A stretch of DNA of 64,000 nucleotides from Dimorphilus gyrociliatus (GCA_904063045.1 CAJFCJ010000019.1:2061700-2125699); one strand, 5' to 3'; positions 1-64,000 are shown, numbered from the stretch's first letter. Numbers and translations are program-made. Notes: generated from the letters alone by a model not told the origin.

Positions 1-832
1 GAAAACCCTGATAATGCTCAAGCAAATTCTTTCCAACAAATGTTAGCAAAATGATCCTTTTTAGAATACTATTCTTGATGCATTCCCTATTTGGGGAAAA
101 AAATTATAAGTTAATTATTACTTATTGCTAAAGCTGGCAGTGTATAAAATAGTCTTACTCCAGACGAAATAGACAACGGGGAACCCAAAACACTATACTA
201 AATATATGATACAGTAAATAGGTGAAAGCATTGTAAAGTGCACGTATTTTCCAGGGTTTAAGCATACACGAAGATGTGTCAATTACATCCAGAGAAATGT
301 TACACTTTTGAGAAACTTTTTGTTGTAGATGCAGGGCTCGACTAAGCTGGTTGACGTGTGTACCTTCCATGAGTTTTGTAGCATTTTCCCCATCATCTAT
401 CCAATCTGCAGCCGATTGCATCAACAAGGCAGACTGCTGTACATATTCTGCACTATATAATATAACCATTGCTTCACTACAATCCCAAACGGGGCTGAGA
501 TGAATAATTGGCACGTCGTCTTTTTTTCTACATGCAACAATCTCAAAGCGAACGATATATGAACTAATGATCGATGGTACTGTCAAATCATCATTTCTAA
601 ACCAAACTCCCAATTGTCTAATACTATAACCAAAGCCTTCACTCAGCTTGCTTTCTCGCAACCAATCTCTTATAGAACGAACATCTCCATTTCGAACAAT
701 ACCTGTCACACAAATTATTCTAGTCTTTCTATTGCTCCAACCGATAAGATTACCCGTAGGGGCATTCATACATTCATAAGGAATGTAAATCCTAACGATG
801 GGTTTGGGGTCATGAAATTCCCAGTTCGGCAT
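1..832 (-). CDS. PIGQ: GPI-GlcNAc transferase subunit Q (GPI1), 5' part; continues off the left edge
   Basis: The N-terminus 'RIYIPYECMNAPTGNLIGWS...ICVTGIV' resembles the PIGQ/Gpi1 N-terminus. Exon 832-159, GT-AG intron 158-87, then an open exon 86-1 (EECIKNSILKRIILL...). Confidence 0.7.
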
Positions 833-1166
833 AATTGAACGATATTACCAGAAAGCTGTAATTTATAATTTTATCTTTTCCCCTTAACTAAAAAATTACA
901 GCGAAATCAAATTTTAATGACTAGAAATTTCCCAAAATTTCATAGAAATATCTGGGTATTTCCAAATATTAGGTATTACAGACGAAAACTTAAAACTTAT
1001 GTAACGACTCAAATGGATATCGCAATACTAAAATCAATTGGAATAATATTCGATTATGTTTACATTGCAACTGAATAGTCTCGAGCAGATGTAGATTTTT
1101 ACTAAGTCGCTAATGTCTGAAGACTATTCACTTGGTTATTACACATGATTTAGTAACACCCAAAAT

Positions 1167-2153
1167 ATGGCTGATAGTGCTAGTGAATTAGAAAGCGATA
1201 CAAATTCCATGAATGACGGCCCAACAGCCCGACTGATGACTCCTAATCATATTGAGTACATGCAGAGGAGAATGGAATCGCTTCAACAAGAGAACGTCGT
1301 CCTTAAAACAGAGCTGGAAAAGTATAAACAAAGAGTAAAGACTCTCGAAGATGATAATGTTCGATTGCGAAGGGCCAGTGTTTCAATAGTTTGTAGTTTT
1401 AATTTCTTTTGTTACAAATTATTATTCGACTAAGACATAAACAGACTATTTAAATTACATTTAATTGACATTTTAGCAAGCTCGCGCTGAGCAAGAAGAA
1501 GAATTTATATCGAATACCCTTTTAAAAACCATTGAAACTCTAAAGAAAGACAAAGAAGTATTGGCAATGAAATACGAACAGGAAGAAGAATGCCTCACGA
1601 ATGATCTCAGCCGAAAACTCTTTCAACTCCAGCAGGAGAAGCAAGCTCTTGAAAGAACTTTAGAGCACGAACAACAAAAGGAAATAAATAAACTTAAAAA
1701 GAATACCGAACGCCTCGAAGCCGATATAAAACATAAACAAGCTTTGCTAGAGGAGCTACGTCGCGATAAAGTTCAATTAGAAAACGAGCTGGAGCACGAA
1801 CAAGAGGCTCTAGTTAATAGACTTTGGAAACGAATGAGTACTCTTGAATCCGAGAAAAGACGTTTACAACAACAATTAAATGGTAATACAGATATTCCAT
1901 CACCGAGAAATAATATTGAAGATGATTCTAGTGCAGCCAGTTTGAGAAACGAAGTCTATCGACTAAGACAACAAGTAACAAATCTCAGAGCAGATCATGA
2001 AAGGCGAACGGCAGAATTAGAAACCGAAGAAAAGTTAATAAGAGAAGAAAATGCTCGTCTCCAGAAAAGATTAGAACAAGAAGTTGAAAGGGGTGAAATA
2101 TTAAGAAGTCACTTATCGCAGAGTGAAAGTTCTTTGGAAATGGATGACGAAAG
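1167..2153 (+). CDS. CCDC6: Coiled-coil domain-containing protein 6, copy A (terminal exon not resolved)
   Basis: Exons 1167-1388 and 1477-2153. MADSASE..., [46 protein letters not shown] and [14 protein letters not shown] match the CCDC6 signature segments. GTAAGT donor at 2154. Confidence 0.93.
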
Positions 2154-4069
2154 GTAAGTAAGAAGAAACTTTAAGACAGAAAAGAGTGAAATTTTATGTC
2201 TCAAAAATGTAGTTAAATCAATATAGCTTAGGTAGCAGTTTTTTTACGGATATATAAATATATTTACAAGTATATTTATTCTAAAAATAACATAGAAATG
2301 AAGTTTCTATTTACAGATATATTTTTTATTAAAAAAATCTGAAATGTTTATTCGAAAGTCCAAAGTTTTCCAACTTTTATAACATTACAAAAGAAACTGC
2401 AAGTGTTTCATTTATCGGACAGGAGTTCTTATATTTTCATATTCCAAGATTGACTGAACTGCTCTATAGCGATAGCGCTAGGTGCACTTTTACAAAAACA
2501 TGTTTGCGGTTATTTTTAATAACCATACAATCCCTTAAAAAGCCGTTTTGCTATCTCATCAAATAATATAACATTCGTTAAGAACTCAATGCCAGGAATT
2601 TGGAAATGTCTCTAACTTTTTTTAAATGACTACTATATACAATTTATTACATTAAAATGCATTTAGAAAACAAAAAAAGGTTGATCTTACTAGTCCTGAA
2701 AGAAAAGAGAAAACTTTTTACTTAATGATTTTAATTGAAATTAAATTAAATTTTTTTTCAACTATTGAGACTAAACTAGCATTTTTATATTACAAATTAT
2801 AAATAAGTGAAAATGGTAGTTAAGTTATTTATTATTTTATGTCATAGTCAGAATTTTTTTGTCAAACAGAAAATTTTTCTAAGTGAATAGAGAGAAAAAC
2901 GTGTCATTCGTTTCATATTGTATGAAAGTGAAATATATGTAATGTGACTTAATTTTGTCAATTTTCCTTACTTTTATATGCTTAAAAAGAAATGACCAAT
3001 TGATCGTGTGAATCAATTTTTCAATTATTATTATTTAATAAATGTTTCTATTATATGTGACCTTCCAAATGCAAATAATGTATCAAATACAAATTGACCA
3101 CACTTTATAAGTAAACTGTAATGCTATATCACTCATGTGATATTTCAATTAATATTACTATAGATATATTGTCTAATATTTATAGTTTACGAAAAGTGAG
3201 TTTTTTAAAAAGAAGATATTTACTTCCTTTCTCGAATCTTGAGATATGTTTACATGGCTAATACCAGAACAATACATGCTATTTATAACTTGAGCTGGCT
3301 AACACTATTATTATTAGTTGTCATTCTGAGTATTTCAACCATAATAACTATTAGTCGTATAAAAGTGGGAACAGAGATTGAGTACAGCTTTCAAGAATTT
3401 AATATGAATAATGGACTGTTTTTCTACGTCAATAGGTAAATCAAGCGTAAGAAGAATACGTTTGTTTGCTACAATTTCCAAAACATATATCCTGTATATA
3501 TAGAAATGGTTCGTAACACTTGTTTAAGTACTTGTTGACTTAACATCTTACACCATCTCGTAGTTTGTTTAACTCAAGAGGAATGCCCTCTAACAAATAA
3601 AGCTTATTTTTTTAGTTCAAAAATTTTACGCCACAATAGGAAAGAAAGAATAACGTCATGAATTACGATCACGATGAATAGCTCATAAAAACCAGCTATT
3701 TCCTCCTACTCTTTTTATTCATATCTTTGAAAAATCTTCAAAAAATAAAAATTTAATGATCATTTTCCATTCTCGAAAATATTTAAGATTATTAATCAAA
3801 TTTCCTTTAAGTAAAACATATAACAAGTTTATTTTTTCTATGAAAAAAATTACTTTGCTGCACAAAAAAATAAAAAAAACATCATTTTTTGGAGTTTTCT
3901 CAAACAATTCGAAAGAAAAATCCTATAAATAATTTACAGGAAAAAAAATAAATTCATTTATATTAGAAAAATGTAATCTGCATGTATAAAAAAAATTTTT
4001 TCCACGAATTTCCCATTCCCATTCTCAAAAATTCCCTTTGCTCTTTCTCCCTCCATTAATTTATATATT

Positions 4070-7000
4070 CTAGTATTTGACAGAAAGTGCTTTTGTTCTA
4101 CTTTTTCGTCCATAAATTGCTGATGTAGACGAAACTTTTGCAGACATAACGTACAACGATGCATACGTACTTGCTTTAACGTCTAAACACATTTTATATT
4201 GAGTTGGTTCAGTGATTAGATGACACAGAATTGGATGAAATACATGAACCATTCCAGGATCGATACTTCGCATTGTTTGAACATTATGTGTGGTAAATTT
4301 ATCATATAAATCCAAGTCTTCCTTTCCCCAACCCTCTATGGCAGTCAAAAAACCTCCAACATTATCCAAGTCCGATTTGTAGGCACACGCCATACCAAAT
4401 GAACTTTGTCTCCAATATCCCATACTCTCTTCAAATGAGAACAAATTATTACGTAGACTACACTTTCCACCATAAGAGCACCTGACTCCCGGATCAAATT
4501 GACTGAACATTATTGGATAATAGGCCTGAATATTTCTAATGGTATTTCGGGCCATTCTCTGTAAAACGTTTCTGCTTAAAATCAGATCCACGTCTACAAA
4601 ACAGACAAGATCTCTTTTAGCAAACAATTGAGCTCCTCTGTCAAGAGAAATTCCTCTTGAAAATTTGCCAGGAACCACAATCGATTGAATGTTATGATTT
4701 GGATATTGCTTAGCCAAATTCTTCATATGAAGCACCATATCATCAGTTCGATTTTCTGGATCAATAGCCGATAATACTATAACTATACTAACTCTCTCTT
4801 CACATTTAAGTGCAATTTCTTCGAAATTCCTCATAAAACGAAGATATGTCCTATATCGGCCGGACAGGGGCATAACGATGTTTAAAGTCTTCCCAATTCG
4901 GCCACAACTCGAATTTACTTTCGCTATTTTCGGCTTTTGAAAAATTCTGAATCCATCCGAGAACTTTTCTTTCAGACTTTCGAAAAATCCTTTGTTGGGA
5001 AGATCATCATTTACGGATACCAATCGGGATTGCAAACTGCCAAATGCCTGATGTGTTCCAAACTGGATTTTCCGAGATTTCTTCTTCTTCTGGAATTTGT
5101 AGTGCTGTTGAAATTGAAGTAAATGATCCACTCCAGAGAATGGATTTACTCGTTTGTACCCAAGCCGGAATTGACTTAGATCATTGTGATATCCTGTATG
5201 ATCTTCATTAACATTAACAATTCTATTTACTTCCTTTAATATCTTTCCCAAGCTCTCGTTAAATGTGGCTTGGAACTTTCTCTTCGGTACTTGATTATTT
5301 ATTGTAGCAATACTGTGACTATCAATGCTATCCCAAGGAATAACGTGCTCCCTAGTCTTTGGCTTAATTTTATTCCATGACGGTGGTTTGCTTACTCTGT
5401 TCTGCTCGCCATCACCAACTCTGAAATGATCGGAGATTGAACGTTTAATCTTTCTAGACTTGGCATGAATATCTCGTTCAATATGTTTGATTTTTCGTTG
5501 AATTTCAATTGTTTTATGATGGAGTTTCTTCAGATTTGTTGTTCTTAAGAAATTCTCCATTCGAAAAACGTATGTATCATTTTTTATTGGATGTAAAGTG
5601 ATGGCGTGCTCTATTTGATCTCTATCTTCTTCAAGTGAATGAGAGAAAGTTCCGGAACGTTCACGATAATTGAAATAGAATAGTTCTTTCATTTCGTAGT
5701 TGGATGAACATTGCGCGCCTGTTAGTTGAGTAATACAACGGCCGACTTCAACGTCTTCGTGTGTCGAGACAACATTATTAATACAATTATCGACGTATGG
5801 GCACATGGCTGATGACAGAAAAGAAACTCTTTCAGAATATTATTTCTTTCTTCAAGATCATTTCTATAAATGGAAATGTGCTGAGATTGAAATTTGTTTT
5901 TACCTTTCAGAGTAGCTCGACTGAGAAACATTCCAGGTCCACCCATGCAATAGGCGTAACCGGAAAGTCCTAATTTACCTTTTTTCTCCGCTCGTCCAAA
6001 CCCCGCTTGTCCAACATACAGCTGTTGAATATAAAGAGATATATGATTTTTGATGAAGTATAGAAACTTCTTTTTAATGAAGGAAGGAGACAAGAAATTA
6101 AAAATAAGTTGAATATGAATAGATAGGGTGGAGCCAATACAAATATACAAATATAAGATGGTTAGTTATAAGGCGTTGTAATAAATTGGAAATATTTTAA
6201 TTGTATTGAAAACGTTATGAAATACAGTACACACCCTCTTGTCGGAATCGATAGAATTTAGAAAAGGAACTAGCTTATCCATTTTGAAGTAAGCATCATC
6301 ATCGGCACGTAGAAACCAATCGTATTGATCGATATAATTATCGCACATATACTTGATCATTTTAAACGCCTTTTCTTGAGGAGGATAAACGCTATCATTG
6401 ACGCCTAAAATAAAACGAATAAATTAGAATATATTTATATAATAAGTGATTTTTTACAAAAACAATTGATAATTAATAAAAACAAGTGGAAAGAGAGAAT
6501 AAAGAAATCGGCTCATAATTCATTTGTAACAAAAATTTTAAAAGTAAAAACTAGACGAAAGACTAAAAAAGGAATCTACAGGCAGATCAAGATGTATAAC
6601 AGTATATGTAAGTGAGTTAATAATATAAATAGTAGGCCGTTGTTAAAAAGCTTTTGATGGTAATAATATCTAAAAATGTGAGCATTGTTTCCCATAATAA
6701 TTCATAAAATAGCTAAGTATGTCTATTATTTGGAATGAAGGACTTTTCCCTTGTGGCTGTACCTAAAAGCGAAAGTTCAGCAAGTACAGTAAGATCAAGT
6801 AGTAGGTAAATCAAATATCTTGTTTAATCCTGATTTTCATAATACTAATTAAACATACGTGTAATATAATATACAGTCAATAGAAGTAATTTAAAACGCC
6901 TTCGTAGTTGACAATAAAATCAGTAAAAATTACAAATGATCACCGCAATCTTTAATACTAAGGGAATTGATATGAGAAAGAGTGTCATTTTCTCTTCGTC

Positions 7001-7564
7001 TTATTTACTTTTCTTTTAATTTCTTGATACATTATTAAAAGAGGATAATAATTTTAATACTTTGAGTACAATAATAGATTAAATTATTATTCTTAGGTGT
7101 AGGAGTGTTGTTAGTCATATGACCGCACCTTAACCTTGTCTTTAATATTTTTATAATAACGTAAGATGAAAAAAATGCCTAAGGAAAATAAAATTATGCT
7201 TACCTTTCAAATTGACAACTCTTAGGTGATTTTCTCGCCAACTTCCAGTTTGGGCAAAATATTCTACTGTTGCATGTTGGCCCCAAGTTTTATTACACGC
7301 CGATGCTCTCGTTTTTAAGAACTTTCCAGCTGTCATTACAGCTACGAAAATAGTTTTTCTAGGTCGAAATTCATCAGGTTGGTTACTCGTAACAACCGAA
7401 TTGTCTTCCATTGATAAAATTTTCTCAGTTGTATCACAGACGAACGGTGTTATAGTATTACCAATTAAATATCCTATAAACACTCCAGTCAAGATATAAG
7501 CTGGATGTAACAACTGGAATTTCCCATTTCCTGCATTCCGTGATTGGCGCTCAGGTTCAATCAT
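4070..7564 (-). CDS. CHSY1: Chondroitin sulfate synthase (CHSY1/CHSY3-like), copy A
   Basis: Exons 7564-7204, 6404-6235, 6021-5904 and 5808-4070. N-terminal TM anchor, VAVMTA, YPPQEKAFKM, WFLRADDDAYF (fringe-like/GT31 domain), YCMGGPG, THEDVEVGRC, FVDVD (DxD) and GWGKED (GT7-like domain). Orthology to CHSY1 versus CHSY3 is not resolvable. Confidence 0.88.
4136..6003. repeat. Left arm of a 1,868-nt near-perfect inverted repeat (partner 18788-20655)
   Basis: The reverse complement matches 18788-20655 base for base except at 4150/20641, 4667/20124 and 4880/19911. The 95-nt intron 3 is included and identical. Confidence 0.97.
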
Positions 7565-7868
7565 ATCCTCTTTAATTTCTGCCTCAATTTTGCCGATTTT
7601 TCTGTTATACCTGTATTGAAATCTCCATGAAGAAATTCTTTTTATAGTTTATTATTCTAGTCTTAGAATTAAGCGTTCTTCTTTTGTTAAGTATCAGCAA
7701 ATTTTAATCACTATGAGTAATTCCCAAAACTATTATGGTAAAGTTATGACGCTCGCTTCAGGCTGGTAAGTGAAGGTATGAGGTTAAATTAAAATTTCTT
7801 CTATAAATCGCTATTGAGAAGTTGTAGGCCAAAAGGATCAATAAATTGGCCTTGGTTAGGTACTTAAG

Positions 7869-7896
7869 GTGGGGGGGGGAAGGGGGTTAGGGGGGG
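7869..7896 (+). other. G-run cluster, potential G-quadruplex
   Basis: GGTGGGGGGGGGAAGGGGGTTAGGGGGGG in a very AT-rich region upstream of CHSY copy A. Confidence 0.45.
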
Positions 7897-9056
7897 TGAA
7901 AGAGACAGTAAGCTGTGCAAGCATAGGCGAGGGGACGAAAGGAGACGAGATGAGGTGGATAGAAAAGATTATGTGTAAAATTAGAAAAGGATAACGCAAT
8001 GATTAACAATAATAAAAAAATCATAGAACGATTAAAGTATAAGAATTCTATACTAAACTACTGTAAAAAACATTCCATTTTAGTTAAAAATTCTTATACT
8101 TTTGTACTTGAAAATTATTAATAAATTATAAAGTATTAATAGATTAACCTTAATAAATTTAAATGTTATAATCTTACTTGTTATATCAAAAAATTAACAG
8201 CTAACAGTATCCAAACCCAAACTGTTCAAGGCTTTTTCAATCCCGTGCCTGTCTTTTTTTTAAGTTGAGTCTTACATATTAAACATAAACACATTACTAT
8301 GTGTGATGGCATATACAGTACATTTATATATATATACAGTATACTACTTTAACTCATCAAATCCTTAAAAGTGAAAGACAGGAGATTGAATGACAGAAAT
8401 TAGCGACAACTTTTTTCAACGTATAAATAAATATTTGGTCAGCCTTTTGGACAACTAAAGAAACGTGTTTGTTTGTAAATTTTTCTCTATAAGTTCACAA
8501 ATAACATGAAAAATAGTTAATTAAGACAATATTTTTCCAACTAAAAAGTATATTTTTGTAAGCCTATTTTAAAGGTTCTATCTAGGCTGTTGGCAAAAAA
8601 GTTAATACTAGTTTTAAGATATTATAGTCCTATGGCGGCGATGACGTATAAATAGTTGCATCTTGAAGAAAGGTAAAAAATATAGTATGAATTATGAACA
8701 TATGATTAGTTTATAGGTTTACTGTTTCTATTTAATTAGTATCTAAGGATTATTTTTAATTGAGTAAAATATATTGTCTTGATGTATGAATATATAAAAT
8801 GGGCACTATTGTCATTATCGTGTAAAAGTAACCGTCAAAAAGATTAAGAATAAAAGGAAAAATTATAATAATAAAAGGAATAAAACGATTGGCCAAAGAA
8901 CTTTCTTTGATCTTTAGATAAATAATGTGTAATTACTTCCCTTTCCACTGAATTTGGCACGGAAACTATCACAAAAATGCTAATCAAATAGAAATAAAAT
9001 TATTCAAATAGAAACTAAGAATATCTTGAAAAATTTTTTAATAAAACTTATAAAAG

Positions 9057-10780
9057 TTAATTCATTTGTCGATCGACAAATTGTTTAAATGAGCAATAAT
9101 TTTCCAACCATTTGGCAATATTTAATAGTTTAACATCATTCAAATATGGTGTAATTAATTGAAGGCCAATAGGTAAATTTTCTTTATTTAATCCCGTGGG
9201 AACGACAACAGCAGGAAGACCTGAAAGGAAAAAGAATACAATATAATTATCTTTCAGTCCGTATGATAAATCTATATTCTTTCTTCTCAGATATTTAAAT
9301 ATTTACCGGCCAGGTTAACCGTAATTGTATAAATATCATGATCTTGACTCTTAACTCTATTTCTGCTATCTTTAAACCAATCAAATCTAGGAGCTGGTTC
9401 AAGGACTGCTGGAGTTAGTAAAACATCTATTCCGGAATTAAAGGTATCGTTAAATTCGTTCGCAATTTTTCTTCGAACTTTTTGAGCTTTTTCGTAGTAT
9501 TTCTTGTAGTTTCTGTTCGTTTAAGGCAAAATATGATTATAGGCTAATAAAGAGTGTTTAAATATGCCTTTACCTTGATAATAGAAAATAATTTCCAGCT
9601 AATATTCTCTCCCTAACAGCGTCATTTAGACCTATTGCCCTAGTCGAGGCGTACAACTGTTCAGTGCTTTCACCATTTGATCTAAAACCATATTCTATAC
9701 CATCATAACGAGCCATGTTTGATGCCACTTCGGATTTACATAAAACGTAATAAGCGTCTATACCAAATTGAGTTGAGGGTAGAGATGCACTCACAACATT
9801 AGCACCAGCCCTTTCAAATTCGTCAGCAATTCTACTCCATTCATCTATAACTTCTCTACTTGTTCCAGGTGCGTGAAAATCGTAGGGAATACCAACATTT
9901 AGACCTTTAACAGATGGCTCTTCGTCTAACTGCACCTTGTCAACTGGCCTCTTAACAGATGTAGAATCCTTAGCATCCCATCCAGCAATAATATCCAAGA
10001 TGTAGGCTACGTCATCCACATATCTCGCAGCTATGCCGACTGTGTCCATAGAATTTTCCAAAGAAATGAGACCGTGTCTAGATATTAAACCATACGATGG
10101 CTTGTATCCTACAACTCCACAAAAACACGCTGGATTTCTTACGGATCCACCTGTATCCGATCCTAAGGCTGCAAAAACAGCTCCGCATGCTACAGACACA
10201 ATCGACCCTCCCGAACTACCTCCCGCAACACGATCTGTATTCCAGGGATTCCTTACTTCACCCATGTGACTTTCAACCGATCCTGCACCCATTGCAAATT
10301 CATCCATGTTTGTTTTGGCTAGAAGTAAACCACCAGCAGATAGTAATTTTTGAACTGCAGTAGCTGTATAATTTGGTACATAGTCGCTTAATATTCGACT
10401 GGCACATGTTGTCCGTATACCAGCTGTACTAAAATTATCCTTAACGGCTACAGGAATTCCGTGTAAAGGTCCTAACTCATCTCCACTTAATTCTATTCAT
10501 ATATAAAATAAATTTGGTAAATAATTTTTATAAATCGAATATTAATGTACCCTCTCTCTTAGCGTCTAAAGCGGCAGCTTTTATCTTACATAGTTCATCG
10601 TTTAATGTTACTATAGCTTGTAAGTCTTTAGCTTTTTCTACTCTTTCCAAGCACGTGTTTAGGAGTTGAGTACTCGTCAGAGATCCATTCTTCATAGATT
10701 TTACCGCCTAAAATGAATGTATATTTTCTAATTAGATAGAATCATCATATCGTTGAATGAATTAAAAACCTCAAAAATTG
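9057..10780 (-). CDS. QRSL1: Glutamyl-tRNA(Gln) amidotransferase subunit A, mitochondrial (GatA)
   Basis: Exons 10780-10760, 10707-10551, 10492-9574, 9502-9307 and 9220-9057. Amidase signature GIPVAVKDNF, KTNMDEFAMG, GGSSGGS, LGSDTGGSVRNPA, SNMARYDGIEYG, RILAGNYFL and VNLAGLPA. The Lys-Ser-Ser catalytic triad appears intact. Confidence 0.95.
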
Positions 10781-11217
10781 TTTTCTTCATATTTTGATTT
10801 TCAAGAAAGCGGTAAAATATAATTAAACTTTAATTTTATTTTTTATAAAAGTAAGGCTGTCTGCTACATTATTTGACCTTGACATTAATGATTATAGTTA
10901 TTATAAATTATTTTCCCCCTCTATTGAGAAAAATACTTAATGCTTAACCTATTTAAAAAGTTAAAATATCAATTTAAAATAACTTAACTATATTATAGAA
11001 AAATTATTTTGAATAAGACATTATATAACGAAAACATCGAAAATTTCCGTTCTATAATACATAGTTAGGAATAAGAGCAAATATAAAGATTGATAGCAAT
11101 CGTACTCTATTCAATTGTCCTTTCTTTTTAAGCAGTTGCTTAAAATGTTTTAACCTAGCCTAGAGCTGGCCCGTTCCATTCAATATTATGAATATTATGA
11201 TTTCAAAGTAGAAAATT

Positions 11218-11454
11218 ATGATTCATAATGCTATGTCGATTGTTACATTTGAATTGTGCTCTGCCTTGCTTGCTATAGAAATTTACAAACTTTTGAAAAG
11301 GTTTTCTATTAGAAAACATACACTACAAAAGATCGTGAAAGAAATAAAGAAAGGATACATAGCGATAGACTCCCAAAAGATGAATTTAGGAGCAGAAGAC
11401 CATAGAATAACAAAAAATTTTATAAAGAGAGTTGTAGAATTGGCGAATGTTTAA
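11218..11454 (+). CDS. Possible small orphan ORF (78 aa)
   Basis: ATG-started ORF in an otherwise very AT-rich intergenic gap, with a moderately hydrophobic N-terminus and basic C-terminal half. No homology recognised. Confidence 0.2.
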   Translation: MIHNAMSIVTFELCSALLAIEIYKLLKRFSIRKHTLQKIVKEIKKGYIAIDSQKMNLGAEDHRITKNFIKRVVELANV

Positions 11455-11495
11455 CTTTTTAATGTAAAATATTTAAAATATGTCCTTTTTCCGGT

Positions 11496-13917
11496 TCAAA
11501 GTTTAGCTTTAACATCTCCAATATTTTCGTATAAATTCTTCAAATCTTGTTTAAACATCTTTCTAACTGATGATCTTTTGATCTTGAACGTCGGAGTTAA
11601 TAATCCATCTTCTATAGTCAACTCTTTCTCTAAGAGTTTAATATTGGCAATCTGTGTTGAAATTAATGTATTAATACATCATAATTTAATTATTCGCTAT
11701 TCCATTATGTAATATTTGTTGTACCTGTTCAAATCCTTTAAGTTTTTCAATTTTTGCAATTCTACGTAAGTCAGATAAGATTAGCTTTCTGACTTTGTTA
11801 TCATTGCATAAAGTTTTCAAATCACACTGTAAACCGTTCTCTTTAGCCCATATTATTAAATTATCTACGTCAGGAACGACAAGGGCAATCGGATATCTTT
11901 GGAATGAGTCACCATCTACAAATATTTGACAAATAAAAGGACTAGAAAGATATAGCTTTTCCAATCTTTCTGGGGCAATATACTCTCCTTGTGCCATTTT
12001 GAAAACATGCTTCTTTCGATCAATAACTTTTAATGCACCCTCCTTAGACCATTCCCCAATATCGCCTGTATGGATAAATCCTTCTTCATCAATTGTTTCG
12101 GCTGTCTTTTCGGGTTTCTTGTAATATTCTTTCATTCTATATTTATGACGAACCAAAATTTCGCCTTGATTATTTTTAGCAAAATAATCCAGTTCCGGTA
12201 CATCAATTAATTTTACTTCGGAACCATACGAAGGTGGACCAATAGCTTTAGTGAATCTGTATTCATGCTTCAGTGTGGCAGCTATAGCAACGCCGCAATT
12301 TTCCGATTGACCATAAATATCAATTAAAGAACAACCAAAAGCGCATCTTATGAAATTAGCAATATAATCGGACAATGGAGCACCTCCGGAATATATTATC
12401 TCAATATTTCCTCCCAATAGATTTTGAAATTTCTTGAATAAAACTTTATCCCATATAGAATCCTTCATAACCCTTTCGTAATAATTCATGGATGCTTGCT
12501 TCCTAGAAAACGCAAAATCGAAAACACTTCTTTTGAATGACCCTGGAGGTAATTGAGCCATAATCTGTAGCGAGAATGTGTCAATGTATACATGCATAGT
12601 AAGATACGCCAAAGGTAAATATACCTTATCATGAATTTTATTTAAAACCCTAGGTGGAGCAATAAGAACATTTGGTTGAAGTGCTTGTATATCTAACACT
12701 AGATTTTCTTGTTGACCTCCCCAAAAGCCAATTTTTCCGCCATTAGACATAACACAAAGTTGTATTGTTCTCTCGAAAATATGTGCCAAGGGCAAATAGG
12801 ATAAATGAACATAACTCAAATTAGAAGTCAAAGATGTTTTAGCCGTTGTACTTGCATTGTTAACTATCGTTTTATGATCAATAACAACTCCTTTAGGATC
12901 ACCAGTAGTTCCACTAGTATATATAAGCATACAAATATTGTCAGGATTCGGTGGACATGGTTGTTTCGGGTGTTTTGAACCTAATTCTTCAACTTTATGA
13001 AGAGGAATAATCATAACTCCTTTATCAACCGCCAGTTTAACAATGTCATAATCAAGATATTCTTCTAAAACTACAATTATTTTGAGCGTATGCATCAATT
13101 CCTTATTCTTTAGATAAATCATGGCAATCTCCACCGATTCAACAATTACAGCTGGTAATTCAGCTATAAAAGGGCAGAAACAAAAACTATCAGTTTGGTA
13201 TTTAAATTACTTTCTCAAAAAAACCTTCATTAGCGATATAAGTATAAGTCGATTCCGGTTGAGCATCATATTGACCAATCACAACCGCAGAGAACATATG
13301 CAAAGCTCTTTCGCATAGAACCCACTTAAAAATCAAAAATCAAAGTATTTATGTATGAAGTTATATTAATATCGGGAAATAGAAAACTCACTTCAAGTCT
13401 TGTTTTAGCTACTATACCTACAAAACTGCCGGGAATAATGCCTATATGTTGAAAACCGGATGCTAGACATTTTGCTCTTTCAAATATCTGTTTGTAAGTA
13501 AACCATTCGAAAGGGGGTTCAGTAGCTGTCCTCTGACCTAAATACGGTTGATCACCTAAACGAGCCAAAACATATGTTTACAACGTTATATGAATATTTA
13601 AAAAAAAAAGATAAGAAAGAAATCAATGCAAATCGTTCTACCAAATTTTTCAACAGCATATAGAAATAATTCGTAAGTGGTTGGTGTTTCCACATCAAGT
13701 TCAATATTAAATTTGTTCAAATGAGAAACTCTCAGTCCATCCTGTTTTTTTAATTATATATATTAATTCTTTAATTGTTTTCCTTTAAACATTTACACAG
13801 TAAAATAACTATTAATCAAATATATTTTTATATAGTTTTTATAGAATGTAACTTACATTGTTTATAGTAGATTGTTTTTTTAGAGATATGTTTCTATATG
13901 CATCCTCTAAAGACATT
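11496..13917 (-). CDS. Long-chain fatty acyl-CoA synthetase (ACSL1/5/6-like)
   Basis: Exons 13917-13857, 13741-13642, 13555-13392, 13324-13225, 13163-12625, 12564-11725 and 11651-11496. AMP-binding motifs YTSGTTGDPKG, SYLPLAHIFER, YGQSE, HTGDIG, IDRKKHVFKMAQGEYIAPE and GLLTPTFKIKR. Confidence 0.93.
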
Positions 13918-14321
13918 TTGCGATCAGTTTTGTATGTAGAAAGGTCGATTGAAATTAAGCAAAGTACAACAAATATAAGTTCCTAATATCGGTCTCTGTT
14001 TATAACTAATATCAAAAAAGCGATAGAGTAGTAATTACTGATTAATATTTGGTGTTGCAACTGATAACAACTATTAAGATTGCAGGTGATCTATTTATTA
14101 TGCTTCCGAATAATCAAAGTATTAAGACATTGTAAAATTTGAACAATTTTCGGTACGAAATAGTATTGATAAAGTTGTGATTTGTAAAGGCTAGATTTTG
14201 GAATATGCGCCATCTATTGTTGTTTTAAGGAAAAGCTCACGCTACACTACTAATACCATACGAAAGAACTGAAAAAACTTTTCAGTTTTGACGAAAAATC
14301 GTATTGTAGCTATGACTAAGT

Positions 14322-14931
14322 ATGGCTGGTAGTGTGTTATTGAAAAGTTTTGCTAGAATTTCAGCAAATTTAGCTGAAAGAACATCAGTACAATGTGTTT
14401 CGGTAAGGTATGCAGGATACTGGAATAAAGATTGGAGGCCAGGTAAGACAACTATTTAATTGATTATCTTGAAGTGAGTGTAGGTTACCGTGACATTGAT
14501 TGTATTTTCAAATAGGACCCTATCCTGTTACTCCTGAGCAACGTGAAGCTGCAGCAAAAAAATATGGTCTGCGAGTAGAAGATTATGAGCCATACCCTGA
14601 AGATGGATTTGGATATGGTGACTATCCGAAGCTACCGTACACTTCGGCCGAATCCCGTGACCCTTATCAAAACTGGGATATACCTACAATGATGAGAAAT
14701 TATGGTGAACCAATGCATACTAATTGGGATATCATACAGGAGGATAAATGGGATGCTAGCCGAAGATGGCAAGTTCCACCATGGAAAATGGCTCTCATGT
14801 GCATTGGTAGTTTTGGTGGAATAATTTTGACATACTATTTGTTAGAACCTTATCCATTTTTTGTTCCTATGATGCCGAAACAATTCCCGGAAGAGGGTGT
14901 ACAACATTATACATTTAAAAGCCAGGATTAA
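14322..14931 (+). CDS. NDUFB8: NADH dehydrogenase 1 beta subcomplex subunit 8 (ASHI)
   Basis: Exons 14322-14442 (transit peptide, WNKDWRPG) and 14516-14931 (PYPVTPEQREAAAKKYGLRVEDYEPYPEDGFGYGDYPKLP, RDPY..WD, GEPMH, one TM helix, PKQFP). Confidence 0.95.
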
Positions 14932-15448
14932 TAGTTGTATTTAGTAAATTATGGTGTACAATAAAAAAACACACCAATCATTATCGCAATCATTTAATAT
15001 ACATTGTAGAGCAAGAGCGAGAAAGAAAGCACTATAAAGGGGAACGATGATAGAAGTTCTTGCGTTAAAATACATCTTCCAATTTTCTTAGGGTAGTTTC
15101 TCCGGAGCAGTTTGTAATAAATCATCTATGATGCCAGAGTATTTTTGGTGTCCTTATCGATATTTTTCCGAGGGTCGGAGTAGCACCAAAAATATTTATG
15201 TTTCCTTAAAACTATTGAGGAAATTAAAAAGTCAGCACCATAGCAAACCCAATTGTTCTGTAACTTTTCAAGAAGTTGAATATTATAATAATTCTCCTAA
15301 TGAAAGGTAATTTGACATTTTCAAGATAATGCAGGAGCCAATAATTTCTTCTGTAGGACTAATTCTTACTGCTTGATGTATTAGCCCTTTACAGATATAA
15401 AAAAAATCTTTACATTTGTTCTGTAAAAAATCTATGCAGAGTACTCAC

Positions 15449-16400
15449 CTTTTTATTACTTCTGACGAATTTTCACTCAGACTCCTCTCCCTGCGTGCTG
15501 ACAGTAATGGTCTTCTATGTTTATAGGTATTTTCTTCTCTGGCTGATTTCTCTTTTGCTTCCGATTCGGCCGTTCGCCTTTCATGATCAGCTTGTAAATT
15601 AGTTACTTGTTGTCTTAGTCGGTAGACTTCGTTTCTCAAACTGGCTGCACTAGAATCATCTTCAATATTATTTCTCGGTGAAGGAATATCTGTATGACCA
15701 TTTAATTGTTGTTGTAAACGTCTTTTCTCGGATTCAAGAGTACTCATTCGTTTCCAAAGTCTATTAACTAGAGCCTCTTGTTCGTGCTCCAGCTCGTTTT
15801 CTAATTGAACTTTATCGCGACGTAGCTCCTCTAGCAAAGCTTGTTTATGTTTTATATCGGCTTCGAGGCGTTCGGTATTCTTTTTAAGTTTATTTATTTC
15901 CTTTTGTTGTTCGTGTTCTAGAGTTGTTTCTAGGGTTTGCTTCTCCTGCTGGAGTTGAAAGAGTTTTCGGCTGAGATCATTCGTGAGGCATTCTTCTTCC
16001 TGTTCGTATTTCATTGCCAATTCTTCCTTGTCTTTCTTGAGGGTTTCAATGGTTTTTAAAAGGGTATTCGATATAAATTCTTCTTCTTGCTCAGCACGAG
16101 CTTGCTAAAAATTTACGTTAAATGATTTTGTTAAAGTATACTTTTAAAAATATTCATAAAATAAAAAAAATAACGAACTATTGAAACACTGGCCCTTCTT
16201 AGTCGAACATTATCATCTTCGAGTGTCTTTACTCTTTGTTTATACTTTTCCAGCTCTGTTTTAAGGACAACGTTCTCTTGTTGAAGCGATTCCATTCTCC
16301 TCTGCATGTACTCAATATGATTAGGAGTCATCAGTCGGGCTGTTGGGCCGTCATTCATGGAATTTGTATCGCTTTCTAATTCACTAGCACTATCAGCCAT
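15449..16400 (-). CDS. CCDC6: CCDC6 copy B, with a divergent C-terminus (terminal exon not resolved)
   Basis: Exons 16400-16179 and 16104-15449. Nearly identical to copy A until ...AREEN, then unrelated sequence (TYKHRRPLLSARRERSLSENSSEVIKR). GTGAGT donor at 15448. Confidence 0.88.
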
Positions 16401-17748
16401 ATTTTGGGTGTTACTAAATCATGAGTGATAATCAGGTGAATAGTCTCAAAACATATTTAATATCATTTTATAAAAATGTATGATATTTATCAAAAGCTAG
16501 AGACTAATATTAAACTATTAGCGGGAATGTAAAACTTTTAGAAAAGGCATTAATTAATTATTTCTACACGTACAATTAGATACATAATTAAACAAGTCTT
16601 CGAAAGATAATTTACTGTTATAAATTGTCTTTTTTATTTAGATATTCTACCGTTAAACTCTATTAATAGTGCCTAATTAAAGAAAGAAAATATAGATTTA
16701 CACTTATTACTCGAAATCTAATTAATCTTGTAGTTGATATCGATAACGAGTTGAAAACAGCGTTGTTTTTTTTTTATTTTTTTTTAAACAGATGTTCTTT
16801 TTTTTAATAGATTAGATAAAATAATTTTAAAAATTAAATAAAATATTAATGTCATAATAAAACGAAAGAACTTCAAAGGCAATGTACTATTTAATGATTA
16901 ACAACAATAACAACAACAACGACAAAGCTTTGTTTTGGTATTATTTTGTATAGGTAAAGCCTAATCCTTATACTTATGCCCACTCATGAAAATGAGTCAA
17001 ATAGAAACTGTTTTTTGTGATCGACTATAACTATGAAAATTTCGACATATATGGTCTTATTACTATGCTTATATTAATATTATATATATAACAGTAGTGC
17101 GGTTTGTTGTAAACAACACATTAGTACTTAATGTTATCCTATTGGCTAAGAGAAAGTATAAGGTGGGACATTTGTATCTACGGAAGGTGTCAATTTAGTG
17201 AATGGTTTAGGTAATTCATAATGTTTTTTCAGGTCAAAGTGATCTTAAACTCATTTTTAATGAGAAAATATAAATGTATATATATATATATATCCTGTAT
17301 ATTCAAGAAGAGCCGCCAAAGCAGGCCAGTCTTTGAAAAAAATCAATTCCTCTTTCACCAAATAATCTTTGAAAGGTTTCAAATCATATTAATATGGCCC
17401 ATTTTTACTATATATATTTCTTGATCGATCGGTCATTTCATTCAACTATAAGGAATAGGCTATATTCTGTTTTTAATATATTTACCGCTTCCATTTCTCT
17501 CTGTCTTCTAAATCTATTTCTTCTTAATTCTTCTTCTACTTCAATTTTTCTTCTGCTTCAACGTTTAGTCATCTCACTTTAAAATTTAATATCGAAAGAA
17601 ATTAAAAAAGGAGAACCTGCAAAAATAAACTGAAAAGACTGCAAATATCCTGTGGATGAAGACAAAATCTTCAAGATATGATTTCTATATCTTTCTTTCG
17701 GATGGGCTATTTGACAAGTTGAGAAAAAGAAAATAATTTATCGCAGTT

Positions 17749-20727
17749 ATGCATGTTAGTAAAAAAATGAAAACTAATCTTTTACATCCTGCATATATAT
17801 TATTTGGAGTATTTATCGGATATTTAATGGGTAGTTCAATGAGCAGCTTCATATGCTTTCAACCTAGAGCAAAGTCCAATAGAATTTATAACTTACAAGC
17901 TTCTGAAGAAAATCTCAGACCGAGAAAAACACTCTTTGTTGCTGTTATGACAGCAAGGAAATTTTTAGAGACTAGGGCAAAAGCCTGTAATAATACATGG
18001 GGACAGCATACTACTGTACAGTATTTTGCACAAACCGGAAGTTTGAAAGAAAATGGTCTAGATATTGTCAATTTACCAGGTAATATAAATCCCTTGTCTA
18101 AATTAACAGCTTAAATGTTACTGTTTAATAAATTTAAATATTCATCGCTTTGCAGTTAATACATATAAATAAATAACTATTTCTTTTTATTATTATTTAT
18201 TTCTTAACAAAAGTGATAAAAATAAATAAATAAATCCTATGTCACTATGTTGTAAAGTTTTCAATCTCAACGACTTAAACAGATTTTCTATTATAAATAG
18301 CTGTAATTATTGCTAAGCCTTTTTCTATCAACAAAAAAGTTTAAAGAGTTGAATGAACTTCGACAGGGATCGATGACAATGTCTACCCTCCACAAGAAAA
18401 AGCATTTAAAATGATCAAGTATATGTGTGATAAATATGTGGATCAATTCGATTGGTTTCTACGTGCCGATGATGATGCTTACTTTAGAATGGATAAGCTA
18501 GTTCCTTTTTTAAATTCTCTCAATGCTAGTGAAAAGGTTTGTGGATTATTTTCAATTGCCTACTTATCTTTCCTTTAAACGCCCTTAAAATCAAGACACT
18601 ATTCCTCCTCCTTATTAATTAACAGAAATATTTTCTATACATTTGTAGTTTCATACGAAAGAGATTTTACCTTGCTAAAATCTACTCTTCACTAAAGCTA
18701 TTTCTTTTATCATTTATTTAAAGTGGCATTACCTTCTAATGCAGTATTATCTTTATTCCTTACAAACAGTTATACGTAGGACAAGCAGGGTTTGGACGAG
18801 CGGAGAAAAAAGGTAAATTAGGACTTTCCGGTTACGCCTATTGCATGGGTGGACCTGGAATGTTTCTCAGTCGAGCTACTCTGAAAGGTAAAAACAAATT
18901 TCAATCTCAGCACATTTCCATTTATAGAAATGATCTTGAAGAAAGAAATAATATTCTGAAAGAGTTTCTTTTCTGTCATCAGCCATGTGCCCATACGTCG
19001 ATAATTGTATTAATAATGTTGTCTCGACACACGAAGACGTTGAAGTCGGCCGTTGTATTACTCAACTAACAGGCGCGCAATGTTCATCCAACTACGAAAT
19101 GAAAGAACTATTCTATTTCAATTATCGTGAACGTTCCGGAACTTTCTCTCATTCACTTGAAGAAGATAGAGATCAAATAGAGCACGCCATCACTTTACAT
19201 CCAATAAAAAATGATACATACGTTTTTCGAATGGAGAATTTCTTAAGAACAACAAATCTGAAGAAACTCCATCATAAAACAATTGAAATTCAACGAAAAA
19301 TCAAACATATTGAACGAGATATTCATGCCAAGTCTAGAAAGATTAAACGTTCAATCTCCGATCATTTCAGAGTTGGTGATGGCGAGCAGAACAGAGTAAG
19401 CAAACCACCGTCATGGAATAAAATTAAGCCAAAGACTAGGGAGCACGTTATTCCTTGGGATAGCATTGATAGTCACAGTATTGCTACAATAAATAATCAA
19501 GTACCGAAGAGAAAGTTCCAAGCCACATTTAACGAGAGCTTGGGAAAGATATTAAAGGAAGTAAATAGAATTGTTAATGTTAATGAAGATCATACAGGAT
19601 ATCACAATGATCTAAGTCAATTCCGGCTTGGGTACAAACGAGTAAATCCATTCTCTGGAGTGGATCATTTACTTCAATTTCAACAGCACTACAAATTCCA
19701 GAAGAAGAAGAAATCTCGGAAAATCCAGTTTGGAACACATCAGGCATTTGGCAGTTTGCAATCCCGATTGGTATCCGTAAATGATGATCTTCCCAACAAA
19801 GGATTTTTCGAAAGTCTGAAAGAAAAGTTCTCGGATGGATTCAGAATTTTTCAAAAGCCGAAAATAGCGAAAGTAAATTCGAGTTGTGGCCGAATTGGGA
19901 AGACTTTAAATATCGTTATGCCCCTGTCCGGCCGATATAGGACATATCTTCGTTTTATGAGGAATTTCGAAGAAATTGCACTTAAATGTGAAGAGAGAGT
20001 TAGTATAGTTATAGTATTATCGGCTATTGATCCAGAAAATCGAACTGATGATATGGTGCTTCATATGAAGAATTTGGCTAAGCAATATCCAAATCATAAC
20101 ATTCAATCGATTGTGGTTCCTGGTAAATTTTCAAGAGGAATTTCTCTTGACAGAGGAGCTCAATTGTTTGCTAAAAGAGATCTTGTCTGTTTTGTAGACG
20201 TGGATCTGATTTTAAGCAGAAACGTTTTACAGAGAATGGCCCGAAATACCATTAGAAATATTCAGGCCTATTATCCAATAATGTTCAGTCAATTTGATCC
20301 GGGAGTCAGGTGCTCTTATGGTGGAAAGTGTAGTCTACGTAATAATTTGTTCTCATTTGAAGAGAGTATGGGATATTGGAGACAAAGTTCATTTGGTATG
20401 GCGTGTGCCTACAAATCGGACTTGGATAATGTTGGAGGTTTTTTGACTGCCATAGAGGGTTGGGGAAAGGAAGACTTGGATTTATATGATAAATTTACCA
20501 CACATAATGTTCAAACAATGCGAAGTATCGATCCTGGAATGGTTCATGTATTTCATCCAATTCTGTGTCATCTAATCACTGAACCAACTCAATATAAAAT
20601 GTGTTTAGACGTTAAAGCAAGTACGTATGCATCGTTGTACATTATGTCTGCAAAATTGATGGAATATACTTCAATCTACCGGTTGAAGAGAAAGATAGAC
20701 TCCAATAAATTTTCTAAAAAAGTATAA
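17749..20727 (+). CDS. CHSY1: Chondroitin sulfate synthase, copy B (inverted paralog)
   Basis: Exons 17749-18079, 18367-18536, 18770-18887 and 18983-20727. Same exon structure and motifs as copy A. Confidence 0.88.
18788..20655. repeat. Right arm of the 1,868-nt inverted repeat (partner 4136-6003)
   Basis: Line-by-line comparison with the reverse complement of 4136-6003 gave 3 mismatches. Confidence 0.97.
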
Positions 20728-21575
20728 GAAACTCTTTTAAAAAGGATTGGTACATAAGAGAGAAAAATAATGGAATATGTTCTAAAAAGTCTAATTTGCA
20801 TTTTATTTTACGTCTAAATCTCAATGTTAAAAGTAAATTGTTATTTGAATGTGGTAAAATGAATGAAAAGTGCCAATTTGTTATAGTTCATTGATGTTTT
20901 ATATTTTGAAAAGGTTTCAGTCGAAAAAAGAAATTATATGAAATTATATTCATACTGGAATTATTGACAATTAAAAATTTTTTGATGAATACTGAGGTTT
21001 ATTGAAGTAATTTCATTAATAGTTTATGGTTGACTAATTTCAAAAGGGTAAACACAGTATACTTGCTTGTAAACAGAAATTTTTATTTTTTTTCCTTTTA
21101 TGAAAAGGACAGGAGAAAAGACTTATTCTTTATGAATAATTATGAAAAATGTTAACTTTAAAATACATAAAAAAGAAAGATGGATCATAGTTTACTAGTT
21201 AACTAATCGGTGAATTTTCATATCTTTTCAATATTGTTAATATTATATTTTTGTTAGAATATCCGTCATTCTCATCTTAGTTCTCCCCGCCCCCTGCTTC
21301 GTCTAACTTCCTCTCTGGCTAACCTAAGCCTATATATCTCATAGTATTGAAGATTTTTAAAAGGAAACTGGTTTCTTTTATCAATAGATTCAGCTCATTT
21401 TAGGCTTTTGTATATTTTTTAAAAAGTGATTGTACACGGTATAATATTAAAGTTTCTTCAACTACGCACAAACCGATTATATATATATTAGTATATACAT
21501 ATAGATATATGTATATTTATATATATATTCATATATACATATATAGGATGTGTATGGAGTACTTATGCTCTACTA

Positions 21576-24500
21576 ATGAATCGTAATTTAAGTAATCCCT
21601 ATTCTTCCTCATCATTTTTATCTAGAATAACTTTTTGGTAAGTTAATATATATATATAGACAGTATACAGATTGGTTATGATATTTCGAATATAATTCAC
21701 GGATAAATGAACAGGTGGGTAAGGCAGTTATATTGGGACAGTAATAAACTTGAAAATTGGAAATATGTACAAACAACTTACAAACATAGTAGTTGTAAAT
21801 TGCATAATGATTTTCAAAAAAATTTCCCTTTGATGCTCTTGAGAAGGTGAGAGAAATACTCTTGTTTATCCAGTTTAAAAAATGCTTAATCATTATTTTT
21901 ATAGTCAAACGGATAATGATGAAAATAGGAAGAAAAACTGCAAAAGCTTATGGCGCTTTATCATAACTAGTCAATTTTTAGAAATATGTTTTGCTTTTAT
22001 ATTAAACATTTTTCGCGTACGTATTCTATGTAATTAATATGTTAATTTATTCATAATCAAGTTTCTTTATTTAGGACATTGTTAATCTTATACTACCATT
22101 CCTATATATGTGGTTAATGCAAATTATATTACATAAGGATAGCGATAACCGTTCATTTGGTTATTATGTTGCCGGCGGTATGGGATTATGCCAATTAATG
22201 TATTGTATAACAAATATGCATTCGCATTTTTTGGCTGAAAAAAGTGGATTAAAGCTCCGTTCATTATTAACATGTGCAGTGTATAATAAGGTAGATATAG
22301 TGTTTTGTAGATTCTCTTTTCAAGAGATTATCATACTGTGTAACCCCTTTTTACGAAAATTACAGATCTTTTATACAAGCTATAAAGCAGAAGATATTGT
22401 TAATGGCTCTATATTAGGTTTAATTGAAAGAGAGTTAGAGAAAACAACTGATTTTTATGGTCTTCTAATTGAAGTAACTGGAATACCATTTTCTGTTTGT
22501 ATTGTCTCGTTTGGAATATTCTATTTTAATGGTCCATATACCGTTGTTTGCATCCTCTCTCTATCGGTATTTTTCATTGGTCTAATATGTTTTTGCATGA
22601 AGAAAGAGAATAGTTTCAAGGAAAAAATGAGAGAATATACCGACAATAGATTATTTCTTGTTGGAGAGATAATTGACGGAATCAAAACCATTAAATTAAA
22701 TGTTTGGGACGATCGTTTCTTTCAAATTGTTACTAAAATAAGAAAATTGGAAACCAAAGGCCTATTTTATTCTTTTATATTTAGAATATTCCATCTTACA
22801 TTGTCATTCTGTGCATCTAAAATTATCTTAATGTTATCACTGCTAATTTTGATGATCTTATCGAAATTTGAATTTTCACTTATTAGTTTATTCCTTATCA
22901 TTGTTCTCATCACAACAATTGAGTACAGGCTATTTGTACAATTTCCAAAACTTGCCCTAGGATTATCTGATTGCTGCGAGAGTATCAAAAGGATTCAGGT
23001 AAATGTTAATTATTCTTTATTCATTAGAATCTTCCGTAAAATAATCCAATTTATTCAAGAATTTCCTATTCGATGATCTATCGTTAAAATCAGAAGATCC
23101 TTGTTCCCGATTAACAACTCCTAAACCAGCTAGGGGTGGTAATATTTTCATAGAAATGAGAAACGGCCACATCGCAAGAGATGTAAGAGATTCTCAATTG
23201 CTAGAAGATTGATAACTAAAAATTTAAAAATAAATCCATTTTCAGTCCTACTACGAATCGGAAAAGGATAAAAACAAATACATATTAAAGAATGCTAATC
23301 TAAAAATAGAAGAGGGAAGATCTTTTGGTATAGTGGGAAGTCCTGAATCTGGAAAGGTAAGTGAAAGATTTTTAAACATATATCAATACGCGTTAATTTA
23401 TCATTTTTCATTTTAATAGACGGCTCTTGTTCTTTCTCTTCTTAAAGAAAGACAATTGGAAAAAGGAAGGTTAGAATGCTTCGGAAAATTAAGTTACGCC
23501 GCTCAAATTCCCTGGATATTTAATGCAACTTTGAGAGAAAATATCATTATGGGATGGAATTTCTGTGAAGAGAAATACATGAAAGTTTTATCAGTATGCA
23601 AATTAAATGACGTAAGTTTATTACCGAATTTATGAGTGATTGATTAGATCATTTTAGAAAAAAATTGTCTATTAGGATATTACTAGACTCCATTTGGGGG
23701 ATCAGACGATTTTGGGAACAGAAATCGCGTTGACGCCATCATTAAAGGCCCGAATATCTTTAGCTAGGTAATACATTGAGTAAAAAAATTCCTTATCATT
23801 TAGATATTAAATGATTGCCTAATTAACAGGGCTATATATAGAGAAGCTGATATATATATTTTAGACGAACCATTAGAGTGCATCAATAAAGATGAAGCAA
23901 AAGGAATACTTGATCTATGTATCTTTGGATATCTTCGTCAAAAAACAACTATTCTAGTATCTAATCAAATAGAATATTTAGAAAAGATTGATGTCCTATA
24001 TTTAATGGATAATTGTAAATTGAAACAAATAAGGAGATACTCAGATTTAATGTCTAGACCTCATATTGCGAAAAGTACACCAAATTTTGAAGGAATGGTC
24101 AAATCGGAAGCGTGGGTGGTCTCGGAAGAAAAAGGTCTTGTCGGTACAAAGACTTATGTAAATTACGCAAGATCTGGGAATGTGGGACTTTTTGCGTTAT
24201 GCATACTATTCTTGATGATTATGTTCTCTCTAAAGGTCTTTATAGACGTTACTCTTGCCGAACTCTTAATTAACGCATCTCTAAAGTTTGATAGTGGAAT
24301 TTTCAAATTATATAGCGGATTCTTTATATTAGTTATATTGATTGCCGTGTCTTTCGTAGCACAATTATGCATGCACAACTTTTTTATGAAAACCTGTCAA
24401 AATTTTCACAAGAGGATGCTCAAATCAATTCTGCATTGTAAGATGGACTTTTTTGCTAAAAATCCAAAGCATGAGATCCTCTCTCGTTTTGGAAAGGATA

Positions 24501-25946
24501 TCGGAATCCTTGATAATCTATTACCTAGCTATTTTGAACGTTGTATATCCGATTTTTTGTGCTTAGTTTGTGGCGTTGTGGTGGCAATGATGGTCGTTCC
24601 TCTATTGACACTAGCCTTCCTACTTTTAATTGTCATCTTAATCATTGTCTATAAATTCTTGGCTGGAAAGATCGTTACTCTGAAAAGAATGGGATCAAAG
24701 AGCAAACTACAATGTGTCCAATTATATGTCGATGTACTACAAGGTTTAATAAGCATTAGAGCTTTATCGAGTAACAGTCATTTTTTAACCAAAATGTACA
24801 AAGCAATGGATTCAAGATTCAACCTAGAATTCTTTCATTGTGCCGGACTTAGATGGTTGCAACTATGGATGAACATTTTAATGGTTATCTTCCAAACTTT
24901 AACTTGCCTAAGCTTTGTTTTCTATATGGATACTATAAATTCATTATACGTTGCTCTCGCCTTGGTTTATCTCCTTTTTACAACTGATTCATTTTTTGGT
25001 TGCTTTCGAAGAGCTATTGAATTAGAAACTTCTGTAAGTATAACTAGAAACTCTTCGCCATCTAATTATCTTATAATCTTATTTAGATGAGTTCTGTCAA
25101 AAAAATTCAAGCATACGCAGCCACGGAAGCTGAAGAAAACCGTGAAACTATACAAAAACCAACAGTTTGGCCGACTGATGGTGTTTTAATTGTCAATAAC
25201 TTAACTTTACACTTGGACGATTATAATCAAAACGTTCTGGATGGGGTAAATATGTATGTTTGTCAAGGTCAAAAGGTGAGTAGTACCATAAATCTACAAC
25301 TTTACTGAGTAAATAATCTGCAAATGTATTTCAATAGATTGCAGTTGTAGGTACAACTGGGTCAGGTAAATCTTGGCTAATGCCAGCGATTTTTCAAATG
25401 GTTAAATCATCCGGACGTATTATATTAGATTCTGTCGATATATTAAAATTGTCTGTTCAAGAGGCTAGAAAACCTATTTCCGCAATTCCAAGAGATCCAT
25501 TCCTCTTTTACACAACTATTAAAGGCAATCTGGATCCTCTAAACCAGTTTACTGACTTTGAACTATGGAAAGTTTTAGAGAACGTTCAGCTGGCCGCCAA
25601 AATCAGATCAATGCCTTCGCAATTAGAAACTGTTATCAGTAATAATGATGGTTCCTTCTCAAACAGACAAAAACAATTATTATGTCTGGCTCAAGCCCTG
25701 TTAGGAAAGACCTATCTTATCGTTATTGAAGAATCTGCAGACGATAAAGAAGATGCGTCTGATGCGATAATCCAATACGTTATATCGAGGCATTTGAAGC
25801 ACTGTTCAGTAATTATCATTGCCAGTAAACTGAAGAGTATCAGGGAGTGTGATAAAATCTACGTTTTTGGTAATGGTAGGATTATCGAAGAAGGAACATT
25901 TGACTCTTTATTATCGCTTGGTGGACTTTTTAGACAATTAGTTTGA
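21576..25946 (+). CDS. ABCC/MRP-family short-type (ABCC4-like) transporter with degenerate NBDs, about 1,224 aa
   Basis: Twelve exons: 21576-21637, 21715-21846, 21905-22016, 22075-22290, 22366-22998, 23060-23182, 23246-23356, 23420-23611, 23676-23767, 23830-25033, 25087-25275 and 25338-25946 (sum 3,675 nt, in frame). Lasso start NPYSSSSFLSRITFWW, KSLWRFI, GLKLRSLLTCAVYNK, KTIKLNVW, YAAQIPWIFNATLRENI, FF..NP...ILSRF.KD, WPTDG, GTTGSGKS and NLDPLNQFTD.ELWKVLE.VQL. Confidence 0.88.
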
Positions 25947-26268
25947 TTATTAATATAATAAATTATACTTCCTTTCTGTTTGCATTCTTTAAAAGTCTGA
26001 TCTTTATGTCTTCATTTTTTTTCATTTAATAAAGATATTTGATCAATGAAAAACCAATATTGTAAAAATATGAATATTTATATAGTTTAATACAGACGCC
26101 GAGAACAAAGGGAGAGAGAGACAGAGAGAGAGAGAAAGAGATTCGAATTTGGCGCCACAGTCTGTCTATTGTGTACTCCAAAAGTTTACGAGCACTGACG
26201 ATAATACGAGTCAAAACAACGTTCGATATTTCCAAAATTTAGCAGTCTCCTGATTTAGTATCTTCAAG

Positions 26269-28196
26269 ATGGACAATGATCCACCTCCACCATATTCCGA
26301 AGTTACTAGCTATTGCCTTTCTTTGGATGCTGCAAGGAGATTGAGTAATATAATAGCTGATAGTTCCTCAAATGTTCAACAAAATCCGATTGAAACCATT
26401 GTTGTTAGGCTGCACAATCAAATACCAGCTTTAAATAAATTAGTTAGTGAATTGAATGATACCGCCTTGGAAATAGAAGAAAAGAGAATTCATTTATTCA
26501 AACAGGTTAAACTTTCTTATCTTGCGTATTTGATGACTTTTTTTAGGGAGAGATAAGGAGTTCGACGAGAGTATCCGTTTTCAGCTCTCTTTTATCGGAG
26601 TTTGATAGATATTTAAAGAATATAAGGAAATATATTAATTCAACTTTCTTTCCTATCATAGGTTTGCACTTGGAGAAAAGAATTTCAATCATGGATGGAT
26701 CAGTGCTTTGATGAAATTGTAAAGAGGATTACTGGTGAATTGAACACTTGCAAGTTGAATGTTGACAATAGACGATTAAAATTAACAGAACTGACAGAAT
26801 CTGTTATAAGAGCTAGCGAAACGGCTTTACATATTGCGATTGGCGGACGACATGAAGAAATTCAGGAGATTCAAGAAAAGTTGCAATATAAAGAACGTAA
26901 AGTTCGTTCAGCCCTGTCTAATCCTATAGATAAAAGTTTTTCACAAATTTCCTACAATTCAAGTGCAGTCTCTTTGGAAGATTGTAAAAAGTTAGTTGGT
27001 AATTTACAAATGAAAATATCACGTAGTCAAACTCCGGTGAGTCATTCTAATCCATCTGTTGAGCCGGAAGTAAGTAATGAATATGATGAATCTGATGATA
27101 ATATGGCGAGGGAAGTGAATATATTCACTAGAAGAACCTCAACTGGACCGGAATTTAAAAAGCTCTACTTTAGTAGATCCTTCTCTACTAAAACATTTAA
27201 GGACAAAGCCCGATGCAATGCATTGTCTTTTACTTTTAATTGTCTCGATCAAGTGAGAATTTGCTACATTTTTTACATTCTATAATATCTATTTTATAAT
27301 GAATTGTTATTTAATTCTATCAGATAGTCGTTCCTGATAAAAACAACAAGAAATTAAAAGTTTTTACCCCAGAGGGACAACTGATGCAGGAATTGATACA
27401 TAATAAGCTCCGTTCACCTACCGATGTCGTCGTCTTGCCTTCTAATGATATGGTTGTTTCTGATCCCGAATGCGGTGATGCAAAAATCTTCTCCCCTTCG
27501 AATCAACTACTAGCATCGCTTCGACCCTGCGATAAACCTTGCGGACTTTCACTTGTGCCGAGTGCATCACACCTGATTGTTAGTTGTATTCTGACCAATT
27601 CGGTTCATTTAGTTGACTTACGTATTGGAGAGACTTCAGTGGCGAAAATTCGATACGGTCCCGATAAAGCACCTTTGTTTTCGTATCCGCATTATGTTTC
27701 AGCTGGTCCGAATCATTCGCTCTTTGTCAGTGATCGTATTAGCAATTGCGTTTGCCAATTAGATATTCGCAAAATATCTAGTAATGGTCAATATCCTCTT
27801 GTAAATAAGTTTGGTACACCAGGATCTGGGTTTGGGCAATTCCATGACCCTTATGGATGTTTTGCAATGGAAGAAGGGGGATTTCTAGTATGCGATTATT
27901 ATAATCATAGAATTCAAGCGGCGTGGGATTCATTCTATAATCCTCCGTTAACTGTAGATAATCATATAGATTTTCCGACTTGCGCTAAGTATACAGATTC
28001 TGGAAAATTATATGTGAGTGAATATATGACTGGCAGTATTAAAACTTGGGTTGATGTACCAACATTAACCAATGATAGACCTCCAGCTTATGACAATGAA
28101 TTGGATCTTTTAGCGTCAGGATCGTTCGCAGCCGCAATGGACGATTCAGCCAACCATTCATTATTAGTACAATCCAATTGGGAAAGTGCCCTATAA
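26269..28196 (+). CDS. Coiled-coil + NHL-repeat protein (TRIM-NHL-like, no RING or B-box) with PPxY motifs
   Basis: Exons 26269-26505, 26661-27252 and 27324-28196. NHL-type repeats (LRSPTDVVV, KPCGLS, FSYPHYVS..P...LFVSDR, FGTPGSGFGQFHDPYG...VCDYYNHRIQ), a helical heptad region, PPPPY at the N-terminus and PPAY near the C-terminus. Confidence 0.75.
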
Positions 28197-28973
28197 TATT
28201 TTCAGCAATAGCAAAATGAAAATAATTCAATAACACCTTTTCATATTATGATTTAGTGAAACAGAAGACAATTTTTATAACGATTTATTATATATAACAG
28301 TCAAATAAGAAACACATTCAGCAATATCTTATCATTTTTCTCTCTATATTAATTAATATATCTAACAACGATACTATATTCAAAAGTAGGAAAAAATTGA
28401 ATTCAATATCTCTTCTTAAGTGTTAATGTATTGTTTATTTTGTTTTCTATCTTGTTGCCGTGCTATGCTATACTTCAAGTATTCGAAAGTCAACGTTGTG
28501 ATTATTTTTTCTTTCTCTCTTTTTGTTTGTTTGTTCTTTTTTTTTACTTAGTAGGTCAATTAATAATTGGTGCTTGTAGACATTTTTTACTAAAAAATTG
28601 TACTAATTAATGTCTTTATACGTACGTATACTGTATATACGGTTTATACTAGAGTAAACTGTACACACTTTACGTAATAATTAGATTATGTTGTGTATTT
28701 TTACAAAACAATTGTAATGAAATGTGTTAAATAATCAATTAGATTTCATAATATACATATATATATATATTCTATTTTTAAATAACCTTTAACCTTTCAC
28801 GAAGTAAAATTTTCATCTCTCTCTCAAAGAGAGAGACAGAATTGGATTATATTCTCAATACAATAACAATTTATTTAATCATTTAAGAAATTATTTGTAA
28901 TTCTTTAGTTTTGTTTTTTTTTTCAAAATGAAAAAAAGAGGCACGTATTTTATTGTTGTGTATTGCCTTCGTA

Positions 28974-30746
28974 TTATTTATCATGAAATGATAAATGGCA
29001 AAAGAAATCTGGCCAAGAAGAACTGTAATGATTGCAAAAGGAGCAGTGAAGAGGATCCATTTCATCATGGCATTTGACGTGAGTTTCGTACAATTGTAGA
29101 TCATTAAATAAACAACCACACCAACAGATTCTTGTAGTACCTTCAGTAGAACACCTAATTCTTAATTCTTCCATTAGATCGTCAACACTTATTTCTTCCA
29201 GTTCAATTTGAGCATTAACATCTAAAAGGATAATATCTTCATCCGATTTTGCTTTATTTTTCTTTTTCTTTGAATTTTTTCTTTTATTACAACCTTTAAC
29301 AACATGTTGATCTAGACGAGCTCTTGTAGAAAACTTCGAACCGCAATTTCCGCATTCAAACGGTCTTTCATTATCACCATTCTGGTGCTCTAATTGATGG
29401 TCTATAAATGGAGCGATATCGGGGAGAAGTTGAGAGCACCAAGGACAAGGTATCAGTGCACCGTCTGGTGTATGAGATAGATAGTGGACGGCATAAATAT
29501 GAATATCGTCAAACGTCATAAGACATACGCAACATTCGAAGATAGCCGATGAATTATTTTTAACGCAACGTTTTCTATGATTGCTTAGATGATATCGAGA
29601 TTCTAAAGATTTTCCACATTCTTCACATGAAACGCTTTCTTCACTCCTGTGAACTAGTAATATGTGGGATTTTAGTAGATTGCTATCTGAAAAAAATTTG
29701 GAACAAAAACAACATCTGTTGTATTTTCGATCATCATCAAAAGCAGCTTGAGAGGGAGGAGCTGTCGATGTAACTGAGTGGGTTCTTTTAATATGAGATC
29801 TTAGAGAACTAGAAGCTCGAAAAGTTGTACCACAATGCTGACACTGATATTTTAAAGTTGTATCATGAATTTTATAATGCTTGTTTAACGATTCCTTAGA
29901 GGCTAATCTTTTCTTGCAAACGTTGCATTCATATTGTCTTTCATATTCGGCAAGATGTGTATCCATGTGTCGTTTCATGTGTCTATCATCTGAAAAAGGG
30001 CGACCGCAAATTGGACATGGAACCGAGGGTGGAGCATGAACTTGTCTTTTGTGATTAAGAACGTGCTGTCTCGTTAAGAATGATTTTCCGCAATCCTCAC
30101 ATGTCCAGGGCCTTTCGTTTGTGTGAAAGCGGCGAACGTGAACTTGCATCTGTACTTTTTGTCGGAATGACTCTCCGCAATAAGAGCAAACAAATGGCTT
30201 TTTTCCAGTATGCTGTAACTGATGCTTCTTCAACGAATCCATTGTTTTAAAAAATTTCTGACATGTTTTACATTCATATGGTCTTTCACCAGTATGTGTT
30301 CTCATATGAGCATTTAAATGAACTTTTTGTAAAAATCTTTTTTCGCAGATATTACACTGTAGGGCACTTTGACCAGTATGTAATCTCATATGGAGAGTTA
30401 ATATTCCTTTCTGACTGTATTGAGAACCACATATTTCACAAGAAAATTTCTCTCCTTTCTTTTTCTTTCCTTTTTTAATTATTTCATCGTTCTGTAATTC
30501 TAATTCGGGATTTGTGCATAGAAGAGGCTCCACATGTTGGCTTAGCACTGGCGAATAATGAATTTGTACCTCCTGGGCGCTTGTTACTAAGGGAAGGGTT
30601 TGGAACGTATAGGCCGACTGAACGAATGTTTGAACATTTTCTGATGAGTCGCTATATGTGTTATAACTTAACTTGCCAACGTCATGCTCAGAGCTCAAAC
30701 CACTTTGATCACTTTCAGTTATAAATTGAATTCCCAATTGTTCCAT
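28974..30746 (-). CDS. C2H2 zinc-finger protein (about 15 fingers; C-terminal Hunchback/Ikaros-like finger pairs)
   Basis: Single 590-aa ORF with tandem CxxC-x12-HxxxH fingers, TGERPY/TGKKPF linkers, two C2HC fingers and two terminal-type finger pairs. Confidence 0.92.
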   Translation of the reverse strand: MEQLGIQFITESDQSGLSSEHDVGKLSYNTYSDSSENVQTFVQSAYTFQTLPLVTSAQEVQIHYSPVLSQHVEPLLCTNPELELQNDEIIKKGKKKKGEKFSCEICGSQYSQKGILTLHMRLHTGQSALQCNICEKRFLQKVHLNAHMRTHTGERPYECKTCQKFFKTMDSLKKHQLQHTGKKPFVCSYCGESFRQKVQMQVHVRRFHTNERPWTCEDCGKSFLTRQHVLNHKRQVHAPPSVPCPICGRPFSDDRHMKRHMDTHLAEYERQYECNVCKKRLASKESLNKHYKIHDTTLKYQCQHCGTTFRASSSLRSHIKRTHSVTSTAPPSQAAFDDDRKYNRCCFCSKFFSDSNLLKSHILLVHRSEESVSCEECGKSLESRYHLSNHRKRCVKNNSSAIFECCVCLMTFDDIHIYAVHYLSHTPDGALIPCPWCSQLLPDIAPFIDHQLEHQNGDNERPFECGNCGSKFSTRARLDQHVVKGCNKRKNSKKKKNKAKSDEDIILLDVNAQIELEEISVDDLMEELRIRCSTEGTTRICWCGCLFNDLQLYETHVKCHDEMDPLHCSFCNHYSSSWPDFFCHLSFHDK

Positions 30747-31099
30747 TTAAAATTTTTCACAATGCTTGTACCACCTGAATTTATTAAAGCCGCCAAACTC
30801 ACTAACTATATCACGTCCACGCGTCAGATGGAGGGCAACGAAGTGCTAACAAAGTCGACCCGGAGGCTTTTGATTAAAAATACAGATTGATCATTTGAGA
30901 AAATAGACTGTAATTCATTCAAATACAGTATTTATACAATTTAAACATATCCAAAGACAACGAAAAGCCAACTTTTTCGCTATTAATTATCAACAAAATG
31001 GCCGTCCAGTTTAGCTTTAAGGACACCGTAGTTTTTGGAATGCGGTTTTTTTTTACATTTTGCGCGGGAAATATAAAAAAAAGAAAAAAAAGGAAATTT

Positions 31100-32306
31100 T
31101 TACATATTTTTCATATCGTGTTTTTTTAAATAACTACGTCGAGCCTCTTGAAGAAGTAAGTCTTTCCTCTCTTGAAGGCTCATGCTCGTCAAGTCAGCTT
31201 TCTTATTTCGTCGAGTAATTTTTTCTTCAATATCATGCTTTTCAAGTCGATTTAAACTTTCGCTAGAAATTGAGCGTGCATCGAGGGGATTTTCAACCAA
31301 ATGTGCAATTGTAACTTCGACATCGTCGTTAATTAAAAGTTGTTTTTTGATATCGGATGGACTAACGTGAGGAAGCACAGCTAAAACTTGTTTTACCATT
31401 TCATCAATTCGATTTGTCTCCTTAGATCCTTGAGATCTTTTAAATAAACGATTTTTGGCTAATTCGACTTTGTCAGCACATGTAAAATTCGTTGATGATA
31501 GTTGTAGATGATGGGCCATTTGTTCTTGATATCTTAAAGCAATTTCGTCGTCGGATTCATCTTCTCGTCTAGCGACGATGGGAAGAACGTTTACTTTCCA
31601 TATGGTTAGTGGACAGAAAAATGTATATAATGCATCTGTCCACCATCTCCCACCTAGAACAGAGGGCGATACTCTCATAGGCCTATAAATTTCAATTGTA
31701 ACAGCTTGAACTGGTTCGCCCACATTCCACGGCCAGGATGCAAATTTTAACAAGCCTTTCTGGCCGGACGTTGTTGCTCCTTCAGGAAAAACAAGAATAG
31801 ACGTTGAACAATCATTGAGGTGCTTTTTAACATTTTTAACTAAGGACTTTCTCCCGCAAGAAGCGTTAAAGTCGGAATATCCCAGACACCAAGCTAATGA
31901 CTTAGGCACATTCCAAATGCAAGGTGTAACGACATTCCATAAAAGTGCTAGAACCCAATGATCTACAGCACTTAAAAAATTTGCAACAATAATTTTGCAG
32001 TTTTCTTCCCTGATTCCCGATTCATGAATGACGACCATTCCTAGTATAGCAAAAGGTACTCTTAAAATATACCGCCTAAACGACCATGATTTAGGTATGA
32101 TTGTACATATGAGAAAGACTTGTAAACCAATAAATAGGCGAAGGATTAAAAGAATCAGGCCTAAAGGAGAATAGAGGATGAAAGACAGAGTGGATTTAAC
32201 CGAATGATGAATCCTGTAATAGAAAAGATTATAGATGTATTTAACTGGGGCGATCAAAATTTAACCTGTGTTCTTCAAATAATTCATTCACTTCTAAACT
32301 GGTCAT
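31100..32306 (-). CDS. AUP1: Ancient ubiquitous protein 1 (lipid droplet/ERAD factor)
   Basis: Exons 32306-32266 (MTSLEVNELFEEHR) and 32213-31100. LYSPLGLILLILRLFIGLQVFL hairpin, acyltransferase-like region (LVFPEGATTSG..GLLKF), CUE domain (MVKQVLAVLPHV...IKKQL) and G2BR (SLQERKDLLLQEARRSYLKKH). Confidence 0.93.
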
Positions 32307-33423
32307 TGCTGAAGAGCTTTACAATATTAAAATAATACGATGTAGAACAAGCAAGAGACTCAAACCGGAAAGGGAAACTGTTCTAGTATATATTTTATTG
32401 CGTCTTTCTTAGTATACAGCGACATCTTGTGTGCGTTTGTAAAATAATTTTATTTATATTGCGTAGAAAAGGGTTTAATAATTAATAAATTATAAATGAC
32501 TCAAATTTGAAAATTGCTAGGCAAAAATTAAATGTTTACAAACAAACGAAATTTCATCAGAATAAACAATAATAGAAGAAAAAAAAAGAGAAAGTAGAGC
32601 ATGGTCAAACTTCTATTTAACCAAAAAGAAAAATACATTAAAAAGTTTCCTTTAAAGCAGTAATTTAACATATTTAATTGAAAATTAATTAATTAAAATA
32701 TAATTAATAGTTTAACAACGGCTTGAAAGAGATTATCATTTCCAGAGTTTAAATATGATATAAACTGCATACTGTATAGTATATACTATTATAGTTCTAT
32801 AATTCTTAAGAAATCCTCTTTCTTGGAAATTACAAGATTAAATAAAATGGTAGCTACAACACTTATATTCAACTTACGAATATAGAGATAATAATTTTAA
32901 AAAATGGAGTATTTTGGCGTTTTTATTGGCATAAATTACTTATTACGTAATATTCAACTTTATATTACGACACCATCATAAGTTATTATTGTTTACATAT
33001 TTCGAAGTGAATAATATATTATTATAAAAAGTACCTAAATATATTTATACTCGGACACAAATACTGTATTTATGTATATATAGAAACTGAAGATAAGATG
33101 CTAATAAATAATAAATGATTAAATATAGAAAGCTAAGACAGGAAAGCAGTTCCGTCCGTAGGGGGTTGAAAAAATCAATAATTAAGCTTTTAATGGTATA
33201 TATTTTTATGAACAAGCGTAAAATTAATTCATTAAGACGTCATTTAAAGATTTCCGCCCTATAGTTTGTAGGTTGTTAAGTAAATAAATCGCTTTCCTTT
33301 CATAACTTATGATAAAAACTTATGTTTTCTGTACATAGATGTCGCTATAATTCACTTTTTAGGCAGAAAACAACCTTTGCAATATCGGGTCATTTCGTAC
33401 ACCAAAACAATAACAGAGGAGCG

Positions 33424-33429
33424 CACGTA
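33424..33429 (-). promoter_or_regulatory. Candidate hypoxia-response element (TACGTG)
   Basis: CACGTA on + reads TACGTG on -, 44 nt upstream of the BNIP3 ATG. A short motif, so support is contextual only. Confidence 0.35.
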
Positions 33430-33472
33430 GCACTTTGTTGAACAGAAAAGAAGACGATCGCGTACAGGAACA

Positions 33473-34364
33473 ATGTCAACTCTTGAACGAACGGAAAGTA
33501 AAGAGAGTCAATTAAATGGTAAGATGTTTGCTATCAGTTTTTTAACTTTCGAAGCAGCAAAATTGTAAAATATTTTGCTGCGCAAATTATTGCCGCCATT
33601 TTGGAAAAAAATTGCTCTTTAGGTCAGTGTTACAAACTAGTGATCACCCGACTAATTCCAACAGATTCATGGGTAGAAGTGGGAAGCAGTAGAGGGTCGA
33701 CTCCTCCACTTTTCCCTCGTATTAATATGACTAATGAGCAGATGGAGAAAATGTTGCTCGAGGCTCAAAAGGAACTCTCAAGACATACTTCGATAAATGC
33801 GAGCACTATATCTAGTCGTACAAGGTTTTTTCGTGATTACCTTAATATATTCGACCAAAGTGTATAATTATCTCTTGCAGCCCTAAAAGCCCACACAGCC
33901 CTGTGTCTGATCCAACTCAAACTAAGACGGTACAAGAATTCGAAAATTCCGACTGGATATGGGATTGGTCGAGTCGGCCAGAAATTAAACCACCCAGGTT
34001 GCAACTTTTTTTATAGACTTGTTTTTATTATAATCTACGAGGTCTTATTTTGTTAGCAGTGACATACAATCCAATAAATATAAACACTTTCCACGATCCG
34101 AAACGGGAAAATCTAAAAGACACGGTCTTAGTGTTCGAAACACTGGAATCATATCCAATCTACCGGCTCTGCTCTTCACTCATGCTGCTACATTTATCCT
34201 TGGAGCAGCAGCGTAAGTTAACAAAGCATAATTATACCTTATTTAATTCGTTAATGACCTAATTTTTTCTTCCACCATTTTCTCTACAAATCTATAGAAT
34301 GTTCCTTTGGATGAAGAAGTTTTCGAAGTGTTCTTGTAAGCACCTATCTGTCGAATTTCTCTAA
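33473..34364 (+). CDS. BNIP3: BNIP3/BNIP3L(NIX)-family mitophagy receptor
   Basis: Hand-spliced exons 33473-33518, 33665-33824, 33881-33997, 34057-34212 and 34298-34364. LIR DSWVEV, MEKMLLEAQKE, SPKSPHSP, DWIWDWSSRPE, LSVRNT and a C-terminal TM (LLFTHAATFILGAAAMFLW). Largely missed by the ORF track. Confidence 0.9.
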
Positions 34365-35373
34365 TGAACTGCATTTCTTAACATAGTTTATGTATGTTGT
34401 GAAAAGAAAAGAAAAAAAAAAAAATATTCTCTTTTTTTGATGCTGTACATCGTTTTTTTTTGCTTAACTATTTTCTTTAAAAAAAAAAAAACAATGTAAT
34501 TCCGTTTGTTATTTTTTGTGTTTTATTCATCTAGTTAGATAAAAATTGTGGATAAAAATTATTACTGTATAGGAAATCATTGTTCTTAACGATCATTCGA
34601 AAAGGTAAAAATATTTAATAATTATTATAAACGGTTTTATGGGTCAATGTTATATTAAAATTGTATACCTTTCCTCTCTCCGTTTTTGCATAAACTAAGT
34701 TGGTAATGATGATATTATTACATATATATAAATTGTTTGACGGTTAAATCTTTACCTAATTTATATTAAAGAAAAAACGAATATATATATATATACTGTA
34801 TATCTTGCATTCATATAGGTTATTACCTCATCTATATTTATTCTTTATCTTATCTCATCAATTCTTAATGATTTTTTGAGATAATTTGAAAAGCAGTCGT
34901 TCTGTATATTTAAATTTTTTTTAAAAAGTAGATTTGGGAGTATTTTTGTTTTTAATGCTTTCGATAAATTTAAATTATGTTAAAAGGGTAAACTATACAC
35001 TATTTCTATGACGTAATATATAAATACTTTATTTTTTGGTATATACATTTGATTATTACTATTGAAATAACTCTTGTTGAAAAGATTAAACTACATTAAA
35101 TAAAGCCTTGTTTATATAGATAGGGAACAATCGATTTAATTTGTAATATATTATGTAATATAAGGATATCCTTATCGGAATTCAACAGTAAAAAACAAAT
35201 TCCCTATATACAGTATATTTAATTAAAAATAAGGTTTTATTTTACTTTATTGACTAATAGCAATAGTTAAAGCTTTAATATAAACAGGTTAATCTCAATT
35301 GTATTATTAAATAAAGTTTTACTTCTTTTGACAATTGATTGGAACTACTTATTTTATATTATCCTTTCTCGCC

Positions 35374-38300
35374 TTAGACATCGCGCTCTTCAGTATTCGA
35401 TCCAAAGTCACTAACTACAATATTTGAATGGCCTTGACCGGCAAGTTTAAACGTATTTTTTAACATAAGCAGATCTTCTTTACGCTTTTCATTCCTCCTA
35501 TAGAATGGTTTTTTTAATTTAGTTAAACCAAATTTAATTAAGTATTATTTATAGACAGACCATGTAAGAGGTGAATCTGAAACGTTTCCATCGTCGACAA
35601 CGGGTAAATTGCCTTCCCTTCTGGTTGTTGAAGATTGAACTTGAATAGGTGCTGAACCTCTAACTGGGAGATTAAGGTTGTTCAAAGTACTGATAATTTC
35701 TTGGAGATCATTTTTTATTTTTCTATTGAAATTATCTTGAGTAGCCTTTAGTTGTGTTATCTCATTCTAAGAGAGGAAGATAAACGTTTACGGATAGGTT
35801 TATTGACTAGAAACACATCTTACTTTTATTATTGTATATTGATTTTCCATCTTTTTAACTTGTCCCGTCCTAAGACTAGCAAGTCGGGCGAATTGTCCTT
35901 CTTGGGGTTGATCTTTAATATGTTTCTCTTCATCATCTTCTGAATCTTTTAATGCAGATTGTAACTCATCCAATTGATTCTAAAACGAACACGACAAAAT
36001 AAGGAAATCAGTGATAGTTTTCAAGTAAGGTTAGTAGTCCTGGGTATATTCAAGTGGTAGCAAGAAAAAAAAACATGCTCAATTGCTTAATTTATGCAAA
36101 AGAGTGTGTAATGCATGCATAGTGATAAGAAGGCTTATATATGTAAGTAATGCTCTTATTTTTCATTTTGATTTTTCTATCTTTCAATCTTTTTGTAAAA
36201 TAACACCTGTATAACGACGACAGCCTGGTTTTTATCAGTTAGTTGGTTAACTGAATATGAAGACATTTCAGGGTTTAAATAGTCAAGTATGCTATCCAAA
36301 CGTTGCTTTTTTATATAGTATATAAAGTATCAGTACAAAAATAATAAATAAGATAAATATGATATAGTATTTACCCTAATTTGTATAGTAACTTTTTGTA
36401 GACTTTCTTTTCCATCATCGATATCGTCATCGTCGTAAAAACGTTCTTCAGGACTGCAATAGTTGTGTATATATTCTCTAAACTTTTCCCTTTTCTTTTT
36501 GGTTAGACCCTCTTCAATGTTTAATATTGTAATTGCCTTTTGCATAGCAGCATTTGCTCTAGCATTATCATATACACGTTGAAATGTGTCAGACATAAGG
36601 GCAATTATTAAATTAAGCATAATAATTGCTGATAGAGCTAACCAACTTCCCAAAAGTAAAAATGTCATAAACTTATCTATACCGATCATTCCCTTTAAAA
36701 ATAATGAAAGTTATCATTATTAAATAATTTTGTTTGTTTGTTTGTTTTACATACATCAAAATCGTAATCATCAACAAGAGTTATTCGAAACAGCGTAAAT
36801 ATAAGCATATCGAATGTTTTCATTCCACTGACAGATGATTTTGTTCTGTTGAGATGAATTTCATTAATGTTCTTCTCTGGCCTCTTAGACGCCCCAAAGA
36901 TCATCCAAAAAGCGAAAACTGGTAATAAATAATTTTTAAATGAATAATCATTGTCCTTTAATTATGTATATAAATTTAGATACCGTATGGACAGAAGAAC
37001 ACCAAGTAGACAAATACAAACTTAAATATGTCTGTCAGCATTTTAAAGATCATGACTACAAAAGGGCCTGTAGAAAAATTCAATGCAAGGTTAGATATGT
37101 TTATGATTAAGTTAATTATTAAGGGATGACTGACCAACGGAGTATGCTCTAGCAATTTTTAATATTCTTATCCATATAAGAATAATTGCTATTGCCATAA
37201 TTCGTATATGCCATCTCGATATTGCATTTGTATGATCAATAACATCAACAACGTGAGTTATTGATGCAACCGTTAGTAAAACGTAACAAATCCAATCGAA
37301 AATATTCCATGGATCATTGAAATACGAAGCTCTGAATAAGGCGACAAAAGAATAACAAAATGTCTTTACAGACGATGTCTCTTCCGGTACGGTTTTCACT
37401 TCAGAATCATTTATACCATTCAGTCTATCAATTTCTGAGTTTAAATATGCAGTTTCCTCAGGCCAGCGCGGATGGCAAAACTGTAAATCTTTTCGCACTT
37501 CTTCTTCCCGCCAATTTTTCCATTTCTAAAAATATTAATAATCATCTTATGATAACATTTTACCACATATTATACAAATACCAAATGAGCTTTTCGAGAG
37601 CTTCTATATTCCTTAATTTCTTCTATAACTTGCCAAAGAGTCATAGCCACAGCTAAAATCTAAATAATTTGAATAAAAATGATTATAATCCAAATGGATA
37701 ATGGTCTAACAAATTCCTTTTACCCAAAGTATTATCCTCCACCATTCTGATTTTAAATTGTATTCATGGCGAGTTTCATGATCTTTACTAAGACCTATTG
37801 CCGTCCATATTCCGATGAAAATGACTGCTTTAACTATTTGCCATAATCCACCTTTTCTATTTTATAAAAAGAGATAAAAAAAGAAGATCAATTATAAAAA
37901 CTCAAAATTGAAAAGATAACAAATAAACAACAAAATAGAATATAATAGATAAAATGCCAAACAGATAAGCAAATTAAAATGAAACAAACCTGGCAAAATA
38001 CTCCCACTTAACATTTATTAAACGATCAAAAACTGGGTGAATAATTAAATCGTATTTAAAGTGCGTTACGGCAACCAGGAGCTGTTAAAGATAGTTAGAG
38101 ATTTCTTTTTATAAGTATGTTAGTGCCTAATCTGCTTTAAAATTATCTAAAAAAGTTATAATTAATTTTGAAATATTAGAGGAGTCTTTCAAAAAGAAAA
38201 AACCAAACAACATTGAAAAGATCGTTAAGCAACAAATTAATAAATCATAAGTAGAAGAGAAAGAATAATAATTAATTGAATATTTTGATCTTTGTTACAA

Positions 38301-40682
38301 GTTTAAATGTTTATTTGTTATTATTTTTTTGTTCTTACTTTCCAAAATTACGCCACTTTATTTCTAGCAATCTTTCGACGGATCGGTGGGTAATGAGGTC
38401 AATTTGGTTGAAGGCAACCAAAACTCTTAACTGATATTGTATAAATTTGTTTGTATATTTCAGCATAGAATATAGAAAATTTTACATAAGGAGAAAAGTT
38501 GGATTGGTCCTTTTTTTTTAAGTAAACAGGATGTGGGAAGTCTGAAGAAATGAGTAATACTTACAGCAGTCTGTGGATGCCCTTTCAATTGGTCACCAGC
38601 CTTTTTTGGTTCTAGATGATTTAAATGATAAAATTGTCTTCTATTAGCCCTATCAGTGGTATGGAACTGATCTAATGCCAATTTAGCAACTGGGGGCATT
38701 TTTGTTATCATTAAAACTACAGCAGATTGTCCACTGTCGTCTATTATATTGAAAAATAGAATTATATTAACTTCAATATCTTTAGTTTGAATCTGTAATT
38801 ATAATCAACCTATAACTCCTGCTGGAGCTGGATCATCAAGTTCTATCAACATTCTGGCAGTTTCACTTCGATCTTTAATAAAAAGTGTATTGTAGCTACT
38901 GTTGAACTAAGGGATTTGTTTTTTATTGTTTTTTTTTTAATAAATTACCTAATTCTGCCGCAACGTGCAAAGGTGTACGGCCTTTGTAATCTCTCTTTTG
39001 TTTGTATTCACATCCGTGGTTTATTAACGCTTTCAAACTGTTTACAGAATCTGTTCTAGCTGCAAAATGTGTTGGTGTTTGAAGTTCTCCCTTCGTTAGA
39101 CTTTCCTTATTTGCTGTATAAACAAAAATTTATAATACTGCAAATCGATTTCATAATAGACTCAAACCTCCTTCCATTATAAGAAAGTTGACCATTTCGG
39201 TATAATCAACTGCAGCGGAAATATGAAGAGGTGTTCTACCATAGTTATCACCTCTGTCAATATCGGCACCATTCTCCAAGAGGAATTTAGCAACATCAAT
39301 ATGCCATACTCTTGCAACTTCATGTAATACTGTTTGGCCATATTTATCTGCGCAATTAATATCAGCCCCGTTTTGTAATAGTTTTTCAATAAAATCAAAA
39401 TCAACTGCATCATTTTGATGTGGATGTTTGCTAGCTTGAGCAAAATGTTCTATCAAGAGACGATTTTGTCCTTTACGATATTTGATTCTATTCGGATAAT
39501 AAGTAGTGTTAGCATAAATATCTCTTTTTTATTTCGTTACTAAAGTATTTACTCCGAAGTTCGCATTTTACCATCAACTGCATCTTCGGATCTGTTTTCA
39601 TCCTGTTGTAAATCAATCACAAGACCTTGACCTCCCGTTTTTCTCCTATCTACTTTGTCTGTTAAGTTAAAAAATTACAATATTTAGCACAAGATGAAAT
39701 TGTCAATCAGAGAGCAGGAAGCTAAAAGTCTTTAAATAATGATTCAAATTGACTTAAAGTGCTTTTTTTCCAGAAAACAAACCAAACCTTAAATCAAAGT
39801 CTCTACAAGAAAGTATATATATATATATGTACATTTCTTTTCATTGAATTATTAAAACTATATGCAAATGTATGAGAAATAATGAAGCATGCTTTCAGAG
39901 AGTTTACAATAAACAAGATCCCTAGACTTCTATTATATCAGTATATACTAATATATATAAATTTATATATATACAGTATATATATATATATTTATAGATA
40001 GATAGATAGATTCTTTGTTTATAGTGATAAAATGCAGAAGCAGGCACACTGTTAAGTGAAAAAAAGATATTAATCATTTACCCAAAGCGTCATCAGAATC
40101 TGTCAAATGTTTATATACAAAATATGTAGTAAAAACAAAAGAAAGATATAAAAACATTTTCAAAAATTATTAAAGAGTGTTTTGAACGTTTTTATCCTAT
40201 TGAAAGTGCTTGTATAGCTTTTTTGAATCATTCTACAGATAATTATTGTCAGTAACTTTTATAGCTTGATTAAGAAAGATAGAAAAGTTTTATCCTTACC
40301 GCCATCTGAAACAAAATTTTAAATTAATAAAGCTAAAACAGTGTATAATGATAATTAAAAACTTTTTATCTTTACCCAAAGACACTAATCTTCTGGTTTT
40401 TGTATAATGTTGCCATTTGTTTCCCCCAGTTTTGGCGTTTGTAATAGCTACGATGGCATTAGCCTTTGACGTAAGAGATTTTCTTTTTGGAGATATAGTA
40501 CTGATAGAAAATTATATTTTAGAGTTTGAGCTTCGACTTCATTTAGCCACTTACAATGTTTTTTCTAAGCCATCCGAAAGTTTGTTATTTTCGTCACTTT
40601 CTGAAACATTTAGTTTTGCATTTGAACGCTTTTTTCTACCATTTTTTGATTTCTTCCTTTTAGAATCTTCAGTTTCAGTCAT
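35374..40682 (-). CDS. Ankyrin-repeat TRP cation channel (TRPV-like/TRPVL candidate), about 17 exons
   Basis: Approximate exons: 40682-40555, 40500-40376, 39658-39553, 39487-39166, 39113-38949, 38872-38810, 38740-38565, 38083-37990, 37856-37724, 37659-37582, 37525-37135 (possibly with a small in-frame intron), 37067-36986, 36918-36755, 36692-36375, 35979-35824, 35766-35559 and 35497-35374. About 4-5 ankyrin repeats (GADINCADKYGQTVLH, GRTPLH), HPV...LINVKW, YFNDPWNIFDW, GPFVVMI, pore LFRITLVDDYDFD, S6 MLNLIIALMSDTFQRVY, and a C-terminal coiled coil. Confidence 0.87.
39950..40010. repeat. (TA)n/(GATA)n microsatellite in TRP intron 2
   Basis: Imperfect TA dinucleotide run followed by GATA repeats. 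Similar TA-rich runs occur near 21480-21545. Confidence 0.7.
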
Positions 40683-41414
40683 TTTTACCTATTAAAAAAA
40701 ACCATGGAGTTGTTATAGCAATACCAATACATATCGATTTATTTGCCGCATGGCTAAGGTATTTACGCGCTCCTATATTGAAATTTTTGCAATCGCGCAC
40801 AAAATTATGTAAACACTAAGCCTCTAAACAACGTAGCGGTTCGGTAAAAAGAAACAATATTTTCTGGTCAAAAAATAATTTATTGAAGTGTTCAAATGTA
40901 GCTGAAAAGCTAACTTGAATAAGTGGAAATAACAAAACAAGAACAATATTGAAGGACAACAACAAAGAATATCTCTAGTATACGCAAATAAGTTTCGGCA
41001 GCAAAGGCTGGAACTCTGGTACCACTATTGAGTAAACAACGTCGCCGGCAGTGACCAATGCTCAACAGGAAAAAGAAGAAATTTGTGCCGTGCTGTATTT
41101 GATACGACGTAGAGTGTTCAGATCAGTTCGAGGCTGAACAAAACCTTTGGTTGCTAGCAAGGATTTACCCAAATACCTTACTCGCTATCTGTTACTGTGT
41201 CCAACGGGTCACAAGTCAGCAGATATTAGCGCAACATTGTCCAACAACATGCAAAAACGTGAAAGACACGGATTTTTTGGTGCGAACTGTACTTTTTAGC
41301 AGTGGAATCTATATTGATGCATCACAAGGAACAAGACAAATTCGACGAAATGAGAAAGCAGTTTCTTATTCAAAGTATGTAGTTCGCAGTGTCGACTTTA
41401 ACAATGCAAGAAGA

Positions 41415-41831
41415 TCTGAAAATTAATCTAAAATTAGTATATGTGAAAAATAAAATTATTAATCGGTAACTTACCAAAAAGTGCGGTATCTGTCAAGCAA
41501 AGTCAAGTCGTTGTCGAATCTTTGAGCATCCTTTCAAGTATTGAAAGGCCGGAACTGTAAAAAAAGACATTTAGATATACTGAAATACGGATAACTAGAT
41601 AATTGACTTACGTTCAATAGAGCTGACCAGTCGCGACCCCGCCTCTACTGACTTCATAGTGGACGTGAAAGTATCTTCGCTACCATATGGATCTTTGCAG
41701 AGAACTAAAAACATTTACAAATTTACTTTTGTTATATTCATATACTTTGTAATAAAACTTACACTTTCGATGCTCAATCGCTTTCTAACAAAGCACGATT
41801 TCGCCTCCCATTTTATAAGATACCCAGACAT
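41415..41831 (-). ncRNA. Spliced, apparently non-coding transcript or multi-exon 5' leader upstream of the TRP gene
   Basis: Three 57-59-nt AT-rich introns with GTAAGT donors and pyrimidine-AG acceptors (41762-41705, 41611-41555, 41474-41416) separate GC-richer exons. The exon 41554-41475 has stops in all three frames. CCAAT box about 41855. Confidence 0.4.
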
Positions 41832-42902
41832 TACTCAACTAATTAGATTAGTGATTGGCTAAAAATCAAATTGTCTACGTGACATCAAATCACGCAAATT
41901 TCGGAAAAAATGACCTTTCCAAAATATTTAAGGTCAAAACAATAATTTCTTTAATTTTAATAAATATGGCTTTTAGATGGAACGTCCGAGAACGTATTAA
42001 GCTTACATATAAAAATGCTCTAACAAACGAAATGAATAGGTAGAACTTTGACTTGTATGAGTGGCCTCGTATACTTGGAAGAAGCCAAAGTATTTCTTTC
42101 AAATTGACTAAATAAGCGTAGAGAATGTGCTATTATCGAAAATTTTGTTAAAAGATCAAGTAGATGAGACATAACTACGAATAAAACCTTAAAATTTACG
42201 ATGGAGAAGGATAATATTGCGTAATTCCATTTTTATTACCAAGACAGTGTTATATTGTAATAATATATTATTAAAACTTAAAAATTTGCTAAAAGATTAT
42301 ATTAAAGACAATTTAAACTGAATTAAAATCTTATTTTTTCAAATAAGTATTTGTTCTTAATTTTATTGTTGTATGTCCTAGTAACAGACCTATAGTATAC
42401 TGCTCAAATATTCTATTAGTATACTTCAATAATATCTTCTAATTAATTTAATTAATTCAACTTTGGATAATATTCTAATTAACATTCAACTTTAAACGAA
42501 ATGATAGAATTTATTATTCTATTCTTTTAAAACTTTATAATTTAGGTTATATTAATAAAAGAATTAAGCCTACTATTCTTTAATTATTTAAGTTAGATAA
42601 AATATGCTTATAAATAGTGTATACAGTGTTATATTTGAACTTTTCTAAAATAGCCGTGTTCTTCAAAAGCTAATTAGTAACGAACTCAATTTGACATTAC
42701 AACTAAAAGTAAATAAGAGAGCCAATATTCATATTGTCTATATATAAATATACATGATTGTATACAATGATTGTTAAACTATTATTGAAAAACTATTTAC
42801 TTTCTTTTTGTGCGGGCATTTTAACCAAATCGAATTTTATTCAAAATTATAGTGCAGTGTCCTATTACGATATTCCATCAGTACACTCACGCTTTTTCTG
42901 TT

Positions 42903-43900
42903 ATGGATTTTGGCAAGCGTCAATTGGAGAGATATGGATGGAAGAAAGGTAAAAATTGTCAACAAGAAATATTAAGTTGCTTTTAAAATTGGAAGCTTTA
43001 ATAGTTCTAATACAATATAAAGGCGTCTACTCTTTAAAATAAAAAAAATACATTGAGCGATAATTTCACACAGGAACTGGTCTTGGAAAAAGACGAAATG
43101 GAATGAGAGAGGCTATTAAAGTCAATTTAAAAAGAGATAATACTGGAGTGAGTTTATTTTTTATATCTAACTACATAAATACTTTTATTTATTCTCTGTA
43201 ATATATGACGAGTAAGCAACTAAATTTTGTATTTATACTGTAATATACATAACAAAAATACTTTCTGTAATATATAGGTAGGTCATGATCGAGGAAAAGA
43301 GTTCAAAATTCACTGGTGGGATCATCTATATAACTCTACTGCTAATAAAATTGAAGTTGAAAATGAAAAAGTAAGCTAACATTAATAAACAATCTATTTC
43401 TTTATATCAATTTGCTACTTATCCTAGGCAGCCGTCAGTATTAAAAAATCAAATACAAAAGAGACTAAAAACACATATGCATCAAAGGAGTTGCTTTATG
43501 GTCGATTCAGAAAGGTTGATATTCGTTTATATGTTCAGCTATGCATAACAATAAATCTTTTGTTCACATAGTCTGGAACACTGGTAGATGGTGGTATGAA
43601 AAAGCTTGAGAATAAGCTGGATTCTACATCATCATCATCATCATCATCTTCGTCGTCATCTTCATCGTCGTCAGATGAAAGTGATGAAGATCTCGAAATG
43701 AAGTGCGTTAAAATGAGCACTTTTGAATCGTGTAAACGAAGAACAGCACATCCGTAAGTAATTTGTTCAAAAGCCAAAATTTTATATCTAATAAAATGTT
43801 TTTGGTCTTTTTCAGAGGCGGACGCTTTGGAATTCGAATGACAGGGAAGCTTAAACGCTTAGAAATGCAAGAATCCTCTAATAAAAAGCCAAAGTTGTAG
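42903..43900 (+). CDS. GPATCH4: G-patch domain-containing protein 4
   Basis: Exons 42903-42948, 43074-43147, 43278-43370, 43428-43514, 43572-43753 and 43816-43900. FGKRQLERYGWKKGTGLGK..NGM.EAIKV.LK.DNTGVGHD..KEF..HWWDHLYNST, LLYGRFRK, a poly-Ser/acidic tract, RRTAH and GKLKRLEMQE. Confidence 0.9.
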
Positions 43901-45449
43901 CTTATTTACACAAAAAAAACCATATACTTGAAGACTTAAAAAGTGGAAATGCATATAAATTGTTTCGCAGCTTGATGTTATTTAGTCAAGACAAATTAAC
44001 GCTATCGTTTACCTGTGATTCAAATTTCGATGAAAACTTAATACAATGCAGCGTGTTACAGTTTGTTCGTGAATTTTTGATGATTTCACTATTTGTATTA
44101 TTAGGCAATTATTTGATTATTACATGTACAAATAATAAGAACTTTAAATCGACCTATTTCTTTTTAACTAATGAAATTAGACAACAATCCTTTTTTTTGT
44201 ACAGCTAATTACTTCTCTTCTTTTCCTGTTGTTTGTGAATAAATGTTAATTATTCATTTATAAATTTTACCATTCATACTAAGCCGACAGTGTTAATGCT
44301 GATAAAATATTGAATTTTCAGAATTCAATATGTGATAAGAACAAGACAATGTAAAGTGTTAATATTGTGGCTTAAAAACGCTTATTAAAAAATCATTAAG
44401 AGTTATTATTAACTTGCATTGTATCTTGTTAACTGTAAAAGACTGGTTTGTTGAATAAGCCTTTTTTAGTACTACCTGCAAAAAAAAATAAAGTTAAAAA
44501 TCTTTCCTATAGAGGAGATAGCATGGATGAAATACGCTGAAAATGATTTATTACATTAGTATATAGTTTTGTTCAGAAATTCAATCGGCTTTATTCAATC
44601 ATAAATCCTATTCCTATTATAGTAAAATCACTTTACAAAAGAGTTTTTTTTAATCAATAGACGATGATATTGGTATGTTTAATTCATTGAAAACTACTTA
44701 ATTTATAACTTAGTATCAAGAACAAGTGAACAATAGAATTAATAGCATCTTACAAGGTACTTGCTATACTATTCTTATTAATTAGTTTTCTATTTATTTT
44801 CTCTGATATGCGGGTTATATTGACTTGTATAAATTGAACAAGAGAAAAAGACGGGGATAGACAGTAAGGTTAAGGTTGACTAGAGAGAAAGAAAGACTAA
44901 TTCGGCCTATCTCGTCCCACTCTTAAATACTTTATTGTAAAGCCGCCACGGCCCGGGTATGCACAGTGGTGCGTTGGAAGAATAGGTATTTATTTTATAT
45001 ATATTATACAGTTCGTACTAAAATTCGTTTATTATCCCGGGCGTTAACATAGACGGTATGAGAATATGAAAAAATAGGAAACATAGATTAAATATAATAG
45101 TTAGGTAGATGAACGAGAGTTGGTGAACTTAACTTTATTTTTCTTAAAGAGTGACTGAAGTTGACCGTGAAAAAAAAAGTTGACGAAAAACTTAAGGACT
45201 CGCCCTTAACAACCTGTTGAGCCATTTTCTACTCTTTCTTATTCCAAACTATCGGTAGGTCTTTCTTTTTAATATGATAATTAAGTTTTTTCAGCAGAAA
45301 GGAATTGTTTTACTTTTTTTGTTACTAAGCTATTTCTTCAAGAAATATTCGTTTGTGTAAATATGTGTAGAATGACTATCTATCTATCTATATATTTAAA
45401 TTAATATTACAAGGGGGGCCCATTTTTTTCTTTTCTTTACAGAAAAAAC

Positions 45450-48400
45450 ATGCTTAAACCGGCGGCTTTCGTTGTCTGTATTTTCGCTCTGGTCGATATC
45501 TCTATAGAGCAAGGTAAGAGTCAAAAGAAAAGCGATGTTAAAGTCTGAATTATTTCAATTGAATAGAAAAAAAACTTGCTTTCAATAAGAACGAATAAGG
45601 TAACGCCGCTACCTTTGGCTAAATTGATTTAGAATGAAACGAGAATATATATAGGCTTTTTGCATATGAATCTTCGTTATAAGATTACGGCTTACATAAG
45701 TCTTTGAGCTCATAGCCTGGTGAGAGGACGGGGGGCGGGTAGGGGGTGGAAGGGAGCACAATGGTTGTCCTTTATAATAAAACCGATTCTTTTGTGACAG
45801 GACATTGTAAACTAAAAGACAAGAAAGAGAGCGTCAAGAAGGGCGTCCAGTTATAGGAAATATATGTATATTCTGTATATATATTAGTATATTTACGAAA
45901 TTATATAGCATTTCGGAGTGAACAGTCAAATAGGCTGAACACTTCAAGTACTTAAAACTTACAACTTTCTTGTCAATAGAATCGTAGATGGCGCTCATAA
46001 ATGTCACGATCACCCTCTGTAGAACGTTTTATCGTAAATCACAGATTCCTTTATTTTTAGTATCATTATTAATAATGCGTAGGCGTATTAAATAGTCATT
46101 CATTGCTTGGTTCTATCAATACCGCTTCTATAGAAAGTATTTAACTACTCAAATATGAATCTACAAACTCCTTTTTCTTCTTAATTTAAAAGGCAGAGGA
46201 CCTTGTGAAACTTTTCGTTGTTTGAACGGCGGATGGTGTGTTCTAGATTCAACTAGAACCAGAGCGTCTTGTAGATGCGCTCCTGGGTTTAGTGGATCTA
46301 CTTGTCAAAATGGGAGAGAACCTGTGAATCCGTGCGATCCGAACCCATGCCAACACTCAGGGTGGTGTAGAAGGGAACTAGGTTCGGAGACATCATACAG
46401 ATGTGTCTGTAACAATGGTTGGATGGGTTCACTATGTGAAGCTCGTCGAACAAGCACTGATCCTTGTCGCAATAATCCTTGCGGAAATAGAGGTAGCTGC
46501 ATCTATCAAGGCGAATCTTACAGATGTAAATGTTCCAATATTAATTATTGGGGAGTTCATTGTGAAAGAGGTAAGAGATAGTCATCTTGTAATGACCTAC
46601 TCAATCCTGACTACCAAATTTAGATGGAAATCCTTGCCGTGGAAACAATTGTAATAACAGAGGGTTCTGTAAGACTGAAACTGGAACTTGCCAGTGCTCA
46701 ACTGGATGGGAAGGAACAAGATGTGAAACCAGTTTGTACTTATAACTTTCGAGTAAATCAATAATACTATAAAAGTGAATTTTCGTAGGGAGCCAAGGTT
46801 TTAGATTATGTGAGAATGTGAACTGTAATGGCCGAGGTACATGCGATTCTTTAACCGGAAATTGCATTTGTAACAAACTGTACTGGAGTGGAAATAGATG
46901 CCAAAATTGGGGTAAGTTTTAAAAATCATACTCAAAGTTCGCAGATATATTTTACTTATGAAAAATGGCACTCTTTTAAAAAATTAGTTCTTCCCTTCCG
47001 TTGTAATGGAAACAGTGATTGCAATAATGGACGATGCCACGAAGGCTATTGTATTTGTAATACTGGATACGGTGGATTTAGGTGTAACGAACCTTGTAAG
47101 GCGAATTACTTAAAATAGATATATTAAAATATTTTAATTCTCCTTCGCCGACATTCTTTTAAATAGACCAAATTAGGTGTCAAACTAGAGCTGACTGTAG
47201 TAATCGTGGCGAATGCTCGAAGGGAACTTGCTGGTGTAACCCACCATACGATGGATTCGACTGTAGCCAAAGTAAAGTTTTTTACCTCTTAAAAATAATC
47301 TAATACATTAAATGACCGTACCAATTCTTCAAAAGCTGTAAGCAACGTTTGCAGAAGTAGACAAGACTGTAATAACAGAGGAAATTGTAATAGTGGAAGA
47401 TGCGATTGCACAGTTCCAGGATGGGGTGGACTTACGTGTAATAGAGGAATTTATTGTACACTTAATGGAGATTGTCGTAATGGTGGTACATGCGGTAACG
47501 GTTTTTGCGAATGTCGAAGTGGCTTTACAGGCAACAACTGTCAAACTGGTAAATGATATTATTCAAAAGATGCTTGGTATTAAATTCTATTTTTTCCTTT
47601 AGAAACATTCACTTGCAGGAATACTGCAGACTGCAGTAATAGAGGAACATGTATATCTGGAAATTGCGTTTGTACATCTGGATTCAGTGGAAATCGATGC
47701 CAAAGTAATATAACTAATTATACAATATTCTTTAAATACATTTCTTCAACTTTCTTTTAGATTTTGCTTGCAGAGATTCAATTGATTGTAGCAGACATGG
47801 AACTTGCAGAAATAACGTGTGTGTTTGCGATAGTACATGGAGCGGAATTAACTGCGATACTCGTAATTGAAAATTGAATATTAATTTTTAACTTCATATA
47901 AAAAGAATGATAATTATATAATAATATTCTAGAGCGTTTCTGCCAAAGTAGAAGCGATTGTAGTAATAGAGGAACTTGCCGAAATTCCATATGCGAATGT
48001 GACAGTGGATTTACAGGAAACTTTTGCGAAAGAAGTAATAAATATTCATTTAATCGAATATAATTAACATATTTTTAATTATCATAATTCTTTAACTTCA
48101 AGCAACTGGAGTTAGAATCTGTGAAACAAGAAGTGATTGTAATAATAGAGGAAACTGTGTCAATACTCAACAAGGAAGTGAATGCCAATGTGATAGAGGA
48201 TATCAGGGAATCAGATGCGAATCTAGTAAGACTCAATATAAATATCTACTTATTCCCTTTCTATTCAATCCAAAAATATTATTCAATTGTTTTCAGATAG
48301 ATATTGTTTCAACGAAGCTGACGACTGCAACGGGCGTGGTACTTGCAGAACCGATGGTAGTTGCAGCTGTAATACTGGTTGGTCGGGCAACGTATGCGAA

Positions 48401-48979
48401 AGTAAGCATTCAAACTCTACAGTTATAACTATGTGTTTAGTCTGGTAAACATGATAAAATTCTCATTTTAAGCCCGAGTACAAGAATTCTGCAGAAGAAA
48501 TGAAGATTGTAACAACAATGGAAATTGCGTTAATGGAGTAAGATGCGATTGTTTCAGCGGATACTCTGGAGATAAATGTCAAGGTAAGCGATAATATGCT
48601 TAATCTATTTTTCGTTCATTTTAAACAACTGAATATTAAACTTTTATTTTTTTAGTTGCCGACCCAGATTGTACATCAAATACAGACTGTCAAAACGGAG
48701 GTTTATGCTTGGATAACAAATGTCAATGTACATCTGACTTTACTGGAAAGAATTGCGAGATATCAAGTAAGAAAGGATTTATTTTAATTTGTATTTGTCA
48801 TTTATATTAAACTTAAAACAGAGAAAGCAAGACCTGCCTGGTGCGAGACGATCCCGGCTAAGGATGATATATATTACCCCTCCATTTGTACCTATTATAT
48901 CGCGGATTGTAAAGCTACAGATCCTAATCTGTATTTAAAGATGCAACAAAACTGTTGGAAGAGTTGCTGTGTAAACTAA
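45450..48979 (+). CDS. Secreted EGF-repeat protein (about 16 EGF-like repeats, tenascin-type) with a C-terminal ShKT-like domain
   Basis: Signal-peptide exon 45450-45513, a 3-EGF exon 46193-46570, then twelve phase-1 exons each with 1-2 EGF units (C-x5-DC..RG.C...C.C..G..G..C). The last exon ends WCETIPAK...SICTYYIADCK...MQQNCWKSCCVN* at 48979. No TM segment seen. Confidence 0.85.
45729..45755 (+). other. Potential G-quadruplex in intron 1 of the EGF-repeat gene
   Basis: GGGGGCGGGTAGGGGGTGGAAGGG contains four runs of at least 3 G with short loops. Confidence 0.45.
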
Positions 48980-49543
48980 ATGATCAAAAAAACTTTCTCT
49001 TCCCTATTCATTAAATTTTTATTAACCTCAATGGAAATATAGGTTTTCTTTTCAGTATCCTCCACATTGTAATTAATATTCAGAACTAATTAGAATATGC
49101 GGAAACTTATTGTTTTTTTTTTTATTTTCCCCTTGTTAAGCGTCTGATCTTGTACAGTATGCATTGTACAAGTATAACAAAAATTTGCTGTATTGTACAC
49201 ATCGTCTAGGAACCAAAATCTAGTTGTATCTTTAAATTATTACATTGAAAGTCAGTTTTTGGTCTTTTAATGCAGATGCTTCTTGTTTTTTTTTTAATTA
49301 TAAATTTAATTAATATTTTATGTTTATGATGAAAAAACTTAAAAAAAATAACAACAGAGTTTTGTCTTAGTTTGTCATTCGGAGAATTAGAGTAAGAAAA
49401 AAAAAACAAAGGAAATACATATATAACACATTTTTTTTGCTTATAATAAAAGTTATTTCTATTAAAATAATAATCTGTAATAGATAAGAAAAAGGTTTAA
49501 TGATAAGGAAGATAGGGATCATAAAAGGAAGAATATTGTTATT

Positions 49544-52500
49544 TTAGGTGTTTCTTAAACGAAACAACATTAAACGATTTGATTGGTAGGCATGTTGACC
49601 AATTATTACCATTTGTTGCCGATCTTTACTGATTATTAAATCGTTTGGTAAGTAATGAATAAATGTTGTACAAATTGGTTTATCGGGTTTGGAGAGAGAC
49701 CATACTTTTACTATAAAATCACTACCAGCAGTGACTATAACTTGGCTATCGCTACTGACCGCAACACAGCGAACTGAATTTGGTTTATGTGCGTTGATAG
49801 AGTATAAGAGAGCATCGTTATCCAAATCCCAACACGATACACCACCATTAGACGCACCACATATTAAATATTTTCCATCGTCGGAATGTTTCATGCAGTT
49901 TATTAGCGATCCTTCGTGATTGTGTAATGATGGATTTCTTGTATCCTTAACTGTTTCATCTTCGCATAGATTACCTTCGTATTCGCACGTAGAAACGTCC
50001 CACAATTGAATATCCCCATTTAGTCCTGTAGACGCAGCTAAGCCGTTCTTTAGAACGATTGTAGAAGTTGGTGAATATGAATCGTACGATTGACCTCTAA
50101 GGAAATCGTAGGCGTTAAAAGAATTCTGACCATATTTAAAGGATATATATGAATAATTTGAAGCTTTCTTTTCCGGTTGATTACGTCCTACAATTGATAG
50201 GCCATCGGCGGTTAATTGCATTTCGGTAATGATCGCGTGAGTTTTTAGACAAAACTTCTTTAGAATTTCTCCAGTTGAAACTAAGATTACTTGAAAAATC
50301 GCCTCTGCATGAGTGTTTGAAGATGATACTATTACCCTCTCTTTCTCTGGCGTTAGAACGCAACTTGTTGCAAAGATGTCCTCTTCACGGCTAATTGGTT
50401 CGCCGGAAGGAAATTTCCAAACCTATAAAAGTATCCAATAGCATTAATAGCAAGATATTTTAGCTTTACTTTTAAAAAAAACTGTCCATTTACCTGATAC
50501 ATATAGTTGTGCGGATATTTAGATTTTGTTCTCTCATTAGTAGTTAGACCTACTAAATATTGGTCGGAAACTGCCAAGGTTATCCACTCTGTTCCTTTGT
50601 CAATGGGCTCGTTATGCTTTTGAAAACTCTTTACATATAGACCTGGAAAAGGCCAATCTATTTAAATTAGGCCTACCTTAATTCTAAGTTTACTCTTTTT
50701 AATTAATGAAGGCTGATTATTTACACATTCGAAATTTAAATTTCGATTCAAGCTTGCAATGAGAGAAAATGATTGGTTTTTAAATCAGAAGAGAAATCTA
50801 TTATTAAGATGTTTAACATTTATCAGAGGTGATATTAAAGGGAGAGTAGCATTCTTTAGAGATCAATATGAATCTTCGAGATCTTATCTGCCTAAAACGG
50901 ATTTAATTCATCAAATAGAGGAGAAGAATAATAAAAATGATAATGAACCAGTTCTTTACGAACCATCCGATATCCTTTTATTAACAAATATTGAATTTCT
51001 GACGATTGATACGTTCTTTGAACGACTATACGATTTGGCAGAAGGTTGCAGTATTCGAGTATTTCAGGGAAGCGGAATATTTAGATCTATTGATGATGGA
51101 ATATCGCAATTGAAGAGAAGGAAGGATATTATATCTGATAGTCGAACTGCCCTTGGATTAGCTCATTCTAAGAAAAGGGATAGATACAGCTTCGGTGAAA
51201 AGGTAAAAAGTTATAAAGAATTAGACTTTTAGCGACACCTAATGGGTTTTTTTTTCATCTTTTTCATAGTTAAATAGGCAGGTTCACGAGTATATGAAAG
51301 TGGTTTTAACATTTTATGATAAGGATCAACATTCATTGGACGAAGATATAAGGAGGGTGGGTTTCCAATGCACGGCTTCAGAGTATGAAAAAGTAAATCT
51401 TAACGATTTAGAGGAATCTATCATATCTGATTCAGATAAAGAAGATACATTTTCAGGATCCTACAAAAGTTCAAGTAAGTACTCCCATTTTGAATCTTTC
51501 TCTTCTCTCTAACTAATATTCTTTTCTATTAATTGAAAGGAAGCGATTGGATGGATTCAAATCTCGTTCAGAACAATGTTGTCTTCTCTAAGAGGTACCA
51601 TTACAGAAGAATTGAAGAACAGGATGAAGAAAAATATCAATATCATTTTCCAATTAAAGAATGGTTAGTTTTGGACGATAATGAAATCAATGAACACGTA
51701 TGCAGTCCACCAAAAGATCCTACTGATTCAATACCTTTAGGGAAACATTCGAGTTTAGTCTTCGAAAGTCAAGTTGTACCAAGACTTATCAAATCTTCTC
51801 TAACATCGTATAGAAAGAAGGAAAATCATAAAAATCATTCACCGGAGCAATCTTTAACGAATTCTTTGTCCAAAATGAAAAAGCTATCACTTTTGAATAA
51901 AGCCGAATTGTACATTAAGACAAAAAACAAATCCATTGGAATGAAGGAGATGTATCACGATTGGAGTGAAATACTCGACGAAGCCGTAAAACTAGGCTCA
52001 TCGTTCTATCATCGACCTTCAACATCAGGCGAAATCTATTCAATAAATTCCAAAAATTCCGGAATAACACCATCAACTTACCAAAAGGGAATTAATTTGA
52101 AAATAAGAGAGAGAGAAGAAGGTGAAAGGGACGCAAGCCAAAATAATAATTTATCAGTAAGAGTTCTCAAGAGAATGAAAGGAATGCATAACTTTAGTAG
52201 AATATCTAAAAATTATAGCTCTCATAGATTACGATGCTTTTGCGTAAAACGATTAAGAGAGCAGGAACACCTCAGAGCTATTGGATACTGTAAGGATATG
52301 GCGGTAGACGAAATCGAGCAAATCAGACCAAAAAGTGAAACTAAACGGGTAAACTGCGCAAAAAAATTACTTGAAAAAGATAAGTTAAAGAGAAAGTCGA
52401 TTGGTCCTATGCCAGTTAATTTACCCAGCATTTCAACGCCAACCACCTCTGGACGCATGTCAGTACTCAACGATGAGTGCGATGGCTTTCAATTTACCTC

Positions 52501-55500
52501 ATATCTAAGGGATTGTATGGAGAGAATTGAGATAAGAGAAGAGCTTATCATTTTTCAGAGTGGAAATGGAAATAAAAGGAAAATTGAGAAAACATTTACT
52601 TTTACAAAAAAGCCAGAATTACTATCAAGATTAAATGCTAAAACAAACCTTCTTCGCAAGACCATAAACTAGGTGGTGCTGAATAATGTCCAGCAACACA
52701 GAAACGACTATCCGAAGATAAGATAACGTTACTGACGCCCAAAGTGTGAACATTCTCAACGGTTTCTTCTTCACAGCGCTTCGCTTCATCTAAGAAAACG
52801 AAAACAAGTGACTATTTTATTCTATAACTAACTATTCGTAAATAATCAGAGAGCAGACCTCTTTGTTGAATATAGGCCTTTTCATAAATATAACCAGAAA
52901 AATCCCATTTTATAGTAACGCCTTCATTTTGACAACAAGTAAATATAATTCCATTTTCGCCATTGAAAACATTCTTTAATGGCTTTGAGTGGGCGTATAT
53001 TGAAAAAACTTGATTTCCATCTTTAGTGAGATCAAATAGAATCATCTTAGAAGTTTCCTCGAATGCAACAATGATAAAATGATGGAACTGCTTGAAATAT
53101 TTGGGTGTTTCTTCTTTAGAGCAATTGAATTTAAGTATTGATTGAGTAGTTTGCTTGTTAACTATCCATTCGGTTACGAATCCATTAGTGTCGTTTGAAC
53201 TGAGTGTGCGGATAGCTGGTTTGATTAGGCAACTTTCGCGTACTTCATTCTTTTCAGTTAGGGTAACTTCATTGACTTTAGTACCATTTTTAGCATCTAC
53301 TACAGTTATACTATCATCCTTCCAAACAATAATACATAAGTTTTCATCGTATTTTGTAAGTATTTCCAATCTGCGATGGCCCAATTGCAGCTTATTTATA
53401 TATTTCTTCGATTGGATATCATAGATAAAAAGGGTTTTAATATCAACGTTAACGCCTTCCTCAATTTCCGTTGTCCTTCCTACAAGCCAGACTACGATGT
53501 TCTTATCGTTCATGATACACGCGCTATCCATGTAGAATTCATCTTTAACGTCGTACTGAGAGAATTTTGCACAAATTGTTCCTTTCTCCAATTCAATTAA
53601 ATGTATAGATTGATTGAAATCATCATCTGAGCCGTGCAAAATAACCAATTCAAAATCGTCGCTAAATCCCATAATATCGACGCTGGTGATACTCTCACTT
53701 AGTAAATCTTCACCATTAACATCGTGGATAAGTTTTAACGTTTCGGCGTCGAATAGTTTTAACCGACGATTAGACGTCATAACGAAACTTCTATTGAAGC
53801 TTGTAAAGACATTTCTAGATGTTTTATCGAAGCGAACATTCAATGGATCTACACTTTCATTTTCGCGTAAGTCATATGTTCCAACCGAATTATCTTTGTA
53901 GACGACAGTAAGGTGTTGGTCGTGTTTCCCAAGAATATCCGTAACGGTATATAAGTACGAGTGTAAAGGAGATGCTGGAGGATGGAAACATGTTGTTGTG
54001 GGTACAACACTGGCTTTGGGAGTAGAATCATACTCGTTCAACGTTTCATTAATAATCTTCTTTAGGTTCGGATAAAACTCCAATATTCTACTATCTTTGA
54101 ACAGTCCAATAAGCTGTGGGCGAATATCAGTAGAATTCTTCTTTAAAGCTGTATGCGCTATCTCAAGAAAACGTTCTAATAGACCTATCTCCTCGTCCGA
54201 ATAAATATCCATTTTATTTATCATATTAAGAACGATATCATAGCCAAATTCTTTCAAACTCTCTTCTAACCAGCTAAGATTATATAGGCAATGCTTTTTC
54301 AACTCTTGTATTCCTCTACCAGAGGAGGAGATGAAAGTTGGCAAAGCAATCAAATACCTAACGTTACGAACTTGAGGCGAAACTCTACGCTTAGCCTTCT
54401 CGATGTTAATAGAGGAATATTTTAGGGATTGAATGATAGTAGTACTATCATTGACTAAATTTTCGTATAATACTGTTGCGGTATTTTGCAGTTGAGAATC
54501 AGTCGGTAGGTAACGGTTTTTTCCAATATCGATGAATATTTGATGAGTGAAAATGTAAATTGCAGTTTTGCATCTATTTACCCTTTGTAAAACAATATCG
54601 TCGAGTTCATTGAGAAGTCTTATAAGATAGATTAATGGAAATTGAATTGTTCCATCTGCATGAGTTATTGGAACACCTCCATAGATCTCCTCTAGTACGG
54701 AATCGGATCTTGTTAATCCATCTTGTAATTCAGTAATACTTAATCCGATATTCGAGGAGGCGATTAGAAATTGAAATACTCTATTAGTTAACGATCTGCC
54801 GTATTGCCTTTCAAAATTTGAATACAATTTTACTGTGGCGTCTTTAATCGTTTTAAATAAAAGACCAGTTGATTGATTAGCCGTAGATATCCATCTAAAA
54901 GAATCCATTATTTGTAGTTTAACGTAGAAAGGACCTTCATTTTCAATGCAACCTTTAATTAATTTACTCTTTTGATCTTCTGTTAATTTCTTATCAAAAT
55001 CTCTTAGGGAATTATCAACCATTGATGAAATATCATCTTCCGATAAATTCAAAGGAACGGTAACAAAGGAACTTGGAGGTAAAGTTTGAATAAGTTTCTT
55101 TTTAAAATTATTTGAAGTACAAGCTATAATAAGTCGAATCCTGTCTGGAAGTATCAACGGAATCCATTTAATAGATTCACTTATAAGATCAGGAGAATCG
55201 ATAAATATAAATAGTGGGCATTCTTGAGAATTCCACTTACTGATTTGTGATAAAAGGGAGTTAAACTGATATCTTATTGAATTAATTGTCTGGAACTCTT
55301 CGGAACTTTGCAGATTGTAAGCAACGCATATTTGATTAATAATACTGATTAGCAGAGATTTTAGAGAGCTGCTTTCTAATGTATAGTTGATGAATCTAAC
55401 TATAACAACTCCACTACTATTATCTCCAGCTCTTTTGGCAGACTCGGCTAGTACGGAAGATTTTCCTGAGAGTTTACCACCGTCAATGATTAATGGGTAT

Positions 55501-58093
55501 TTATATAATTCCTGATTATTTAAATAGTTTTCAATATCTTCCATAAGTTGATCCCTTCCTCCGAAGCCTCTTGAATAGCTACCAGCCAGTCTGCAATGTT
55601 GAAGGGCTTCGTTATAAATTTTAAAATGTTTATGGGTCGTTATTGATTTTTGATCAGTTGGTTTTTGAATAAGATTCTTCATATCCTTAAGAAAATCATC
55701 TTTGAATCTTTGCCTATAATTGACAATCTCTTCGTTTTGACTTTGAAAAATTTCATCTTCTTTCCATACTATTTCGTATTGTCTAAAATTATCAACATCT
55801 TTCATTGACTCTGCAATTTTCTCAACCATATCGTTTCTTTTCGCCTCAACTCTCTTATCTGACGATAAGGAACCATTTACCATTGTTACATCCGTATATT
55901 TAAAAGCTTTCCGGGAGCCTATTAAACTTTCCTTTAAATCCGTTATTTGCCTAATATAGCAGAGAGATCTATCTTTGGCCGATGGTTCATCATAAACAAC
56001 TTGCGATACTGCCATTTCTAATACTGATTGATTTAAGGAGTTAAACTCTTCCGTAGTCAATTTTTTCTTTTTCAAAGCCATCTCTACTAGATGGCGTAGT
56101 TTGTCTGTTAAAGTTTTAATTCTACTTAAATCCTTATCGACATTCTCCTGATAAAAGAGATAAAGAGTAAAATATTTAATAGACCTATAACAGTGATAGT
56201 AAATAAAAAATATCCACTTTTAATTCATAACGAGGAGGTATAACATTCTCATTCAGATCGTAGCTTTCCTTTAAGATAGAAACATCATCACCCAATTCCT
56301 CAAGGGATAGTAGGGCTTCCATATGAGATTTCTCAACGGAAGACCTAACCGGAGGGTTACCATAGCGATCCCCAATCAAAGCCTATTAAAAGGAAAAGAG
56401 AAAGAATCAAAGAAAGAGGAAAAGATAAGATAAATTATCTTGTACAAGATGTAAAAAGGCACGATAAGCAGTAATAAAATTAATAATACTAACAACAAAA
56501 TAAGGGCCAGCCGATTGTCTTTTACACTTTTCAATTTCATTTAACAATAAATCACTAGTTATTAATTTGATTGTTGATTCTTCAGTCAAATTACTTCTTA
56601 TATCAATTAACTCTAAATGTAATTGCTGTTCATTGCAGTACTCTAATAATTCAGGATAAATCGAATCGGTTAAAATAGATCTTTCAGCTCCCATATCTAA
56701 AAAAAGTTATAAAATAAATCTTTATCATGAATTATTCCAGCGTTGATGTTATATAATCATACCGGAACCGGTAGCTGCAATAAATAATCTAACGGTGGTT
56801 GATACATCGTTGGGTACGTCGTTCAAATCGCCTTTGATTACTCTCATGATATTGGCCGCTTGTTTACTATTGACGGAGAGAGCTCTTCCCCTTTTTGCTA
56901 TATTTATAATTGATATACAATATGAATAATTTAATCTAAACAATTGAATATTCTAGCCGCCTACATCTAGATTTATGCTTCTTTTTTCGGACTGTTGAAG
57001 TTAACGCAAGTCTAGGCTTTCTCATTAAATTAGACGTTTGTTGTCCCTGATTGGGAACGCTAGCAGAGCTAGACGTCATACTAGCATATTCGCTGATTGA
57101 TGCTCCATCGTAATCGACACTGTCATCGTCGTCGTCACTCTTCGAATGCGACGCAAATGTAACTCTTGGTATTGCTAGACAATAGGAATTATATTCAAAA
57201 GAGAACATTAATAATAAAAAACTAGAATGATGGATCTCCAAAAAATTAAAGCAAAGAGCTTACCAGGTTTTTTTAAGGAGGTTGGTTGTATGATATATTT
57301 ATCCGAGTCGGGTGGCTCTTGGAGGGCTTGAAGGAATTTACTTTCCATTTCACCACCGGTAGTATGAGGTCTATATTCATCTGTTTTTGCGTTGAATATA
57401 CCACAAACAAAATCTGCATAGGAGGTATGAGGTCGACGAAGTTGGTACGATTGTGGTTTCGTTCTATTATATAAAGTTCCGGGAAGCACTTCCAGACGAG
57501 GTCCTCTTCTATTTAACTGAAATATTATAAATCAAAATAATACTGTATAAATTTCAAAGGCCTCAAAGTCCTTTTTTTAATGGAGGAAAGAATTAATCTA
57601 ATTGAAAATTTAAAGCTTACGTCGCCTAATTGCCTTATAGCCGGATTAGAACAGAGCCAAGCCTCCGCTGTTATGTGGTGAAAAGATTAGAATTTATAGG
57701 CCTTTCATAAAAGAATAAACGCGGTAGTCAAAGTCAATATTTTTTCGCTTTTATTCATTTTCAATAAAGTCCTTCGTACACTTAAAAACTAACCTAAATT
57801 GCTCCTTTGCCTTCGTATGGGTATTGGAGGAAGAAGCTGTAAAAAGTAAACTATAGGGTTGTGTAATTAAATATAGATATATATTGGGAAGACAAAGAGA
57901 TAGAAAATCTGTGGGTATATTTTTGCGGGAGCGAGAAAGAGAGAAAGGGAAAAGATAGATGTATATTATAGATATAGTATCTTACCCTGCTAACATCATT
58001 TCCATGACATATCATCAATTCATGATTAATTATAGAACGTCTGTACAATTTATTCAAATCAGTCGAATCTAAACTTAAGTGTACTTTATCCAT
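49544..58093 (-). CDS. DUF4062-like + NACHT/STAND NTPase + WD40 protein (NWD1/NWD2-like)
   Basis: Approximate exons: 58093-57986, 57836-57794, 57667-57621, 57516-57264, 57174-56964, 56897-56763, 56697-56494, 56382-56218, 56147-52859, 52789-52649, 50642-50494 and 50422-49544. VRLFIA...DMGAERSIL...YPEL..YC, SAGPYFV.LIGDRYG, Walker A GGKLSGKSS, Walker B FIFIDSPD, and WD repeats (GDIQLWD, GGVSCWD, VRCVAVSSDSQVIVTAGSDFIVKVWS). Confidence 0.85.
50759..52672 (+). CDS. Nested antisense orphan gene, about 589 aa, inside intron 52648-50643 of the NWD-like gene
   Basis: Exons 50759-51202, 51282-51474 and 51540-52672 join in frame through GT-AG introns (1,770 nt). GGCCAATC box about 50651. No family recognised. 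Confidence 0.75.
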
Positions 58094-59380
58094 TTTGATT
58101 TCAATATTCAATTAAACATGCTCTATTCTCCTCAACAAATACTTTATGCAGCACATTTATAAGTTGATATTTGTATCCAATCAATATAAAAAGCTTACTA
58201 TGGCTAGCTTTACTTCTTCATAATCCACTTGTAGTTCGTGTTGTAGTGATTTTAATATTACTTGTTACTAACTAGACAGACGAAGCATAAACTAGTCTTT
58301 TCCTCTTTAATAATTCAATTGATATATAAATATATATATAGTTTAATATATATTTATATTATATATCAAATATGTGGATATAGTTTTTTATTCAAAACTC
58401 GACCAATCGTCAACTATTCACTTATAATTCATTTTTATCTGTCTCATCAGTCAAATCTTTATTGATTTTCCTATCGAATATAGACGATTGCTAAACTTAG
58501 CCATTCGAAATTCAGAGGGCGCTAATTCTTCTAAAATATTATGTCACGTGATAAAACTTTTTTCCAATTAAGAGTAGAAAACTAATAGAGCGCTTTCTTA
58601 TAATCAATTTTAAAGATGAAGATTTGAATGAGAGAAAGGAAGAGAAGATTTAAAAAAAATGAAATTCTAATAAGAATATATAATGAATGCCTTTTCTAAT
58701 AGACAATTTTTAACACATAAGAGCTAGATTTGAACAAGTTCAATAAATAAATGCTCTTTAATTGTTACTTCGTCTCCTAGGTAATACTAATATACTACTA
58801 ACATATCATAAATACGTATTTCTTTGGACACCTTTCAAAGTCAGAGTAAATTTATAAAAACAAGCAGGAACTCCTCTAAAGTAAAAGTAGAGAAACTTCT
58901 CAAAGATCTGAGTCTTTGTTATCTTATTCATGGTAAAGTTTACGCAATGAAAACAAATTAGATCGTATTTAAACTAATCGAACTATTTAATGTTGTAATT
59001 ATTAGCAAATCGTATTTAATGATTCATTTTAGAAATAGCATTTAAACAGACTAATATAGCAATTGTTGCAATTGTTAGTAGAAATGAAAAGTTTATTAAA
59101 GATTCCCGTAGCAAAACAGTACCATGAATATAACAAAAGTAAAAGTAACATTATCGCTTGACACCAAAAAAAAAAAAAAAAAGAAAACTTTGAAATTTCA
59201 TTAATGAAATATTTTGTTTCTATTGATATTAAGGATGATTATAGCGCTCGATTATTATTATTATTATTATTATTAGTTAGTCACAAGTGGAATATTTAAT
59301 CAATTTTCGGATTACTCTTGAAAATGTCTAAGAGAAAATACAAGTATACATTTAAATACTGTTCGTAATCTTCTCTTCTA

Positions 59381-62300
59381 TTACTTTGGACTAGTTTCGG
59401 ATTCAGGTTTTTTTACAGTATCTGCCCGCTTTTCCGGAGTGGCAACGTTCGTCTCCGGTGTTTCATTTTTTTCAATTGAAGATTTATTTTCATATAATTT
59501 AGCGTGCTCCGAATCCCCTCCTTTTACATCCTCCTCTTTTACCTATTTGAAATAAAATTATTATTTGTTTATCCGTTATAGATCGTGCTTGAATTGAAGT
59601 TTACCTGAATTCTATATTTATATATAGGCTCTGTCGATAAGATCTTTCCTGAACTAAGGAGAAAAGTTCTTCCCTTCATTCCCTCCTTTGGGGGAGGACT
59701 CCACCAATTCATTAGAGACGATACTAATGGAACCTGTCGTAGAACTCCCTCTGAAGCCAGTTTCTTTTGGTGTTCTTCGACCAGCTCTAGTTCAGCTTTT
59801 TCGATGCCTTGCTTAACAACATCGGCCATAATTTCTAGATATCTACTGGCCTCCTCAACTTCTTTGGCCTTAGAGACAACTAAGCCCACTAATTCCTCCA
59901 AATCGGTTGCATTTGTTACTAAACCAAAACGAACACAGGCTGTTTGAAGATTGTCAAAACCTAAACTGAAAGCTGTATCACGAGATTTTAACTCGTGGAC
60001 CAAACCAATATTCAGAGTATTAATATTTTTCATATCGTCGTCAGACCACTGCCTATTCAAATAGCCATCAGGAACATATTGAACTGCTCCCAAACCAGCC
60101 CAATTTTGAACCTTAATTAAATTTAAATTCGCATAAGTTGACACTACCCTGTCAAATTCTTTGCGCATCTCAATGGTGGCATTCAATATTGGAAGTTGGC
60201 GTTCTATACAGGCAACTAAGGCATCGATATCGCCTGTAGTTGTACCCATTGCATGAGCCGTTTCAAGTGGAGCGAATCTGATACAAGCACCAGCAGCTTC
60301 AACATCAACAGCCGAAAGGAACACTTTGCCTATCTCTCTCTTAATAGTTTCCACAAGCCAAATATTCAAAGAGTGTAAATAAGATATTGAGTCATCATTA
60401 TTTTCTTTTAGAGCATTCTTAATTTCTTTATCATTAGCTTTATCTGCTTCCCTAATTTTTTCCTTCTTTTCCCTCTCTCTCTCCTTTTCCTTACCTTTTT
60501 CAACTAAATAAAATCAATAAATATTTGATAAATATTAAAATAACGTTCATACCTTCTTTCTCACTACTAGACGACGTCAGATCGGGATAGTATTGAAATA
60601 CAACCGTTGGATTTTCAATTTCAAATGTAACCTTTTTTTAAAAAAAATTATTAAATTATTATGTCGTTCGTTTCTAGTTTCGTTTTTGAAATTAATCAAA
60701 CAATCAACTACGGGATGAAAGTTAAAGGATAAAAAGGCTGTAGTGAATTTATACTAAAGCAAAAATTAATAGTTTTTCGTTTGTTTTGTTCGTTTTTTAG
60801 TGAGAGATAAACATATAATCCAACTTACTAAAGCATTTATTGCCTTAGTAACCAGTTGCTTTGCAACACCACCAATCGAGTCAGGCATCTCATTCTTCTC
60901 CTCTTCGGATGACGCTCTCTTACTCTATATTTTGTATAATAGTCGCAATAAATAAATAAGAACCATCACCATTTGAATAAAAACAACAACAAAACCTTAC
61001 CAAATGTCGTATTTGCTTCAGCTTGTTTAATTTTTCAACAAGGTAATTAGCCTATTATGACGTGTCATAAAAATTAGTATGAATAATAAAACTATCAAAA
61101 AATTATGATGACTCACTAATGTGACAGCTCCCTGAACACGTTCAACCATACCTTCGTGTCCCATTTCTTGGAGACACATCCATAAGCCGAGACAACACAA
61201 TCTTGATTTGTTTGTAACTTGAATCAGGCCGGCTGCATGAGAATCATTTGGATCTTGCTCTTTATATAGAACAACGTGCGGAATTAGCGGTAAACCAAAC
61301 CAAGAAGATAAATTCAAGCTGATACTATCTCCAGTTTTTGCAGAGTTTATGGAAGTCGGGACACTATATAGTACAAGAGTAGCTAGATTAGCTCCTTCAA
61401 CGTGTAACCAGATATTGTGTTTAGAGCAAATATCCTGCATTTTACCAATATCGTCTACATGTCCTATTAGTGGGGTCCCAGCATAACAAATCACAAGAGT
61501 TGGACAACGATTTTCCTTTTGATCTTCGGCAATTGCCTTTTCCAAAAGAGAAATATCCATCTTGTTCTGAGCGCCAACCTTTTTAGTACAGGGGATTGTA
61601 TTAACGCACCATAATGGTAAAGATAGCTGGGCACAGAGATATTGAGCCAACCCTGGACGTGCTGCTGCCGAAATGTAAATGACAGGTGGTTTATTTACAA
61701 GAGCATCAAATCCATCGCTTGTTAGAGAGGGAAACTTTTTCAATAAGCTTAATCTACTAATTCTTACTAAACATTCACGTTCATCTTCGTTAAAGTATGC
61801 TGTCCCATTGTCGAAACGAAACAATCTGCATAGCCAACGAGTTGTATCGGTGAGAATAGTACTTGTTAAATGACGGAGATGATTTGGCTCGAAAAGAGAA
61901 ATATACGAAGCAACACTCTGAGAAAGGACGGCGAGTTCAGCAACGCCATCGACTTCACGCTGTCTTGGCTTTATCAAACGATTTACGTCGAAATCTTTTG
62001 CGTAATTCTCGTATATAATTAAATTCTCTAAATGTTTAAAGATATCATTCCTTGGTAGACCTCTGTTTTTATAATAAAACTCGGTTGATATTAAGCAAAA
62101 CATACTTGGAATATCCTTACTTTCCCCTCAGTTCTTCGGGTACATGTTTACTTAGTCTTTCTCTCTTTCGCTCCTCTCTCTCATCCTCCCATTTTCTATT
62201 CAAATATTTGACCGGTAAAATTCCATTTAATTAGTTAATAAATGATTATATTACTTGTTAATTCTATCCAATATTTCATTATTTTCATTAACCTTCTCTT

Positions 62301-62541
62301 CTAAAGTTGCCAGCATAGGATTCATGAAGCTCTTTAATAAAAATAACACACAATAACAAAAAAATTCAAAACAGTTTCAACTCTTTACCTTGTAAAATTT
62401 CTTTTCCAAAACATTGTTGAACTCTGTGTCAGGTTTTTTGGAATTCGTCAGCAACGGTGCCTTAGCGTCTTCTACTTTTCCACTACTTTCCTGTTGTTTT
62501 GAGGCAGTTTTTTCCAAATTTTTCCCATTTTCTGCGGCCAT
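59381..62541 (-). CDS. PDXDC1: Pyridoxal-dependent decarboxylase domain-containing protein 1
   Basis: Exons 62541-62389, 62331-62255, 62195-62121, 62062-61117, 61051-61001, 60924-60829, 60631-60553, 60503-59605 and 59543-59381. LSQSVASYIS, TRWLCRLFRF, KPPVIYISAAARPGL.QYLC.QL.LP, WLHVEGANLATL, CIRFAPL, and EGVLRQVPLVSSLMNWWSP..GRTF.LSSG. Confidence 0.93.
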
Positions 62542-63286
62542 TTTTACACGCTGGCAGCGTCTAGCAGAATACAATCTAACAAAACTCCTAAAATTAGTTC
62601 TATCACTTTACGACACTATTCATTAAGTTTGTTAAATAAGTCTTGATTGGAATAGGTAGTATACAGATCGCTGATTGGTTGGAGTCAACACAAAAATTTC
62701 ATTTAAAGCGCAAACATTTTTGCGTTAATGTTATCAAAAGAGAACAATCTATATCAATTCCGAAATCAATTAAATGTATTAAATAATGGTGGGTTTAACC
62801 CAAAAATATCAACACATTTACATTCTTAAGTTTCGATGTGAAACAATTAAAATTGTACTATTTATTACTTTGTTTGTTTAATAAGTGCTTTTGAATCTTC
62901 TACCCCTGATTATTGAAGTTTTAATAGCAACTTAAACTTAATTCAGTAAAAGAAAAGTCTTTATTCAAACTGAAATTAGATTAATCGACGACCAACAACA
63001 AATTGCAGCGACATCTTTTATTATTGATTAATGGAACTGAATCACCTGAAGACTTTGTTAAGTTTATTGTTTAATCACAGTGTTTCAATCGCATCATCAC
63101 CGTTTAGGGTAATTATCTTAAAATTTTAATTTCCATTTGTTTTTTACATATTGATTTCGTGACTAATCGTAGAGTTTGCGAACTTAAATGTTAAGAATAC
63201 TTGAGCGATAATGTAGTAATGTTAGTCTATAATTTTAGCTTTCAGTATTACTGCTAATATTTGAAATAGTTGGCGGTTATATAAAT

Positions 63287-64000
63287 ATGGAAGACAGTAA
63301 ATCGTCCACTTACACTCCAATGGAAGATGGAGGACCACCATCAAGATGTGGTAGAGAACCGGAAACAGGATCTGAAAAAAAAAGAGACTCTTCAAACGTC
63401 TGCTCGTCAAAACAAACTTATAATTCAAGAGAATTAAACGAAGGAGAAATATCAGCAAAAAAAGCTAAAACAGAAACATCGAATGCTGAAAAAATTTTAG
63501 CAAAAGACTACGGCTATTATTTTAACGACAGTAAGTTAAAACTATTTTACAATTGCATATGCGATATTCATTGGCTTTTTTAGATGGTGAATTAGTTCAT
63601 AATGATACAAAAGATAAGTTCGTTTATGAATTCTATGATCAAAAATCTAAAAATCAAGAAAGATACGAAAATATTGGTGACGTAAGTAATTCCTTAATAA
63701 TATATTTATTAAAAATTATTAAATTTTGATTTAATTGCTAATTAGCTAATAACAGAGATTATTTATGAAAAACTAGAATCCGAGTTCAAATTAAAAAAAT
63801 ATAATATGAAGGGTAGACCATTTCAAAATTCAGACGACAAAGATGGATTCGTATTTGCTACAGATGATTTCAATCAAAAAGATAAGATTTTACTTCTTAT
63901 ACATGGTTCAGGAGTTGTTAGAGCCGGCCAATGGGCAAGACGATTAATTATAAATGAAAGCTTAAAAACTGGAACTCAGTTTGAATATATTAAGAGAGGT
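63287..64000 (+). CDS. FAM172A: FAM172A/ARB2A (Arb2-domain hydrolase-fold protein), 5' part; continues off the right edge
   Basis: Exons 63287-63530, 63584-63681 and 63746 to the end. YGYYFN.NGEL, NQERYE.IGD.ITE.IY..LE, and LLLIHGSGVVRAGQWARRLIINESL..GTQ..YIKR. Confidence 0.93.

Follow-up and report, generated by a model that had tools for sequence, protein, structure and literature searches.

Ectopic gene conversion has been described for the palindromes of the primate Y chromosome and for the mammalian genes TLR1 and TLR6, where it is restricted to a part of the protein. Inverted repeats also flank recurrent inversions in the human genome, as found at FLNA-EMD and at F8 int22h. The locus described here is located in a window of 64,000 nucleotides from Dimorphilus gyrociliatus (CAJFCJ010000019.1:2061700-2125699; the window denotes the whole stretch of DNA that was analysed) and comprises two inverted paralogs predicted to encode chondroitin synthases. 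It resembles the Y palindromes and TLR1/TLR6 in that a sharply bounded, near-identical tract including non-coding sequence is embedded in much older duplicates, and in that one part of the protein is homogenised while the remainder diverges. It differs from them in the small size of the tract (1.87 kb), in the compact 78-Mb annelid genome and in the gene family affected, which is a family of glycosyltransferases. With FLNA-EMD and F8 int22h the locus shares high-identity inverted repeats around a gene-bearing spacer, an arrangement in which the recombination that homogenises the repeats can also invert the spacer; here, however, the arms consist of exons that code for parts of two proteins, so that inversion would swap the C-terminal tails between the genes. 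In the literature that we searched, no paper connects chondroitin synthase to gene conversion, and the D. gyrociliatus genome paper mentions neither.

Results

Splice junctions and reading frames define two genes of the CHSY type of chondroitin synthase. Gene A (4070–7564, minus strand) encodes 795 amino acids in exons 1 (7204–7564), 2 (6235–6404), 3 (5904–6021) and 4 (4070–5808), and gene B (17749–20727, plus strand) encodes 787 amino acids in exons 1 (17749–18079), 2 (18367–18536), 3 (18770–18887) and 4 (18983–20727). Both four-exon genes are intact, with an uninterrupted reading frame, GT-AG splice sites at every intron and conservation at catalytic positions, and they are arranged head-to-head with approximately 12.8 kb separating the near-identical tracts. 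All four exons were covered in tblastn searches with homologs, and full-length homologs align through exons 1–3. In the D. gyrociliatus genome, which carries at least nine CHGN-family loci, the heads of A and B are mutually the closest paralogs (60% and 80% amino acid identity; the runners-up reach 41% and 63%), and a word-based protein search returned best matches outside this species that are about 35% identical. Two faulty public gene models were identified at the locus. DgyrCDS11788 is truncated and represents only the 3′ part of gene A; DgyrCDS11793, which in tblastn matches exons 2 and 4 of gene B with >95% identity and begins with the first residues of exon 1, is fused onward to the downstream neighbouring ABCC gene. 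The near-identical arms may have confused the mapping of evidence on which these models were built.

Profile and homology searches were carried out exon by exon. Both copies matched the Pfam family CHGN (PF05679) with 410.5 bits, compared to a gathering cut-off of 23, over profile positions 2–509 of 512 (gene A, 1.5e-122). Fringe matches reached 18–20 bits, just below the 21-bit cut-off, because exons 1 and 2 were scanned separately. Exon 2 of both copies contains a DDD motif as counterpart of the GT31 DxD motif, and a hydrophobic segment of 26 residues follows a short N-terminus in the alignment of both. Human CHSY3 matched exon 4 with E = 1.5e-98, far better than CHPF (2e-15). The predicted architecture is the same as that of human CHSY1 and CHSY3 (PDB codes 9q8z_B and 9o4g_A), namely a putative type II anchor, a stem, a GT31 GlcA-transferase, a middle domain and a GT7 GalNAc-transferase, although identity with the human enzymes is only ~33–35% and the tail in D. 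gyrociliatus is short and differs between the copies. Residues were mapped by alignment to 9o4g_A, with CHSY3 numbering corresponding to the chain index + 31. CHSY3 residues D342, H394, K397, D718/D720, E806/D807 and H831 are kept in D. gyrociliatus, and H834 is replaced by leucine. Those which separate active CHSY1/3 from inactive CHPF and CHPF2, i.e. D342, H394, D718/D720, D807 and H831 (PMC12748766), are thereby all conserved in the alignment to 9o4g_A. Genes A and B are thus predicted from their sequences to encode CHSY1/3-type chondroitin synthases.

A repeat search revealed inverted arms at 4136–6026 and 18765–20655, which differ at 8 of 1,891 nt when compared base by base. Only three of these mismatches (4150, 4667 and 4880 in gene A coordinates) fall into the 1,868 positions of 4136–6003 (gene A arm, minus strand) and 18788–20655 (gene B arm, plus strand), as reported in the first-pass annotation; the remaining five are found in 6004–6021. 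The 95-nt intron 3, also described there as identical, shows 0 differences in 95 positions (5809–5903 and 18888–18982). The tract begins at codon 7 of exon 3, spans the whole of intron 3 and continues in exon 4 until 66 nt before the stop in gene A, and just two copies of it exist in the 77.9-Mb assembly. In a GENECONV-type test, the longest mismatch-free run was 1,123 nt as compared to a maximum of 216 in 20,000 permutations (0/20,000), and at the mismatch rate of the flanking exons (0.22) the binomial probability of at most three mismatches in 1,868 nt is ~1e-197; a chance origin of the identity is excluded. As reasons for the identity of the intron, an Rfam match was sought in 1–24000 and none was found, and no relevant tandem repeat was seen. 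A signal of GC-biased conversion was absent, with a GC3 of 0.32 in the tract, 0.24–0.39 in the heads and 0.25–0.30 in neighbouring genes. All three sites show transitions, of which two are synonymous, and no indels; gene A carries G or C and gene B carries A or T at each of them, a number too small to name the donor.

Outside the tract, the copies are strongly diverged. Calculated by exon, dS is ~2.5 (saturated) in exon 1 versus 0.006 in the tract, where dN is 0.001 (557 exon 4 codons) and no difference was found in the 33 exon 3 codons. Mismatches amount to 44/162 nt in exon 1, 29/170 nt in exon 2 and 5/18 nt at the start of exon 3, and blastn identities between the copies are ~73–83% for exon 1 and 88% for exon 2. 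Introns 1 (799 nt in gene A, 287 nt in gene B) and 2 (213 and 233 nt) have the lengths given earlier, and the claim that they are unalignable was confirmed by alignments no better than those of shuffled sequences. As the most conserved catalytic parts are encoded by the tract, one could argue that extreme purifying selection holds the 3′ halves identical without any exchange of sequence. Selection on the protein, however, cannot fix ~342 synonymous sites, at which only two differences were found, nor an intron of 95 nt, and an equally conserved catalytic stretch of exon 1 has saturated synonymous sites. Purifying selection alone is refuted by these synonymous-site and intron data, and the probability left to it is negligible.

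The 5′ boundary of the tract does not coincide with the junction of intron 2 and exon 3 but lies 18 nt inside exon 3, past the acceptor. This edge is sharp: the first six codons of exon 3 (6004–6021, minus strand, in gene A; 18770–18787 in gene B) contain five differences, all of them synonymous, and their synonymous sites have all changed (72% identity). On the 3′ side, the tract ends at a diverged C-terminal tail of 21 amino acids plus stop in gene A (4070–4135, minus strand) and 23 amino acids plus stop in gene B (20656–20727). The alignment with homologs ends ~7 codons ahead of this boundary, and in the 600 nt past it the copies align no better than shuffled sequence. The last ~22–24 residues had been considered unrelated; they rather appear weakly related, with an I-Y-x-R-like motif common to A, B and the paralog P0011 and a nucleotide alignment of the tails that scores only slightly above shuffled sequence (20 of 500). 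The occurrence of the motif in P0011 and the marginally non-random tail alignment also argue, if weakly, against the 3′ edge as the original duplication breakpoint, which it probably is not.

The scarcity of alignable sequence past the edges (72% identity over 18 nt at the 5′ edge, and nothing that could be aligned at the 3′ edge) would be accounted for by a recent homology-independent partial duplication, e.g. by replication template switching, in which a 1.87-kb piece was copied onto the paralog and replaced its 3′ part. Synthesis-dependent annealing with outside homology arms is hard to picture because the flanks are barely alignable today. The junctions nevertheless show no seam, keep the frame and follow the order of the paralog's own exon structure, which is not expected of a homology-independent event, and neither insertion scars nor target duplications were found at 4136/20655 or 6003/18788. 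Although such a duplication and conversion are indistinguishable in their outcome, we consider the former unlikely.

The assembly is based on self-corrected PacBio RSII reads (PBcR) processed with Quiver, Pilon using 101-nt Illumina reads, HaploMerger2 and SSPACE (reads PRJEB37657). In an assembly that was self-corrected, repeatedly polished and merged, there might be one true arm only, or read correction or consensus calling might have erased the differences between diverged arms; the use of PacBio RSII/PBcR data with Quiver and Pilon polishing could at least have slightly inflated the exact identity of the tract. Both arms, however, are located in a single gap-free contig and have unique flanks each, with no N in the window. 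A repeat of 1.9 kb is shorter than the typical P6-C4 read length, which also counts against an artefact. Polishing should be unable to generate 99.8% identity, because sequences that are 73–88% identical do not cross-map. The three residual transitions, two of them synonymous, indicate that the copies are distinct, and since they are transitions unaccompanied by indels they suggest genuine mutations and not errors of the PacBio consensus. Both edges of the tract are in frame within exons and both genes are left intact, which likewise speaks against an artefact, and we regard this explanation as quite improbable.

The 12.8-kb segment between the arms (6004–18787) was characterised by ORFs and Pfam matches and contains both gene heads, an amidase, an acyl-CoA synthetase, NDUFB8 and copy 2 of a CCDC6-like gene. 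Its geometry permits a programmed or polymorphic invertible cassette, in which the arms serve to flip the segment and thereby re-pair heads with tails: crossover between the arms inverts 6004–18787, swapping only the last 21–23 amino acids and the 3′ UTR and leaving all genes intact, and crossover and conversion have common intermediates. Yet neither a recombinase nor a recognition site is apparent, the arms are plain coding sequence, the assembly shows one orientation only, and the positions of the CCDC6-like copies give no sign of a past flip. That the arms serve such a purpose is therefore highly improbable; a passive inversion polymorphism is plausible, whereas a programmed switch is not supported. 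The CCDC6-like copies form an adjacent inverted pair, for which both one large inverted block and a past flip were considered; copy order and orientation are compatible neither with a simple inverted block nor with a flip by way of either repeat. This pair is also a patchwork, which we counted in favour of the recurrent exchange considered in the Discussion.

Conversion had been proposed to homogenise the GT7-like half of the enzyme, while the anchor, the stem and most of the fringe-like half evolve separately. The whole GT7 domain is indeed inside the tract, as is the whole middle domain. When mapped on human CHSY3, ~47% of GT31 is inside the tract as well, and this part carries the catalytic base and the His that binds Mn (PMC12748766); the ~53% outside includes the DxD motif, so that “most” is an overstatement. 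The proposed difference in TM and stem holds for the stem and the cytoplasmic end, but the membrane anchor is conserved, at 18 of its 26 residues in a count by eye. The two predicted enzymes would therefore have the second half of GT31, the dimerisation domain in the middle and all of GT7 in common, while the cytoplasmic end, the stem, the GT31 half that binds the donor and the last 21–23 residues would be specific to each.

Discussion

The first-pass annotation had attributed the tract to ectopic gene conversion between inverted repeats on old paralogs, and all sequence-internal tests fit this claim. DNA-templated ectopic gene conversion is very probably the best explanation of the locus. An old duplication would have given rise to the two chondroitin synthase genes, which are now arranged head-to-head. 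A DNA break within exons 3–4 of one copy may then have been repaired by homologous recombination from the inverted paralog ~12.8 kb away on the same chromosome, and this repair would have replaced 1.87 kb, intron 3 included, by the partner sequence. As an intron lies within the tract, the template would have been DNA and not cDNA. The tract nearly fills the contiguous block of homology, which is bounded by two putative heterology barriers: intron 2, which cannot be aligned, on one side and the C-terminal tail, which is free of constraint, on the other. The tract itself, its edges, the contrast in age and the intactness of both genes are shown by the sequence; the repair mechanism and the recurrence considered below are inferred. 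The process itself is ordinary and well known, and the locus is a clean single example of it.

A possible older and shorter conversion patch with low synonymous divergence is located in the middle of exon 2 (6253–6366, minus strand, in gene A; 18405–18518 in gene B). Its 38 codons have a dS of 0.21, in contrast to saturated synonymous sites at either end of the exon (pS 0.90–0.98); the probability of such a patch is ~6e-6 for a window chosen post hoc, and it could alternatively reflect constraint at the nucleotide level. Recurrent conversion is somewhat favoured over a single first-time event, because exon 2 holds this patch of intermediate age and because the longest perfect runs in the unconverted exons (≤36 nt) are too short for efficient first-time recombination, as is known from minimal homology requirements. 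The long 3′ block may have stayed similar enough to go on recombining, whereas the short 5′ exons, split by indel-ridden introns, would have escaped and diverged. One can speculate further, if only tentatively, that the tract is the surviving core of a long-term, domain-restricted concerted evolution between heterology barriers, which keeps one catalytic body for two synthases differing in Golgi anchor and stem, donor-binding GT31 half and tail. The arms might then also maintain an inversion polymorphism of 12.8 kb, by which heads and tails are re-assorted, and together with the CCDC6-like case this would point to an unusually active ectopic recombination in a genome as compact as this one.

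The locus provides a textbook-clean conversion tract with sharp bounds, in a spiralian whose genome is compact. Paralog trees calculated from whole CHSY proteins of D. gyrociliatus would mislead, since ancient heads are joined to bodies that look very recent. The two genes presumably represent a natural domain-swap pair, in which the same GalNAc-transferase and dimerisation body is combined with different anchor ends, stems, donor-binding halves and tails, and which lends itself to questions on the role of these variable regions. A single case of this kind is ordinary; if reads confirmed several such tracts in D. gyrociliatus, it would become possible to address how often ectopic recombination occurs in a miniaturised genome.

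A near-identical tract in two diverged paralogs

The two head-to-head CHSY-type chondroitin synthase paralogs, gene A (4070-7564, minus strand) and gene B (17749-20727, plus strand), share a nearly identical block in inverted orientation. A repeat search of the window delimited the arms as 4136-6026 and 18765-20655, and base-by-base comparison of their 1,891 nt found eight mismatches, five of them clustered in 6004-6021. Only three, all transitions, fall within 4136-6003 (gene A coordinates 4150, 4667 and 4880), which confirms the first-pass annotation of three mismatches in 1,868 positions against 18788-20655. A search of the genome of the annelid Dimorphilus gyrociliatus (77.9 Mb, 349 contigs), in which the window is C19:2061700-2125699, identified exactly two copies of this tract, and self-comparison of the 64-kb window revealed no other repeats apart from a CCDC6-like pair.

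Gene A was reconstructed from splice sites and reading frames as exons 7564-7204, 6404-6235, 6021-5904 and 5808-4070, separated by introns of 799, 213 and 95 nt and encoding 795 aa. The corresponding exons of gene B (17749-18079, 18367-18536, 18770-18887 and 18983-20727) are separated by introns of 287, 233 and 95 nt and encode 787 aa. All introns are GT-AG with phases in agreement, the lengths annotated earlier for introns 1 and 2 are exact, and both gene structures confirm that intron 3 is identical in A and B. The public models of both genes are faulty. DgyrCDS11788 (593 aa; 4070-5946), to which the exon 4 protein of gene A is 100% identical, has its first Met within exon 3 and lacks exons 1 and 2. 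DgyrCDS11793 (1,872 aa; 17749-25943) begins inside exon 1 of gene B, at an internal Met, and tblastn places it on exons 2 and 4; from there it runs on into the ABCC transporter gene downstream, with which it forms a fusion. The sequence separating gene B from the ABCC gene contains a (TA)n microsatellite (21478-21545) with some 34 units; a 225-aa ORF at 155-832 (minus strand) had no Pfam match at E <= 0.001.

Family assignment

Each exon was searched separately rather than as spliced protein. Exon 4 matched Pfam CHGN (1.5e-122) and Glyco_transf_7C, and exons 1 and 2, scanned singly, gave Fringe matches below threshold. The best solved structure for exon 4 was human CHSY3 (E = 1.5e-98), with CHPF far behind (2e-15). 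Residues were mapped onto CHSY3 by alignment to 9o4g_A (chain index + 31), with roles taken from PMC12748766. In the GT31 domain, the catalytic base D342, the Mn ligand H394 (PMC12748766) and K397 are conserved, and both copies have DDD in exon 2 where CHSY3 has the DxD motif (D261/D263). The GT7 domain retains D718/D720, E806/D807 and H831, the sole substitution being Leu for H834. Judged from these conserved catalytic residues, A and B look like active bifunctional synthases of the CHSY1/3 type.

The genome holds at least nine CHGN-family loci. The at least seven further CHSY/CHPF/CSGALNACT-like loci in the 78-Mb genome lie at assembly coordinates C1:1660601, C1:2329000-2331350, C2:3691839, C3:1364216, C4:2354211, C6:3250267 and C7:1666533; the C6 locus is an apparently intronless open frame of 730 aa. 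The heads (exons 1 and 2) of A and B are mutual closest relatives in the genome, with 60% identity in exon 1 (next best 41%) and 80% in exon 2 (next best 63%).

Evidence for a probable gene conversion

Nei-Gojobori estimates differed sharply along the genes. In exon 1, dS was saturated at ~2.5 (dN 0.33; catalytic part 0.16), and exon 2 gave dS 0.71 and dN 0.11. The first six codons of exon 3 carry five synonymous differences on 4.7 synonymous sites (dN 0), the remainder of exon 3 none of either kind (dS and dN 0), and exon 4 up to 4136 gave dS 0.006 (two synonymous differences) and dN 0.001 (one Val/Ile change). Beyond the tract, blastn of the two loci recovered only three pieces, part of exon 2 (88%) and parts of exon 1 (73% and 83%); introns 1 and 2, which had been described as unalignable, and 600 nt past the 3' edge aligned no better than shuffles. 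If mismatches arose at the flanking rate of 0.22, a stretch of 1,868 nt would carry no more than three with a probability of ~1e-197. In a GENECONV-style test the longest mismatch-free stretch measured 1,123 nt, and none of 20,000 permutations produced one above 216.

Selection at the protein level as the cause is ruled out by the identity of synonymous sites and intron. An assembly artefact is highly improbable: both arms lie on the same contig, the window contains no N, each arm has unique flanks, and the repeat is shorter than typical PacBio reads. The assembly was built from PacBio RSII reads with PBcR, Quiver and Pilon, and later HaploMerger2 and SSPACE (PMC7854359). Polishing would hardly turn sequences of 73-88% identity into identical ones, and the transitions that survive also argue against it. 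The tract sequence is thus copied between the genes, and the template was DNA because intron 3 is included. Exon-wise dS and a conversion test, both proposed in the first-pass annotation, support its reading of ectopic conversion between old inverted paralogs, with corrections.

Boundaries and affected domains

The 5' edge adjoins the unalignable intron 2 but lies 18 nt inside exon 3, so that the intron/exon junction was rejected as the boundary. At its 3' side the tract ends 66 nt (A) or 72 nt (B) short of the stop codon, seven codons past the point where all homologs cease to align. In human CHSY3 the matching region is part of a disordered stretch, the C-terminal 48 residues, that may contact the acceptor site (PMC12748766). 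The tails beyond (21 aa in A, 23 aa in B) are very diverged, as annotated, but not plainly unrelated: both share an I-Y-x-R-like motif with paralog P0011, and their DNA is marginally alignable (observed score reached by 20 of 500 shuffles). We read them as probably homologous but saturated, which would mean that the old duplication ran beyond the tract. The tract hence takes up nearly all of the contiguous homology, with a heterology barrier on either side; edges of this kind would be expected if heterology halted branch migration or heteroduplex extension.

If exon 3 aligns without gaps, as it does in the homolog alignments, the tract starts near CHSY3 residue 291. About 53% of GT31 (CHSY3 residues 173-395), with the donor-binding residues and DxD motif, lies outside, and about 47%, with the catalytic base and His, inside together with the whole middle (dimerisation) and GT7 domains. 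Homogenisation of GT7 therefore stands, but separate evolution of "most" of the fringe-like half was too strong a claim. Similarly, the cytoplasmic end and stem are unrelated between A and B, with indels, as the annotated stem difference implied, but conservation extends to the membrane anchor, where a count by eye on the alignment gives 18 of 26 residues.

Recurrence and inversion

Exon 2 also has a mosaic structure: dS is 0.21 across the 38 central codons (gene A 6366-6253), and both ends are saturated (pS 0.90-0.98; P ~6e-6 for a stretch chosen post hoc). Perfect runs in the unconverted exons reach at most 36 nt. Owing to minimal homology requirements and mismatch-repair rejection, such divergence makes homologous repair very inefficient, which would also have applied had exons 3 and 4 diverged likewise and so favours repeated conversion. 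Against this, GC3 in the tract (0.32) shows no excess of the kind that GC-biased conversion leaves. On balance we lean slightly towards repeated conversion over a single event; repetition would have kept the long 3' block similar throughout, with the short 5' exons escaping it.

Since the arms are inverted, a crossover between them would flip 6004-18787, which contains both heads, an amidase exon (9570-10307, minus), an acyl-CoA synthetase (11686-13568, minus), NDUFB8 (14500-14931, plus) and the second CCDC6-like copy. The CCDC6-like inverted pair (Pfam DUF2046; 1113-2052, plus, and 15529-16454, minus) shows dS 0.12 in exon 1 and 0.18 in exon 2 and is patchy, with a 219-nt perfect run and clustered mismatches (6 within 21 nt, 21 within 61 nt). 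Its intron of ~80 nt aligns poorly, homology fades at 2052/15529 and the C-terminus of copy 2 differs; the pair may be a second conversion mosaic. A passive inversion polymorphism of 6004-18787 is plausible, and nothing supports a programmed switch. For the synthases, an arm-to-arm flip would swap only tails and 3' UTRs. The tract adds a new, clean case to a well-known class of events and is of modest significance.
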